Source: an uncultured Alphaproteobacteria bacterium (GTDB lineage Bacteria; Pseudomonadota; Alphaproteobacteria; UBA6615). Taken from it: 64,000 bases of DNA. The position numbers and the translations under genes were made by a program. How positions within the stretch are numbered: position 1 is the first letter of the stretch; every line of letters starts with the position of its first letter. Where the stretch lies: the NCBI GenBank assembly GCA_964276015.1, contig CAXYDO010000002.1, forward strand, positions 162,151 through 226,150, read 5' to 3'. The notes beneath the pieces are model-generated. The model searched no databases, was not told the origin of the DNA, and saw nothing but the letters and a program-made list of their open reading frames with translations. This document shows positions 1 through 64,000 of this stretch, piece after piece.

Positions 1-3000
1 GCGTTCCCCGGCGATGCCTCGGAAATAGCACTCACCAGTCACCGCGCCATACAGCACCGTGTTGCCGACAATCATGCTTTTATCCGGGTCGATGCCGCTC
101 TTCGGGTTCGGCCGCACGATCAGCTTGCCGCCCGAGAGCCCCTTGCCCACATAGTCATTGGCCTCGCCCACGAGATCGAGGGTCACGCCCCGTGCGACCC
201 AGGCGCCGAAGCTCTGCCCCGCCACCCCGTTCAAGGTGATCCAGATAGTGTCTTCTGCCAGCCCAATATGCCCGTATTTACGTGCGATTTCACCCGACAG
301 CATGGCGCCGGCGGTGCGATCGGTGTTGCGGATCGGAAGTTCAGCCTTCACCGGCGTTCCATCTTCGATGGCTGGCTTGGCCAGCTCGATCAGCTTGCGA
401 TCCAGGATGTCCTTGATCGGATGGTCCTGATCGGTGGTACGATGAATATTCACATGGTCGGCTTCTGCGGGCTTGAAGAACAGCTTGGTGAAGTCCAGCC
501 CCTGAGCCTTCCAGTGCTTAATCGCGGATTGTGTGTCGAGCATATCGGTCTGGCCGATCATTTCATTCACGGTCCGGAAGCCCATCTCGGCCATCAGGCC
601 ACGCACTTCCTCGGCGACGAAGAAGAAGAAATTGACTACGTGCTCTGGTGCGCCAGTGAATTTCTTGCGCAGCTGCGGATCCTGGGTCGCGATGCCAACC
701 GGGCAGGTGTTGAGATGACATTTGCGCATCATGATGCAACCGGTCGCTATCAGCGGGGCTGTGGCAAAGCCGAACTCATCGGCTCCCAGCAACGCGCCAA
801 TGACCACATCCCGGCCCGTCCGCAAACCACCATCGACCTGCACAGATATACGGCCGCGCAGATCGTTCATCACAAGCGTCTGCTGGGTCTCGGCGAGGCC
901 GATCTCCCAGGGCGAACCGGCATGTTTGATGGACGTCAGCGGCGAGGCACCCGTGCCACCCTCAAAACCGGAAATAGTCACGTGGTCCGCGCGGGCCTTG
1001 GAGACACCGGCCGCAACAGTCCCGACGCCAATCTCGGAGACCAGCTTCACGCTGATATCGGCCGCCGAATTGACGTTTTTGAGATCGAAGATCAGCTGAG
1101 CCAGATCCTCGATCGAGTAAATATCATGATGGGGTGGCGGTGAAATTAGTCCAACCCCGGGGGTCGAATGGCGCACTTTGGCGATCACCGCATCGACCTT
1201 GTGACCGGGTAGCTGGCCGCCCTCACCGGGCTTGGCGCCTTGGGCCATCTTGATCTGAATCATGTCTGAATTGACTAGATATTCCGCCGTCACACCAAAC
1301 CGCCCTGAGGCCACCTGCTTGATGGCCGAGCGCATGGAATCACCGTTCTTCATCGGCGTAAAGCGATCGATTTCCTCGCCGCCCTCACCGGTGTTCGACT
1401 TGCCGCCGATCCGGTTCATGGCAATCGCCAGGGTGGCGTGGGCTTCCCGGCTGATCGACCCGAAGGACATCGCTCCCGTCGCGAAACGTTTGACGATATC
1501 TTCGGCTGACTCCACCTCGTCAAGGGATACCGGAGCACGCCCTGCCTCCTCGGCATCCTTCAGGCGGAACAGACCGCGCAGGGTCATCAGGTCCTGGTCT
1601 TGCTTGTTGATCGCCGCCGCATAGGACCGGTACTTGTCCGGCAGCTCTCCGCGCACCGCGTGCTGCAGATCGGCGACCGTATCCGGGGACCAGTTGTGCT
1701 TCTCGCCACGAATACGGAAGGCGTATTCGCCCCCCACATCGAGCGCGCTTTCATAGATAGGGTTGAGCCCGAACGCATCCGCGTGACGCTGCATGGTTTC
1801 CCGGGCGACCTCGGCTAGCCCGACACCTTCGACAGCGGTATGGGTGCCGGTGAAATACTTCTCCACGAAGGACGTCTTCAGCCCGACCGCATCGAAAATC
1901 TGCGCCCCGCAATAGGACTGATAGGTTGAGATGCCCATCTTCGACATCACCTTCAGTAAGCCCTTATCGATGGCCTTGATGTAGCGGCGGATGACCTGCT
2001 CATCGCTGAGGTCCTCGTCCACCTTCTCGCGCAGATCAGCGAGCGTCTCGAAGGCCAGCCACGGGTTGATGGCTTCCGCGCCAAACCCGGCCAGGGTCGC
2101 AAAGTGGTGAATTTCGCGGGCCTCTCCGGTCTCAACGACCAGACCCACAGACGTGCGCAGGCCTTTGCGAATGAGGTGGTGATGCACAGAAGACGTCGCG
2201 AGCAGCGAGGGAATGCCGATACGTTCCGGCCCGACCAGACGGTCCGACAGGATGATGATGTTGTAGCCCTGATCCACGGCTTCTTCGGCGCGGGCGCAAA
2301 GATTGTCGATCGCCTGCTCCATATACTCCACGCCCCGGCTCACCCCGTAGGTGATGTCGAGGGTCTCGGTCTGGAACTGGTTGTCGGCGATATCCCCGAT
2401 GGCGCGGATTTTCTCCAGCCCCGCATTGGTGATGATCGGCTGACGCACTTCGAGGCGCTTCAGGCTGGAAGTCCCCTCCAGATCAAGCAGATTGGGACGC
2501 GGCCCAATAAACGAGACCAGGGACATGACGATCTCTTCGCGGATCGGATCGATCGGCGGGTTCGTCACCTGGGCAAACAGCTGCTTGAAGTATGACGCCA
2601 GCGGCTTTGACCGGGACGACAGGGCTGAGAGCGGCGTGTCGGTGCCCATGGCGCCAGTGGCTTCCTGGCCCGTATGCGCCATGGGGAGCATTAGGAATTT
2701 CAGATCTTCCTGAGAATAGCCAAACGCCTGCTGCCGTTCGAGCAGCGGCACCGGAGAGACCGCAGGGGCGCGCCCGACCTCGGGAAGGTCCTTCACCCGG
2801 ATCTGGGTACTGGCGAGCCACTCCTGATAGGGATGGCTACTGGCGAGCTCGGTCTTAAGCTCCTCATCAGAGATGGCCTTGCCCTTCTCCAGATCGATCA
2901 GCAGCATCTTGCCCGGCTGCAGACGCCACTTGCGGACGATATTCTCTTCGGGAATGTCGAGCACGCCCATTTCAGAGGCCAGCAAGACAAACCCGTCCTT

Positions 3001-4239
3001 GGTCTCCAGATAGCGGGCCGGGCGCAGACCGTTTCGATCCAGCGTCGCACCCACCACCTTGCCGTCCGTAAACGCGATGGCGGCCGGACCATCCCAAGGC
3101 TCCATCAGGGCGGCGTTGTACTCGTAGAAGGCGCGGAAGGTCTCATCCATCAGCGGATTGCCGGCCCAGGCTTCCGGGATCAGCATCATCATCGCATGGG
3201 GCAGCGTGTAACCGCCCTGGTAGAGCAGCTCAAGCGCGTTATCGAAACAGGCCGAATCCGACTGCCCTTCAAGGGAGATCGGCCACAGCTTCTGCATGTC
3301 GTCGCCAAACACCGGGGAGGACATGGTCGCCTGACGGGCCGCCATCCAGTTGTTGTTGCCGCGCAACGTGTTGATCTCGCCGTTATGACAAATCATCCGG
3401 TACGGATGGGCAAGCGGCCAGGACGGGAAGGTGTTGGTGGAAAAACGCTGATGCACCAGCGCCACGGCCGAGATGACCCGCTCGTCCTGCAAATCCTTGA
3501 AATAGGTGACCACGCCGTCGGCGAGCACCAGCCCCTTATAGACGATGGTCCGGGACGAGACCGACACCGGGTAATAGCCAATGGCGGCCTCCGGGTGCTC
3601 ACGACGCAGATAGTTGGACGCCACCTTGCGGGCCACGAACAGCTTGCGCTCGAACGCCTCATCATCGGCGATACCCGGGCCCCGGGCGATAAACGCCTGG
3701 CGATGGGACGGCTCGGTCGGCTTTACGCTTTCACCCAAGATCGAGGATTCCACCGGCACGTCGCGCCAGCCGAGAATGCTCAGACCTTCCTGCTTTGCAG
3801 CCATCTCGTAAGCCGCTTCAACAGTGGCGTGATGGGCGGCATCGCGCGGCAGCATCAGCTGGGCCACGCCGTAATGGTTCGGGGCGGGCAGATCGAAGCC
3901 AAGCTTCTCGACTTCGGCCGCAAAAAATTCATGGGGCAGCTGGATCAGAATCCCGGCGCCATCCCCGGCCTTCGGATCCGCGCCAACAGCGCCCCGATGC
4001 TCGAGATTGCAGAGAATCTTCAGCCCGTCTTCAACGATCTTGCGGCTGCGCTCATTGCGGATCGAGCAGATCATGCCTATGCCGCAGGCGTCATGCTCGT
4101 TGGCCGGGTCATAAAGCCCCTGGGCCGAACGCTGGCCGGCATAAAGGCCGTTACTTTCGCCATCATGGATAGCCGGTTTGGACACAGCTGATCCGGCTGC
4201 GGCACCTGAAAGCGGCAATATTGTTTTCTCGTTGGCCAT
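1..4239 (-). CDS. gltB: Glutamate synthase (NADPH) large subunit, partial. The C-terminus lies beyond the window start; the N-terminus is at 4239.
   Basis: Minus-strand translation from the ATG at 4237-4239 reads [10 protein letters not shown]...[17 protein letters not shown]...[22 protein letters not shown], the classic GltB N-terminal amidotransferase domain. Translation near position 1 shows the C-terminal GXXGG(K/Q)SFGA...[14 protein letters not shown] motif. The + strand ORFs 268..1143 and 2833..4191 are antisense shadows. Confidence 0.95.
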
Positions 4240-4309
4240 GATCAGCTTCACTTCCCGAATATCTCAAGTGCCACCAACGACACGCGCGGTGCAGCACTTT
4301 TTTCACAAA

Positions 4310-4531
4310 CTAACTGACGTCCCAGTCGTACTTACGTCCCTGTTCGTCCAAGATTCCACACTGAGCGCGGGTTTTCCCGGTGTTAGGGTCAAGACGCCAA
4401 AATTCCGCGCGGCCATCGACCGGCGAATGCCTGTAACCCGCAATGTGGTTTTCGAACGGACGGATATTACCGAAACCAGTCCACATTCCCAGCCGTGGAG
4501 AGTAAATAAATCTCTTGTTTTTCGAATTCAA
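4310..4531 (-). CDS. Small hypothetical ORF (73 aa) in the gltB upstream region; doubtful.
   Basis: ORF-track entry only. No recognisable motif. It sits in the 400-bp leader/promoter region upstream of gltB on the same strand. Confidence 0.15.
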   Translation of the reverse strand: MNSKNKRFIYSPRLGMWTGFGNIRPFENHIAGYRHSPVDGRAEFWRLDPNTGKTRAQCGILDEQGRKYDWDVS

Positions 4532-4641
4532 GTCCTCCAGGGAAAACGGTCGGTGTTTGGGGTGTTTTTGGGTGTTAACGCTTGGTTCAAAGGACCTGAG
4601 ACAACAACAATCTGGCTGCTTACTTCATATACAATCTTCAA

Positions 4642-5307
4642 TCACCCCCGCTTCCACGCGCGTAATTCCACCGCCGTCACGCCGGTCTTGAGCTTTTCCA
4701 TCATCTCGGCCTCCGCCGCCTCGCGCTTGATCGAGGCTTCGATAGTTGCGGTCACCATGGCTTTGGGGATCACCACCACGCCGTCGCCGTCGCCCAGAAC
4801 CAGGTCGCCCGGGGCTATGATCACGTCACCGAAGGCCAGGGTCCCGTTGATTTTGAAGTCGCCATTCAAGTCTTTCAGGGTGCCGCGCATGCACAGGCCT
4901 CTGGCGAAGACCGGCCAGCCTTTTTGGGCCAGCGCCGCGCCGTCGCGCACGCAGCCGTCGATGACCAGGCCGCCGAGCTGGCGGGCCTTGGCCGACGTGG
5001 CCATCACCTCGCCGAAATAGCCACCTTCATAGCAGCCGCTCACATCCGCCACAATCACGTCACCGGGCTGGGCCTCGTCGATGGCGAAATGGATCGCCAG
5101 ATTATCCAGCGGCGGGCCCTTCACCGGGAAGGCAGGCCCGCAGATGGTCATGCCCGGGGCGATTGCCTTGATCGCGGACGGCAGCGAGCCGATGCGCCCG
5201 GCGGCCTCGTGCAAGGTGGAAGAATCGATCTGAGCGGCGGCGGCCAGCAATTCAGGTGTCAGTGCGTCGGCTGAATTATGCGCTTCGATATTTTGCTGTG
5301 CGGCCAT
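4642..5307 (-). CDS. RraA family protein, HMG/CHA aldolase-like (4-hydroxy-4-methyl-2-oxoglutarate aldolase/RraA fold).
   Basis: The 222-aa product from the internal ATG (MAAQQNIEAHN...) has the typical RraA/DlpA profile (GDVIVADVSG...GGEVMATSAKARQLGGLVIDGCVRD). The track ORF extends to 5373, but the ATG at 5307 gives a family-typical length. Confidence 0.8.
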   Translation of the reverse strand: MAAQQNIEAHNSADALTPELLAAAAQIDSSTLHEAAGRIGSLPSAIKAIAPGMTICGPAFPVKGPPLDNLAIHFAIDEAQPGDVIVADVSGCYEGGYFGEVMATSAKARQLGGLVIDGCVRDGAALAQKGWPVFARGLCMRGTLKDLNGDFKINGTLAFGDVIIAPGDLVLGDGDGVVVIPKAMVTATIEASIKREAAEAEMMEKLKTGVTAVELRAWKRG

Positions 5308-5426
5308 TTCGGCGCGTCCCCTTAAAATGATAACGTTGGGGCCGAGTTTAGACGCCGCACGCGTGTTCGTCATTGGGGGGAAGTGGATGTTGGGGTTTAC
5401 CGAAATTCGTCATACCCGAGAAAACC

Positions 5427-5575
5427 AACCCTCTCCGCCCTTTAGGGGGGAGAGGGTGGTGAGCGGAGCGAACCGGGTGAGGTGGGCGTCGATGGCCCGC
5501 ACGATCCATCCCGGAAGCGTCCTGCCCTCCCCCACCTCACCCCGGCCCTCTCCTCCTGGGAGGAGAGGGTGTTGG
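5427..5575. repeat. Structured intergenic repeat, copy A (~150 bp). It has nested hairpins CCCTCTCC...GGAGAGGG and a long-range GGGTGAGGTGGG / CCCACCTCACCC pairing.
   Basis: Read directly. Nearly the same element, reverse-complemented, is at 6833..6978. Copy A lies in the divergent intergenic region and ends 15 nt before the ATG at 5590. Confidence 0.75.
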
Positions 5576-5589
5576 ATCGGAGCCGTATC

Positions 5590-6819
5590 ATGACCGGTGT
5601 ACTTTCCGGCCTGCGGGTCGTTGAGGGGTCGGCTTTTGTCGCGGCGCCCACTTGCGGGATGACACTCGCCCAGCTCGGCGCCGAAGTGATCCGCTTCGAC
5701 ATGATCGGCGGCGGCATCGATTACAAGCGCTGGCCGGTGACCGCCGAAGGCAACTCGATCTACTGGGCCGGGCTGAACAAGGGTAAGCGCTCCATTGCGG
5801 TGGATTTCCGCAAACCTGAGGGACAGGAAATCCTCTCTAGCCTGATCACCCAGCCCGGCGAAGATCGGGGCATACTTCTGACGAATTTCCCTATGAAAGG
5901 CTGGCTCTCCTATGAGGCGCTGCAGGCCAAACGCGCGGATTTGATCGCGCTGAATATTCTGGGTAACCCGGATGGCTCCGTCGCGGTGGATTACACGGTC
6001 AACGCGGCGGTGGGCTTTCCCTATGTGACCGGGCCCGATGCGGAGACCCACCCGGTGAACCATGTCTTCCCGGGCTGGGACGTTTCCACTGGCTATGCGG
6101 CGGCCACAGGGCTGCTGGGGGCCGAGCGCCACCGGCGGCTAACGGGGGAAGGCCAGTATGTCTCGCTGTCTCTGGCGGACATGGCTTTCGCGACCGTGGG
6201 CAATCTTGGTTATATCGGCGAGATCCAAATCAACGGCACCGAGCGGCCCCATATCGATAATGATGTCTATGGCAGCTACGGGCGGGATTTTGCTACCAAA
6301 GACGGTCGCCAGGTGATGATCATCGCCGTGTCGGTCCCCCAGTGGAAGAAGCTGGTCGAAGCAACAGGCACCCAGGCCGAGATGGCCGCCCTGGAGGCCG
6401 AAACAGGGCTCGATTTCACCCGTGAGGAAGACCGCTACGCTGCGCGAGACGCCATCGCCGGGCCACTGGGCGGCTGGTGCGCGGCGCACACGCTGGAGGA
6501 AATCCGCACGGTGTTCGACGCCCATAATGTGTGTTGGGGACCCTACCAGACCTTCGGCCAGATGGTCGCCGAAGATCCCCGCGCCTCCAAGGCGAACCCG
6601 TTGTTTGCAGAGATCGACCAACCCGGGATCGGCACCTATCTGGCGCCGGGCTCCCCTCACAAGTTCGGTGCCTTCGAACGTGAACACCTCCGCGCGCCGG
6701 TGCTCGGCGAACACACGAATGAAATCCTGTCCGGAGAGCTGGGCCTGAGCGACGGCGAGATCGGCAAGCTCCACGATGCCGGCGTGATCGCGGGGATGGA
6801 TGCGGGGATGGGTACATGA
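5590..6819 (+). CDS. CoA-transferase family III (CaiB/BaiF-type) protein.
   Basis: The 409-aa product from the ATG at 5590 (MTGVLSGLRVVEGSAFVAAPTCGMTLAQLGAEVIRFD...) has the canonical family III N-terminus and length. The upstream in-frame extension in the track passes through the repeat element and is not coding. Confidence 0.9.
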   Translation: MTGVLSGLRVVEGSAFVAAPTCGMTLAQLGAEVIRFDMIGGGIDYKRWPVTAEGNSIYWAGLNKGKRSIAVDFRKPEGQEILSSLITQPGEDRGILLTNFPMKGWLSYEALQAKRADLIALNILGNPDGSVAVDYTVNAAVGFPYVTGPDAETHPVNHVFPGWDVSTGYAAATGLLGAERHRRLTGEGQYVSLSLADMAFATVGNLGYIGEIQINGTERPHIDNDVYGSYGRDFATKDGRQVMIIAVSVPQWKKLVEATGTQAEMAALEAETGLDFTREEDRYAARDAIAGPLGGWCAAHTLEEIRTVFDAHNVCWGPYQTFGQMVAEDPRASKANPLFAEIDQPGIGTYLAPGSPHKFGAFEREHLRAPVLGEHTNEILSGELGLSDGEIGKLHDAGVIAGMDAGMGT

Positions 6820-6832
6820 ACCTCGCTGTAAC

Positions 6833-6978
6833 CTCCCTCTCCTCCGGCGAGGAAAGGGTCGGGGTGAGGTGGGGGTGCGCACAGCCCATCCCGCTTAAGA
6901 CCGCACACGAATCCAGCACCCACCTCACCCGGTTCGTTGCGCTCAACATCTTCTCCCCCCTAAAGGGCGGAGAGGGTA
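6833..6978. repeat. Structured intergenic repeat, copy B. It is the reverse complement of copy A, with the same terminal hairpins and GGGTGAGGTGGG/CCCACCTCACCC arms.
   Basis: Reverse complement of 6833..6978 aligns to 5427..5575 across both terminal hairpins and the GGGTGAGGTGG / CCACCTCACCC arms (by eye ~70-75% over ~150 bp, most of the divergence in the central ~40 bp). It ends 13 nt before the ATG at 6991. Confidence 0.75.
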
Positions 6979-6990
6979 AAAGGTAAAACC

Positions 6991-8640
6991 ATGACACATG
7001 AAGCAATAGATTTTTGCCGAGAGGCCCTGCCCGATGCGCTGGCGTTTCGGGACGTGGCCGGGCGCACTGCAGCGGGACTCGCTGCCCCGGGCGGGCCGGT
7101 CGAACCGGTGTTGCTCGACACTCACCAGTTCGCCCTGCACGGCTATGCCTGGATGGCGACCTATGTGAACGCTCTCGAACAGCTGCTCGGCTGGGCCGAA
7201 CGGCTGGAAAGCGATGGGCGCTTCTCCGACCTGGAAAGCATGATCCTCACCTGTGGCTTCGGAGCGTATTTGAAGCAGCTCAAATACGGCATCGCCATGA
7301 GCCAGGACGAGATCGCCCGCCCGGGTGACCTGGGGCTCGACGAGAGTGACTTCTTTGGCGGTGCGGCGGCTCGCAAGCTGATGAAAGAGGGCGACAGTAT
7401 CGCCGTGCGTCAGGCCATCGCCGAAACCCTGCGGGATCGCAGCGGGGAATTCGGCGATCGCGGGCTTGATGAGACCCACGGCATGATCGCCGACCAGTTC
7501 CGGCGCTTCTCCGATGAAAAAGTCTCCCCTCATGCTCATGGCTGGCATGTGCGCGACGAACTCATTCCGCTCGAGATCATCCACGAGATGGCGGAGCTGG
7601 GCGTGTTCGGCCTCACCATCCCCGAGGAAGACGGCGGGTTGGGGCTCGGCAAGATCGCGATGTGCGTGGTCACCGAGGAGCTTTCCCGAGGCTATATCGG
7701 CGTGGGCTCGCTCGGCACCCGCTCCGAGATCGCCGCCGAGCTGATCCGGGTCAACGGCACACCGGCGCAGAAAGAAAAATACCTCGGCCCCATCGGCGCT
7801 GGCGAAATCCTGCCGACCGCGGTCTTTACCGAGCCCAATCACGGCTCGGATCTGGCCCATATCCGCGCCCGTGCCACACGGGATGGGGATGTATATCGGG
7901 TGAAGGGCAACAAGATCTGGATCACCCATGCCGCGCGCACCGACATGATGACCCTGATGGCGCGTACCGACCCGGATGAGGATGGCTATAGAGGCCTGTC
8001 CATGTTCCTGGCCGAAAAGCCCCGGGGCACAGAAGCGGACCCCTTCCCGGCTGCCGGCATGGAAGGTTCGGAAATCCGGGTTCTCGGCTATCGTGGCATG
8101 AAGGAATACGAGCTCGGCTTTGATGGCTTCGAGGTCGCCGCAGACAATCTGCTCGGCGAGCAGGAAGGCCAGGGCTTCAAACAGCTGATGGCAACTTTTG
8201 AGACCGCGCGGATCCAGACCGCCGCGCGGGCGGTTGGCGTTTCGCAAAACGCTCTCGAAGTGGCCTTCGGTTATGCCAATGACCGGGAGCAGTTCCGTCG
8301 GCCGATCGCAGACTTTGCCCGGGTTGGGGGCAAACTTGGCTGGATGGCGACGGAGACGATGATCGCTCGACAGCTGGCGTATTTCGCGGCCCGCCAGAAG
8401 GATTCAGACCAGCGATGTGACATCGAAGCGGGCATGGCCAAGCTACTCGGCGCCCGGGTCGCGTGGTCAAACGCAGATAACGGATTGCAGATCCACGGCG
8501 GCAATGGCTACGCCGAAGAGTATGATATCAGCCGAATTTTGTGTGATGCGCGCATTTTAAACATTTTCGAAGGCGCAGCAGAGATCCAGGCTGGTATCAT
8601 TGCCCGGGGCCTTCTGGGCCGACCCAATCGCGCATCGTGA
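6991..8640 (+). CDS. mcd: Acyl-CoA dehydrogenase with a ~170-aa N-terminal extension. Resembles (2S)-methylsuccinyl-CoA dehydrogenase of the ethylmalonyl-CoA pathway.
   Basis: 549 aa. The C-terminal ~380 aa is a standard ACAD fold (…TEPNHGSD…GNKIWITHA…IFEGAAEIQ). The extra N-terminal domain and overall length match Mcd-type enzymes rather than ordinary ACADs. The symbol is given with moderate confidence. Confidence 0.75.
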   Translation: MTHEAIDFCREALPDALAFRDVAGRTAAGLAAPGGPVEPVLLDTHQFALHGYAWMATYVNALEQLLGWAERLESDGRFSDLESMILTCGFGAYLKQLKYGIAMSQDEIARPGDLGLDESDFFGGAAARKLMKEGDSIAVRQAIAETLRDRSGEFGDRGLDETHGMIADQFRRFSDEKVSPHAHGWHVRDELIPLEIIHEMAELGVFGLTIPEEDGGLGLGKIAMCVVTEELSRGYIGVGSLGTRSEIAAELIRVNGTPAQKEKYLGPIGAGEILPTAVFTEPNHGSDLAHIRARATRDGDVYRVKGNKIWITHAARTDMMTLMARTDPDEDGYRGLSMFLAEKPRGTEADPFPAAGMEGSEIRVLGYRGMKEYELGFDGFEVAADNLLGEQEGQGFKQLMATFETARIQTAARAVGVSQNALEVAFGYANDREQFRRPIADFARVGGKLGWMATETMIARQLAYFAARQKDSDQRCDIEAGMAKLLGARVAWSNADNGLQIHGGNGYAEEYDISRILCDARILNIFEGAAEIQAGIIARGLLGRPNRAS

Positions 8641-8658
8641 ATCGGGATTCTTTTTTTT
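8631..8658 (+). terminator. Probable intrinsic terminator after the mcd-like gene: a short GAATC/GATTC hairpin followed by a T8 run.
   Basis: gtgaatcgggattcTTTTTTTT lies directly after the TGA at 8638-8640. A T8 run is rare in a 65% GC genome. Confidence 0.4.
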
Positions 8659-8828
8659 AAATCAAACAACTATTCAAATACGTGAATAATAAATACTACT
8701 TTTTAGAGGATTTCTTTGTGATTATTCGCGCGAACACCTGACTACATTACTACCTTCAAGGACGCACTTACCACTTTAATGTCAAGGGCTTCTGTCTTGT
8801 CACTGAATTAGTTAGACGCCATGCTGAT

Positions 8829-8850
8829 CGCGTTAACTGCGGTTAACGCG
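8829..8850. promoter_or_regulatory. Perfect 9-bp inverted repeat CGCGTTAAC-tgcg-GTTAACGCG inside a 550-bp AT-rich non-coding island (8641..9190).
   Basis: Read directly. The island has no ORF of 60 aa or more in any frame and is much lower in GC than the flanking genes. Confidence 0.4.
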
Positions 8851-9190
8851 ATCTTACCAAAGACGCATCACGAGGATCGGCAAACGTATGAACAACCGCA
8901 TCTTCGTCAGCCTGGCTCGCCAGCCGGCTAAGAACATGGCGGTTCGTTACCCGGTCATCTATGACAAGTACTGAGGAAGTAGCGATATTTTACAATGTTT
9001 TAATTGAAGGCACCAACACGATTATTGAGGCGCGATATTCCCGCAAAAAGAGTGTTCGACAAATCTCTCAAAAACCCTGAATTGCCATTCTCGCAACCGT
9101 TTAGCGCCATTTAAGCCCATCCACGCGCGGTTCGTGTTAACAATTCGCTAACCAATTGAATTAGCCAAACAAACCCTGTGAACCGCCCAT

Positions 9191-9991
9191 ATGATTCAGA
9201 ATGACGTCCTGATCATCGATTCCGTAACCAAATTTGGCGACGCCCCACAAGGCCGGGTCGCCATCGCGGCGTCCCATGGTGGCGTCTATGCCGGATATCT
9301 CGCCGCGCGGGCTGGCATCCGTGGGGTCATCCTGCACGACGCGGGAATCGGCCGAAACGAAGCCGGAATCGCCTCTCTGCCCTATCTCGACGATCTGAGG
9401 ATCGCGGGTGCGACGATCGATTATCGCAGCGCCCGGATCGGTGACGGCGTAGGAATGGCCGCAACCGGCATCATCAGCCACGTGAACGAAACCGCCCGTT
9501 TGGCCGGCGGCACGGTTGGTCAGCTGGCCATAGAAACGGCCCTTGTGATGCAAACGGCACCAGGCGGCGATGGACCGGTTCCCAAATATGACGAAGCGCG
9601 TTTTGTTCTGCTTGAGACCTCCGGAAGGCCCACGGTCATCGGGTGCGATTCAACCTCGCTGGTCCGCCCCGAGGATGTTGGCCAGATTGTGATCACCGCC
9701 TCACACGGGGACCTGCTCAAGGAAGCTCCCAGTTGGGGGAACCGACCCGATGTACACGCGGCCGTCTTCAATGACGCGGGTGCCGAAGACCCGACCCGCC
9801 TGCCCGACCTCGACACGAGATCCATAGCCGCCGCGACGGTTTCGACCGATAGCGCACGAATTGGCGATGCGCGCTCCACTTATGAAGACGGCATGATCTC
9901 CCACGTCAACGCCACAGCGCATGCCCATGGCGCAGCACAAGGCATGACGTGCATCGCCTTCGTAGAATTGATGCGTGAGATCAACGCCTAG
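9191..9991 (+). CDS. Hypothetical protein (266 aa) built from two internally duplicated ~125-aa halves.
   Basis: GC-rich, host-like coding. Both halves share ...ASHGG/ASHGD...SARIGD(G/A)...G(I/M)ISHVN(E/A)TA... I did not recognise the family. It overlaps the convergent E1-beta gene by 4 nt. Confidence 0.55.
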   Translation: MIQNDVLIIDSVTKFGDAPQGRVAIAASHGGVYAGYLAARAGIRGVILHDAGIGRNEAGIASLPYLDDLRIAGATIDYRSARIGDGVGMAATGIISHVNETARLAGGTVGQLAIETALVMQTAPGGDGPVPKYDEARFVLLETSGRPTVIGCDSTSLVRPEDVGQIVITASHGDLLKEAPSWGNRPDVHAAVFNDAGAEDPTRLPDLDTRSIAAATVSTDSARIGDARSTYEDGMISHVNATAHAHGAAQGMTCIAFVELMREINA

Positions 9992-10953
9992 GCGAGCATT
10001 GCCTTGACCCGCGCTGCAATCCGGTCGGCCTTGATCTTGTAGGCTTCTTCGAGCGGGATCGAAAACGGGATCGGAATGCGTTCACCACCCAGCCGGGCCA
10101 CGGGAACCCCGAGCTCTTCGGCAACTTCGGCAGCGATTTCACCGCCGAATCCGCCGACCCGAACCGCTTCATGCACGACCAGCAGACGCCCGGTTTTGGC
10201 GACCGAGGCCATGATGCAGTCGCGGTCCCAGGGCCAGAGGGTGCGCAAATCGATCACCTCGACAGAAACACCTTCTCCGGCGAGCCGTTCTGCGGCTTCC
10301 GACACCACGCCGACCTGTGCTGCCCAGCTCACAAGAGTGATATCGCTGCCCTCGCAAACCGTCTTGGCGACCCCAAGCGGAATAGCCGACTGGTCGGCTT
10401 CATCGACCTCGCCAATGACGCCCCACAGCCCCTTGTGTTCCATGTAGACGACCGGGTCATCACAACGGATCGCCGATTTGAGCAATCCACGATTATCTGC
10501 CGGCGTCCCCGGCGTAACGACGACCAGACCGGGCACATGGGTGTACCAGGCTTCGGGTGACTGAGAATGCTGTGCAGCAATCCCGCCCCGAATCCCGATG
10601 GGCATTCGTGCCACCATCGGCACCCGCGCCTGGCCGCCAAACATATAACGGGCCTTGGCAGCCTGATTGACGAGTTCATCCACAGCGCACATGGCAAAGT
10701 CCGAGAAGCGCAATTCAGCGATCGGGCGTGTGCCGGCCATGGCGGCTCCCACGGCCGCCCCCATGATTGTAGATTCGGAAATCGGCGTATCGACGATGCG
10801 ATCCTCCCCGAACTCTGCCTGCAGGTCCATGTACTGACCCGCCATGCCGCCTTCATAGCCAAGGTCTTCCCCGAGCGCCCAAACGGTGGGATCGCGGTGC
10901 ATTTCTTCCTGAAGGCCCAGCCGGGCCGCCTGGGCGTAGGTCATCTCGCTCAT
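9988..10953 (-). CDS. 2-oxoacid dehydrogenase E1 component beta subunit (transketolase-like; AcoB/PdhB-type), copy 1.
   Basis: 321 aa with strong E1-beta motifs (...RIVDTPISESTIMGAAVGAAMAGTRPIAE...QHSQSPEAWYTHVPGL...). ATGA overlap with the upstream E1-alpha. Confidence 0.9.
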   Translation of the reverse strand: MSEMTYAQAARLGLQEEMHRDPTVWALGEDLGYEGGMAGQYMDLQAEFGEDRIVDTPISESTIMGAAVGAAMAGTRPIAELRFSDFAMCAVDELVNQAAKARYMFGGQARVPMVARMPIGIRGGIAAQHSQSPEAWYTHVPGLVVVTPGTPADNRGLLKSAIRCDDPVVYMEHKGLWGVIGEVDEADQSAIPLGVAKTVCEGSDITLVSWAAQVGVVSEAAERLAGEGVSVEVIDLRTLWPWDRDCIMASVAKTGRLLVVHEAVRVGGFGGEIAAEVAEELGVPVARLGGERIPIPFSIPLEEAYKIKADRIAARVKAMLA

Positions 10954-11969
10954 TGGATTGCCTCCGGCATCTTCGGCGCACCAACATCCTGAACATCGGT
11001 GAAAGCCAGCGAAGGATCAGGCCAGGGCGCGCCCTTGGCGTCTTTCACGTAGCCGGCGATCTCGGTATCAACCTCGGCGCGGATGCTTTCAAGTTCTTCC
11101 GGGGTCAGGCCGTTTGCCAGCAACCAGGTTTCCGTACGCCCCACCGGTTCGTTCGCGAGCGCAGCTTCGGCCTCGCCCTCGGGGCGATAACCCGCGGGAT
11201 CATGGGCAAAGTGGCCGCGCAATCGGTAGGTCATGGCCTGGATCAGCTGAGGACCGGACCCGTTGCGGATTTCAGAGACGATCCGCGCGGCCGTGCGATC
11301 AACCTCAAACAGATCATTGCCGTCGATCGTAATCGCCGGAAGGCCGAAACTCTCTGCCCGCTTGGCAATGCCTTCACCCGCGGTGACCTTTTTCGTGTGG
11401 GTGGTGGCTGCGATCTGATTGTTCTCACAAATAAACAACACCGGCAGCTCATAGACCTTGGCCCAGTTGAGAGCCTCCATGAACGGGCCCCGATTGATAC
11501 CGCCATCACCGATGAAATTGACGACGATCCGATCCTGCTTAAGCAGTTTAACCGCCTGAGCAGCGCCGACTGAAATCGTGCACCCATCGGCAATCACACC
11601 GTTGGCGCCCAGCATCCCGACGGAGAAATCCGCGATATGCATGGAACCGCCCTTGCCGTTACTAGTCCCGCCTTCTTTACCGAAAAGCTCCAACATCATG
11701 GCGCGAGGACGCGCCCCTTTGGCGATCGAATGACCGTGACCACGGTGATTGCTGGTGAGGTAATCGTCGTCACGGAGGTTCTCGCAGATCCCGACAGCGA
11801 TCGATTCTTCACCGATATACTGATGTACCGAACCACGCACATTGCCGGCGTGAAAGTTCTCACCCGCGGCCTCTTCAAAGGCACGGATAACCAGCATTTT
11901 ACGATACATTGCCGCAACGCGAGCGGGTTCGTTGGCTAGATTGCTTGTCACGTGACGCTCCCCCGTCAA
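10950..11969 (-). CDS. 2-oxoacid dehydrogenase E1 component alpha subunit (ThDP-binding; AcoA/PdhA-type), copy 1.
   Basis: 339 aa, with ...HRGHGHSIAKG...GGKGGSMHIADF...GDGGINRGPFMEALNWA... Confidence 0.9.
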   Translation of the reverse strand: MTGERHVTSNLANEPARVAAMYRKMLVIRAFEEAAGENFHAGNVRGSVHQYIGEESIAVGICENLRDDDYLTSNHRGHGHSIAKGARPRAMMLELFGKEGGTSNGKGGSMHIADFSVGMLGANGVIADGCTISVGAAQAVKLLKQDRIVVNFIGDGGINRGPFMEALNWAKVYELPVLFICENNQIAATTHTKKVTAGEGIAKRAESFGLPAITIDGNDLFEVDRTAARIVSEIRNGSGPQLIQAMTYRLRGHFAHDPAGYRPEGEAEAALANEPVGRTETWLLANGLTPEELESIRAEVDTEIAGYVKDAKGAPWPDPSLAFTDVQDVGAPKMPEAIQ

Positions 11970-12078
11970 TTTTTCATGGCCGACGCGTTTTCCCGCGAAG
12001 GTTCGGTGATACTATCGCGCCAGAATAACGACCGGGTAAAGCACCTGTGCAGATCGGTCGGCACTCAGGGGAATCAGA

Positions 12079-13833
12079 ATGAGCGATACAGCTGCAGACG
12101 GTGGCAACGTCAAAATCGAGATGAGCGGCGGCGAAGCCATCGCCGAAATGTTCAAGCTGCATGATGTCGGGCCGATGTTCGGCATGGCCGGTTTCCAGCT
12201 ACTCCCCTTCTATGATGCGGTGCGCGAACTTGGCCTGAAGCACACCCTGATCAACGATGAGCGCAGCGGTGCTTTCATGGCAGATGCCTGGGCGCGGGTG
12301 ACCGGACGGCCCGGCGTGTGTGACGCGACCCTGGGGCCCGGCGCGACAAACCTGCTGACCTCTCTCACAGAATCTCTGAACGCGGGTATTCCCATGATCG
12401 CCATGATCGGTGACAGCAATCGGGAACATTCCTGGAAGAACATGACCCAGGAGACCCGGCAGGTCGAAATGCTGCGCCCGGCGGTCAAGGAAGTGATCCG
12501 CGTCGAGGTCGGCACCCGCATTCCCGAGCATATTCGCTACGCCTACACCGTTGCGACGACCGGACGCCCCGGCCCAGTGTTGCTCGATGTACCCGAAGAC
12601 ATCTGCCACGGTGTTTTCGAATTCTCTGCCGACGATTTGTTCGCCGACCCGACGACCACCAATGCGCCATCACGGCGCTCCCGCCCGGCGCGGGACGATG
12701 TAGAACGCGCCGCGAAATTACTCGCCGACGCCAAGCGTCCCGTCATCCTCGCAGGTGGTGGCATACATATTTCCGGGGCCCAGGACGAACTGACGGCTTT
12801 TGCCGAAGAACAAGCCATCCCGGTCGGACATACGCTTTCGGGCAAAGGCTCGATCGCTTGCGTACATGACCTCTCGCTTGGGCTGTTTGGCCGATATTCC
12901 CGCACCGCCAATGACATTCTGGACACCGCCGATGCGATTTTCGTGGTCGGCTGCAAGCTCGGGGAAATCGCCACAAAGCGTTATACGATTCCCCGGCCAG
13001 GTATTCCGATCATTCATCTCGACATCATGGCGGCCGAGATCGGTCGCTGGGCCCGCACGGATATCGCGCTTTGCGGTGATGCGCGCGAAGGCATCGCGGA
13101 TTTGCGCGAAGCACTTTCTGACGGCGCGGAAAAACGCCGGGCGTCCCGCGCAGACTTCATCACGGAAATTTCGGCCGGAAAGGCCAAATGGCGTGCCGAA
13201 GTCGAAGAACGGCTGACCTCAGACGAGGTGCCGGTCAACATGGCGCGCATGGTCCATGAGCTGAACAACGTCCTGCCGGAAGACGCAATCCTGGTCGCCG
13301 ATGGTGGCTTTGCCGCCCATTGGACCGGCCTGATTTATGACACCAAGAAAGCCGGACGGGGCTATATCCCGGATCGGGGCATGGCCTCCATCGGCTATGG
13401 CGTCTCCGGTGGCATCGGCGCCCAGCTGGCCGCGCCGGATCGTCCGGTCTTCACCCTCACCGGTGACGGGGGGCTGAACATGACCCTCGGTGATCTTGAA
13501 ACCGCGGCCCGCCTCAAGGTTCCGGTCACGGTGCTGGTCGTGAACAACGCCGCGTCGGGCTACATCAAGGCATTGCAGCACGCGATGTTCGGCGGTCGCT
13601 ATCAATCCGCAGATCTGTCGGAGTTGAACTACGCCAACATCGCCGAAAATCTCGGCTGTCGCGGCATTCGGGTAGAGCACCCTGACCAGCTGGCACCTGC
13701 CTTACGCACGGCCCTGGAAAATCGCGACAAGCCCAATGTGATCGACATCGTTGTGACCCGCGATGCCGGCAAGATGCTGCCCGGTGTCGACAACCGCACA
13801 GCCCCGATCAAAAAAGGCGACCGGATCGCATAA
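12079..13833 (+). CDS. Thiamine-diphosphate-dependent enzyme of the acetolactate synthase / sulfoacetaldehyde acetyltransferase superfamily (three-domain ThDP enzyme).
   Basis: 584 aa, with GGEAIAEMFKLHDV...GPGATNL...LTGDGGLNMTLGDLETA... RBS gggga before the ATG. Transcribed divergently from the copy-1 E1 alpha/beta pair. Confidence 0.9.
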   Translation: MSDTAADGGNVKIEMSGGEAIAEMFKLHDVGPMFGMAGFQLLPFYDAVRELGLKHTLINDERSGAFMADAWARVTGRPGVCDATLGPGATNLLTSLTESLNAGIPMIAMIGDSNREHSWKNMTQETRQVEMLRPAVKEVIRVEVGTRIPEHIRYAYTVATTGRPGPVLLDVPEDICHGVFEFSADDLFADPTTTNAPSRRSRPARDDVERAAKLLADAKRPVILAGGGIHISGAQDELTAFAEEQAIPVGHTLSGKGSIACVHDLSLGLFGRYSRTANDILDTADAIFVVGCKLGEIATKRYTIPRPGIPIIHLDIMAAEIGRWARTDIALCGDAREGIADLREALSDGAEKRRASRADFITEISAGKAKWRAEVEERLTSDEVPVNMARMVHELNNVLPEDAILVADGGFAAHWTGLIYDTKKAGRGYIPDRGMASIGYGVSGGIGAQLAAPDRPVFTLTGDGGLNMTLGDLETAARLKVPVTVLVVNNAASGYIKALQHAMFGGRYQSADLSELNYANIAENLGCRGIRVEHPDQLAPALRTALENRDKPNVIDIVVTRDAGKMLPGVDNRTAPIKKGDRIA

Positions 13834-13844
13834 GGAGACAACCG

Positions 13845-14861
13845 ATGAGCGAGACAGCAGCGCGCGAGAACAAGCCCGCGCATATTTTCGAACTCTACAA
13901 AACCATGTGCCTGATCCGTGCCTTCGAAGAGAAGTCGGAAATCGCCTTCGACGAAGGCTTTATCAACGGATCGATCCACCAGTATATCGGCCAAGAAGCG
14001 GTCGGCACCGGGGTGTGCAGCAACCTTCGCAAGACCGACTACATTCTTTCAAACCATCGCGGGCACGGCCACTCCATCGCCAAGGGCGCTGATCCGAAAG
14101 CCATGATGAAAGAACTAATGGGGCGTGTCGGGGGCACCAGCGGGGCCAAAGGCGGCTCGATGCATATCGCGGATTTCTCCGTCGGCATGCTGGGGGCCAA
14201 CGGCGTGCTCGCCGACGGCCTGACCATGGGGGTCGGCGCTGCGCAGGCCATCAGCATCAAGGGTGAAGACAACATTGTTACCGTGTTCGTCGGCGACGGG
14301 ACGACCAATCGCGGACCGTTCTATGAAGCCCTCAACTGGGCCATGGTCTTTGAACTCCCAATTCTGTTTGTTTGCGAAAACAATACCTACGCCTCCTCGA
14401 CCTTGACCCGCAGCGTGACGGCCGGCGACGGTCCGGTCGCGCGCGCCAAGGCTTTTGGCATGCCGGCCTTTGATGTGGACGGGAATGACATTTCAGCCGT
14501 CGACGAGTTGGCGGCGGACCTGATCTCTCGCGTGCGCAGCGAACAGGGCCCGCACTTCCTTCACGCCCGGACCTATCGGGTGAAGGGGCATATCTCACGC
14601 GATAAGCTGTTGTATCGCCGGGACGGTGAAACCGCAGAAAACTTGGAGAACGAACCCCTTGCCCGTTGTGCCGGATGGCTTTCAGAGAACGGGATCGAGG
14701 AAGCCGATTTGCGTGCCGCACATGGCCAAGCCTATGCCCGGATCGATACCGCGGTGGAAGCCGCCAAGGCATCCCCCTTTCCCGATGCCGCGCTTGCCTA
14801 CGCCGATGTACAGGATTTCGGCCCGCCCGAACCCTGGACAAGTACGGGAGGTGCGTCATGA
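13845..14861 (+). CDS. 2-oxoacid dehydrogenase E1 alpha subunit, copy 2 (paralogue of 10950..11969).
   Basis: 338 aa. It has the same motif set as copy 1 (HRGHGHSIAKG, GGSMHIADF, GDGTTNRGPFYEALNWA), diverged to roughly 55-60% identity by eye. RBS aaggagacaacc. Confidence 0.9.
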   Translation: MSETAARENKPAHIFELYKTMCLIRAFEEKSEIAFDEGFINGSIHQYIGQEAVGTGVCSNLRKTDYILSNHRGHGHSIAKGADPKAMMKELMGRVGGTSGAKGGSMHIADFSVGMLGANGVLADGLTMGVGAAQAISIKGEDNIVTVFVGDGTTNRGPFYEALNWAMVFELPILFVCENNTYASSTLTRSVTAGDGPVARAKAFGMPAFDVDGNDISAVDELAADLISRVRSEQGPHFLHARTYRVKGHISRDKLLYRRDGETAENLENEPLARCAGWLSENGIEEADLRAAHGQAYARIDTAVEAAKASPFPDAALAYADVQDFGPPEPWTSTGGAS

Positions 14862-15841
14862 CCGAGATGACTTTTGCTGATGCGGTCCGTGAAGGACTGG
14901 CCGAGGAAATGCGACGGGACCCGTTGGTCTGGGCGCTGGGAGAAGATCTCTCGACCGCCCATGGTGGCACGAGCGCCAACCAGTATCTGGGTCTGATTGA
15001 CGAATTTGGTCCCAAGCGCATCGTTAACACGCCGATCTCCGAGAATACGATCATGGGTGCTGCGGTGGGTGCTGCGGTTGCCGGCACACGGCCGGTTGCT
15101 GATTTACGCATGGCGGATTTCGGCATGTGCGCGGTTGATGAGCTGGTCAACCAGGCCGCCAAGATCCGCTACATGTTTGGCGGTCAGGCTCGCGTGCCAC
15201 TTGTGGTCCGGCAGGCCATCGGCATGCGCAAGGGCAGTGCCGCACAACACTCCCAGTCCACCGAAGCCTGGTACGTCCACACACCAGGCCTCGTCGTCGT
15301 TGCCCCGGGAACCCCAGCAGACGGACGTGGCCTTCTAAAGGCGTCCATTCGCGCCGACGACCCGGTGGTGTTCATGGAACACAAGGACCTCTGGATTTCC
15401 AAAGGAGATGTGCCCGATGATGAAGGTGTGGTCCTAATCGGGGTCGCTAAAACCCTGCACGAGGGCACCGACCTAACCATCGTGTCCTGGTCACGCATGG
15501 CCCATCTGGCCGTTGAGGCCGCTGAAATTCTCGCCGGCGACGGCGCCTCTGTCGAAGTCATCGACTTGCGCACCCTGTGGCCCTGGGACAAAGACGCAGT
15601 TTATGCGTCGATCAAGAAAACCGGACGCCTGCTTGTGGCTCAGGAAGCTGTTCAGGTTGGCGGCTTTGCCGCAGAAATCATGGCGGACGTGTCGGAGAAC
15701 CGCCCGAACGATTTGAAAACCCATGCCCGGCGCATTGGTGCACCGCGCATGCCTGTCCCTTATGCTGAACCCATGGAAAACGAATTCCGGGTTACAACCG
15801 AACGCGTGGTCGCCAAGGCCCGCGAAGTTCTAGATGCCTGA
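14858..15841 (+). CDS. 2-oxoacid dehydrogenase E1 beta subunit, copy 2 (paralogue of 9988..10953).
   Basis: The ATG at 14858 overlaps the E1-alpha stop (ATGA). The 327-aa product MTEMTFADAVREGLAEEMRRDPLVWALGEDL... is parallel to copy 1. The track's longer ORF from 14666 is a non-coding upstream extension. Confidence 0.9.
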   Translation: MTEMTFADAVREGLAEEMRRDPLVWALGEDLSTAHGGTSANQYLGLIDEFGPKRIVNTPISENTIMGAAVGAAVAGTRPVADLRMADFGMCAVDELVNQAAKIRYMFGGQARVPLVVRQAIGMRKGSAAQHSQSTEAWYVHTPGLVVVAPGTPADGRGLLKASIRADDPVVFMEHKDLWISKGDVPDDEGVVLIGVAKTLHEGTDLTIVSWSRMAHLAVEAAEILAGDGASVEVIDLRTLWPWDKDAVYASIKKTGRLLVAQEAVQVGGFAAEIMADVSENRPNDLKTHARRIGAPRMPVPYAEPMENEFRVTTERVVAKAREVLDA

Positions 15842-15856
15842 ACAGGAAACCAGATT

Positions 15857-16711
15857 ATGAAATTGACTACCTTTGATGCCGGCAACGGCGCGCGTGTTGG
15901 TCTTGTCACCGATGCCGGTGTTGTCGATTTGACCCAGCATGCGGGTGTGACCTCCCTGCGAGGCCTGATCGCCGGCGGCAAGGTCGCTGATATGTCCGCC
16001 TATGCGGGTGCCGCTGCTGACCACGCCCTTGATGACGTGACCTTCCTGCCAGTCATTCCCGACCCGGAGCATATCTGGTGCGTCGGCGTGAACTATATGG
16101 ATCATCTGCAGGAGGCGATCGATGCTGGCCTGCCCCGTTCGAAATCCGAATCCCCGATGATCTTCGGTCGCTACGCCGACACCATGGTCGGCCACAAACA
16201 GAATCTGATGAAGGCGCCGATCGTCCAGAAGCTCGACTATGAGTGCGAGCTCGCCGTGATTATCGGCAAGGGTGGGCGTTATATCGCCAAGGAAGATGCC
16301 CTGTCACACATCGCAGGATATTCCTGCTTCAATGAGGGCAGTGCCCGCGATTGGCAGTACCACACCTCCCAGGTCGTCCCCGGCAAAAACTTCGCCAAGA
16401 CCGGCGGGTTCGGTCCCTGGATGGTCACAGCCGACGAAATCCCCGACCCTCAGGTGCTCGATATCTCCACCGTGCTGAACGGACAGACGATGCAAAGCGC
16501 CAACACAAAAGACATGATCTTCGACGTGGCGACGGTGATCTCCTATGTCTCGAACATCTCCGAGTTGCAGCCCGGTGACGTGATCGCCTCTGGCACCCCC
16601 TCGGGCGTCGGACAGTCCCGCGAGCCGCAGGTATTCATGCAGCCCGGAGACACCTGTGAGATCCATATCGAGAATGTGGGTGTTCTGGTGAACGAGATCG
16701 CCGAGGGATAA
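15857..16711 (+). CDS. Fumarylacetoacetate hydrolase (FAH) family protein (2-keto-4-pentenoate hydratase / HpcE-like).
   Basis: 284 aa, with ...WCVGVNYMDH...ELAVIIGKGG...GDVIASGTPSGVG... RBS aggaaacc. Confidence 0.9.
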   Translation: MKLTTFDAGNGARVGLVTDAGVVDLTQHAGVTSLRGLIAGGKVADMSAYAGAAADHALDDVTFLPVIPDPEHIWCVGVNYMDHLQEAIDAGLPRSKSESPMIFGRYADTMVGHKQNLMKAPIVQKLDYECELAVIIGKGGRYIAKEDALSHIAGYSCFNEGSARDWQYHTSQVVPGKNFAKTGGFGPWMVTADEIPDPQVLDISTVLNGQTMQSANTKDMIFDVATVISYVSNISELQPGDVIASGTPSGVGQSREPQVFMQPGDTCEIHIENVGVLVNEIAEG

Positions 16712-16715
16712 AGGC

Positions 16716-17636
16716 CTAAGCCGCTTTCCGCAGCCCAAACAAACGCCCGTCGATCAGCGTCAGACCCAGCGCGATGAAAGCCATCCCGATGGCCTGCTCT
16801 GTGGTCAAAGTCTCTCCGAGGATAAAAATTCCGAGGAGGAGCGCGCTGATAGGCACCAGGAAGTTCACCAGCAGGATGTTGATCGCACCTGCTGTCGCCA
16901 GAATGCGGAAATAGATCAGATAGGCGAACGACGTCGAGATCACCGCGAGCCCAATCATCGCACCCCAGGCGGGCAGGCCCGGATTGGCGATATTCCAGGG
17001 TTGCTCGAACAGCAGTGCAACGGGCAGTAGCAGCACAACCGACATCGACATCTGTCCGGTGGCCACGACCAGCGGCGGGACTTTGCGGGCCGCGAAACGC
17101 CGTCCGTAGATCGCCGAAATCGCATACAGGAAAGCAGCGCCCAGAATCGCGAGCTGTCCCAAAAGGTCACTTCCCAGGTCACCGAGCAGCTGCGGACCAA
17201 TCAGGAATACGACCCCGGTAAGCCCCGCGACCACCCCCAGCGCTTTGCCGACGGTAAAACCTTCGTCCTGGGTAAAATAATGCGCCGCGATAACGGCAAA
17301 GAGCGGCGTGGTCGCGATCAGAATTGATGCCAGCCCCCCGGTGATATGCACCTGTCCCCAGACGATCAGGAAAAACGGTACCGCTGAATTGGTTGCAGCC
17401 ATGATCAGCAGCGCGAACCAGGTCTCCCGCTCACGAGGCACATGCACGCCAGTTGCCAGGATGGCGACCCAGAGAATGGCCGCGGCCAGGGACACCCGAA
17501 ACAGGATGATCAGCAGTGGCGGCACATCAGGGATTGCGATCTCATTGAAAAAGAACGTGCAGCCCCAGCACGCACCCAGAATGAAAAGAAGGACCCACTC
17601 AGACGGGGTCATCCGAAGATCGCTAGTTTTTGCCAT
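16716..17636 (-). CDS. DMT-superfamily (EamA-type) transporter.
   Basis: 306 aa, 10-TM hydrophobic profile, duplicated EamA halves. Confidence 0.85.
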   Translation of the reverse strand: MAKTSDLRMTPSEWVLLFILGACWGCTFFFNEIAIPDVPPLLIILFRVSLAAAILWVAILATGVHVPRERETWFALLIMAATNSAVPFFLIVWGQVHITGGLASILIATTPLFAVIAAHYFTQDEGFTVGKALGVVAGLTGVVFLIGPQLLGDLGSDLLGQLAILGAAFLYAISAIYGRRFAARKVPPLVVATGQMSMSVVLLLPVALLFEQPWNIANPGLPAWGAMIGLAVISTSFAYLIYFRILATAGAINILLVNFLVPISALLLGIFILGETLTTEQAIGMAFIALGLTLIDGRLFGLRKAA

Positions 17637-17640
17637 CAGG

Positions 17641-18321
17641 TCAGGCCGTCAGCTCGGCTTTGAGCTTCGCGACGGCGGTATAGGGCGCGGTAAAGACCGG
17701 CCGCCCTTCGATGGGCGTAATCTTGCGCGGCACCAGCCCCATCGAAAACTGGCCGAGCATCAGGCTTTCGCAGTCGGTCATGGACGCGGCTGACGTCACC
17801 ACCAGATCGTCATGGGCCGGGCGATCCCCTTCCAGCAGAATTTCAAAGGCCCCATCAGCCACATCACTGATCAGGTCATAGGTAAGATCATGGGCTGCGG
17901 CATAACTGACAATATCGTCGGACAGACATTTGATCGTGCCCGGCGTCGTCGCGAGAATACCCAGCCGGTTTCCTTGCCCGAAAGCCGCCTCGATCATGGC
18001 CTCGTAGGAGGTCAGCACGGGGATATCCATTCCCTCGCGCCCGGCTTCGACCAGACGCCCAAACACAGAGCCACAGAAGATCACCGCATCCGCGCCGGTA
18101 TTCTGGCTATAGCGCAAGAGCCGTGCGATCCGGGCGTAGCATTCCTCGGGCATGACATCGGGCACGGTCATGTCGTCATTGATGAAGTCCGCATAAAGCG
18201 ACTGGTCAAGCACGCAGACCGGCTCGGCCTCAGGCCAGAGTTCGGCAAACGCTGCGCGCACCGTCGGAAAGGCGACTTCCGTGGGGGAAACAACACCGAT
18301 ACGCGGGGATGATCTGGACAT
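17641..18321 (-). CDS. Asp/Glu/hydantoin racemase superfamily protein (AroM / arylmalonate decarboxylase-like).
   Basis: 227 aa from the internal ATG at 18319-18321 (MSRSSPRIGVVSPT...). The conserved ...ADAVIFCGSVFGR...GILATTPGT...CESLMLGQFSM... pattern is present. Tandem paralogue of the next gene. Confidence 0.8.
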   Translation of the reverse strand: MSRSSPRIGVVSPTEVAFPTVRAAFAELWPEAEPVCVLDQSLYADFINDDMTVPDVMPEECYARIARLLRYSQNTGADAVIFCGSVFGRLVEAGREGMDIPVLTSYEAMIEAAFGQGNRLGILATTPGTIKCLSDDIVSYAAAHDLTYDLISDVADGAFEILLEGDRPAHDDLVVTSAASMTDCESLMLGQFSMGLVPRKITPIEGRPVFTAPYTAVAKLKAELTA

Positions 18322-18326
18322 GGTCG

Positions 18327-18983
18327 CTAAGCTCCCAACAGCCGCTTGAGCTTGCGCACAGATGTATGCGGTGCGGTCAGCACCGGACGGTGCGGCATAT
18401 CGGTGAACTGCTTGACCGCGCTGGTCATGGAGAACTGCCCCAACATCAGACAGTCGCACTCGGTCATCCGGTCGGCGGCATCGGCCACCATGCGGTCATG
18501 GGTTTCTACATCGCCAGCCAGGATGATCGGCCGCGCCGCATCCTCCACAAGCTGAACCAGGGTATAGGGCTTACTGTGCTCCTGGGAGTAACGCTCGATA
18601 TCGTCGAGCAGGCATTGCAGCGATCCCGACACGGTGGTCAGGATGCCGAAACGGGACCCGGCGGCAAACGCCTCCTCAATCATGGATTCCTGGGCGCTGA
18701 GGACCGGCACGGTGATCTGCTCGCGGGTGGCTTCCACGACGCGGCCAAACACCGAGCCACAGAACACGATCCCGTCGGCGCCAAAATTCTGGGCGTATTG
18801 GAGCAGCACCAGCATGCGTTCATAGGTCTCGTCCGTGACCCCTTTGCCGCCGCCGTAATCGGCGTAAAGGGATTCATCGAGCACCGTGATCGGCTCGCAT
18901 TCCGGCCAAACGTCGGCAAAGGCCTCGGCCACGGCGTCCATCGCGTTATCCATGGGGGTGATAACCCCGATACGTGCTGACAT
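18327..18983 (-). CDS. Asp/Glu/hydantoin racemase superfamily protein, tandem paralogue.
   Basis: 218 aa (MSARIGVITPM...GADGIVFCGSVFGRV...GILTTVSGS...CDCLMLGQFSM...). 5-nt spacer to the downstream paralogue. Confidence 0.8.
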   Translation of the reverse strand: MSARIGVITPMDNAMDAVAEAFADVWPECEPITVLDESLYADYGGGKGVTDETYERMLVLLQYAQNFGADGIVFCGSVFGRVVEATREQITVPVLSAQESMIEEAFAAGSRFGILTTVSGSLQCLLDDIERYSQEHSKPYTLVQLVEDAARPIILAGDVETHDRMVADAADRMTECDCLMLGQFSMTSAVKQFTDMPHRPVLTAPHTSVRKLKRLLGA

Positions 18984-19109
18984 GTAAATTCTCCGTAAAT
19001 CAGGCGGACACTCTAGGCCTGACGCAAGAGCGCGTAAATCTGGCGCAAAGCGACCAGACAGGTCAAAATCGCGGCTCTTACCGAAAACGCCGCATCAAGG
19101 ATCGAAGAC

Positions 19110-20348
19110 ATGACGGATATCTACATCGTTGGCATTGGGATGACTGCGCTGGGGAAGTTCCCGGACAAATCGGTCAAGGAACTCACCAACGAGGCGGTTT
19201 CTGCCGCCCTTTCTGATGCATGTGCTGCCATGGGCGATGTTGAGGCCGCGTGGTTCTCCAATACCCGTCAGGGGATGATGGAAGGCCAGAACACCGTGCG
19301 CGGCCAATGTGCGTTGCGCGCCATGGGGTTCGAGTCCATTCCCATCGTGAATGTGGAAAACGCCTGCTGCTCATCCTCCACGGGTCTCAATCAGGCCTAT
19401 GCCTATCTCAAGGCTGGCATGGGGGGCGTGGCGCTGGTCGCAGGCAGCGAGAAAATGTTCTACCCGGAAAAACGCGATCTCATGTTTCAAGCCTTTCGCG
19501 GCGGCTGGGATGTGCACACCCAGGAAGAAACCGAGGCCCGGCTGCTCGCGCTCGGTGAAGGGTTGGAACTACCGCCCGAAGCGCTCGAAGACACCGGTGA
19601 ACACAGCGTCTTTATGGATATTTATGCCTCGCTGGCCCGCCAGCACATGAAGCATTTCGGCACCACCCAGCGCCAGATCGCGGCCGCCGCTGCCAAAAGC
19701 CATTTCCACTCGACCATGAACCCCCTGGCTCAGTACCAGAAGGATTTCAGCGTCGATGATGTGCTCAACGACCGGTTGATTTCATGGCCCCTGACCCGCG
19801 CCATGTGTGCGCCGCTCTCTGACGGAGCCGGAGCGCTTGTGCTCGCCAGTGCGGACGCACTCGATCGCTTTGACAAGTCACGGGCGATAAAGGTCATGGG
19901 CACAGCGCTTGTCAGCGGTTCGGACCGCGACCCGAACGACTTCGACAACCATCTCGGCATGGTCGCCGCCAACCGCGCCTACAATATGGCCGGGGTCTCG
20001 CCCGAAGAAGTGGATGTCGCCGAAGTCCACGACGCGTCCGCCTATGCCGAAATCGTACAGGTCGAAAATATGGGCTTCTGCGCCCGTGGCGAGGGCGGTG
20101 CGCTGGCCGAAAGCGGTGAAACCAAACTCGGCGGGCGTATTCCAGTGAACACGTCCGGTGGGCTGCTATCGAAAGGCCATCCCATTGGGGCCACAGGCGC
20201 CATGCAAATCCACGAGCTGGTCACCCAGCTGCGCGGCGAGGCCGGAAAACGCCAGGTCGAAGGTGCAAAGATCGCCGCAGCCGAAAACGGCGGCGGGTTC
20301 TTCGGGATTGAGGAGGCCGCGACCGTGGTGACGGTGCTCGGTCGCTAG
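19110..20348 (+). CDS. Thiolase-like protein (SCP-x/DitF-type non-condensing thiolase family).
   Basis: 412 aa, with MTDIYIVGIGMTALGKF...NVENACCSSSTGL...GHPIGATG... Confidence 0.9.
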   Translation: MTDIYIVGIGMTALGKFPDKSVKELTNEAVSAALSDACAAMGDVEAAWFSNTRQGMMEGQNTVRGQCALRAMGFESIPIVNVENACCSSSTGLNQAYAYLKAGMGGVALVAGSEKMFYPEKRDLMFQAFRGGWDVHTQEETEARLLALGEGLELPPEALEDTGEHSVFMDIYASLARQHMKHFGTTQRQIAAAAAKSHFHSTMNPLAQYQKDFSVDDVLNDRLISWPLTRAMCAPLSDGAGALVLASADALDRFDKSRAIKVMGTALVSGSDRDPNDFDNHLGMVAANRAYNMAGVSPEEVDVAEVHDASAYAEIVQVENMGFCARGEGGALAESGETKLGGRIPVNTSGGLLSKGHPIGATGAMQIHELVTQLRGEAGKRQVEGAKIAAAENGGGFFGIEEAATVVTVLGR

Positions 20349-20390
20349 ATTTAGCGAGCAACACTCTCGAACCACTGGTATTAGTCATCC

Positions 20391-20603
20391 ATGACCTCCG
20401 ACACCGACCGCATCGCCGATCTTGAAACCCGCCTCGTCCATCAGGAGGCGACGATCGATGAACTCTCGACCGTTGTTGCCGAGCAGGCGAACCTCGTCGA
20501 GTTGTTGCGCGAACAGGTCCGGCGGCTCTCGGGACAAATGGGCGAGCTCGCCGAGGTGGTCAGCGAGAAGACCCCGGACGACCCACCCCCGCCGCACTAC
20601 TAG
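20391..20603 (+). CDS. slyX: SlyX family protein.
   Basis: 70 aa coiled-coil protein ending ...PPPHY, the SlyX signature. Confidence 0.85.
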   Translation: MTSDTDRIADLETRLVHQEATIDELSTVVAEQANLVELLREQVRRLSGQMGELAEVVSEKTPDDPPPPHY

Positions 20604-20608
20604 GACCG

Positions 20609-20866
20609 ATGACGTCCGACGCCCCCTATTTTGTCTACGTGCTGCGCAACGCGGCCGGCACCACCTATACCGGCATCGCGCTGGATGTAGCGGCGCGGCT
20701 TGAGGCCCATAACAGCGGCAATGGCGCAAAGTTTACCTGCGGACGCGGCCCGTGGACGGTCGTCCACACCGAAGGCCCCCTGCCCCATGGCGACGCATTG
20801 CGCCGGGAAATGGCGATCAAGAAGGACCGGAAGTTCAAGGCGATTCTCAAAACAACCTCATGCTGA
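20609..20866 (+). CDS. GIY-YIG nuclease-domain protein (UPF0213-type small excinuclease-like protein).
   Basis: 85 aa, with YFVYVLRNAAGTTYTGIALDVAARLEAHNSG, a GIY...YIG motif. Confidence 0.8.
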   Translation: MTSDAPYFVYVLRNAAGTTYTGIALDVAARLEAHNSGNGAKFTCGRGPWTVVHTEGPLPHGDALRREMAIKKDRKFKAILKTTSC

Positions 20867-20888
20867 TCTTGTCGAAGTATGCGGTTGT

Positions 20889-20936
20889 AGCCCTCGTCCT
20901 TCGTCAGGCTCAGGATGAGGGCTCAGTTGTGTGTTG
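20889..20936 (+). terminator. Candidate intrinsic terminator: an 11-bp stem (AGCCCTCGTCC / GGATGAGGGCT, with one G-U pair) followed by a U-rich tail.
   Basis: Hairpin read directly. The tail CAGUUGUGUGUUG is only moderately U-rich. Confidence 0.35.
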
Positions 20937-21016
20937 ATGGGACATCACGGCCTCGCGCGCGACCTTCGACAAGTTCCCCGCGAGCAACTATTCTGCCCCT
21001 CAAGGGAGAACCCAAC

Positions 21017-21544
21017 ATGCAAGACAAGACCTATCTCAGCACGCTGATCGACTACAACACCTGGGCCAATGAAGTTACCTATTCGGACGTCTCGAAATTG
21101 CCCGCGGAAGAGATCACCAAGAAGCGGGAAACCCCGCTGCAGTCGATCTATGTCAGCCTGCACCATCTGCTCAATGTCGATAACATCTGGCTCGGCCATA
21201 TGCAGGACCAGAGCCACGACTATCAGACCCTGCGCGATGTGAAGTTCGAGGAATTCGATGCGCTCTGGGCCGCCCGCCGGAAGATGGACAAGACCCTGAG
21301 CGACTATGTGGCTTCCCTGAGTACCGATGACCTTTCCGAAATCGTTGATTACGAGCTGATCGGCGGTAATTCAGGGTCCATGTCCCGGGCCATGTGCCTG
21401 ACCCATCTGGTCACCCATGGCAGCTACCACCGGGGCTGGATCTCCGACATGTTCGGACAGACCGATCAGATGCAGCCGAGCGCCGATATCCCGGTATACG
21501 AACGCGCCCTGCGCGAGGCGGGCAAACCGCCAATGCCCGTCTAG
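21017..21544 (+). CDS. DinB/YfiT-like damage-inducible four-helix-bundle family protein.
   Basis: 175 aa from the ATG at 21017 with RBS gggagaa. It contains ...TWANEV...HLLNVDNIWLGH...HLVTHGSYHRG... Confidence 0.75.
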   Translation: MQDKTYLSTLIDYNTWANEVTYSDVSKLPAEEITKKRETPLQSIYVSLHHLLNVDNIWLGHMQDQSHDYQTLRDVKFEEFDALWAARRKMDKTLSDYVASLSTDDLSEIVDYELIGGNSGSMSRAMCLTHLVTHGSYHRGWISDMFGQTDQMQPSADIPVYERALREAGKPPMPV

Positions 21545-21576
21545 GCCACACCAGATACCAACCGAAAGATCATCCC

Positions 21577-22800
21577 ATGCGTTGTGAAGTCGTCGCCGTC
21601 GGCACCGAGCTGTTGCTCGGCCAGATCGTTGATACCAATTCTTCCTGGATCGGCGAGCAGCTCGCCCTGGTCGGGATCGATTCCCATTTCCAGGTAAAGG
21701 TCGGCGACAATGCCGGCCGGATGGAATTCTGCATCCGCCAGGCGCTTGAGCGCAGCGACGCGGTGGTGTGCTGCGGCGGGCTCGGCCCGACCCAGGACGA
21801 CATCACCCGGGACGTGATCGCCCAGATCATGGGGGTCGAGATGGTTCGCGACGACACGATCGCCGACCATATCCGCGATATCTTCGAAGGCCGGGGCCGG
21901 GTGATGCCCGAGAATAACCTGCGTCAGGCCGATGTTCCCGAGGGTGCGAGCACGATCGCACAGATGCCCGGTACCGCGCCGGGGCTGGTCTGCCCCCTGA
22001 CCATCGATGGGGTCGAAAAGGTGATCTACGCCGTGCCTGGCGTGCCCCACGAAATGCGCGAGATGATGCTCGGCACCGTACTCGATGATCTGCGCCAGCG
22101 TGGCGGGGATGCTTCGGTGATCCGCTCCCGGGTCATGCGCACCTGGGGCTACGGCGAATCCGCTATCGCCGAAACCCTGGCCGACCGGGTCGATGCCCTC
22201 GACGAAAGCGGCCACGCGACCATCGCCTTCCAGGCCAGCGGGATCGAGGGCATCAAGGTCCGGATCACCACCAAGGCGCCTGATGAGGCCGCCGCCGAAG
22301 CGATCATCGCCAAAGAGGAAGCTCACATCCGTGAGCTGCTGGGGGACTACATCTTCGGCATTGATGACGAAAGCATGGAGACCGTGGTCCTGGGCCTGCT
22401 CCGGCAGCAGGGCTTAAGCTTCGCTGCGGCGGAAAACCTGACCGGCGGGATCATGTCGACCCGGATGACCGCGCTGGACCCGAAAATGGAAATCTATCGT
22501 GGCGCCACCATCGCCCCCCACGGCACCAATGAGGCTGCGCTTGCGCTCTCCGGTGAAGACCGGGCCGTGGCTGCCGCCATGCACGCCCGGGAAATGATCG
22601 GGACCGATATCGGGATCGCGGCACTGGCGCCCCATGACGACGAAGATCACCCGCCGGGCACCGTCTTCCTGGCGGTTGTGCTACCTGAGCGCGCCGAGGC
22701 CAAGACCGTGGCCATGCCCGGGGTGCTGTCGCGGATGCGCAGCTACGCCGTGATCACGGCACTGGATCTGCTGCGCAAGCGGTTGAGTGAGACCGGCTGA
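21577..22800 (+). CDS. cinA: CinA family protein (competence/damage-inducible protein A). It has the N-terminal MoCF-binding domain and the C-terminal PncC nicotinamide-nucleotide amidohydrolase domain.
   Basis: 407 aa from the ATG at 21577 (MRCEVVAVGTELLLGQIVDTNSSWIGEQL...GGLGPTQDDITRDVIA...). Confidence 0.9.
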   Translation: MRCEVVAVGTELLLGQIVDTNSSWIGEQLALVGIDSHFQVKVGDNAGRMEFCIRQALERSDAVVCCGGLGPTQDDITRDVIAQIMGVEMVRDDTIADHIRDIFEGRGRVMPENNLRQADVPEGASTIAQMPGTAPGLVCPLTIDGVEKVIYAVPGVPHEMREMMLGTVLDDLRQRGGDASVIRSRVMRTWGYGESAIAETLADRVDALDESGHATIAFQASGIEGIKVRITTKAPDEAAAEAIIAKEEAHIRELLGDYIFGIDDESMETVVLGLLRQQGLSFAAAENLTGGIMSTRMTALDPKMEIYRGATIAPHGTNEAALALSGEDRAVAAAMHAREMIGTDIGIAALAPHDDEDHPPGTVFLAVVLPERAEAKTVAMPGVLSRMRSYAVITALDLLRKRLSETG

Positions 22801-22806
22801 GCCGCG

Positions 22807-23787
22807 CTAGTCGGGTTGTACCTGCCCGGGCAATTGCCGGGTAATAATCGCTTCGGCCTGGGTCACGATACGGGTAATGAGTTCACCCGCCGGGGGCAGA
22901 TCGTCGATCAGCCCGGCATCCTGACCGATCAACAGTGAAGCCTCATCCGCATCACCGGCTTTCTGGGCGGCACGCAATGTCGCATTCGCGTCGGCCTGAT
23001 GCTGGCGCAGGGCCCATTCGCGGCCGGACCAGCGGTCGATAAAGCGATTGCGCTTGGCCCGGGCCATCGCCCCCGGCCAGACGCGGGCGCCGATCAGATC
23101 AGGTACTTCGGTCAGCACTGTGTCGTGACCATCGCTGTCGAGAATGACCTGTTTGAAATTGGTGTGCAGCGGTGATTCTTCCGTGGCGAGAAACCGAGTA
23201 CCCAACAGAACGCCTTCCGCGCCCATGACCAGCGCCGAGACCAACCCGCGCCCGTCGACGACCCCACCGGCCGCCAGCACCGGGATCGGCGCTACTGCGT
23301 CCACGATCATCGGCACCAGGACCGAGGCCGCCATCCAGCCCACATGACCGCCGCCTTCGGTACCCTGAGCGACGATCACGTCCGCGCCGGCTTCTGCGGC
23401 CCGTTTTGCCTCGTCCACGCCGCCGGCCATGAACATCACCTTGCAACCCTCTGCGTGGGCGCGCGCGAAGGGCGTGGCCAGATCCTGACCGCCCTCAGGC
23501 CAGGCGAACGCCATCACCGGCGGCGCAGCCTCCAGCGCGGCGGCAAAGCCTGCTTCATTGTTCACAAACATCAGGAAGTTGATGGCGAAGGGCCGATCAG
23601 TCGCCGCGCGTAAGGTGGCAACCACATCGCGGATTTGCCCCGCATCGATATAGCTGCCGCCGAAACCACCCAGCCCACCAGCCTCCGAGACGGCCACAGC
23701 GAGATCAGGCGCGGTAATGGAGGCAAAGCCCCCGAGGACAACCGGGTGCTCAATGCCCAGTACGTGGCAAATACGGGTCCGGATCAT
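22807..23787 (-). CDS. Nitronate monooxygenase (NMO / 2-nitropropane dioxygenase, FabK-like) family protein.
   Basis: 327 aa from the ATG at 23785-23787 (MIRTRICHVLGIEHPVVLGGFASITAPDLAVAVSEAGGLGG...). RBS aggag. The long upstream extension in the track is non-coding. Confidence 0.85.
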   Translation of the reverse strand: MIRTRICHVLGIEHPVVLGGFASITAPDLAVAVSEAGGLGGFGGSYIDAGQIRDVVATLRAATDRPFAINFLMFVNNEAGFAAALEAAPPVMAFAWPEGGQDLATPFARAHAEGCKVMFMAGGVDEAKRAAEAGADVIVAQGTEGGGHVGWMAASVLVPMIVDAVAPIPVLAAGGVVDGRGLVSALVMGAEGVLLGTRFLATEESPLHTNFKQVILDSDGHDTVLTEVPDLIGARVWPGAMARAKRNRFIDRWSGREWALRQHQADANATLRAAQKAGDADEASLLIGQDAGLIDDLPPAGELITRIVTQAEAIITRQLPGQVQPD

Positions 23788-23958
23788 CTTCATCACTCCT
23801 GTGGCGCGTAAATCGTCTTGAATTCCGACTCTCGGTGATTGGCACGGCGCTGGCAATCCGTGCCCCTGCAAATCCGTGCGGTCAGCCCCTGAAATTCTGC
23901 ACGGCTTGGGGCATCCGAGCACTGGTGAGCATCGGGGCCCGCCGCGTATGGTGCCCCC

Positions 23959-24915
23959 ATGTCCGACGCGCCTGTTCCTTCTTCCACTCCCCTGCCAAAA
24001 CGGCTGAGCGCTGATGCGCCCAACAGCGCTTTGCCCTATGGCATGATCGTCGTTGCCTCGATCATCCTTGCGTCCAACCATATCGTCGCCCGGCATTTGA
24101 ACGGCGTGGTGCCGCCCATGGGGCTCGTGTTCTGGCGTATGGCCATCGGGGCCATTGTGCTGTTGCCGTTTGCCGCGCCCGGCCTCTATGCCAACCGCGC
24201 CCTGATCCTGAAACACTGGAAGCTGTTCGTGCTTCTCGGAGTGCTATTCGTGCCCCTGGCCAACGGCATCATCTACGTCGCATATAACTTCACCACCGCC
24301 CTGAATGGTGGCGTGGTTTCCGCCTCACAGCCCGCTCTGACCGTGATCCTGTCATGGCTTCTGTTCCGAGATCTGATCAACTGGAAACAGGGGGTCGGCA
24401 TTCTGGTCGCAGCAGCGGGAGTTTTTGCCATCCTCACCCGGGGTGACCCCGCAGCCTTGCTCCATTTGCAGTTCAATATTGGCGATCTGATGATGATTAT
24501 CGCGACGCTTTTCATCGCCATGCACAACGTACTGTTGCGTCTGGTTCCCGCAGCAATCCGCATCCTGCCGCTGCTTGTGGTGATCCAGCTAACCGGTCTG
24601 GTTGTCGCGGCCCCGTTCTATATCGCCGAGACCATTTTCTATCGCCCGGTCCCGGTAACTCCCGAAACTATTGCCGCGATGCTCTGGGTCGGGGTCGCGG
24701 TTACCGTCCTCGCCGTCGGCCTGACCAACACCGCAGTCCGCATCATTGGGGCCAACAAGGCGAGCATGGGAAATTATCTGCGCGCCGGCTTCACCGCGAT
24801 CCTCGCCATTCTTGTGCTGGGTGAGCAATTTCAGACCTTCCACGCGGTCGGGCTGGTCCTAGTAATCGGTGGCGTCTTCCTCATGACCCGCAGCCATCGC
24901 CGGAAAGCTGCATAA
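23959..24915 (+). CDS. DMT-superfamily (EamA/RhaT-type) transporter.
   Basis: 318 aa, multi-TM. Tandem paralogue of 24925..25866, with a shared ...LNGVVPPMG(L/M)VFWRM...NGGVVSASQPA... core. Confidence 0.85.
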   Translation: MSDAPVPSSTPLPKRLSADAPNSALPYGMIVVASIILASNHIVARHLNGVVPPMGLVFWRMAIGAIVLLPFAAPGLYANRALILKHWKLFVLLGVLFVPLANGIIYVAYNFTTALNGGVVSASQPALTVILSWLLFRDLINWKQGVGILVAAAGVFAILTRGDPAALLHLQFNIGDLMMIIATLFIAMHNVLLRLVPAAIRILPLLVVIQLTGLVVAAPFYIAETIFYRPVPVTPETIAAMLWVGVAVTVLAVGLTNTAVRIIGANKASMGNYLRAGFTAILAILVLGEQFQTFHAVGLVLVIGGVFLMTRSHRRKAA

Positions 24916-24924
24916 GGTGTCCTC

Positions 24925-25866
24925 ATGACCGATCAAAGCTCAGCGACGCGGGCCGGCACCGACACCAACAGCTCAAATGCCCTGCCCTATTTGTTGATAA
25001 TCGCGGCGGCACTGATCATCGCCTCAAATCACGTGCTCGCGCGCTATTTGAACGGCGTTGTCCCGCCGATGGGCATGGTGTTCTGGCGCATGGTCGTCGG
25101 GGCCCTCTTCCTGCTGCCGATCACCGGATATGGCCTGATCGCCAACCGGCACTTGATCCTCCGGCACTGGAAGCTGTTCACGGTGATGGGCATCCTTTTT
25201 GTGCCCCTGGGCAACGGCCTAATCTACACCGCCTATCTTTTCACCACCGCAATCAACGGCGGCGTTGTGTCCGCGTCCCAGCCCGCAATTACTGCGCTCC
25301 TGACCTGGTTGATGTTCCGCGACGCGATCAACTGGAAACAGGGGATCGGCATCGTGATCGCCGGGATCGGCGTGCTGGTGATTATCACCCGGGGGGATCC
25401 GCTGGCAGTCCTGAGCATGCGAATGAATATTGGCGACCTGATCATGCTTGCCGCCATCACCTTTGCCGCGCTTTACAATGTGCTAATCCGCAAAGTACCC
25501 GAGCAAATTCCGGTGCCACAATTGATGGTCGTGGTGCTGGTTACCGGCGCGGTGATCACCCTGCCGCTTTACATCATCGAAACGATCTATTTGCGCCCGG
25601 TACCGATCAACCTGCTCACGGTGGGCTCGATCCTCTGGGTCGGGATTGCCGTCACGGCTATCGCGGTCGCCCTGATGAGCGTCGCGATCCGCCAGATCGG
25701 GGCGAACAAGGCGAGCATGTCGAATTACATGCGCGCGCTTTTTACCGCCCTGCTCGCGGTTGTGCTGCTGGGTGAGGAATTCCAGACCTTCCACCTGATC
25801 GCCATGGCCCTGGTGATCGGCGGGGTCTATCTGATGACCAGGGGCCGCCGCGCGACCCCGCGCTGA
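24925..25866 (+). CDS. DMT-superfamily transporter, tandem paralogue.
   Basis: 313 aa, collinear by eye (~55-60% identity) with the upstream gene. 9-nt intergenic gap. Confidence 0.85.
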   Translation: MTDQSSATRAGTDTNSSNALPYLLIIAAALIIASNHVLARYLNGVVPPMGMVFWRMVVGALFLLPITGYGLIANRHLILRHWKLFTVMGILFVPLGNGLIYTAYLFTTAINGGVVSASQPAITALLTWLMFRDAINWKQGIGIVIAGIGVLVIITRGDPLAVLSMRMNIGDLIMLAAITFAALYNVLIRKVPEQIPVPQLMVVVLVTGAVITLPLYIIETIYLRPVPINLLTVGSILWVGIAVTAIAVALMSVAIRQIGANKASMSNYMRALFTALLAVVLLGEEFQTFHLIAMALVIGGVYLMTRGRRATPR

Positions 25867-25873
25867 AGTCGCC

Positions 25874-26194
25874 CTACTGCAAGGGTGAGAACGACACCGG
25901 CTTCAGAATTTTGGTTTCCATCTTCACGATGAGGTCGGATTCCTTCAGTGCCTTCACATATTCCAGCCAGCCCGCATCTTCATACATGGCCGTGCGGCGG
26001 CTTTCCCGGTCGCCCTGGTTGTCGTAGCGCCACATATGCACGACCTGGCTCAGATCGCCCACATCACAGGTAAACATGCCGACAAACCCGCCGAGATATT
26101 GCAACTGATATGGCAGCGCCATGCGCTCCCAAAGCGCCAGGAAATCACCAGTATGGGCTGGCTTTGTCGTGTAGGTACGGTGGTCAATAATCAT
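25874..26194 (-). CDS. NIPSNAP family protein.
   Basis: 106 aa, typical small dimeric alpha+beta barrel (MIIDHRTYTTKP...VHMWRYDNQGDRE...). Confidence 0.7.
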   Translation of the reverse strand: MIIDHRTYTTKPAHTGDFLALWERMALPYQLQYLGGFVGMFTCDVGDLSQVVHMWRYDNQGDRESRRTAMYEDAGWLEYVKALKESDLIVKMETKILKPVSFSPLQ

Positions 26195-26206
26195 CGGTGA
26201 TTTCCT

Positions 26207-27205
26207 TCAGCGTAGGTTTTTCTCAAAATACGCGACGATGTCGCGGTTCCAGTTCTTCAAAAAAGTTTCTCGGTCGAACCCCTTTGGATCGCGCAGGAAC
26301 GCAGGCATTGCCCATGTTATCGCTTTCGGCAGCGGGGTCGTAAACGAGACATGGCCCGCCACCTCAACCCGGACATATTCGATGCCCGGTGAAAAATGAG
26401 CGCGGAAACGCTCTGCGTGCTGATCAGGATGAACAATGCCGTCCTGTCCGGCGACGTAGAACCGCAGCGGCACGGCAATCGATGCAAATGCATCATCGGC
26501 AAACAATGCCGTGGCCGGGGCGATGGCAACCGCCGCGCGAATGCGTGGATCAGCCAGCCCTGTCAGGCTCTTCTCCTGCTCCCCCGCAGAAGGTCGTGCA
26601 GCGCCCAGCGCACAATAAGCGTCGTGTGCATTGTCCTCACAAAAGGCGGCCAGTGCTTTGAGGTTTGGAACGCCGCCGACCAGGGCCAGCACCGTGTACC
26701 CCCCCATCGATAACCCCAGCGCGCCGGTCGGTTTTTCGGTCAGGATTTCGGCAAAACGCGGATCGGCGCGGACTGTATCGACAACCGCCGACATCGTCCT
26801 CGGGCGCCCGGCAAAGACCTGCCAGGTGCCACGGTCAAAAGCGTTACCGAAATTGTCACCGGGATGCCGGGGCGCGGCCACCACGAACCCCGCTTCCACC
26901 AAGGCCGTCGCCGTATCGATATGGGCGAGCGAGCTTCCGCCCGAACCATGGGAAACAACGATCAGGCCGCGCGCCGTGCCATTTGGTACAGCACCGGGGG
27001 CGGCTCGAAAGCTGTAGGGTCCGAGCTCCATGGATTTGGCGGGCGCATCACTCGGATACCAGACTGTCGTCGGTGCCGGTTTTCCCGATACCGGGTCGGT
27101 GACCATGACCCGGCCAATGCCCACATCGCCGCGAGATTCACTGATCCACATCGACACGCCGATGGCGATGGCGACAAAAACGACTAATCGAAGTAGGCGA
27201 AACAT
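26207..27205 (-). CDS. Alpha/beta hydrolase (dienelactone hydrolase / PAF-acetylhydrolase-like) with an N-terminal signal/TM segment.
   Basis: 332 aa. Hydrophobic N-terminus (MFRLLRLVVFVAIAIGVSMW), the GLSMGG nucleophile elbow, and a later HVS catalytic His region. Confidence 0.8.
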   Translation of the reverse strand: MFRLLRLVVFVAIAIGVSMWISESRGDVGIGRVMVTDPVSGKPAPTTVWYPSDAPAKSMELGPYSFRAAPGAVPNGTARGLIVVSHGSGGSSLAHIDTATALVEAGFVVAAPRHPGDNFGNAFDRGTWQVFAGRPRTMSAVVDTVRADPRFAEILTEKPTGALGLSMGGYTVLALVGGVPNLKALAAFCEDNAHDAYCALGAARPSAGEQEKSLTGLADPRIRAAVAIAPATALFADDAFASIAVPLRFYVAGQDGIVHPDQHAERFRAHFSPGIEYVRVEVAGHVSFTTPLPKAITWAMPAFLRDPKGFDRETFLKNWNRDIVAYFEKNLR

Positions 27206-27229
27206 GGAGAGCTGACCGACGGAAACGCC

Positions 27230-28006
27230 CTATTGGGCGTAAGACGGGTCGATCCGGTCGAGGCGTCGGAGCGAGGCAGGCCAATCGGAGCCGCCGCGGC
27301 CGGCGTTGTGGGATTTACGCTGTTCCACATAGCGGTCCAGCACCTCCGTCGATGGCATCACAGGATCCAGACCGGCAGCCTGTTGCTGGAGCTGCAGTTT
27401 GCAGGCGGTCTCAAGATCACGCATCAGAATGAAGGCGTCACGCATCGTCTTACCAACCGTTACAGGCCCGTGGTTGCGCATCAGCAGCGTGTGTTTGTCA
27501 CCCAGCGCGGCGGCGATCTCCGCGCGTTCGCTCAAATTCTCCGTGATGCCCTGATAGTCGTGATAGCCCACATTGTTCCAGAACTGCATGCTGGTCTGGG
27601 ACAGCGGCAACACCCCGTCGGGCTGGTTCGCAACCGCGATGCACTCGGGGATATGCGTATGGACGGCCGCGTTGATATCCGGGCGCGCCTGCATCAGGCC
27701 ACCATGCAGGGTGAAACCCGGCTTGTTCACATGAAAGCTCTCATCAACGTCGTCGTTGCGGGCATCCACCTTCACCAGATTGGACGCGGTGACCTCGTCG
27801 TAAAGCAGCTCATGGGCCTTGATCAGGAAGAAATCCGGTTCGCCGGGCACTCGGATCGAGACATGGTTGTAGATCGAATCTGCCCATTTATAGAGGTGGA
27901 CCAGACGATAGGCCGCGGCCAGATCAACCCGCACCTGCCATTCCTCAGAACTGACGCTATCGCGTATCGAGGGTACATCACGTAGCTGAACGACATTGGA
28001 GGTCAT
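27230..28006 (-). CDS. Class II aldolase/adducin family protein.
   Basis: 258 aa, with ...HTHIPECIAV...RNHGPVTVGKTMRDAF... Confidence 0.85.
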   Translation of the reverse strand: MTSNVVQLRDVPSIRDSVSSEEWQVRVDLAAAYRLVHLYKWADSIYNHVSIRVPGEPDFFLIKAHELLYDEVTASNLVKVDARNDDVDESFHVNKPGFTLHGGLMQARPDINAAVHTHIPECIAVANQPDGVLPLSQTSMQFWNNVGYHDYQGITENLSERAEIAAALGDKHTLLMRNHGPVTVGKTMRDAFILMRDLETACKLQLQQQAAGLDPVMPSTEVLDRYVEQRKSHNAGRGGSDWPASLRRLDRIDPSYAQ

Positions 28007-28144
28007 CTTGGCTCTCTTTCCTGGCGCTCCCGAAGGCCCCTTCGAGACGCGCGCTGCGCGCGCTCCTCAGGGTGAGGAGACGACTACTAATGGGACCTCA
28101 TGCTGAGGAGGCGTAAAGCGCCGTCTCGAAGCATGCTGATACCC

Positions 28145-29545
28145 TCATACGCGAATGATCTTGCCCGGGTTCATGATGTTATCCGGATCGAAGGCCAGTT
28201 TCAGGGTGCGCATCAAACTGACCGCCTCGCCGTGTTCGGCAACGAGGAAGTCCATCTTGCCCGCGCCAACACCGTGTTCACCGGTGCACGTGCCCCCCAA
28301 CGCAATCGCGCGGTGGACCAGCCGCTCGGTGCATTCCTTGACCCGCGTGAGCTCATCCTTGTCATCGGGATCGAGCAAAAACACGCAATGGAAATTGCCG
28401 TCCCCGGCATGTCCCACGATGGGCACTTCGAAGCCAGATGCGCGGGTATCTTGCTCTGTTGCCAGCAAACATTCGGCCAGGCGTGAAATCGGCACACACA
28501 CATCCGTCGACAAGGCCTGCTTGCCCGGTGCCTTGGCCAGGGCTGCGTAAAGCGCGTCATGGCGCGCCTGCCAAAGATGGTTGCGTTCTTCCTGATTGGC
28601 CGTCCAGCGGAAGGCCGAGCCGCCGAAATCATCGGCGATCTCGCGCACCGTGTTGGCCTGCTCCTCGACACTCGCTTCGGTGCCGTGGAACTCATAAAAC
28701 AACGTCGGTTTAACCTCGTAGCCCTGCAGATCTGCGAAATCTATGGTCCAGTCCATCATCAGCGCATCGAGGATCTCGATCCGGGCCACAGGCACACCGG
28801 CCTGCATGGTCATGATGACGCTGTCGACAGCTTCCTGGAGCGAGGGATACTGGCAAACTGCCGAGGCCATCTTCTCGGGAATGCCGTAAAGCTTGAGCTG
28901 AATTTCGGTGATCACCCCCAGCGTACCTTCCGAACCCACAAACAGGCGCGTGAGGTCATATCCCGCAGACGATTTCTTCGCCCGCCCGCCGGTCTTCACG
29001 ACCCGACCATCCGACGTAACCACCGTGAGACCGAGGACGTTTTCCTTCATGGTGCCGTAGCGCACCGCGTTCGTGCCGCTGGCTCGGGTGGCCGTCATCC
29101 CACCAAGGGAGGCATCTGCGCCCGGATCGATCGGAAAGAACGTGCCCGTGTCGCGCAGATATTCATTGAGCTGCTTGCGGGTCACGCCGGCCTGCACCCG
29201 GCAATCAAGGTCCTCGGGATTGACCTCGAGCACCTCGTTCATCTGGCTCATATCGACGGTGACGCCCCCATGGGGCGCGGTGACATGGCCTTCGAGAGAG
29301 GTCCCGGTCCCGAACGGGATAACCGGGGTATGGCTGGCCGCACAAATCTTGACGATCTCGGCGACTTCCTCGGTCGAATGGGGAAAACACACCGCATCGG
29401 AGGGAACCGGTTTGAAATAATCCTCGCCGCGCCCGTGATGCTCGCGCACCGACATGGACGTGGTGATCCGGTCACCAAGCAAAGCCTGAAGCGCCTCAAG
29501 CACCGGTGAACCGGCGTCTGCGCGCACGTAAGCCTGATCCGTCAT
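28145..29545 (-). CDS. FAD-binding oxidoreductase (GlcD / D-lactate dehydrogenase (cytochrome) / D-2-hydroxyacid dehydrogenase family).
   Basis: 466 aa. FAD-binding PCMH domain (...PFGTGTSLEGH...) and the C-terminal ...GGTCTGEHGVGAGKMDFL... motif. Confidence 0.9.
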   Translation of the reverse strand: MTDQAYVRADAGSPVLEALQALLGDRITTSMSVREHHGRGEDYFKPVPSDAVCFPHSTEEVAEIVKICAASHTPVIPFGTGTSLEGHVTAPHGGVTVDMSQMNEVLEVNPEDLDCRVQAGVTRKQLNEYLRDTGTFFPIDPGADASLGGMTATRASGTNAVRYGTMKENVLGLTVVTSDGRVVKTGGRAKKSSAGYDLTRLFVGSEGTLGVITEIQLKLYGIPEKMASAVCQYPSLQEAVDSVIMTMQAGVPVARIEILDALMMDWTIDFADLQGYEVKPTLFYEFHGTEASVEEQANTVREIADDFGGSAFRWTANQEERNHLWQARHDALYAALAKAPGKQALSTDVCVPISRLAECLLATEQDTRASGFEVPIVGHAGDGNFHCVFLLDPDDKDELTRVKECTERLVHRAIALGGTCTGEHGVGAGKMDFLVAEHGEAVSLMRTLKLAFDPDNIMNPGKIIRV

Positions 29546-29682
29546 ACCAACTTCCTCCCCTCATTCTGTTGGTCCCACCATAGCATCAACGAAATATGCG
29601 GCCTAGCGTCGGCACAACGGGCGGTTCATTCCAAAACACCACCATGCCCGAGCCTGATCGCTAGTTCTATGGCAGACTGAGC

Positions 29683-29701
29683 CCTCATGCTGAGCATGAG
29701 G
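29683..29701. promoter_or_regulatory. Perfect inverted repeat CCTCATGCT-g-AGCATGAGG between divergent genes. Related CCTCA...TGAGG palindromes occur at 28063..28077 and 28096..28108.
   Basis: Read directly. Three copies of the CCTCA/TGAGG arm motif bracket the FAD-oxidoreductase gene. Confidence 0.35.
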
Positions 29702-29726
29702 ATGTTTTTAAGATACGCGGAGAAAC

Positions 29727-30854
29727 ATGATGCCCGGTGCATTGGACGGAATTCTGGTGGTGAGTGTCGAACAGGCGGTCGCCGCCCCCTACGCCTCGTC
29801 GCGACTGGCCGACGGCGGCGCGCGCGTGATCAAGGTCGAACGCCCGGACGGGGATTTCGCCCGGGATTATGACCGGGTCGCCAAAGGGCAAAGCGCCTAT
29901 TTCGTCTGGCTTAACCGGGGCAAGGAATCCCTCGCGCTCGACATCAAGGATCCTGACGATGCCGCCCTACTCCATCGGATGGTGGAAAAGGCCGATGTGT
30001 TTATTCAAAACCTGTCGCCTGGTGCCGCCGCCCGCGCCGGGTTCGGGTCCACCGAACTACGCCTCAAGTTCCCGCGCCTGATTACCTGCGACATCTCCGG
30101 TTATGGTGAAGAGGGTCCCTATCGGGATATGCGCGCCTATGACCTGCTCGTACAGGCCGAAAGCGCATTGTGCGAGGTCACTGGAACACCTGACGGCCCG
30201 GGGCGCGTGGGCGTGTCCGTATGTGATATCGCGTGCGGCATGGCGGTCCATGCGGCGATCCTCGAAGCCCTGTTTCATCGTGAGCGCACCGGTGAAGGTC
30301 GCGCCATCGCATCATCCCTTTTTGATGGCATGGCCGACTGGATGAACGTGCCTTATCTGCACGAAGTCTACGGCGGGAAAGCCCCCGAACGGGCCGGACT
30401 GCACCATCCCTCCATCGCACCTTACGGTGCCTACTCGACCGGCGACAGCAAGCAGGTCGTCTTCGCGATCCAGAACCAGCGTGAATGGGCGCGGCTTTGC
30501 GATGCCGTGCTGCAACTCCCCGGTCTCGCCAGCCACAAGCTGTTTCACGACAATGTCGCACGGGTAGAGAACCGGCCGGATCTTGATGCGGAAATCGACA
30601 GAGTTTTCACCGCGCTGTCACGTGCCGAGGTCGTTACCCGGTTGAGAGAAGCAAAGATCGCATACGGCGCGGTCAACAACGTGGCGGACTTCGCCGCCCA
30701 TCCTCAACTGCGCACGGTCACCCTCGATACTCCGGAGGGCGATCTGGTCGTCATTGCGCCGCCGGCCATGATAGACGATGAACCGGCACAATTGGGCGTT
30801 GTTCCCGCGCTTGATGCCGACGGCTCAGACATTCGCCGCGAGTTTTCAGCTTAG
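29727..30854 (+). CDS. CoA-transferase family III (CaiB/BaiF-type) protein, second copy.
   Basis: 375 aa, with ...ALDGILVVSVEQAVAAPYASSRLADGGARVIKVERP... Confidence 0.9.
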   Translation: MMPGALDGILVVSVEQAVAAPYASSRLADGGARVIKVERPDGDFARDYDRVAKGQSAYFVWLNRGKESLALDIKDPDDAALLHRMVEKADVFIQNLSPGAAARAGFGSTELRLKFPRLITCDISGYGEEGPYRDMRAYDLLVQAESALCEVTGTPDGPGRVGVSVCDIACGMAVHAAILEALFHRERTGEGRAIASSLFDGMADWMNVPYLHEVYGGKAPERAGLHHPSIAPYGAYSTGDSKQVVFAIQNQREWARLCDAVLQLPGLASHKLFHDNVARVENRPDLDAEIDRVFTALSRAEVVTRLREAKIAYGAVNNVADFAAHPQLRTVTLDTPEGDLVVIAPPAMIDDEPAQLGVVPALDADGSDIRREFSA

Positions 30855-30856
30855 TT

Positions 30857-31264
30857 TCAGCTGGCGACCAGCCCGATGACTATTCCCTGAATCGCAAACA
30901 CGCCCAACCAGTGACCCGCATCGATGATGGAGTGGGACCAGGTCGAACGCTGGAAGCCATGGTTGATGAGCATGGTGGTGAGTACGAAACCAAACCAGAG
31001 GGTGACCGCCATTTTTAGGCCACCGGACAACGACACGTCACCCAGACTGACCATCAAATGCATCAGCACATAGGCGATGATCAGCTGGCCGACGATGACG
31101 ATCACATAGAGCAATGGGCCCGCGCCAGCCTTGACCTCTTCCTCGGTCTTGCCGATCGCGGCCATCCAGGGCTTGTTGAGCGTGATGTACCACGCGGCGC
31201 TGAACACATAGCCAGCGACAAACGACACGATCAGTGCCAGCCAGTCAACATTTCCAAACTGCAT
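30857..31264 (-). CDS. Small integral membrane protein (DUF1761-like, 4 TM).
   Basis: 135 aa from the ATG at 31262-31264 with RBS ggagat. Hydrophobic throughout. Confidence 0.65.
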   Translation of the reverse strand: MQFGNVDWLALIVSFVAGYVFSAAWYITLNKPWMAAIGKTEEEVKAGAGPLLYVIVIVGQLIIAYVLMHLMVSLGDVSLSGGLKMAVTLWFGFVLTTMLINHGFQRSTWSHSIIDAGHWLGVFAIQGIVIGLVAS

Positions 31265-31274
31265 GGCTATCTCC

Positions 31275-32315
31275 TCAGTCGAGAGTGGGATCAATCACAA
31301 CCTTGCCAATGCCCGCGTTGCTCTCCACGCGGGCTTGTGCGGCCACCGCCTCGCTAAGCGGGAACACATCATCAATGAGAGCCTTCACGCCGCCCTCACC
31401 TGCCCGGGCGAAGGCCGCCTGAAGACCACCGGGCGCCTCGCGGGGTTCGCCGATGATCTGGAGCTGGTGCAGGTAGAGATAGCGCACATCGAGCGGTACA
31501 TCGGCGGCCCCCGACGCATTGCCCGCCGTAACCAGTTTCGCGCCCCGCGCCATGGCATGGATCACTTTGGGGAATTGCTCCGGATCGGCGACGCTGTCGC
31601 ACACGCCATTGACGCCCTGCCCGTCGGTGAGCTTGCGCGCTTCCGCAGTCAGGTCCTGCTTGCGGTAGTTAATGACATGGTCGGCCCCGATGGACAGGCA
31701 GGCTTGCGCCTTTTCGTCGGACCCTGCGCCCCCGATTACCTTCGCACCGGCCCATTTGGCAGCCTGGATACAGGCCGCGCCGAGGCCACCGGTGGCCCCC
31801 ATCACCAACACCCAGTCGCCCTCCTTGATTTGGAGCACATTTTCGACCTGGTTCGCGGCGGTGGCGAGGTGACGGCCGATCACGGTCGCCTCGTGGAAAC
31901 CCAGATTGTCGGGGATCAGGATCGTGCGCGCCGCGTTACTGCGCACATACTGAGCATAGCCGCCCCAGATCGTCACGCCGAGGAAGTCCACCGGACCGAG
32001 ACCGGGGATAGACATATAGGGATCGGGCTTATCTGTTGGCTGAAACAGGCTGCAGAACACCCGGTCGCCAACCTTGCGATCGGAGACATTCTCGCCCACG
32101 GCCTTGATCACTCCCGACGGGTCGACACCAAGGATATGGGGCAGTTCGGGCTGGTGTGCGTAGGTCCCCTCGCGGAGATAGATATCAAAAGTTCGATTCA
32201 CCGACACCGCGCGGACTTCCACCAGAACATCGTCGAGACCCAGTTCGGGCGTGTCGATATCCTGATAGGACAGGACATCCGTTCCCCCGAACTTCGTCAT
32301 CACCATAGCCTTCAT
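31275..32315 (-). CDS. Zinc-binding alcohol dehydrogenase / quinone oxidoreductase (MDR superfamily).
   Basis: 346 aa, with GroES-like N-domain and Rossmann motif GATGGLGAACIQAAKWAGAKVIG. Confidence 0.85.
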   Translation of the reverse strand: MKAMVMTKFGGTDVLSYQDIDTPELGLDDVLVEVRAVSVNRTFDIYLREGTYAHQPELPHILGVDPSGVIKAVGENVSDRKVGDRVFCSLFQPTDKPDPYMSIPGLGPVDFLGVTIWGGYAQYVRSNAARTILIPDNLGFHEATVIGRHLATAANQVENVLQIKEGDWVLVMGATGGLGAACIQAAKWAGAKVIGGAGSDEKAQACLSIGADHVINYRKQDLTAEARKLTDGQGVNGVCDSVADPEQFPKVIHAMARGAKLVTAGNASGAADVPLDVRYLYLHQLQIIGEPREAPGGLQAAFARAGEGGVKALIDDVFPLSEAVAAQARVESNAGIGKVVIDPTLD

Positions 32316-32342
32316 GATTTTCTCTCCTTGGCGTCATTCTGT

Positions 32343-32657
32343 TTATTCTTTCCGCATAAGCGGTTTTGCAAAACTTAGTTCGTGTCCATCCGGATCAACC
32401 AGATGAAAATAGCGCTCACCCCAGTCGGCATCGCGCGGCTCGAATTCCGGCTCCAGCCCAGCCGCAACGGTTCGTGCATGCATCCCGTCCACGTCATTGA
32501 CGTAAAAGATAGCCCGGCCCCACCAGCGAAACACGCCGGGCCGGGCAATGATATTGAGAAAACTCCCGCCCGCCTGGAAGCTGGTCAGCCGCGCATCGGG
32601 ACCACCATGAACAATATCGAACCCCAGCGCGGTGTAGAACGCTATGGCGACCCGCAT
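32343..32657 (-). CDS. VOC (glyoxalase/bleomycin-resistance/dioxygenase) family protein. The start codon is uncertain.
   Basis: 104 aa from the ATG at 32657. The first beta-strand and DLxxSxxFY motif (...SAVTLATRD-MRVAIAFYTALGF) are encoded in frame upstream, where there is no ATG/GTG/TTG before the upstream gene's stop at 32711. Confidence 0.6.
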   Translation of the reverse strand: MRVAIAFYTALGFDIVHGGPDARLTSFQAGGSFLNIIARPGVFRWWGRAIFYVNDVDGMHARTVAAGLEPEFEPRDADWGERYFHLVDPDGHELSFAKPLMRKE

Positions 32658-32710
32658 ATCGCGGGTCGCCAGCGTTACCGCGCTGAGGGATTCGACTTTT
32701 GCGTCTGACG

Positions 32711-33733
32711 TCAGCCCACCTTCTCCGGTTGGCCGGTCTCGGCTGATTTGATGATGGCTTCCATCACCGCAATACCGTGGATGACGTCGGCATCGGGCAC
32801 CGGATAAACTGCCCCGCCCGTACAGGCCTGAGCGAAGGCTTCTAACTCCGCATTGACCATGTCGAAACCGGAGAAATCCTTGGATTGCGCTTCGATCTTG
32901 CCCGTCGCACCGGTGATCGGACCGTCGCCATTGGGAACGAATTCGAAGGACGACAAGTCCGGCTTGCGGATCTCGAAAGAGCCGCCCAGGCCATAACCCT
33001 GAACCCGGAAGCTCGGCGCGGTCGCCAGCATGTTGGCGAGGTAACCCGACATACCGTTTTTCATCCGGAATAGGATCGACGTGGTGTCGTCCGTGTGATT
33101 AGGCACGGCGCGGCGGAAGGACTGGCAATAGACCTCGTCGATCTTGCCGAACAGGTTAATATAGACGTCGATTACATGGACACCCATGGGGGTCAGACCG
33201 CCAGCCGGAGTTTCGTTCTTGTCGGCGCGCCACGCATCCTTGGCGAGGAACATGCCGTTCGGCGCGCACATGGTGCCTTCCACATGCATCAGCGTACCCA
33301 TGGTGCCGTCATCGACCAGCTTTTTGGCTTCCGCGATAGACGGGTGGAACCGGCGGTTGAACCCGACGGCGCAGACGACGCCCGCATCCTTGCACGCGGC
33401 AATAGCCGCTTCGGCATCAGCCGTGGTCAGGGTGATCGGCTTTTCACAGAAGACGTGTTTGCCGGCAGCAGCTGCCGCCTGGATCTGACCCAGATGGGCC
33501 GAATGCGGTGTCGCCAGAACAACCGCGTCGATCGAATCATCGCGCAACAAATCATCATAATTGTCGACGAGGGTGATGCCTTTTCCGTCGGCGAATTCCT
33601 CCGCCTTGGACTTGGTGCGCGTCACGCCATGGGTAAACTTGATCACATCGGACTTGTCCTGGACCGAATTCACCAGGACCTGACCCCACCAACCAAGACC
33701 GACAATTGCTGCATTGACCATTCTTTTCCCCAT
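32711..33733 (-). CDS. Gfo/Idh/MocA family oxidoreductase.
   Basis: 340 aa. N-terminal Rossmann motif (AIVGLGWWGQ), the EKP motif, and a C-terminal alpha/beta domain. Confidence 0.85.
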   Translation of the reverse strand: MGKRMVNAAIVGLGWWGQVLVNSVQDKSDVIKFTHGVTRTKSKAEEFADGKGITLVDNYDDLLRDDSIDAVVLATPHSAHLGQIQAAAAAGKHVFCEKPITLTTADAEAAIAACKDAGVVCAVGFNRRFHPSIAEAKKLVDDGTMGTLMHVEGTMCAPNGMFLAKDAWRADKNETPAGGLTPMGVHVIDVYINLFGKIDEVYCQSFRRAVPNHTDDTTSILFRMKNGMSGYLANMLATAPSFRVQGYGLGGSFEIRKPDLSSFEFVPNGDGPITGATGKIEAQSKDFSGFDMVNAELEAFAQACTGGAVYPVPDADVIHGIAVMEAIIKSAETGQPEKVG

Positions 33734-33962
33734 TATCCCTGAGTTTCAACGTGCTTTTGATACCCGCATAATAGAATGCTGCGACACAAGAGTCTGCGCG
33801 TTTCAGGGGCTGGTCGGGAGAAAATGCGGGCGGATAAATATGGCTCTACAGGTCGCAGATGCGTTTCCATCGCGGGTATGTTGTCGCGCCGACGCTGTAG
33901 GCTCCTTCGTTATGCCCGGTTATACTTTCGCCAATCCAACCAACACACTAGGGGGAAAGATT

Positions 33963-34889
33963 ATGGGTTTACGGGTCGGCGTCTGCGGATTGGGAATTAT
34001 GGGAGGGGCCTTTGCGGGCAACCTCCTCAAAAATGGTTTTGAAGTCACCGGGTTCGACCCGGTCAAAACCAAGGTCAACGCCCTGGTAAAAGCTGGCGGC
34101 AATGCCGGAAAAAGTGCCGCCGATGTGGCAAGCAGGTCAGATGTGGTGATCACCTCCCTCACCTCGGCGGCCATCCTTGATGCGGTGATCGCCGGCAAGG
34201 ACGGACTTATAGCGGGTGCCCATAAGGGCCTGATCGTGCTCGAAACCTCCACACTAGATATTGAAGACAAGGAACGGGCCCGCGCGGCGCTCTCCAACCG
34301 CGGCGCGATCCTGATGGACAGTCCGGTCAGTGGTGCCGGCAAGCAGGCTGCCACCGGCGAGATCACGATCATGGTCAGCGGTGCGAAGAAGGATTTCAAC
34401 ACGGTCAAGCCGATGCTCGAAGGCTTCAGCATGCTGCAGTATCACGTAGGACCGTTCGGCGATGGCATGAAGCTGAAGATGCTGATTAACATGCTGATCA
34501 GCGTCCACGGGGCGGCGTTTGCCGAGGCAATCACCCTGGCGCGTCTTTCGGGCGTCGACCTCAAGGTTTTTGGTGAGGTCCTGAAGAAATCAGCCGGTAA
34601 TTCCCGGGTGATCGAGTATCGCGGCCCGCTGATGTTGGCAGACGAATACGCAGACCCCAAGGTCAAGACGGCGGATCTCACCGTGATGATCAAGGATAAC
34701 AACCTGATCGAGCAATACGCCAAGGACAACAACGCTCCGGTACCGGCATTCCTGTCCAGCATGCCGACGGCCTATGCCGCGCTGGCTCAGGGATACGGTA
34801 GCGAGGATCCCGGCGTTGTGACCCGCATCTACGAACAGATGGCCGGCATCCCGCGCAAGAAGCGCGCGCCGACAAAACGGAAGAAGTAA
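33963..34889 (+). CDS. NAD(P)-dependent oxidoreductase of the 3-hydroxyisobutyrate dehydrogenase (HIBADH) / beta-hydroxyacid dehydrogenase family.
   Basis: 308 aa from the ATG at 33963 with RBS gggggaaag (MGLRVGVCGLGIMGGAFAGNLLKNGFEVTGFD...). The track ORF from 33714 is an upstream extension across the divergent promoter. Confidence 0.85.
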   Translation: MGLRVGVCGLGIMGGAFAGNLLKNGFEVTGFDPVKTKVNALVKAGGNAGKSAADVASRSDVVITSLTSAAILDAVIAGKDGLIAGAHKGLIVLETSTLDIEDKERARAALSNRGAILMDSPVSGAGKQAATGEITIMVSGAKKDFNTVKPMLEGFSMLQYHVGPFGDGMKLKMLINMLISVHGAAFAEAITLARLSGVDLKVFGEVLKKSAGNSRVIEYRGPLMLADEYADPKVKTADLTVMIKDNNLIEQYAKDNNAPVPAFLSSMPTAYAALAQGYGSEDPGVVTRIYEQMAGIPRKKRAPTKRKK

Positions 34890-35761
34890 TGGCGTTCAAT
34901 ACCGGCGTTATCGGGCTCGGGAATATCGGCGGCGGCGTGGCCAAAAACCTCGCTGCCGCCAGCCATGCCGTCATCGGTTACGACACCGACGCCTCTCGCA
35001 TCACCGATGCCGGAGTCGAAGAAGCTGTGGACGCATCCGATGTGGCTTTTCGGACCGATCTCGTGGTTCTCGCAGTACCCACCCTGCCCGCATGGCGCGC
35101 CACCCTGGCCGCAATTGCGGCCAACGGTCGCCGCGGTCTGATCGTCGTCGACCTCTGCACCTTCCCCCTCGCCGAAAAGAAAACTGCCCATGAAGAGCTC
35201 ACCCGGTCGGGCATTTACCTTCTCGACTGCCCCGTGAGCGGTGCGCGTCCCCAGGCGCAATCCGGAGAACTCGCCATGCTGGTCAGCGGCGATGAGGATG
35301 CCTTCGCCCGCGCCACACCGGCACTGGAAAGCTTCTGTTGCAGCGTCCGCCATGTTGGGACCTATGGTGAATCCACCAAGATCAAATTTGTCATCAACTT
35401 GATGATCTCGATCCACAACATGGCCTGCGCCGAAGCATTCCTGCTGGCCCGCAAGGCCGGCCTCGACCTGCAACAGATGTCCGACGCGGTCATGGACAGC
35501 GCGGCATATTCGAAGATATTCGAGACCCGTGCTGACAAATGGATCAGCGGCGACTACGACGATCCGACGGCGGAACTGGCTATCCAGCTCAAGGACAAGA
35601 ACATCATCCGGGACTTCGCCGAAGGGCTGGACTGCCCGACCCCGATGTTCGATGCGGCCATGCCCTACTACATCGCTGCCGGTTCGCAGGGCCGCAAAAA
35701 GCAGGACGCGGCCTCCATCCTCGCTGTGCTCGAAGCGATGGCCGGAATCCCACGCGAGTGA
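34889..35761 (+). CDS. HIBADH-family NAD(P)-dependent oxidoreductase, tandem paralogue.
   Basis: 290 aa (MAFNTGVIGLGNIGGGVAKNL...). TAATG stop/start overlap with the upstream paralogue. Confidence 0.85.
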   Translation: MAFNTGVIGLGNIGGGVAKNLAAASHAVIGYDTDASRITDAGVEEAVDASDVAFRTDLVVLAVPTLPAWRATLAAIAANGRRGLIVVDLCTFPLAEKKTAHEELTRSGIYLLDCPVSGARPQAQSGELAMLVSGDEDAFARATPALESFCCSVRHVGTYGESTKIKFVINLMISIHNMACAEAFLLARKAGLDLQQMSDAVMDSAAYSKIFETRADKWISGDYDDPTAELAIQLKDKNIIRDFAEGLDCPTPMFDAAMPYYIAAGSQGRKKQDAASILAVLEAMAGIPRE

Positions 35762-35930
35762 CCCGGGTTCTGCTGATCGGATCTGCCCCCACCTTCAGGA
35801 CCGACAATCGCGCGCCCCCTCACAGTTCCGTTAGAACAGGTCGTCTACGATCGTTCGCTGAGGCGATACTTGGCTTTGACCGCCACCAGCACCCCACCTA
35901 TGATCAAGCCGACAAATAAGGGAACGAACC

Positions 35931-36626
35931 ATGACTGTGAAATACCACCTGATCAGCTCGTTTACGTGACCATGGGTCCAGCGCGCCGTGATCCTCTTGC
36001 GTGCCAAGGAAATTGAGTTCGATGTCACCTATATCAACCTGCTCGACAAGCCCGAGTGGTTTCTGGAAATATCACCTCACGGGAAAGTCCCGGTGCTCAA
36101 GGTGGGTGAAGAAATTCTGTTTGAATCCAATGCGATTGCGGAGTATCTCGACGAAGTGGTGCCGCCACGCCTCCACCCCGAAGACCCGCTCGAACGAGCC
36201 AAGAACCGGGCCTGGACCGATTTCGTGCTGACCTTCTCGAGCGCCATAAGCTCGATCCATTACTCCAAGACCAAAGAGGACATGGAGACCGCCGTCGCCA
36301 ATGTGCAGGACAAGCTTGCCAAGGTTGAAGCCGCACTCGCCGGACGCGGCAATGATGGCCCGTACTTCAATGGGCCTGAACTGGCCCTGGTCGATGCTGC
36401 TTATGCCCCTTTCCTGCAACGCTACACCTTCGTCGATAAGGTTCTGAACAACGATGTGTTGAAGGACTACCAGCTGATCAAGGCCTGGGCTGACACTCTG
36501 CTGTCAGACCCCCGGGTCACAGGCGCCGTCCCAGACAACTTCGAGGACGAGTTCGTCGCCGGCATCAAGCGCCGGGAAGTGTACGCCGCACAGTTCTTCA
36601 ACGACGCCAGCGCGGCGGCTGAATAG
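35931..36626 (+). CDS. Glutathione S-transferase, omega-like (CPF/CPW-type thioredoxin-fold N-domain), with an in-frame TGA at 35967..35969 at the catalytic cysteine position. It is either a selenocysteine-candidate protein or a nonsense pseudogene. Conservative alternative: GTG start at 35988.
   Basis: The ATG at 35931 has a good RBS (aaggga). The reading frame is MTVKYHLISSFT-[TGA]-PWVQRAVILLRAKEIEFDV...NLLDKPEWFLEISPHGKVPVLK. This aligns residue for residue with GSTO-type ...[21 protein letters not shown]...NKPEWFF..VPVL, with the TGA on the Cys of the CPF motif. Confidence 0.5.
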
Positions 36627-36629
36627 CCG

Positions 36630-37322
36630 TTGGCCGATAACGATAATCCCGGTGGCTATCGTCCCGGCGATCCGCGCTACGGATTGTCGGGGCAAACCCT
36701 GAGGGATTATTACCTTTCACTCCCCGCGCAGTTCTACGTCCGAAGCCTCTACCAGCCCGACAGTTTGCATCTACGTGACGCGGCGATGGAAGCCCATCTC
36801 GCCCATGTGCGCAGCTACGCCGAGCACATTCAGTTCGCCGGACCGTTTCTGTCTGATGACGGCGGAACACCTCTTGGCACCATGGCGGTCATCAACCTAC
36901 CGGATCGGAGCGCCGCCGAGGCTTATATTGCCGCTGACGGTTTCGCGAAGGCCGGCATGCTGCAGGCCCCCAACACCATCCGCTTCATGAGCAGTAAACG
37001 CCTGACCCAGGCGGACCGGGCCCCTGATCCAGAACTTCAAATGTTCGTCTGCGAGTGCCTTGATGGCCCAAACGCAGCTGCCTTGCGAAAGCAAAGTGCG
37101 GCCGCCCACCACACCTATCAGGGTACGATTATCGACAAATATATCGCGCACGGTCCGTTGCGCAGCGATGACGGGGTTGATTTGCTGGGAAGCCTCTTCA
37201 TCCTCGAAGTCGCCGACCGAGCCGCTGCCGAAGCATTGGTTGCCAATGAACCCATGAACGCCGCCGGCGTGTTCGGCGAAATCAACATCTATCGCTGGCG
37301 CTACGGGAAATCCCTCGCCTAG
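36630..37322 (+). CDS. YciI-like (Dabb-fold) protein with two tandem YciI domains.
   Basis: 230 aa from the TTG at 36630; the start is uncertain. Each half matches the YciI pattern (...AGPFLSDDGGTPLGTMAVINLPDRSAAEAYIAADGFAKAG... and ...HGPLRSDDGVDLLGSLFILEVADRAAAEALVANEPMNAAG...). Confidence 0.6.
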   Translation: MADNDNPGGYRPGDPRYGLSGQTLRDYYLSLPAQFYVRSLYQPDSLHLRDAAMEAHLAHVRSYAEHIQFAGPFLSDDGGTPLGTMAVINLPDRSAAEAYIAADGFAKAGMLQAPNTIRFMSSKRLTQADRAPDPELQMFVCECLDGPNAAALRKQSAAAHHTYQGTIIDKYIAHGPLRSDDGVDLLGSLFILEVADRAAAEALVANEPMNAAGVFGEINIYRWRYGKSLA

Positions 37323-37335
37323 GCAGGAGGTCCGC

Positions 37336-38364
37336 ATGGACAAGAAAATCGCGATTCTTGGATCGGGGGCCAACGGAACGGCGATCGGGGTCGACCTGAT
37401 CCGGGCCGGGCTCGATGTCACCCTGATCGATCAATGGCCAGCTCATGTGGAAGCTCTGCGCGCAAACGGGGCCGTCATCAATCTTCCTGACGAAACCATC
37501 ACCCAGGCGGTCGATGCGTATCATCTGTGCGACGTCGCCACCTTCACCAAACCTTTCGACGTCGTCCTGATGTTGTTCAAGGCCTATGACACAGCTTGGG
37601 CAGCGCGGCTGATCGAACCTTATCTGGCCGAAGGCGGGCTCCTCGTCGGGGTTCAGAACGGGATGAGCTATGCCGCCATGGTGGAAGCCGTCGGCGTGAA
37701 ACGGGCCATGGGCTGTGTCATCGAAGTCGCCTCGGAGCTCCACGAACCAGGAATCATCAAACGCTCATCCCCAATCGACGGCGGCTCCTGGTTTGCAGTG
37801 GGCAGCGCCGATCCGGCGACAGCGGGACGCGAGCAGGAAGTCGCAGAAATTCTCGGTCACGCCGGTGTGGTGGAAATCTCTGACGACATCCTCGGCGCGA
37901 AATGGATGAAGCTGGTTAGCAACGCCATGACCCTCGCGACGACCGCATTGGTGGGCCTGCCCATCGACGAAGCAGTTGAACTGCCGGGGATGCGTGATCT
38001 GATGCTCAAGGCGGGCGCGGAGGCACTGGCGGCCGGCGACGTACGCGGCCATCCGGTCAAGCCGATCTTTGGGTTAAAGCCCGAAGATATTGAGAACACC
38101 AACCAGTTGCTTGAATTGCTGCACGAGAAACTGATGTCGTTCACCCGCCCCGATACCCGGACAACGGTTCTGATGGATCACATGAAGGGCCGTCAGAGCG
38201 AGACCAATGACGTAAACGGCCTGGTTGCAGAAACGCTCACCCAATCGGGCAAAATGGCGCCCGCAAACGCTGCGATTGTCACCATTACAGAGCAGATTAA
38301 ACGCGGTGAAATCGAACCTGATCCGTCCAATCTCGCATTAATCCGAGAGCTGGTCGTAATCTGA
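37336..38364 (+). CDS. Ketopantoate reductase family protein (2-dehydropantoate 2-reductase, PanE/ApbA-like).
   Basis: 342 aa. MDKKIAILGSGANGTAIGVDL Rossmann N-terminus and the ApbA C-terminal domain. Confidence 0.85.
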   Translation: MDKKIAILGSGANGTAIGVDLIRAGLDVTLIDQWPAHVEALRANGAVINLPDETITQAVDAYHLCDVATFTKPFDVVLMLFKAYDTAWAARLIEPYLAEGGLLVGVQNGMSYAAMVEAVGVKRAMGCVIEVASELHEPGIIKRSSPIDGGSWFAVGSADPATAGREQEVAEILGHAGVVEISDDILGAKWMKLVSNAMTLATTALVGLPIDEAVELPGMRDLMLKAGAEALAAGDVRGHPVKPIFGLKPEDIENTNQLLELLHEKLMSFTRPDTRTTVLMDHMKGRQSETNDVNGLVAETLTQSGKMAPANAAIVTITEQIKRGEIEPDPSNLALIRELVVI

Positions 38365-38378
38365 ATTCAGGCAGGTCC

Positions 38379-39233
38379 TCAGACGAACTCCGTCCGGCCC
38401 CGCATCGCAAACATGCCCTCACCATTGGCGACCCAGACATCAACGGCATCATCGCCTTCGGGATCAACGTTCACGGTGAATGTTTCCGTGTCCATGACCG
38501 GCCGCATGCCGCGAAACTCAAAGCGCGACACAGACCGATCGGGCGCTGAACGCGCTGCCGCCCCCACCATCATGGTCGCGAGCAACGGTCCATGGACGAC
38601 AAGGTCGTCATAGCCTTCGACATCCCGAGCATAGTCGCGGTCGTAATGAATCCGATGGCCGTTGAAGGTCAGTGCTGAGTATCTGAACAGAAGCGTTGGA
38701 TCGGGGTCGAAGGCCTCGATCCACCTAGCCCCATCGGGAGCAGGCTCCCCGGGCCGGGCCGAAGCGCGCTTCCCCGTATCTTCGCGATAGACAATGTCAT
38801 GCTCATCGACGACCGCCAGACCATCCGAGCCGGACAGTTCATGTCGGACGGTGACAAATATCAGCTTGCCCGACCGACCGAATTTTTCCGCGACTTTCTC
38901 GATGGTCGAAACGCGGGTTGCGGGCTCACCCAGACGGAGTGCGCCGGGGAAAGTCACACGACTTCCCGCCCACATCCGACGCGACAGCCCAACCGGCGGC
39001 ATGAACCGGCCCAGCGCTGGGTGCCCGTCGCGCCCCAGTTCAGACCGCGGCGCGATATCCCAGAAATAGAGCCAATGCCAAAGCGTCGGCAGCGCGTCAC
39101 CATCCGAAAGACGATCGTCTGGCAAGTTCAACGCAGCCTGAAGCGCCACACAGCGTTCTGTCTGGATGACGTCATGCCGCTCCTCGGTTCGCCCGACCCA
39201 GGCTTGCAGATCTTGTCCACCTTCACCGACCAT
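38379..39233 (-). CDS. MaoC-like double hot-dog acyl dehydratase. It resembles (R)-specific enoyl-CoA / itaconyl- or mesaconyl-CoA hydratases.
   Basis: 284 aa. N-terminal hot-dog half followed by the C-terminal MaoC dehydratase half. Confidence 0.75.
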   Translation of the reverse strand: MVGEGGQDLQAWVGRTEERHDVIQTERCVALQAALNLPDDRLSDGDALPTLWHWLYFWDIAPRSELGRDGHPALGRFMPPVGLSRRMWAGSRVTFPGALRLGEPATRVSTIEKVAEKFGRSGKLIFVTVRHELSGSDGLAVVDEHDIVYREDTGKRASARPGEPAPDGARWIEAFDPDPTLLFRYSALTFNGHRIHYDRDYARDVEGYDDLVVHGPLLATMMVGAAARSAPDRSVSRFEFRGMRPVMDTETFTVNVDPEGDDAVDVWVANGEGMFAMRGRTEFV

Positions 39234-39253
39234 AGAAATGTCTCCTCAACCGG

Positions 39254-40390
39254 TCAGACTTCGAGCCGTTCCATCAGCTCGTCAGGCGAAATCGGCAATT
39301 CGATTTCCCGCTTTTCCTTGGCTGAGAGATCCATCGCCATGGTGAGCATCAAATTGCGATGCCCCTCGGCAGCTGTGGCGTGCGGCGTGGATTTCTTGTT
39401 GTAGATGCGCTGGAACCAGTTGTTGGTTTCCTCACGCATGGGACCCCAGAGTTCATCCGCATAGACATCTCCCGGCGGAAAACTTGTCAGGAAGTCGACA
39501 TGACGGACGGCTTCCAGATTCAGGCCCTCCGGGTTGTAGGCCGGGCCTTGCGGATTGTGGTCGGATGCAAGGATGATATCACGATGGGTATCTTCGATAT
39601 CGATCACACCTTCGGTGCCCACGATTCCGATCTCCAGACCGTAGACGGCGCCCGGCCAGACCTTCGGCAGAGCCCAGCAGATGTTCATGGAAAACATCCC
39701 GCCATCTTCCATCTGGAACAGACCAAAGGTGGCATCCTTCACGCCGAGGTCAGTGAGAATTTTCTCCGTTGAGCGCGCATAAACCGAAACAGGCTTAGCC
39801 GCGTCTCCCATCAGCCAGAGGGACATATCCAGACTGTGGGTACCCGAAACAACCATCGGCGAGAGAAACCGCCGATCCTGGGTCAGGCGGGTTTCCCCGG
39901 TCGGCGCCATCCGGTTCATAAACGCACGCACTGTCGCCGCCGTGAATTCACCAATCTGTCCGCTTTCGATGCGCTGCTTCACCACCAGGAACCGGCGACG
40001 GAAGCGCTGGGTATAGCCGACAACAGCATCAACACCCGCAGCTTCGATCGCGGCCAGGACCTGCGCCGATTCACGCGCATCCGTGGCTAGCGGTTTCTCG
40101 ATAAACAACATGTGGCCGTGCTCGATGGCCGAGAGTGTCGGTTCCACATGGGCCCAAGTTGAGGTGGCGATGATGACCGCGTCGACTTCCGGGCGTGCGA
40201 TCAGCTCACGAAAATCATTGGTGTAAAAATCAGCATCAATGTCATCTCGCAGCTGATGCCCAACCTTCTCGTTGACATCACTGAGACCGATCCAGCCGAT
40301 GCCTGGAAAGTCCTTTGCCAGGGTCGCGCGCATGCGCCCCACAACACCGCAACCGACGACGGCAAGACCCAACTGTTTCATCTCAGACAT
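39254..40390 (-). CDS. Gfo/Idh/MocA family oxidoreductase.
   Basis: 378 aa from the ATG at 40390 (MSEMKQLGLAVVGCGVVGRMRA...). The track start at 40402 is a GTG. RBS aggag. The EKP motif is present. Confidence 0.85.
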   Translation of the reverse strand: MSEMKQLGLAVVGCGVVGRMRATLAKDFPGIGWIGLSDVNEKVGHQLRDDIDADFYTNDFRELIARPEVDAVIIATSTWAHVEPTLSAIEHGHMLFIEKPLATDARESAQVLAAIEAAGVDAVVGYTQRFRRRFLVVKQRIESGQIGEFTAATVRAFMNRMAPTGETRLTQDRRFLSPMVVSGTHSLDMSLWLMGDAAKPVSVYARSTEKILTDLGVKDATFGLFQMEDGGMFSMNICWALPKVWPGAVYGLEIGIVGTEGVIDIEDTHRDIILASDHNPQGPAYNPEGLNLEAVRHVDFLTSFPPGDVYADELWGPMREETNNWFQRIYNKKSTPHATAAEGHRNLMLTMAMDLSAKEKREIELPISPDELMERLEV

Positions 40391-40442
40391 ATCTGTTCCC
40401 ACTCCTGTTATTTCTTATTTTGTGGTGTCGGACGGCGTTGTT

Positions 40443-41063
40443 TCAAAAGCTGCTTTGCCCGCCGTCACGTTCGAGGCTGTCGACCACGACCTTCGAGACA
40501 AATTCAATTAAAACACTGCGGTCTCCCGTCAGGGGCGTACAACTGAGCGTAGCCAGCCAGATCACCCTCCCGGTATCCTGATCGCGAAGCTCAGCCTTTG
40601 CATCCAGTTTCGCACCCAGCGAACTCTTCCCGCGGCGACTGCTTCCACCTTCCCGGATGGTGTCGCGCAGTTCCCTTACGCCAATACTTGTATCCGATTC
40701 ACGACTGCTTCGCGCCGTACCCTGGTTGCGATCAACACCACCGCGGGGGACCAGACCCAAAAACGCGGATTCGGATTCGAAACTGAATACCAGGCGGCCA
40801 TCGATATTGGTTTGATGCCCGTTGGCGCGCAGGGTTTTGAGGAATGCATCTCGGAATTCGAGAGATTCAGTCGTCTCGTCGAAGATATCAACCCAAAAGG
40901 TTTCCCTGTCAGGGATCGCATCCAGCGGAAAGGTCGATATCTGGCCCTCGCACACCGGCACATCAAAGCCTGGCACCGACTGGCGTTGCGCCAAAGCTGG
41001 CGACAGGGCGATTAATGAAAAGGCCAAAGAAAGCGCCACTAGGGCGAAAATCAGACGCGTCAC
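40443..41063 (-). CDS. Secreted hypothetical protein with a signal peptide.
   Basis: 206 aa. N-terminal MTRLIFALVALSLAFSLIALSPALA-QRQ signal sequence. No recognisable domain. Confidence 0.55.
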   Translation of the reverse strand: MTRLIFALVALSLAFSLIALSPALAQRQSVPGFDVPVCEGQISTFPLDAIPDRETFWVDIFDETTESLEFRDAFLKTLRANGHQTNIDGRLVFSFESESAFLGLVPRGGVDRNQGTARSSRESDTSIGVRELRDTIREGGSSRRGKSSLGAKLDAKAELRDQDTGRVIWLATLSCTPLTGDRSVLIEFVSKVVVDSLERDGGQSSF

Positions 41064-41146
41064 ACACCGTCCCCCGGTATTTTATGAGAGGTCACCCGCG
41101 CGCCCCCTGATCGTCAGTTTAGAGCATGCTACGCGGCAAACTAAAC

Positions 41147-42091
41147 CTAATCCAGAATTGTTGGATTGACTGTGGACGCCACCGGACTAGCAACCCGCGG
41201 CTTAATGCGAGTTTCCCGCCGGGCCAGCAGCGTGGTCCCAACAACGATCACTCCTGCACCAATCCAGGTCCAGAACTCGGGAAACTCCGAGAATACGAAA
41301 AATCCGATCAATGCGGCCCAAACCATGCGCGTGAACATCGCCGGTTCGACCAGGCTGATATCGGCCAGCTTATAGGCCTGCACAAACAACAGGTGTCCCA
41401 CTGTGCCGCTAATCCCGATCACCGCCATGATTCCCAGCTGATCCAGGGTCGGCGTTTGCCAAACAAACAAGGCCGGGATCAGGGTCAGAGGTGTCATCAA
41501 GATCGTTATATAGGCGACGATAGTGGCCGGCCCGTCCGTGCGCGTCAGAACTTTGGCCATCAATTTGGAGTTCGACACCGTAACGGCAGAGAACAATACC
41601 AACCAGACGCCGGAGCTGATCTCTGTAAATCCCGGGCGCACCACGATCAATCCACCGATTACGGCCAGCCCGATTCCAATCCAGCGCACCGGTCCAACAT
41701 GTTCTTTCAGGAACACCATCGCCAGAAGCGCCACAAAAACCGGTCCGATCAGGCTCACCGCCGTCGCATCAGCAACGGGCATGAGGCTGAGCGCCGTAAA
41801 CCAGGTGAGCATCGAAAACGAGTTCAGGACAGACCGCCCCATATGCCAATGAATTTTCGTCGTCCGCAGAACACCAAGCCCGGATCGTAAAAAGATCGGG
41901 ACAAACACCAGCATCCCGAGGAAGTTACGGAAAAATGCGACCTCAAACGGGTGAACATTCTCGACCTGGGTCACATAACGGATGGCGTTGTGCATGGTCG
42001 CGAAAAAAGCACTCGCCAACACGACGAGAAGCACCCCACGGACTCCCGCAGGAATCGTCTCCAAGCGCGCGTTGAAGGCAGCTAGCGACAT
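41147..42091 (-). CDS. DMT-superfamily (EamA-type) transporter.
   Basis: 314 aa, 10-TM, duplicated EamA halves. Confidence 0.85.
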   Translation of the reverse strand: MSLAAFNARLETIPAGVRGVLLVVLASAFFATMHNAIRYVTQVENVHPFEVAFFRNFLGMLVFVPIFLRSGLGVLRTTKIHWHMGRSVLNSFSMLTWFTALSLMPVADATAVSLIGPVFVALLAMVFLKEHVGPVRWIGIGLAVIGGLIVVRPGFTEISSGVWLVLFSAVTVSNSKLMAKVLTRTDGPATIVAYITILMTPLTLIPALFVWQTPTLDQLGIMAVIGISGTVGHLLFVQAYKLADISLVEPAMFTRMVWAALIGFFVFSEFPEFWTWIGAGVIVVGTTLLARRETRIKPRVASPVASTVNPTILD

Positions 42092-42115
42092 GCTGCGCGC
42101 GCCCGCGCTATCGGT

Positions 42116-44449
42116 TTATCCATGTATGGCGCGCCAGACCTTCTCGGGGGTCGCTGGCATATTGATATTGGTCACGCCATATTTGGAAAGCCCATCCACC
42201 ATTGCATTCATGATGGCCGGAAGCGCGCCGCTAACCCCCGCCTCACCAGCGCCCTTGGCGCCCAGAACATTGGTCTTCGCGGGGACCGGGTGGTCGAGGA
42301 ATTCGATATCGGGGATCTGATCGGCCCGTGGCAGGGCGTAATCCATGTAGGAACCGGTCACCAGCTGACCATCGGAATCGTAGACCACGTTCTCCATCAA
42401 CGCCTGGCCAATCCCCTGCACGACGCCGCCATGGACCTGGCCGCCGACAAGGAGCGGGTTGATAACGTTCCCGAAATCATCGACGACAGTGTATTTCACA
42501 ACTTGGGTTTCCCCGGTGTCAGGATTGATTTCGACCTCGCCGATATGAACACCGTTCGGGAAAGCTGACGGCGCCGTCTCGTGCACCAGATCTACGTCCA
42601 GCGAATCCGGCACACCACCAACACCACCGAGCTCACGCGCTTTCGCCGCAAGATCGAGCAGATTGATCGAACGATCAGTGCCCGAGATACGGAAATCACC
42701 ATCTGCGAATTCGATGTCCTCGACCGCGGCTTCGAGTAAATGACCGGCCACGGCCTTGCCCTTCTCGATCACTTCGGCGCCTGCTTCGTAGAACGCGCCA
42801 CCGGCCGCGATCACCGAACGCGAGCCGCCGGTTCCGCCACCAAAGAGTAATTCATCGGAATCGCCTTGCAGCAGGTCGATCTTGTCAAAGGCGATGCCCA
42901 GCCGTGCGCTGAGAATCTGCGCGAATGTCGAACGATGACCCTGTCCGTAATCGAGGGTACCGGAGACCATGGTTACCCGGCCGTCTTCGCCAAAGCGGAT
43001 GCCACCGTGTTCTTTGCCCGCCGGGGCGGTTACTTCGAGATAGGAGCACACACCGATGCCACGGCTCAGGCCACGGCCCTCGGAACTCGCTCTGCGGCGC
43101 TCGAAGCCGGCCCAGTCGCTGGCCGCGACGGCCTGGACGAGCATTTGTTCGAAATCACCACTGTCGATGACCTGACCGCTGGCGGCGGTAAAGGGAAAGG
43201 CCGAATTCGGGATCAGGTTACGACGACGAATCTGGATCGGATCGATATCCATCTCCCGCGCCGCAGCATCCACCAACCGCTCCATGATGTAGTTGCCCTC
43301 GGGCCGCCCCGCGCCGCGATAAGCGCCGACGTAAAGCTTGTTGGTGAACACGCACCGCATTTTCACGTCGATTGCCGGCGTGGTGTACATGCAAGGCAGA
43401 TTCTTGCCGATATTCACCGACTGGGCGAGCGGCCCGGTTCCGGTCAGGTAGCCCCCCATATCGGCAAGCCCTGTGACCCGTACGGCGAGAAACTTGCCGT
43501 CCTTGTCGAGGGCCAGTTCGGCCTCGAACTGACTGGCGCGCCCGTGATGGTCAGACAGGCAGCTTTCACTGCGATCGGCGTTCCACTTCACCGGACGGCC
43601 AAGCTGTTTGGCCGCCAGCATGATCACCGGATATTCGTGATATGGCATCGACTTCATGCCAAAGGATCCGCCCACATCGTCAGTGAGGACGTGAATTTTC
43701 TGCGGATCGATATTGAAAATCGCATTCGCCAGGATATTGCGCATCCCCATCACGCCCTGAGAGCAGACATGGAGAATGTAGCGGTCTTCTGCGCTGTCAA
43801 AATCCGCAACGGCAGCGCGGGGCTCCATCGCCGAGATGAAGCAGCGATTGTTGTCAAGATGTAGCCGGGTGACATGAGCTGCCTCTTCAAATGCCGTCGC
43901 GGTGGCTTCCGCGTCCCCCATCTGAAAATCGAGGCAGACATTGTTGGCGGCTTCTTCATGGACCTGGACCGCACCGCGACTGACGGCATCTTCGAGGGCC
44001 ATGACTGGCGGCAGAGGCGCAATTTCCAGTTCAACGAGCTCGGCAGCATCACGGGCCTGGGCGGCGGTCTCGGCAATAATGGCCACCACCGGTTCGCCCA
44101 CATGGCGGACCCGGCCCTTGGCCAGGATCGGCCGAACAGGCTTGATCAATGGGGAGCCGTCCCGGCTCTTCACCGGCAGATTATTGGGCAACGTTCCCAG
44201 ACCGGCCGCTTCCAGGTCATCAACCGTCAGTACAGCGACGACCCCCGGGGCATTTTTCGCCGCAGCAACATCGAGCGAAGTGATATCCCCATGGGCAATC
44301 GTGGAGCGCAGGAACACCGCGTGGGCCTGACCGTCGAGATTTTTGTCGTCGGTGTACAAGCCGTCGCCCCGCAACAGGCGCGGATCTTCGTTGCGAGTTA
44401 CCGGCTGACTGACTGCGTAAGGCCCGGTGCCAAAGATCACATCGTCCAC
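42116..44449 (-). CDS. Molybdopterin-binding large subunit of the xanthine dehydrogenase / aldehyde oxidase / CO-dehydrogenase family. It is a form-II CoxL-like protein with the AYRGAGR active-site loop.
   Basis: 777 aa. The sequence ...KLYVGAYRGAGRPEGNYIMERLVD... carries the form-II signature (AYRGAGR) and not the form-I signature (AYRCSFR). No small (2Fe-2S) or medium (FAD) subunit genes are present in the window. Confidence 0.9.
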   Translation of the reverse strand: MDDVIFGTGPYAVSQPVTRNEDPRLLRGDGLYTDDKNLDGQAHAVFLRSTIAHGDITSLDVAAAKNAPGVVAVLTVDDLEAAGLGTLPNNLPVKSRDGSPLIKPVRPILAKGRVRHVGEPVVAIIAETAAQARDAAELVELEIAPLPPVMALEDAVSRGAVQVHEEAANNVCLDFQMGDAEATATAFEEAAHVTRLHLDNNRCFISAMEPRAAVADFDSAEDRYILHVCSQGVMGMRNILANAIFNIDPQKIHVLTDDVGGSFGMKSMPYHEYPVIMLAAKQLGRPVKWNADRSESCLSDHHGRASQFEAELALDKDGKFLAVRVTGLADMGGYLTGTGPLAQSVNIGKNLPCMYTTPAIDVKMRCVFTNKLYVGAYRGAGRPEGNYIMERLVDAAAREMDIDPIQIRRRNLIPNSAFPFTAASGQVIDSGDFEQMLVQAVAASDWAGFERRRASSEGRGLSRGIGVCSYLEVTAPAGKEHGGIRFGEDGRVTMVSGTLDYGQGHRSTFAQILSARLGIAFDKIDLLQGDSDELLFGGGTGGSRSVIAAGGAFYEAGAEVIEKGKAVAGHLLEAAVEDIEFADGDFRISGTDRSINLLDLAAKARELGGVGGVPDSLDVDLVHETAPSAFPNGVHIGEVEINPDTGETQVVKYTVVDDFGNVINPLLVGGQVHGGVVQGIGQALMENVVYDSDGQLVTGSYMDYALPRADQIPDIEFLDHPVPAKTNVLGAKGAGEAGVSGALPAIMNAMVDGLSKYGVTNINMPATPEKVWRAIHG

Positions 44450-44579
44450 AACTCTTACTCCTCAAAAGGAACTGCAAATATTTGCGTGCTAACCCAGCAA
44501 CGGCAGACGGCGTCATACGTTCGACGCGCACCAAAGGACAAATATCCGACGGCGGACGGCACTCAAACCACGGAAGCTT

Positions 44580-45629
44580 TTACTCTGCAGCCTGCGCTTC
44601 GTCGCCTGCCCGGCCTGCAAAATGCGGCATGACCTCTTCGGCGAATTGCTGCAGGGCGTCGAACGAACCCGAGAGATCGTGCAACAGGATATTACGAACC
44701 CCGAGCTCGTAAAGCTTCTCCGTCCGCTCGATCATCTCTTCCGAAGAGCCAAGAATGGCCCCGGCTTCAGAGACATCGGTCGGGTGGCCCCGGTTCTTAT
44801 GACGTTCGGCCGGAACAAATGTCTTCGACTGGAATTTCGGATCCGTCGCCAGAGACTGTACTTCGGTCAGGAACTTCCCGCGCAGCACATGAGCTTCGGC
44901 GCGCTGATTGTCATTATTGGCGACCATCAGGCCGCGGGTGACGGCCACTCGGGCAGGATCGAATTCCACCCCCATCTGGTCGAGCTCATCGCGGTAAAAG
45001 CCCAGGGATTCACCGATCGTATCGAACGTCGGCACCTGCGCGAGCATCAGATTATTACCGTTACGCGCGGCACCACGGATGGAACCTTCGCTCGCAGCCC
45101 CTACCCACATGGGCGGGTAGGGCTGTTGCACCACGGGGGGCTCAACAATGATGTCGTTGAACTGATAGCGGTCTGATTTATAGGACCAGCGCTCGGTTTC
45201 CGTGAAGGATCGCTTCAGCAGTATGATCGATTCTTCGAAAATTTCCTGCGCATCACCCATTTCCAGGCCAAAACCATGGAACTCATTCGCCCGATAGCCG
45301 CGTCCGATCCCAAAATCGTAGCGTCCCTTGGACAGCTGATCGATGGTCGCGACCTGCTCGGCCAGCAAAATGGGGTTGTGCCAAGGCACCACAACCACGG
45401 CGCTGCCCAGGCGGATTTTCGTGGTAATCCCGGAAAGATAAGAAATGTAGTTGAGGGTCGCGGAAAGCTGGGAGAACCCGGTGAAATGGTGCTCCACCAG
45501 CCAGGCACTCGAGTACCCATGCTTTTCAGCGGCCTGAATGTATTCGCCAAATTCGTGATAGCCGAGTGCGGCCTCGGTTACGACCTCGCCGGGTACCGCC
45601 TGTGCACCCCCAAATAATCCAAACTTCAT
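44580..45629 (-). CDS. LLM-class (luciferase-like) flavin-dependent oxidoreductase.
   Basis: 349 aa from the internal ATG (MKFGLFGGAQAVPGEVVTEAALGYHEFGEY...) with RBS gggagag. The track start is a TTG five codons upstream. Confidence 0.9.
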   Translation of the reverse strand: MKFGLFGGAQAVPGEVVTEAALGYHEFGEYIQAAEKHGYSSAWLVEHHFTGFSQLSATLNYISYLSGITTKIRLGSAVVVVPWHNPILLAEQVATIDQLSKGRYDFGIGRGYRANEFHGFGLEMGDAQEIFEESIILLKRSFTETERWSYKSDRYQFNDIIVEPPVVQQPYPPMWVGAASEGSIRGAARNGNNLMLAQVPTFDTIGESLGFYRDELDQMGVEFDPARVAVTRGLMVANNDNQRAEAHVLRGKFLTEVQSLATDPKFQSKTFVPAERHKNRGHPTDVSEAGAILGSSEEMIERTEKLYELGVRNILLHDLSGSFDALQQFAEEVMPHFAGRAGDEAQAAE

Positions 45630-45651
45630 GGCACTCTCTCCCAATTATACG

Positions 45652-46689
45652 TTATTCGGCAGCCTGCACACGGTCGCTGTCATCGGTAAATTTCGGCATC
45701 ACCTCTTCGGCAAACTGCTGCAGCGCCTCAAATGATCCGGAAAGGTCGTGCAACAGGATCGTGTGCACCCCTTCGTCGCGCAGTCGTTCAACCCGTTCGC
45801 CCATCTCGTCTTTGTCGCCGAGCACAGCGCCATTGTTAGAAATCGCATCCGTGTCGTTCGATACGGCTACCGGGCTGAAGGTTTTCGGCCCCTTAGACTT
45901 GTCTGTAGCCAGAACTTGCACCTCGGAGATAAATTTGCCCCGCAGGATATGCGCATCAATGCGCTGATTGTCGTTATTGGCGACCATCAGCCCGCGAGTG
46001 ACGGCCACCCGATCCGGATTGTAGTCCTTGCCGAGTTTGTCGAGTTCATCCTGATAAATGCGAATTTTCTCGCCAATCGCCTCAAACGGAGACATTTGGT
46101 CCAACAGCAGGTTGTAATCTTTGCGGGCCACATCGCGGATCGAGCCTTCGCTGCCTGCCCCGACCCACATTGGTGGATAAGGTTTTTGTACAACCGGCGG
46201 CTCCACGATGATGTCGTTGAAGGTCCAGCGGTCAGATGTATAGGACCAGCGTTCGGTCTCCGTGAAGGAGCGCTTCAACAGCATCGTCGATTCTTCGAAG
46301 ATGTCCTGTGCTTCACCCATATCAAGGCCGAAGCCGTTAAATTCGTTGGCGCGATAGCCGCGACCGATGCCGAAATCATAGCGCCCCTTGGACAGCTGAT
46401 CGATCGTCGCGACCTGTTCGGCCAGCAGGATCGGATTGTGCCAGGGCACGACGACCACAGCGCTTCCAAGTCTTATTTTCGACGTAATGCCAGATAGATA
46501 GGAGATATAGCTAAGAGTTGCAGACAACTGCGAAAAGCCGGTGAAATGATGTTCAACCAGCCAGGCGCTCGAATAGCCGAGCTTCTCGGCCAGCTGGATA
46601 TACTCACCGTATTCATGATAGCCGAGCGCGGCCTCGGTCACTACATCGCCGGGTACCGCCTGCGCGCCGCCAAATAATCCAAACTTCAT
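45652..46689 (-). CDS. LLM-class flavin-dependent oxidoreductase, tandem paralogue.
   Basis: 345 aa, ~80% identical to the downstream copy, with long identical blocks such as WLVEHHFTGFSQLSATL.YISYLSGIT.KIRLGSAVVVVPWHNPILLAEQVATIDQLSKGRYDFGIGRGYRANEF. Confidence 0.9.
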   Translation of the reverse strand: MKFGLFGGAQAVPGDVVTEAALGYHEYGEYIQLAEKLGYSSAWLVEHHFTGFSQLSATLSYISYLSGITSKIRLGSAVVVVPWHNPILLAEQVATIDQLSKGRYDFGIGRGYRANEFNGFGLDMGEAQDIFEESTMLLKRSFTETERWSYTSDRWTFNDIIVEPPVVQKPYPPMWVGAGSEGSIRDVARKDYNLLLDQMSPFEAIGEKIRIYQDELDKLGKDYNPDRVAVTRGLMVANNDNQRIDAHILRGKFISEVQVLATDKSKGPKTFSPVAVSNDTDAISNNGAVLGDKDEMGERVERLRDEGVHTILLHDLSGSFEALQQFAEEVMPKFTDDSDRVQAAE

Positions 46690-46808
46690 TGTTCACCTGC
46701 CATAACGTTGTTCACGGGAGCCTGAAACACTTGCGACGGAAATCTATCAACTGGCGCAGCAAATGTCTTCGGGTGCGGGAAAAACGTTCGGATGGTGAGA
46801 CCGGGCGA

Positions 46809-47687
46809 TTATCGGCCGACGAAGCCAAAACTGAGCCCCCGCACCAGGTGTTTGCGGATCATCAGGCCAATGACAATCAACGGCAGCGTCGAACCCACAG
46901 ACAACGCGGCCTGAAACCCGTTAGCACCTGAATTTCCGGCCCAGCGATTGAGATGTACCGGCAAGGTTGTCACATCCGTCTTTGAGAGGATCAGGGCGAG
47001 AAAATACTCGCTCCAGTTCAAAATGAAGATGAACATGAAGGTCGCCGCGAGCCCGGGACGCAGGATCGGGAAAATGATCTCCCGAATCACCTGCCAGCGT
47101 CGCGCGCCGAGCATTTCTGCCGCATATTCCACGTCCCGCGGGATTTCATCGATGAAGCTTTTCATCACCAGCATCGCGTAAGGCAGCGTGGTGAGCGAAT
47201 AGAGCAGAAACAACCCGAAAACGGAGTCTTCGAGACCGATCGCGGAAAACCACAACAGTATCGGCCCGGCGATCACAAAAGGAGGAACCATCCGCAACAT
47301 CAGGAAGTACAGCAGCTGCGTGTCGGTCAGGATGCGGTAGCGCGATGCGCCATAAGCAATGATGGTGCCGAGGACCGTCGCCACGGTAGAGGCCACAAGC
47401 GCGATCATGAAGGTATTGATCAGGGCTTCGCGGGGGCCAATGACACCGGCAAGCCCTGCACTTGCGGTGCCGGTAGCCAGATCGTTGACCCAGACCTGCA
47501 CATAGTTGAACAGGGTCAGGTTTTCCGGCCAGTAAGTGGGTGGCCAGACATTCCACTCGGCAGGCCCCTTGAACGAGGTCAACACGATCCAGTAGAGCGG
47601 GAACACGACAATAACCAGCCAGACGCATAACACTGCATGCCGGGCCACGTTGAAGACCCGCCGTTTCCGCCGTAGCGAAACGATCAC
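46809..47687 (-). CDS. ABC transporter permease (MalG/carbohydrate-type binding-protein-dependent inner-membrane component).
   Basis: 292 aa, 6 TM, with the EAA-loop region (...EIPRDVEYAAEMLGARRWQVIREIIFP...). No cognate SBP, second permease or ATPase gene is in the window. Confidence 0.85.
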   Translation of the reverse strand: MIVSLRRKRRVFNVARHAVLCVWLVIVVFPLYWIVLTSFKGPAEWNVWPPTYWPENLTLFNYVQVWVNDLATGTASAGLAGVIGPREALINTFMIALVASTVATVLGTIIAYGASRYRILTDTQLLYFLMLRMVPPFVIAGPILLWFSAIGLEDSVFGLFLLYSLTTLPYAMLVMKSFIDEIPRDVEYAAEMLGARRWQVIREIIFPILRPGLAATFMFIFILNWSEYFLALILSKTDVTTLPVHLNRWAGNSGANGFQAALSVGSTLPLIVIGLMIRKHLVRGLSFGFVGR

Positions 47688-47700
47688 GCCTTCAGACGGA

Positions 47701-48930
47701 TCAAGGGTTTAATCCGTCGTAACGCAGGACATAGATTCCGTGATTTTTATCGGAAACGAAGATATTGCCGCGCACATCAACAATCACGTCTTCAGATTGC
47801 GCCACGAGCTTGGTCGCTGGTAAAATTCCAAGCCGCTCGGTCGGATCGGGCGGCAGGAAATAGCCAACTTCCTGAGGCTGGGTGGCCTCCGAGACATCAT
47901 AAACCCGCAATCCGGCGTTGAAATAGGTCAGGAAGCACAGATCCTCGCCCTGATAGAGGATGTCCTGATATTGCGGCTGATGCTGGTTGTGCGGACCAAA
48001 CCGCCCGCCACGCTCGCAGAACGTTCGATAGGGCGCATCTTCCGGGGGTACGGGCAACGGAAACAGCGATGCCAGACGGGGGTTCTGCTCATCGGAGACA
48101 TCGACGATTCCCGCATAGCCCAAGGGCTCCTCGCAATTCTCCTTGATCGCCTCAGAATTGACGATGACCACATCCCGACTCTGCAGCGGCACCGCCGTAT
48201 GAACGGCGATGAACGTCTGGAACGGAGGACAGAACGGCAAGTCACTGATCTTTTTCGGGTTGGTCTTGTCGGAAATATCGAGAACGACAAACCCGCCAGA
48301 GCTGTAGGGCAGATAAGCACGGTCGCCTTTTACATAGGCCCCGCCATGCAGCATCACACCCCTCTCCGCCGGTTCTTCACCACCGCCGACATTCTGGCCT
48401 TCCATCCACCAACGGCCCACTTCGACCGGGTTACGCGGATCCTCGATATCAAGAATCTGCATGATGTTTCCCTGGAAACCCTCGGGTACGCCGGTGGCGT
48501 AGATATATCGTCCGCCGTCGTAGTAGTTCCGATGGGTGCCGTCGCCGCCGGTCCTCCAGTGGCTCAGAAGCTCGGGGTTTTCCGGGTCTTTCAAATCCCA
48601 GATCAGGACGCCCTCACCCCAGGTCTGGCCCTCGACATGCCCCCAGCCTTCCATGATCTTTTCCTGCGACGTCACCAGTAATCCGTCGGCAACCTGCACC
48701 TGCAGGGTCCAGGTATTCGAGGGTCCCTCGACATAGCGGACAAACCGGGGATTGGTCGGGTCCGTGACCTCGATAATCGAGAAACCAGACTGCCAGAAAA
48801 GGCCGCAATACAGGTACCAGCGGTCTTCGTCCTTGTGCAGCGCCAGCTTGAACGCCGGCTTCTTGTCGCAATCGGTGTAACCGATCGCGGTGATGTTTTT
48901 CGAGAATGACTGACCTTCTGGAAACGACAT
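47701..48930 (-). CDS. LVIVD-repeat (predicted beta-propeller) protein.
   Basis: 409 aa with repeated ...(V/I)x(V/I)xD(V/I)S... strands (IIEVTD, VLDISD, IVDVSD, VYDVSE). 13-nt gap to the downstream permease gene, so same operon. Confidence 0.65.
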   Translation of the reverse strand: MSFPEGQSFSKNITAIGYTDCDKKPAFKLALHKDEDRWYLYCGLFWQSGFSIIEVTDPTNPRFVRYVEGPSNTWTLQVQVADGLLVTSQEKIMEGWGHVEGQTWGEGVLIWDLKDPENPELLSHWRTGGDGTHRNYYDGGRYIYATGVPEGFQGNIMQILDIEDPRNPVEVGRWWMEGQNVGGGEEPAERGVMLHGGAYVKGDRAYLPYSSGGFVVLDISDKTNPKKISDLPFCPPFQTFIAVHTAVPLQSRDVVIVNSEAIKENCEEPLGYAGIVDVSDEQNPRLASLFPLPVPPEDAPYRTFCERGGRFGPHNQHQPQYQDILYQGEDLCFLTYFNAGLRVYDVSEATQPQEVGYFLPPDPTERLGILPATKLVAQSEDVIVDVRGNIFVSDKNHGIYVLRYDGLNP

Positions 48931-49000
48931 AACTTCCCCCGGTTCACTCTGATTTTGAGGGCTGAGATTAGGGTCGTTACCCGATCACTGTAAAGCGCAT

Positions 49001-49019
49001 GTTTTCATTGAATGAAAAC
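49001..49019. promoter_or_regulatory. Perfect inverted repeat GTTTTCATT-g-AATGAAAAC, a GntR-type operator-like palindrome upstream of the decayed GntR/HutC gene.
   Basis: Read directly. It fits the GT...AC GntR-family operator architecture and lies about 70 nt upstream of the regulator remnant. Confidence 0.4.
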
Positions 49020-49090
49020 AAATGGGCTGACGTCTTCTTCTGGATTATGTTTTCTGCCTATGCTTAAACTCAAATTGGCAAAAACAATTT

Positions 49091-49831
49091 CGTAAACCTG
49101 ATGCCCCCTGCCGAAAAACTCAGAAACCGCGCTATGATATCATCGCATATGAACTGAGATCGGAGATCACGTCTGGCGACTTTGCCTTGAATGACATGCT
49201 ACCCACCGAAATGGAGCTGTGCGCACGGTATGATGTCAGTCGCCACACGGTTCGCGCGGCCCTGCAACGGTTGCGCGAGCAGGGATTTGTCTCAATGCGT
49301 CGCGGTTCGGGAACCCGGGTCATCTCAACGGCCCCGAAGGAACCTTACGTACGATCATTTAACTCATTGTCCGAATTGCTGCATTACCCGGATACAAATT
49401 TCGAACCAAACGATATCGCTCACGTGATCCTTACGCCGGCGAATGCCGAGCGCCTTTCCCTGCAGGAGGGAACAGATTGATTCCGCATTTCTGGCATTCG
49501 CCGCTCAATTTCCAGCAATCAGCCGGTCTGCTGTCAGGAAGTTTTCGTGCTCCCGGAATATGAGTCCACGGCGCGGCGCCTATTAACCGAGCATATCCCG
49601 GTTCACCGAATTATCGAGCGCACCCATAACAATCGTATTGCACAGGCACAGCTGGAAATGGCTGCGTGCCGGGTCTCTAAAGAGGTGGCGGGCAAGCTAG
49701 ACTTGGCCCCAGGCCGCGCGGCGATATCTATCCTGCGCCGTTACGCACGCCCGAACGACACGGTGTTCGAAACCACGGTCAGCATTCACCCGAAAGACCG
49801 TTTCGTCTACTCACTGGGGATCACCTATTGA
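49091..49831 (+). pseudogene. GntR/HutC-family transcriptional regulator (wHTH plus UTRA domain), disrupted by at least two frameshifts and a premature stop.
   Basis: ATG 49091 gives MPPAEKLRNRA. After a frame change the sequence reads ...KPRYDIIAYELRSEITSGDFALNDMLPTEMELCARYDVSRHTVRAALQRLREQG...GSGTRVIS..., a GntR HTH ending at 49480. A third frame covers the middle of the UTRA domain. Track ORF 49547..49831 (...VHRIIERTH...DTVFETTVSIHPKDRFVYSL) is the UTRA C-terminus. Confidence 0.7.
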
Positions 49832-49889
49832 CGAGGCCGTAGACTGACCTTTAGGTCTTGCACGGCGGACAAACATCCATTTGCCGCAG

Positions 49890-50984
49890 CTAGCGGACGA
49901 ACTTCACCAGCGCGGCTTCGTCAACTTCAATTCCAAGCCCCGCACCGGTCGGAACCCTCACCTGACCGTTCACAACATTGACGCCGGTTTTGGCGATGTC
50001 GTTTGCGAGATATTGAGCGGTTACAGAGACGCCCCATTCAATCGCAGGTGCTGCCGCTGCAATTTGCAGAACCGCCGCGCTCGACACGCTGGATTCAGCG
50101 ACCTTACCGGCCATATTCACGTGCAAACCAAGCTCATCGAAGAGTACGGCGGCCTGATAAGCCCGGGTGACACCGCCCAGCTTAATCATCTTCAGACTGC
50201 CGCCCGCGGCAGCCCCCACATCCTTGTGCCGGCGGATATCATCGAAGCTGTGAAGCCCCTCATCTGCCCCGATCGGGCATGGGGAGGCCGCCGCGATCAT
50301 GGCCATGCCTTCAACGTCATGCCCCATAACTGGCTGCTCGAGGAAATCGAGGGATTCGCCGGCAGCTTTCACATAGGTAAGTGCCTCTTCCAGGGTCCAG
50401 CCCTGGTTGCAATCTGCCGATAGCTGAACGCCGCCATTCACGGCTTTTCGGATTGCGATCGTTCGCTCGATATCCTGCTCGACCGGCTTGCCGCCGACCT
50501 TAATTTTCATGGTGGAGACACCGGCCTGCGCGCGCTCTGTCGCCTCGGCGACATCAATGTCGATATTGCCGGTCGCAAGCATGTAGAGAACCGGCATTTC
50601 GGTCCGTCGAACACCGCCGAGAAGCTCGGCAACCGACTTTTGCTGGGCTTTGCCCGCAATATCGTAAAGCGCCATCTCAACAATGGTCTTGGCGCTGGCA
50701 TTGCCGTAGAGACGCCAGTCCATCTCCCGGAGGTTTTCTTCGAAATCAGCCGGGTCCCGACCTTTCATGAACGGCGCGAGATAATTCACCGCGGCAGCCA
50801 TGCTTTCGACCGTCTCTCCGGTCATCGTCGGGGCTGCAGAGGCTTCGCCCCAGCCCACATGGCCGTCATCTGTCTCGATACGCGCAAAGACGTTCTCCGA
50901 TGTCGCAATTTCAACACCGGACATCTTGATCGGGCGCCTGAGCGGCAAATCGGCTGCCATCACCTTGATATTCTTGATTTTCAT
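49890..50984 (-). CDS. Mandelate racemase / muconate lactonizing enzyme family protein (enolase superfamily).
   Basis: 364 aa. Capping domain plus TIM-barrel with KxK (MKIKVGG), D...E...D metal ligands (...ADCNQGWTLEEA...FLEQPV...) and the late-barrel catalytic segment. Confidence 0.9.
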   Translation of the reverse strand: MKIKNIKVMAADLPLRRPIKMSGVEIATSENVFARIETDDGHVGWGEASAAPTMTGETVESMAAAVNYLAPFMKGRDPADFEENLREMDWRLYGNASAKTIVEMALYDIAGKAQQKSVAELLGGVRRTEMPVLYMLATGNIDIDVAEATERAQAGVSTMKIKVGGKPVEQDIERTIAIRKAVNGGVQLSADCNQGWTLEEALTYVKAAGESLDFLEQPVMGHDVEGMAMIAAASPCPIGADEGLHSFDDIRRHKDVGAAAGGSLKMIKLGGVTRAYQAAVLFDELGLHVNMAGKVAESSVSSAAVLQIAAAAPAIEWGVSVTAQYLANDIAKTGVNVVNGQVRVPTGAGLGIEVDEAALVKFVR

Positions 50985-51011
50985 AGATCGTCTCCGTTTT
51001 CGCCGTGCGGG

Positions 51012-51941
51012 CTACCGGCCCCGCTTCAGTTCACGTGATTTGGGCTTGGTGCCCGGCGCATAATCCGAAACCTCTTCATCGAGGAACTTGCTCAGCTTGC
51101 GCAGCCGGTCAGAGGATTGCTTGCGCACCATATCCACGTCACAGCCATCCCAGTCGTAAAACCCTTTGCCCGCCGACAGACCGACCTCACCGCGCGCCAC
51201 CATATCCTGAATCAACGGGTTAGGGGTATCGACCGAATGCAATTCAGGAACAATGGAACTCTGTGCCAGGGCATGAATTTCCAGCCCCGAGGTGTCTTTT
51301 TGCTCGATCAGGCCGTTCAAGCACATGCGCGGCGCCAGCATCTTGCGCGCGGCCATATCAATATCGGCCGGCGTCGCAACGCCTTCTTCGACCAGGTAAT
51401 AAGCCTCGTGCAGGATAATGTGCTGCAGCCGGTTAATCAGGAACCCGACGATGGGCTTGTAGAGGGTCACGATTTCCTTGCCCGTGCGCATGACCGCATC
51501 GGCAACCGCGTCAACCACGTCAGCCGGCGCGCCCGGACCCGCCATGACTTCGGCCACTGCCGTCGTGTCGGCCGGCATGAAATAATGGATGCCCGTGAAC
51601 AGATGAGGACGCTTCAGATTCGCCCCGAGATCGTCCAGAGACGCGCCCGATGTTCCGGTCGCGATGATCACTTCGTCATCCGGATAGGCCGCCTCGATTT
51701 CGGCGAAGACCCGCTGTTTGATCGCGGCATCTTCAGGCACAAATTCGATCACCAGATCCGGGGCTTTGGTTGGCAGATCGGTCACAGCCGTCACACCCGT
51801 AGGCAGATCACTCAACTCGCTCGCACGGCTGCTCTTCACGATGGTTTCAAATCCCGCATCCGCAAATGTTGCCGAAACGCCTTTGCCCATCACGCCATAA
51901 CCATAAATGAGAACGGTCTGGATCGATTTTCTACCTGTCAT
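51012..51941 (-). CDS. 3-hydroxyacyl-CoA dehydrogenase family protein (NAD-binding).
   Basis: 309 aa. Rossmann N-terminus (VLIYGYGVMGKGVSATFADAG) and the 3HCDH C-terminal dimerisation domain. Confidence 0.85.
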   Translation of the reverse strand: MTGRKSIQTVLIYGYGVMGKGVSATFADAGFETIVKSSRASELSDLPTGVTAVTDLPTKAPDLVIEFVPEDAAIKQRVFAEIEAAYPDDEVIIATGTSGASLDDLGANLKRPHLFTGIHYFMPADTTAVAEVMAGPGAPADVVDAVADAVMRTGKEIVTLYKPIVGFLINRLQHIILHEAYYLVEEGVATPADIDMAARKMLAPRMCLNGLIEQKDTSGLEIHALAQSSIVPELHSVDTPNPLIQDMVARGEVGLSAGKGFYDWDGCDVDMVRKQSSDRLRKLSKFLDEEVSDYAPGTKPKSRELKRGR

Positions 51942-52136
51942 GAAACTCCCCTAACAAACGGCTTTATTGTAGCGTATATGCATACGTGCGCGTCCCAATT
52001 GTCGCGCCCGCGCGGACTGTATATATGTCCCGAGAAAATCAACAGTCCCGCAGGGATTCGTATCTTCAATCGAACTCTCGAAGATGCAAAAACCTAACGG
52101 AACGATCAATTCTATTACCTGGGGGAACCAGCAACC

Positions 52137-53012
52137 ATGTCCCATATGCCCACTTCCGATGATTTCGAAGACATCCTATTCGAGGTCAAAGACAACGTCG
52201 CCTGGATCACGATCAATCGTCCGAATTCACGCAATGCCTTTCGTGAGCACACGCTCGACGAGCTGATCCACGCCTTCAAATCGACCCGCAACGACGCGTC
52301 GATCGCTTGTGCCGTTGTCACCGGCGCAGGCGACAAGTCCTTCTCGGCTGGCGGCGATTTCGGCGCGATGATGAAGCTGAACTGGACCAACGCCTATCAC
52401 TGGAACGACCGGATGCTCGGCACGGCCATGACCATTCGCGGCCTGCCAATCCCGGTCATCGCCATGGTCAATGGCTGGTGCATGGGCGGCGGACACGAGC
52501 TCGCCCTGTGGTGTGACATGGTGATTGCTTCCGACCAGGCCCATTTCGGCCAGTCCGGTGCCAAAGTTGGCGCCTGCCCGACCGTAGGTGCGACCCAGTA
52601 CATTCCCCGCATGATTGGCGAGCGTCTGGCCCGCGAGATGATCTTCCTCGCTCGTACTTTCTCGGCCCAGGAAGCCGTCGATATCGGCCTGATCAACAAG
52701 GTTGTGCCGCATGCCGATTTGCTCGCAGAAACCCAGAAATGGTGTGAGACCATCAAGGGCCATAGCGGGCAGACGATCCGGATGACCAAGAAGTCACTCA
52801 ACCATGAGTCCGATGAGCTCTATGCGTCGTGGCAGCACGGCATGGAGTTGCTGGCTCATGTCTGGGGCAGCGAGGAATCCATGGAGGGTATGCAGGCCTT
52901 CCTCGACAAGCGCAAGCCGGACTTCATGAAGTTCCGCATGAAGAACAAGGAAGTCGTCGACACGTATCTCGATGATCTCGCGAACGACCGCAACCAGCTC
53001 AAAAAGGGCTGA
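52137..53012 (+). CDS. Enoyl-CoA hydratase/isomerase (crotonase) family protein.
   Basis: 291 aa. Oxyanion-hole segments (...AVVTGAGDKSFSAGGD... and ...AMVNGWCMGGGHELAL...). Confidence 0.85.
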   Translation: MSHMPTSDDFEDILFEVKDNVAWITINRPNSRNAFREHTLDELIHAFKSTRNDASIACAVVTGAGDKSFSAGGDFGAMMKLNWTNAYHWNDRMLGTAMTIRGLPIPVIAMVNGWCMGGGHELALWCDMVIASDQAHFGQSGAKVGACPTVGATQYIPRMIGERLAREMIFLARTFSAQEAVDIGLINKVVPHADLLAETQKWCETIKGHSGQTIRMTKKSLNHESDELYASWQHGMELLAHVWGSEESMEGMQAFLDKRKPDFMKFRMKNKEVVDTYLDDLANDRNQLKKG

Positions 53013-53022
53013 GTACGAAACC

Positions 53023-54225
53023 ATGACAGGCACCGAAACTCCCGGCGCCCTCGACGGCATCCGCGTGATTGATCTCACGCGGGTGCTCGCAGGGCCGTTC
53101 TGCGCGATGATGCTCGGCGATATGGGTGCCGACGTGGTCAAAATCGAACAGCCCGGTCGGGGCGATGATACGCGGGCCTGGGGGCCACCATTTGTTGGTG
53201 AGGAATCCGCCTATTTCCTGGGTGCCAACCGCAACAAACGCGGCATGACCCTCAACCTCAAGGACGAATCCGCCCGTAAGGTCCTCGCTGAGTTGCTTCG
53301 CGACGGCGATGTGGTGATCGACAATTTCAAGCTCGGCACCATGGCGAAGTTCGGTTTCGATGATGCTTGGTATGAAGCCAACGCCCCAAAAATCGTGCGC
53401 GCATCGATCCTCGGATATGGATCCACCGGTCCGCGCGCCGGCCTGCCCGGCTACGACTTCCTGCTCCAGGCTGAAAGCGGTCTGATGAGCATCACGGGAG
53501 AGGCCGATGGCGATCCCATGAAGCTCGGCGTGGCCATCGTCGATTTGTGCACCGGGATGTACGCCCTATCGTCAATTCTTGCGGCATTGCAGGCACGCCA
53601 CACGACCGGCAAGGGTCAATACGTGGAAGTGTCTCTCTACGACACCGGGATATCCCTGCTCGCCAATGTTGCGGCGAACTACCTCGCTTCGTACAAGGAA
53701 TCCGGACGGTACGGCAACGGCCACCCGAACATTGTGCCCTACAACGCCTACCCCACGCGCGACAGCATGATCGCGCTCTCGGTTGGTAATGACGGCCAGT
53801 TCCAGACATTTTGTAACGCGGTCGGTCAGGATGAATGGGCCGACGATACGCGGTTCTCCCGCAACCGGGACCGGGTCGAAAACCGTGAGGCCTGCGACGA
53901 GATGATCTCTGCGCTCCTGAAGACGGACGACACCGCAGCCTGGCTCGACAAACTGCAGGCGGCAGGCGTGTCCTGCGCCCCTATCAATACGGTGGCGCAA
54001 GCCTTGACCGCCGAGCACACCATCGCACGGGAGTTGGTCACCAAGGCCGTTCACTCCACCGAAGGTGAGATCGACCTTCCGGGCATTCCGTTCCGCCTGA
54101 TGGGCACCCCGGCCAGCGTGCGCCGTGCGCCGCCGACTCTGGGCGAACACACAGAAGAAATCCTGACCGCGCTGGGAAAATCAGCCGACGAGATTGTAGC
54201 GCTACGCGAGTCCGGCGCGATCTGA
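53023..54225 (+). CDS. CoA-transferase family III (CaiB/BaiF-type) protein, third copy.
   Basis: 400 aa from the ATG at 53023 (MTGTETPGALDGIRVIDLTRVLAGPFCAMMLGDMGADVVKIEQP...). The track ORF starts 17 codons earlier, overlapping the crotonase gene. Confidence 0.9.
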   Translation: MTGTETPGALDGIRVIDLTRVLAGPFCAMMLGDMGADVVKIEQPGRGDDTRAWGPPFVGEESAYFLGANRNKRGMTLNLKDESARKVLAELLRDGDVVIDNFKLGTMAKFGFDDAWYEANAPKIVRASILGYGSTGPRAGLPGYDFLLQAESGLMSITGEADGDPMKLGVAIVDLCTGMYALSSILAALQARHTTGKGQYVEVSLYDTGISLLANVAANYLASYKESGRYGNGHPNIVPYNAYPTRDSMIALSVGNDGQFQTFCNAVGQDEWADDTRFSRNRDRVENREACDEMISALLKTDDTAAWLDKLQAAGVSCAPINTVAQALTAEHTIARELVTKAVHSTEGEIDLPGIPFRLMGTPASVRRAPPTLGEHTEEILTALGKSADEIVALRESGAI

Positions 54226-54332
54226 TCCGTGACGTTTCGTCTTAAGAGACGTTCGAGCCCGTTGGGTGTCCCCCGAGCAGTTGCCATACGATAACCTCTG
54301 CAATCAGTCAGAACCTTTCTCAGGGGAATATC

Positions 54333-55139
54333 ATGGAAAAAAATCGATGTCGGACGCTTGACCCTTAACGTGGACGAGATGGGTGATGGCCCGCCGTTCA
54401 TTTTCATTCCCGGCCTCGTTGGCGTGATGAATTCCTAGGAGTATCAACGCAAAATCTCCTCGGACAACTACCGCTGCATCTCCTTTGACCGCCGCGGTAC
54501 AGGCAACAGTGACCGACCGGATGCAGGCGGTTATTCAACCCAGCACATCGCCGACGATATCATCGCATTGATGGACACGATGGGCATCGAGAAAGCCCCT
54601 TTCGCCGGCACATCTGCGGGCGGCGCCATTCTACAAAACCTGGCGATCAATCGCCCTGATCGCCTGCGTTGCTGCATCGTCTCCAACACCTGGACCAAGG
54701 CGGACGAATATATCCGCCGGGTACAGACCGCCCGCCGCGAGATCGCCCTTTCCGAGGGGCCGGAGGCCTATGTGCGGGTGAGCTCGCTGTTCACCAATGG
54801 CTGCATGCAGTTCCGCCACAACCTCGACAAGGTGATGGAACTCGAAAAGCGTTCGCTTGCGACAATCGCCGAGCCGGAAATTCTGGCGGCGCGCATCGAC
54901 ATGACCCTGAACCATGATCGCCTGGACGAGATCACCAAGATCAAGAACCCGTCCCTTGTCATCGGGACGCGCGACGACGCAACTGTCCCCTTCTACTTCT
55001 CTGAAGATTTGCACGAAGCCATCGAAGGCTCAGAGCTGATTATCGTCAAAGAAGGCGAGCATTAGTCTTTCCGTCGGCATGCCGACGAATGGGCAGCGCA
55101 TATCCGTCCGTTTCTGGAGAAGTGGGAAGACAAAATCTA
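54333..55139 (+). pseudogene. Alpha/beta-fold serine hydrolase disrupted by a +1 frameshift in an A7 homopolymer (54337..54343) and two in-frame TAG codons (54436..54438 and 55063..55065).
   Basis: With 6 instead of 7 A's the sequence reads MEKIDVGRLTLNVDEMGDGPPFIFIPGLVGVMNS-[TAG]-EYQRKISSDNYRCISFDRRGTGNSD...FAGTSAGGA (G-x-S-x-G nucleophile)...IIVKEGEH-[TAG]-SFRRHADEWAAHIRPFLEKWEDKI. This is a complete hydrolase fold including the catalytic His region, all in one frame. Only a 165-aa fragment survives as an ORF (54568..55065). Confidence 0.7.
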
Positions 55140-56132
55140 ATGCGCGTTGGCATCGTCGGGATTGGATGGTGGTCAGATGTTCTGGCCGGGGTTATTAAAA
55201 AATCGGACAAGCTGGAGCTTCGCGCCGGTTTCACGCGTTCCCCCGAAAAGAACGCAAAGTTTGCGGAACCCTTCAACTGCGAAACCATGGCCACCTGCGA
55301 GGATATGCTCGCACTCGATGATCTCGACGGGGTGATCCTGACGACGCCTAATTCGGCACACCTCCCCGGCACTTTGGCCGCCGCCGCCGCCGGCAAACAC
55401 GTGTTCGTCGAAAAGCCTGTCTCCAATACGATCGCCGATGGACGCACCATGATCGCAGCGTGCGATGCCGCGAATGTGGTTCTCGCGGTCGGGCATTCCT
55501 ATCGGCGCCACGGGGCGCTCCGCCATCTCAAGAAAATGATCGACGATGGGGAACTGGGGTGCGTCAGTCGGGCCGAAGGCATATTTTCAAATGACAATGG
55601 CCTGAAGCTAAAGCCAGGTGCGTGGCGCACCGATCCGGAAGAAATTTCCGGCGGATGCCTGATGCAAATCGGCATCGACCAGATCGACAATTTGCTTTAT
55701 CTGCTCGGAGACATTCAGGAACTGACCGCTTATGTGGATCGCCTGGAAACAGAACCTGAAATTGAGGACGTCACATCCGTTCTGATGCGCTTCCGGTAAG
55801 GGGCCATCGGTTTCGTGGCGTCAGACTACATCTCTCCACGACGCTTCATAATCAACGTCCACGGCACAAAGGCCAACGCATTCTTCGATATGTAAATTGA
55901 CGGGTTACGGATTCAACGCACCGGAGAGAGCAAGCCCTCGCCGGTCGAGTTTCCGCCCGCCGATCACTTGCTTGCTGAGCTCGAAGATTTCGCCGACGCC
56001 GTCACGCAAGGACGCAAGCCGGAAGTTGATGGCACGGATGCCCTCAATCCACTGGCCATCGTCCTGGGCGCCGTCAAATCTTCTCCCGAGAGACGCTCCG
56101 TCCCGCTGTCGGAGATATTAGGCGAGGCCTGA
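55140..56132 (+). pseudogene. Gfo/Idh/MocA family oxidoreductase interrupted by two in-frame TAA codons (55797..55799 and 55893..55895), with no frameshift.
   Basis: ATG 55140 (MRVGIVGIGWWSD...EKPVSN...). After the first TAA the same frame continues GAIGFVASDYISPRRFIINVHGTKANAFFDM-[TAA]-IDGLRIQRTGESKPSPVEFPPADHLLAELEDFADAVTQGRKPEVDGTDALNPLAIVLGAVKSS..., a typical Gfo/Idh/MocA C-terminal domain ending at the TGA at 56130. Confidence 0.7.
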
Positions 56133-57203
56133 TATTTTCAGCGCTTGGTCGCGCTCTAAGCCGAGCAAGGCACCGCCTTCAAGCAATCCTTCCCAGGTAC
56201 GCACCGGAACGAAGATGCCATCGGCACCACGTTGTTTGCGGGCCGCACGTTCGGGATCGCCGGGCACCAGAACCGGCGCATCCGGGACGGCTGGCCGGGC
56301 CGTCTTCGTGTAATCGGTCATATCTGTGATTTCCTGCTTGATCCAGTCTGCATCGCCGAGCCGCGCCGGATCGATCACGACCATTGTCATGGTGTTGATG
56401 ATCCCGTCGAGGCGTTCGTTCCCGGGCTGGATAGTGCCCCCGCCCGACAACGCGCCCGACATAAGCTCGGCCAGCAGACAAAGGGCATAGCCCTTGTGCT
56501 CGGCAAAGGCGCGCAACGCCCCCAGCGGCGGATTGAACATAACTCCCGGATCGCCCGTCGGTTGGCCGTCGCTATCGATCAGCCAGGCATCGGGCACGGT
56601 TTTTCCAGAATCATGGGCCACGCGAATTTTACCCATCGCCACCACACTCGTGGCCATATCCAGAATAATAGGCTCGTCGGGTTTAGTCGTCGGCATCGCC
56701 ATGGTGATCGGGTTGGTCCCAAAACGGGGGTCCGCACCCCGAAAAGGCGCAACCATCTCATGGTGGTCCGTGACATTGGTAAAATGGATCGACACGAAAC
56801 CCGCCGCGGCAATCATTTCCGCATAGGTGCCGACCCGACCGATATGGTGCGAGTTCTTCAGGGTCGCAACGCAGATCCCGGATTCACGTGTGCGCGCGAT
56901 TGTGGCCGCTGTGACCTCTTCCGCGACACGCTGGCCGTAGCCCTTATGACCATCGAATTGCAGAAAGGGACCATCATCGTGCACGCAATCAGCAGCCGTA
57001 TTGGGCACCAGAAGCCCGCGCTGAAGGTTTTTGATGTAGGTGGAAACAATCCCGATGCCGTGGCTGTCATGACCGGCGAGATTTGCGCCCACGAGGTGTT
57101 CGGACACAATCCGGCATTCGCCTTCGTCGCTGCCACCCAGCCGGATGATTTCATGAATAAGCGCTGTCAGCGCTTCAGCCTTTACGGTTACGTCGCCCGA
57201 CAT
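56118..57203 (-). CDS. Ldh family oxidoreductase (malate/L-lactate dehydrogenase type 2 / delta1-piperideine-2-carboxylate reductase-like).
   Basis: 361 aa, with ...HDSHGIG...NSHHIGRVG... Confidence 0.85.
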   Translation of the reverse strand: MSGDVTVKAEALTALIHEIIRLGGSDEGECRIVSEHLVGANLAGHDSHGIGIVSTYIKNLQRGLLVPNTAADCVHDDGPFLQFDGHKGYGQRVAEEVTAATIARTRESGICVATLKNSHHIGRVGTYAEMIAAAGFVSIHFTNVTDHHEMVAPFRGADPRFGTNPITMAMPTTKPDEPIILDMATSVVAMGKIRVAHDSGKTVPDAWLIDSDGQPTGDPGVMFNPPLGALRAFAEHKGYALCLLAELMSGALSGGGTIQPGNERLDGIINTMTMVVIDPARLGDADWIKQEITDMTDYTKTARPAVPDAPVLVPGDPERAARKQRGADGIFVPVRTWEGLLEGGALLGLERDQALKISGLA

Positions 57204-57285
57204 GGAACCCTCTCCCCAACCTGATAGAGCCGAGAAGCTAGCCGATCAAACGACGCGGGTCACGTGGTGACATCACGATCGCGGC

Positions 57286-58077
57286 TCACACGACGGGCGT
57301 GCGTCCTCCGTCCACATTGATTGCACATCCGGTGACATAGGACGCGGCGTCGGAGACCAGGAAACAGGCCATATTGGCGAATTCCTCGGCTTCACCGATG
57401 CGGCCCAGCGGGATTTCCTTTTCCTTGGGGGCGATGAAATCTTCGAAAGATTTGTCGGCCGCCTGGTTTTGATGACGGCGTTCATGTTGTCCGGAGCGGA
57501 TCAAACCCACCAGCAAGGCGTTGACCAGAATATTGTCGGGCGCCCCTTCCCCGGCGAGAACCTTGGTCAGCGCCATCCCGGCGGCCCGGGAAACCGAGGT
57601 CGGCGCGCTACCCGCGCCTGGCGTCTTCGCGCTGCCCGCGAGCACATTGATGATCCGACCCCATTTGCGTTCCGCCATGCCCGGCATCGCCAGACGGCAA
57701 AGTCGAATAGCAGCAAACAGTTTCAAATCCAGATCGGCCTGCCAGCGTTCATCCGAGCATTCGAGAAACGGCCCAATGGCATGCGCCCCGGCATTGTTCA
57801 CCAGAATATCAACATTGCCAAAAAGCCCGCCGACGTCTGACCAGGTTTTCCCGATCTGATCCATCTTCGTGACATCACAGGGCAAGGCTTCAATCTTCAC
57901 GCTATTACCACCCACTGCAGAACGAACACTGTCCCGCGCGGCCTCCAGCGTGTCGGCGCTCCGCGCAATCATCGCGACATTGGCGCCGGATTCCGCGAAT
58001 TCGCGCGCCATCGCCAGACCTAGGCCTTCACTGGCACCTGTAATAACCGCCGTGCGGCCATCAAGACGTACTTCCAT
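57286..58077 (-). CDS. SDR family oxidoreductase (short-chain dehydrogenase/reductase).
   Basis: 263 aa from the ATG at 58075-58077 with RBS gggagag (MEVRLDGRTAVITGASEGLGLA...NNAG...). The track's upstream extension is non-coding. Confidence 0.85.
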   Translation of the reverse strand: MEVRLDGRTAVITGASEGLGLAMAREFAESGANVAMIARSADTLEAARDSVRSAVGGNSVKIEALPCDVTKMDQIGKTWSDVGGLFGNVDILVNNAGAHAIGPFLECSDERWQADLDLKLFAAIRLCRLAMPGMAERKWGRIINVLAGSAKTPGAGSAPTSVSRAAGMALTKVLAGEGAPDNILVNALLVGLIRSGQHERRHQNQAADKSFEDFIAPKEKEIPLGRIGEAEEFANMACFLVSDAASYVTGCAINVDGGRTPVV

Positions 58078-58156
58078 GATTTTCTCTCCCGGTTTCGCTA
58101 CACTTCTGATCTTACGCTGAAGCCAGCGCTTTGACAGCGCAACGGGAGCATGTTGC

Positions 58157-60475
58157 ATGACAAAAACCACGCACCGGCACTCTTCCCATTGGGGAGCCTT
58201 TACCGCTGACGTCGAAAATGGACGTCTCACTGCTGTTCACCCGTTTGCCCAAGACCAGGACCCCTCCCCCATCATCCACTCGCTGGCTGATGCGGTCTAT
58301 GACGAGAGCCGGGTTGAGAAACCCATGTTCCGCAAAGGCTGGCTCAACCGGTCGAATGGCGGCACGCGGGAGAATCGAGGCGTCGATCCGTTTGTGGCCG
58401 TCCCCTGGGATGAAGCCTTGGACATGGTCGGGGCCGAAATCGATCGCGTGCGCACAGAACATGGAAACGCGGCGATCTTTGGAGGTTCGTATGGCTGGTC
58501 GAGTGCGGGGCGCTTCCATCACGCCAAGGGCCAGTTACAACGCTTCCTCAACACCGTCGGTGGATTTACCGACCAGGTGCACACCTATTCGATCGCAGCT
58601 GGCTACGCGATCCTGCCGCATATTCTGGGGACCGCCCGTGCCGCGATGACCGAAGCAACGAGCTGGGACTCGATTGTCGAGAACACGGAACTGATGGTCG
58701 CGTTCGGCGGGATCCCCCTCAAGAACGCGCAAGTGGCCGCTGGCGGACCAGGGGATCATGTCACCGGGCCGTATTTGAAAGCCGCCCGCGAAGCCGGCGT
58801 CGATTTCGTAAACATCTCGCCCTTACGCGACGACATGGGAGATCATCTCGACGCCGAGTGGATTGCGATCCGCCCGAATACCGACGTCGCGATGATGCTC
58901 GGCCTCGCCCACACCCTGGAAACCGAAGGTCTGGCCAATCATGAATTTCTGAAGACCCACTGTGTCGGCTACGAGACGTTCCGCAGCTACTTGCTGGGCG
59001 AGGCAGACGGATGCGTCAGGGATGCGGACTGGGCCGCGCCGATTTGTGAGATCAGCGCCGATACAATTCGTGAACTCGCGCGGCGAATGGCCGGTTCGCG
59101 CACGCTCGTTAACACAAACTGGTCGCTGCAACGCGGCGATCACGGCGAACAGCCCTTCTGGATGACCGTGACCCTCGCCGCCATGCTCGGCGGGATCGGG
59201 TTTCCGGGTCAGGGATTCGGTTTTGGCTATGGCAGCATGGGTAACATTGGCAATCCACGACAGACCGCCCCTTCTCCGACACTGGTGACAGGGACCAATC
59301 CCTGCGACAGCTGGATCCCCGTCGCCCGGATCTCGGATATGTTGCTCAACCCGGGCAAGCCGTACGAATTCGACGGGGAAACGCGCACCTATCCGGATAT
59401 CCGTCTGGTCTACTGGTGTGGGGGCAATCCGTTCCATCATCACCAGGACCTGAACCGTCTGGTTCGCGCCTGGCGGCAACCTGAAACCGTCATCGTGAAC
59501 GAACCGTGGTGGACTGCCACCGCGAAGTTCTCCGATATCGTGCTTCCCTCAACCACGACCCTGGAACGCAAGGATATCGGCGCATCATCCCGCGACCGCT
59601 TTATTATGGCGATGGACAAAACCATCGAGCCGGTTGGTGACGCACTGGATGATTTCGATATCTTCCGCGGCCTGTCCATACGGACGGGCACTCATGAGGC
59701 CTTCACGGAAGGACGTGAGCCGGAAGAATGGTTGCGGCATATTTATGACCGCGCACGCCAGAGCGCGGCCGAAAAAGACATCACCATGCCCTCCTACGAA
59801 GAGTTTTGGGAAACCGGGCATATCGAAATCCCACGCCCCGCCAAACCGACGGTGATGTTCGAGACCTTTCGCGCAGATCCAACGTCAAACCCGCTTCCCT
59901 CACCTTCCGGGAAGATCGAAATCTTTTCCGAAGTCGTCGATGGCTTTGGCTATGACGATTGCCCAGGCCATCCGGTTTGGCGCGAACCCATCGAATGGCT
60001 GGGCGCCCCGGCGGCGCAAACCTATCCGCTTCACATGATCTCAAATCAGCCGCGCACACGTCTGCACGGCCAACTCGACAATGGTCGCGTGAGCCGCGAT
60101 GACAAGATCGACGGCCGGGAGCCGATCTGGATCCACCCGGATGATGCTGCCGAACGCAAACTGACGGACGGCGATATCGTCCGGGTATTCAACGACCGTG
60201 GGGCCCTGCTCGCCGGCGTCCGGATCACACCGGAAGTCCGCCCGGGCGTGGTCCAATTGGCAACAGGTGCCTGGTACGATCCCGAAAACCCCGCCCGGAA
60301 AAACAGCCTCGACAAACACGGTAACCCGAACGTTTTGACCATCGACAAAGGCACCTCCCAACTTGGTCAGGGCCCCATCGCCCATAGTGCGCTGGTGGAA
60401 ATAGGCCGGTTCGACGGAGAACTGCCGAACGTCACCGCGCATAAGCCGCCAACAATTGTGTCACGCGAAGTTTAG
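58157..60475 (+). CDS. Molybdopterin-dependent S-/N-oxide reductase of the DMSO reductase family (BisC/TorZ-like). No Tat signal, so predicted cytoplasmic.
   Basis: 772 aa. N-terminus ...HSSHWGAF... like biotin sulfoxide reductase. Molybdopterin dinucleotide-binding domains follow. Confidence 0.85.
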   Translation: MTKTTHRHSSHWGAFTADVENGRLTAVHPFAQDQDPSPIIHSLADAVYDESRVEKPMFRKGWLNRSNGGTRENRGVDPFVAVPWDEALDMVGAEIDRVRTEHGNAAIFGGSYGWSSAGRFHHAKGQLQRFLNTVGGFTDQVHTYSIAAGYAILPHILGTARAAMTEATSWDSIVENTELMVAFGGIPLKNAQVAAGGPGDHVTGPYLKAAREAGVDFVNISPLRDDMGDHLDAEWIAIRPNTDVAMMLGLAHTLETEGLANHEFLKTHCVGYETFRSYLLGEADGCVRDADWAAPICEISADTIRELARRMAGSRTLVNTNWSLQRGDHGEQPFWMTVTLAAMLGGIGFPGQGFGFGYGSMGNIGNPRQTAPSPTLVTGTNPCDSWIPVARISDMLLNPGKPYEFDGETRTYPDIRLVYWCGGNPFHHHQDLNRLVRAWRQPETVIVNEPWWTATAKFSDIVLPSTTTLERKDIGASSRDRFIMAMDKTIEPVGDALDDFDIFRGLSIRTGTHEAFTEGREPEEWLRHIYDRARQSAAEKDITMPSYEEFWETGHIEIPRPAKPTVMFETFRADPTSNPLPSPSGKIEIFSEVVDGFGYDDCPGHPVWREPIEWLGAPAAQTYPLHMISNQPRTRLHGQLDNGRVSRDDKIDGREPIWIHPDDAAERKLTDGDIVRVFNDRGALLAGVRITPEVRPGVVQLATGAWYDPENPARKNSLDKHGNPNVLTIDKGTSQLGQGPIAHSALVEIGRFDGELPNVTAHKPPTIVSREV

Positions 60476-60562
60476 AGCCAACGCGAAGATTGGAGCCAAT
60501 AAATTCGGCCACCACAGGCAGCTCGCTTCACCTGATGTAAACCAATGCTGGACCATCAATAG

Positions 60563-60850
60563 TTAAGTCGTCCAAGTTATCGTCCGCACAAATATGTCGT
60601 TGGACATCGAGAGAATACTGACCATGGAATCATCAATGATGATCGTGAAGACGTCGGGACATCGCTTATACGCCGCCCGGAGTGATGTCGGATCCCCGGT
60701 CATCAGGATGATTTTGACATCGCTATCGGTGTCGGCGAGCTTGTCGACGGCCCCGACCCCATCGAGGATCGGCATCCGGATATTCATGATGACCAGAATG
60801 GAGCGACGATCGGAGGTTTCCTCAGACACATTCTCGGAAGCAAGAGACAT
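60563..60850 (-). CDS. Orphan response-regulator receiver-domain fragment (C-terminal two-thirds only) with Asn at the phospho-acceptor position. Likely a gene remnant.
   Basis: 95 aa. ...ILVIMNIRMPILDG...KIILMTGD... aligns to CheY FVISDWNMPNMDG...PVLMVTAE, with D57 replaced by N. The beta1-alpha1 N-terminus is absent in all upstream frames. It lies in a lower-GC patch (60476..60940). Confidence 0.45.
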   Translation of the reverse strand: MSLASENVSEETSDRRSILVIMNIRMPILDGVGAVDKLADTDSDVKIILMTGDPTSLRAAYKRCPDVFTIIIDDSMVSILSMSNDIFVRTITWTT

Positions 60851-60932
60851 ACGTCAATCCTTTCGAAGCCGCGGCCGTTGTTTCACACCAATAGGTTGAA
60901 CCACAGTATAACAAAGGTTTGAGATGCGTGAA

Positions 60933-62361
<1,429 letters not shown>

Positions 62362-62475
62362 AATCGTTCCTCGCATGATGGCAGACTGATAGTTTCACAC
62401 CACCGAAGCACAAATCAGCTTGTTGTTCCAACCGGCGCGCAAGACCGGTTGGCATTATTACGAGTGAGGATGAAT

Positions 62476-63372
62476 ATGGATTCGCAGCGCACCCTGATTG
62501 GAATACTGGTTATTCTCGCCGTCAGCGTGGGATTTGCTTTTGGCAACACCCTCGCCAGCCTTTCCTACGCCAGCGGCAGCGGGCCTCTTGCTGTTTCGAC
62601 GACACGGTTTGTGCTGCCAGCGATCATCCTGATCGGCCTGCTGCTTGTCTCTGGCAAGTCGATCCTGTTGCCGCGTCGTGACGGTTTAATCGCCATGGGC
62701 CTTGGGTTTGTGACGGTGATTTATTCCTGGTCCATTCTCTCGGCCATCGAAGTGCTCCCGGTTTCCCTCGCTATTCTCATTTTCTTTCTCTTCCCGGTCT
62801 TCACCTCTTTCATCATCGCGATCCTCGGTTGGGAGACGCTGCGGCCCGCAACAGTCATTGCTGCCGTTGTCGCTTTCGGGGGCCTCTCACTCGCACTCGG
62901 CGTGAGCGCGGAAAGCCTCCGCCTGAGTGGCGTGGTTCTCGCTGCCATTGGTGCGTTGGGACTTGCGATTGTTTCCGTCGTCAGCAGCCGGGTTATCAAG
63001 GCCGGGGACTCACGTCAGGTCACCCTCCATCTGGTGACGACGGCCGCGGTTTCATTCGCCGTCATTTCGCTGTTCAAAGGCGAATTCCTGTTGCCGCAAT
63101 CATCGATCGGCTGGTGGAGTTTTCTAGGTAGCAATCTGCTTTTCGCCGGTGCCATGATTGGCTTCTTCGTCGGCATCTCAATGATCGGGCCGGTCAAAGC
63201 GACCCTGTTCTCCTATATCGAGCCTCTCGTAACGATCGTAGCCGCGTTCCTGATCCTTGGGCAATCGCTTTTCCCGCTCCAGATCCTCGGCGTTGTAATC
63301 GTCGTCGGAGCGCTGGTGATGGCCGGGCTGATGAGCTTGCGCAACACCGGCCCGACGCATACCGAGAGCTAA
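62476..63372 (+). CDS. DMT-superfamily (EamA-type) transporter.
   Basis: 298 aa from the ATG at 62476 (MDSQRTLIGILVILAV...), RBS tgagga. The track start is a TTG 9 codons earlier. 10-TM profile. Confidence 0.8.
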   Translation: MDSQRTLIGILVILAVSVGFAFGNTLASLSYASGSGPLAVSTTRFVLPAIILIGLLLVSGKSILLPRRDGLIAMGLGFVTVIYSWSILSAIEVLPVSLAILIFFLFPVFTSFIIAILGWETLRPATVIAAVVAFGGLSLALGVSAESLRLSGVVLAAIGALGLAIVSVVSSRVIKAGDSRQVTLHLVTTAAVSFAVISLFKGEFLLPQSSIGWWSFLGSNLLFAGAMIGFFVGISMIGPVKATLFSYIEPLVTIVAAFLILGQSLFPLQILGVVIVVGALVMAGLMSLRNTGPTHTES

Positions 63373-63752
63373 CCGAGATAAGCCGTGGACGAGATTTCGA
63401 CTAGAAACTCCGGTTTCACCAGGTCTGCGCGAATGCAGTATCGCGCCGGAGAATTCGTCCCGAAATATTCTTTGTAGATTTCGTTCATCGCCGCATAATC
63501 GCCCAGATCAGCGAGAAAAATCTGATTGAATGCGACATCCAATAGCGAACCGCCCGCGGCTTCGACCACACCTTTGATGGCCTCGATGACACAGCGCGTC
63601 TGCGCTCGGACATCGCCTTCACCAACGATTCCCCCATCGGTATCCATCGCCAGAATGCCCGAGACATAGACGGTGTTACCGGCTCTGACCCCCGGCGAAT
63701 AAGGCGCCAGTGGCGGCGCGGATCCTGCGGGAATAATCGGTTCATGGGCCAT
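63369..63752 (-). CDS. RidA/YjgF family protein (enamine/imine deaminase; 2-aminomuconate deaminase-like in this context).
   Basis: 127 aa, YjgF fold (...VYVSGILAMDTDGGIVGEGDVRAQTR...). Confidence 0.85.
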   Translation of the reverse strand: MAHEPIIPAGSAPPLAPYSPGVRAGNTVYVSGILAMDTDGGIVGEGDVRAQTRCVIEAIKGVVEAAGGSLLDVAFNQIFLADLGDYAAMNEIYKEYFGTNSPARYCIRADLVKPEFLVEISSTAYLG

Positions 63753-63779
63753 GTCGTTTTCCTTTTCAGAGTATGTGGT

Positions 63780-64000
63780 TCAGCGTTCCAGAAATGCGCT
63801 GATAATGCTGTTGAACTGGTCGGGCACCGTGCGCGAACACGCATGCCCGCCATAATCGAAAGAGTACAATTCTGCGGTCGGAATTCCGGCGGCCAGGGCC
63901 TCGGAAAAATAATGTGGGGTCTGGTTGTCGTCCCGCGCGCACACGACCAGGGTCGATGTGTCGATCTGTGCGAGCTGATCGCGACGATCATAGGCCTGGA
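63780..64000 (-). CDS. Alpha/beta hydrolase, C-terminal part only (the N-terminus lies beyond the window end).
   Basis: Minus-strand frame ...IDTSTLVVCARDDNQTPHYFSEALAAGIPTAELYSFDYGGHACSRTVPDQFNSIISAFLER* ends at the TGA (63780-63782). It is the typical C-terminal catalytic Asp/His region of meta-cleavage-product hydrolases. Confidence 0.6.
   Translation of the reverse strand, partial: QAYDRRDQLAQIDTSTLVVCARDDNQTPHYFSEALAAGIPTAELYSFDYGGHACSRTVPDQFNSIISAFLER

Follow-up and report, generated by a model that had tools for sequence, protein, structure and literature searches.

In bacteria, the best-known heavy loads of pseudogenes are those of host-restricted pathogens, where the inactivated genes are spread genome-wide. 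Classical bacterial pseudogenes are hallmarked by a full-length remnant, premature stop codons, slips of one nucleotide in mononucleotide runs, a dN/dS ratio of about 1 and a bias towards GC>AT changes. The same features are displayed by two adjacent enzyme genes in a 64,000-nucleotide stretch of DNA (hereafter, the window) from an uncultured alphaproteobacterium, and the phenomenon itself is ordinary pseudogene biology. At the same time, the carrier is unlike the host-restricted pathogens: it is a free-living marine bacterium known solely from metagenomes, its decay is seen in one gene cluster, and about 20 kb of the adjoining sequence is clean. The locus also resembles parallel gene inactivation within species, since its alleles B, C and D harbor different disabling mutations in the same genes; it departs from the known examples of this kind in that there is no known phenotype or selective agent, and relaxed and positive selection are inseparable here.

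Another described system concerns a different gene of the window, the GST gene, which contains an in-frame TGA. The marine (GOS) selenoproteome lists selenocysteine (Sec)-containing GST among its families (PMC2398784).

The reading considered most probable (roughly 0.85) is that the two enzyme genes represent genuine pseudogenes that seem to have reached fixation in a single lineage of the marine alphaproteobacterium, and not a product of error, recoding or phase variation. The preliminary description of this DNA likewise regarded both as true pseudogenes, and this part of it is borne out by intact alleles in sister lineages, by the reproduction of the disabling lesions in other assemblies and by an omega of about 1. 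The interest of the case lies in the independent loss of a regulator-plus-enzymes module in conspecific wild lineages, along with stop-creating changes in an excess and clustering that neutral drift does not fully explain.

Layout of the locus and origin of its lesions

Both genes reside on the forward strand. The alpha/beta-hydrolase pseudogene (54333..55140; 268 aa when intact) starts with an ATG at 54333–54335 followed by GAAAAAAA, so that a run of seven A occupies 54337–54343. Its reading frame is in the phase of 54334 and ends with TAA at 55138–55140, interrupted only by TAG at 54436–54438 and TAG at 55063–55065. The ATG of the Gfo/Idh/MocA oxidoreductase pseudogene (55140..56132; 329–330 aa when intact) lies at 55140 and overlaps the hydrolase stop (TAATG); from there, the frame extends to TGA at 56130–56132 with only two interruptions, TAA at 55797–55799 and TAA at 55893–55895. 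Hence, the A7 run and the four in-frame stops of the preliminary description are directly visible in the sequence where it had placed them, and its gene bounds hold as well, save for the end of the hydrolase, which is 55140 and not 55139.

After repair of the frame, the hydrolase matches the Abhydrolase_1 model of Pfam (PF00561; E 9e-23, 81.6 bits at a cut-off of 25.8), and its intact alleles possess the serine of a GxSxG motif and the histidine of a GGH motif. Its score against the RutD model (TIGR03611), 149 bits, falls below the cut-off of 238.5, and its predicted membership is at the superfamily level only. The repaired oxidoreductase matches the N- and C-terminal GFO_IDH_MocA domains of Pfam (E 3e-22 and 7e-24, respectively; PF01408, PF22725 and PF02894 all exceed their cut-offs), and by these HMMs of the N-terminal Rossmann and C-terminal domains it is a predicted member of the Gfo/Idh/MocA family. 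In NCBIfam, neither enzyme reaches the equivalog level at which a substrate or pathway could be named. The hydrolase remnant retains 96% amino acid identity to the intact protein P0001. A megablast search against plasmids returned zero matches.

A GTDB-wide scan recovered syntenic orthologues in other species only, at 74–80% nucleotide identity; these species are represented by MAGs of marine Alphaproteobacteria or “Rhodospirillaceae”. Their proteins are 80–90% identical to the window genes, and the synteny is conserved. Putatively broken or truncated copies are encountered among the other-species MAGs, too (L008, L022, L023). The protein database contains the intact 268-aa P0001, whose 90% cluster mixes intact members (P0001, P0124, P0126 and P0131) with several kinds of fragments. 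The contigs encoding the proteins of this cluster are 97.7–98.9% identical to the window and, therefore, are conspecific with it. Two of them, L032 and L043 (98.5–98.9% nucleotide identity to the window), encode an intact 268-aa hydrolase and an intact 329-aa oxidoreductase.

The states of individual sites were obtained by BLAST-based projection of the sister contigs onto the window and polarised by means of outgroups (ten or nine species), in which the state of the sisters recurs at about 27 of the 33 sites. The position of the A7 run is occupied in all conspecific sisters by six bases (A6, AAAGAA or AAGAAA); the extra A suspected earlier is thus a +1 insertion throwing the ATG out of frame. 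The TAG at 54436–54438 replaces an invariant Trp (TGG>TAG, a G>A change) and is common only to one other allele (allele D, see below). The TAG at 55063–55065 replaces an invariant Tyr just past the catalytic His by a C>G transversion (TAC>TAG), the TAA at 55797–55799 replaces an invariant Ser by a tandem CC>AA change (TCC>TAA), and the TAA at 55893–55895 replaces a conserved Asp by two changes (GAC>TAA), in all three cases by comparison with sisters and outgroups. The comparison with sister loci that had been proposed hence yields A6, TGG, TAC, TCC and GAC at the five sites. The idea that the stops arose by single C>T or G>A changes fits only TGG>TAG: TAC>TAG is a transversion, and the two TAA codons took two hits each. 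The oxidoreductase had been described as free of indels; it has no disabling indel, but an in-frame repeat unit of 3 bp (GCC) sets it apart from the sisters, and the length of the repeat in the outgroups suggests a deletion in the sisters.

Additional contigs with the same lesions were found by an exact-protein look-up of the intact CoA-transferase encoded upstream (53023–54225). This search retrieved five contigs that other pipelines had assembled from different samples, i.e., ENA ERZ24888618 (L027) and the Logan assemblies ERR12117711 (L028), ERR9575721 (L029), ERR12117690 (L030) and ERR12117716, which are 99.99–100% identical to the window, although they may all represent one regional population. 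In these other assemblies, the lesions are reproduced base for base: the A7 run in 4 of 4, both TAG codons in 3 of 3 and both TAA codons in 2 of 2. The sole SNP over 9.8 kb among these contigs, T/C at 54790, is located within the hydrolase remnant and replaces Phe by Leu at a residue invariant across species. The recurrence of the lesions in assemblies of other samples indicates that they are not assembly errors. The preliminary description had also reasoned that the same interruptions in relatives would speak for an older, possibly tolerated state; the interrupted state does recur, insofar as its lineage has been sampled repeatedly.

A sequencing or assembly artefact, i.e., a homopolymer error combined with miscalled bases, had been entertained for the A7 run, a classic error site. 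This explanation is hardly credible now that up to four other assemblies from the ENA and Logan pipelines agree at each lesion they span, including four independent ones at A7; moreover, the lesions belong to a haplotype with dozens more consistent derived changes. An equally far-fetched explanation is that the genes are still expressed via phase variation at A7 and/or via readthrough or recoding of the stops, as might be suggested by the poly-A tract directly behind the ATG and by the UGA in the GST gene of the window, which is predicted to be recoded. However, the length of the A7 run is invariant in all four assemblies, leaving its proposed role as a phase-variation site unsupported, and repair of the frame still leaves two TAG codons. 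At each of the four stops, all sisters and outgroups have a sense codon, and conservation as a recoding site is thereby ruled out; besides, omega is about 1 and an invariant His of the oxidoreductase is gone. ARAGORN detected no tRNA genes in the window, hence no local suppressor or tRNA-Sec. The earlier view that the genetic code is not reassigned stands. Three specific candidates of this sort were considered and discarded: a phase-variable contingency gene (A7 constant across the assemblies of the haplotype, two TAG codons downstream), programmed recoding of the four TAG/TAA codons (whose counterparts in every sister and outgroup are TGG, TAC, TCC and GAC) and programmed frameshifting at the A-run, which would need a +1 shift and would be followed by two TAG codons.

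Constraint, extent of decay and mutational spectrum

The loss of constraint was estimated as pN/pS by a simple Nei–Gojobori count against the intact L043 allele, with no branch model. Fourteen flanking genes have accumulated 117 synonymous and 39 nonsynonymous differences (pS 0.0325, pN 0.0035, pN/pS 0.107). The hydrolase shows 4 synonymous and 14 nonsynonymous differences (pN/pS 1.04) and the oxidoreductase 4 and 16, respectively (pN/pS 1.29), so the ratio of nonsynonymous to synonymous differences is 30:8 in both pseudogenes vs. 39:117 in the flanks (Fisher p = 1.2e-9). The genes of a crotonase-family protein and a family III CoA-transferase (52137..54225, forward strand), which are intact and constrained, served as controls with pN/pS of 0.00 and 0.13 vs. 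L043. Between species, the intact hydrolase evolves at a dN/dS of 0.05–0.09, and nonsynonymous differences to each outgroup are about 12 more numerous in the window copy than in the L043 copy.

The replacements affected positions invariant in every aligned orthologue (DHRG>DRRG, AH>AP, GTSTGG>GTSAGG, CIFSN>CIVSN and LGRVS>LGCVS). In the oxidoreductase, the motif GIHQIDN became GIDQIDN: the His invariant in 14 aligned orthologues is Asp in the window (55677). The derived substitutions, about 29 in 1782 sites (1.6%), amount to approximately half of the synonymous divergence of the flanks (3.25%), suggesting that the genes were unconstrained for about the whole life of the window lineage. On this count, constraint was likely lost about when the window lineage split from the lineages with intact alleles.

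The decay is not confined to the two enzyme genes. A GntR/UTRA-family regulator pseudogene (49101..49847, forward strand) carries an A6>A5 change at 49114–49118, right behind its ATG, a TGG>TGA change at 49478–49480 and an additional T (+1) near 49828, along with 24–33 substitutions; the L043 allele is intact and encodes 248 aa. The divergence of this remnant, 3.2–4.4%, is above the simple dating prediction. A response-regulator remnant (60563..60850, reverse strand) encodes 95 aa vs. 138 aa as a result of a 129-bp in-frame deletion bounded by 11-bp direct repeats, GACCAGA(A/T)TGG, with which the N-terminal half of the receiver domain is gone. In its IMDIRMP motif, the Asp, presumably the phospho-acceptor, is replaced by Asn. 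To judge from these lesions, the GntR regulator and the response regulator are dead as well.

The survey of disruptions covered 38 of the 64 kb, namely the window from about 26 kb onward. Over 25.9–46.6 kb, comparison with the sister contig L046 (98.3% identity) revealed no split gene and a single 1-nt indel, situated in sequence which the ORF map suggests to be intergenic. Constraint persists in the genes lying between the pseudogenes, e.g., the 772-aa molybdopterin oxidoreductase is identical at the protein level in L043. Overall, the decay as read from the DNA is local to one gene cluster, though wider than the two enzyme genes.

The spectrum of changes was compiled for 42 sites of the two genes at which the base of the window is not that of most sisters, some of them not window-derived. 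GC>AT changes lead, with 14 G>A, 3 C>T and 6 GC>TA. It had been suggested that the spectrum be checked for a transition bias indicative of deamination damage; a GC>AT bias is indeed present, but the window-private changes of the flanks display the same bias. The spectrum thus bears the signature of ordinary bacterial mutational bias rather than special damage.

The changes are distributed unevenly between the strands: on the forward strand, the ratio of G>A to C>T is 14:3 in the two genes and 6:1 in the GntR remnant vs. 29:33 in the flanks. The GC skew of the forward strand is negative across the whole window, so the asymmetry fits replication-strand cytosine deamination seen in the absence of selection. 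We infer that the excess of G>A would be such deamination unmasked where selection has ceased. A motif shared around the G>A changes, which would be a sign of a methyl-cytosine hotspot, was searched for and none was found.

The placement of the substitutions displays further peculiarities. Five pairs of substitutions lie no more than 2 bp apart vs. about 1.2 expected. Random placement of the same substitutions yields 0.82 stops, and four are observed, an approximately fivefold excess (P = 0.007). Conditioned on at least two stops, the probability rises to about 0.035, and the excess is weaker still because the locus had been picked for its stops. The stop excess combined with the clustering is not fully accounted for by neutral drift of single bases alone.

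Parallel loss in conspecific lineages and its interpretation

A different set of lesions is found in allele C, which is carried by no fewer than 16 contigs assembled from samples of JGI and SRA (L033–L042). In this allele, the hydrolase is split into 78-aa and 189-aa fragments by CCC>CC at 54539–41 and the oxidoreductase into fragments of 172 and 156 aa by TTT>TT at 55645–47; where covered, its GntR gene is split into 181 and 62 aa by a C>T nonsense change at 49643. One sub-lineage of allele C (L036) has an extra 23-bp deletion in the CoA-transferase gene. Judged by these contigs, mutations other than those of the window inactivated the regulator and both enzymes in a second conspecific lineage, i.e., the loss is parallel.

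Yet another broken form, allele D (L045, encoding P0128/P0129), has a stop at the Trp codon interrupted in the window, leaving 34-aa and 186-aa fragments, and is devoid of nearly all other window-derived changes. The TAG shared by allele D and the window is compatible with each of descent, micro-conversion and recurrence. Among the listed members of the 90% cluster of P0001, there are 11 fragments vs. 4 intact proteins.

The proposed course of events is as follows. The hydrolase and oxidoreductase, probably translationally coupled, would have lost their function approximately when the lineage parted from the conspecifics with intact alleles. Afterwards, the unconstrained genes would have gathered the 29 or so substitutions (four of them nonsense) and a +1 slip in the poly-A run, with no large deletion. 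The GntR regulator and the response regulator would have decayed too, and the second lineage would have lost GntR and the enzymes independently. The parallel loss of the regulator and both enzymes suggests that the module is dispensable or costly in much of the range of the species. GntR, the hydrolase and the oxidoreductase presumably form one functional unit; likewise, the relative dating of the loss and its attribution to relaxed rather than positive selection are best taken as probable.

The preliminary description had proposed that the genes have not drifted otherwise and that their inactivation is recent. Such a nascent stage, in which inactivation is too fresh for any other change to have followed, would agree with the full length of both genes, with the absence of indels longer than 3 bp and with a divergence that is within-species (about 1.5% at the nucleotide level) and, hence, young on the geological scale. 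It is nonetheless very unlikely, since pN/pS is about 1 (1.04 and 1.29 vs. 0.107 in the flanks) across the entire divergence from the intact conspecifics, the derived substitutions and five disabling lesions include two stops each needing two hits, and residues invariant across species are replaced. The description of a young pseudogene fits allele C instead: over the 1.8 kb, allele C differs from L043 at 9 positions vs. 38 for the window, and in this it shows what a truly young pseudogene at this locus would look like.

A less remote, though still unlikely, alternative is that of adaptive loss, in which inactivation of GntR, the hydrolase and the oxidoreductase is favoured in some waters, so that null alleles arise repeatedly and sweep. 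It would account for the independent knock-out of the same three genes in at least two lineages, the 11:4 prevalence of fragments among the listed cluster members, the excess of stop codons and the persistence of constraint in the intervening genes. On the other hand, an unused module predicts parallel loss equally well, contig counts are not allele frequencies, the excess of stops is weak once the choice of the locus is allowed for, and no selective agent is known. The related proposition that loss of the module is actively selected in wild populations, with null alleles of at least two origins, each lacking all three functional genes, seemingly outnumbering intact ones in public metagenomes, is rated as rather doubtful. 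If it were true, the approximately fivefold excess of stops in the oldest allele, two of them double-hit, would argue either for selection that favours full silencing or for some unusual process of multi-nucleotide mutation.

With the genes read as genuine pseudogenes, the importance of the case is modest: what was suspected to be an artefact or a nascent pseudogene becomes a dated, population-level case in a free-living ocean bacterium. As a natural experiment, the locus may also help to study how dispensable genes are and what the raw mutation spectrum looks like, including the strand asymmetry and the clustered substitutions.

The UGA codon of the GST gene

The TGA at 35967–35969 in the GST gene (35931–36626) had been counted as a further lesion. 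It is located in the context SSFT-[TGA]-PWVQRAV, at the position of the catalytic Cys, and is kept in about 27 related loci that span amino acid identities of 98% to about 62%; in homologues of 60% identity or lower, its place is taken by TGC or TGT. The 40 nt past the TGA are almost invariant, synonymous sites included, and harbor a conserved hairpin, GCGCGC-N12-GCG(U/C)GC, exactly 11 nt past the UGA, with one G-U/G-C alternation. Compensatory double changes were absent from the alignment of the hairpin, single-sequence folding of the putative SECIS region was no better than that of shuffled sequences (z = −0.04), and a scan of the whole window at the Rfam gathering thresholds gave zero matches, SECIS families included. 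The case for a SECIS is therefore based on the conservation, the 11-nt spacing and the fold of the alignment, and by these features the UGA is a predicted selenocysteine codon with a SECIS-like hairpin rather than a lesion.

In having a UGA at the catalytic Cys, Cys in the distant homologues and a hairpin that begins 11 nt past the UGA, the GST of the window is like the Sec-containing GST described earlier (PMC2398784). Its recoding site has no relation to the two enzyme pseudogenes. The GST should not be annotated as a pseudogene, and an annotation error is thereby avoided.

Substitutions in the Two Enzyme Pseudogenes

When the window was compared with two other assemblies, a single SNP, at 54790, was found in 9.8 kb. 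It falls within the alpha/beta hydrolase pseudogene (54333–55140, + strand), where TTC (Phe) and CTC (Leu) are the alternative codons for a residue that does not vary across species. In this pseudogene and the adjoining Gfo/Idh/MocA oxidoreductase pseudogene (55140–56132, + strand), derived substitutions are clustered: five pairs spaced by 2 bp or less were seen (54504–5, 54615–6, 55713/5, 55798–9 and 55893/5) vs. ca. 1.2 expected. Two of the five pairs produce the TAA stops, and the clustering may stem from multi-nucleotide mutation. In MAGs of other species (L008, L022 and L023), the orthologues of the hydrolase and/or the oxidoreductase are apparently also truncated or split in the assembly.

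Other Conspecific Lineages

The contig L045, representing a further conspecific allele and compared over window positions 53914–55547, has two changes in common with the window: TGG>TAG (54437) and, in the oxidoreductase, a Tyr>Cys replacement (55297). At the same time, it carries none of the ca. 17 window-derived sites lying between these two positions, nor any of the changes outside the pseudogenes private to the window haplotype. This pattern of sharing could be explained by descent, by short conversion tracts or by recurrent mutation.

In L036, one contig of the second conspecific lineage (allele C, with its own frameshifts in both enzyme genes), 23 bp equivalent to window positions 53698–53720 are deleted from the family III CoA-transferase gene situated directly upstream of the hydrolase, breaking its product into 247 and 163 aa. 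In this sub-lineage of allele C, the decay is extending to the adjoining gene.

Other Lesions and the GST with an In-Frame UGA

A GntR/UTRA regulator pseudogene (49101–49847, + strand) harbors two length changes (A6>A5 at 49114–49118 and an additional T near 49828) and one nonsense codon (TGG>TGA at 49478–49480); it differs from its counterparts in the conspecific sister contigs at 3.2–4.4% of sites, exceeding the divergence of the two enzyme pseudogenes. The response-regulator remnant (60563–60850, − strand) has been shortened from 138 to 95 aa by an in-frame loss of 129 bp, flanked by GACCAGA(A/T)TGG direct repeats, and shows Asp>Asn at the putative phospho-acceptor residue, the role of which is assumed.

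The preliminary description also counted the TGA at 35967–35969 in the GST gene (35931–36626, + strand) among the in-frame stops. This codon occupies the catalytic Cys position and is kept as UGA in ca. 27 relatives, down to ca. 62% identity, while more distant homologues possess Cys (TGC/TGT) instead; a conserved 6-bp GC hairpin begins 11 nt 3′ of it. Judging by the conserved UGA and hairpin, the GST is a predicted selenoprotein and not a pseudogene.

Remaining Features of the Window

Two luciferase-like monooxygenase genes (PF00296), arranged in tandem at 44580–46689 (− strand), display ca. 76% nucleotide identity to each other. A long open frame (1–4263, − strand), 1421 codons or more in length and with a coding-like GC3 of 0.75, continues past the window start; the + strand ORFs within it are probably its shadow frames. 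The GC skew of the + strand over positions 1–64000 is negative in 14 of the 16 4-kb windows and close to zero in the other two; therefore, the + strand appears to be the lagging one across the whole window.
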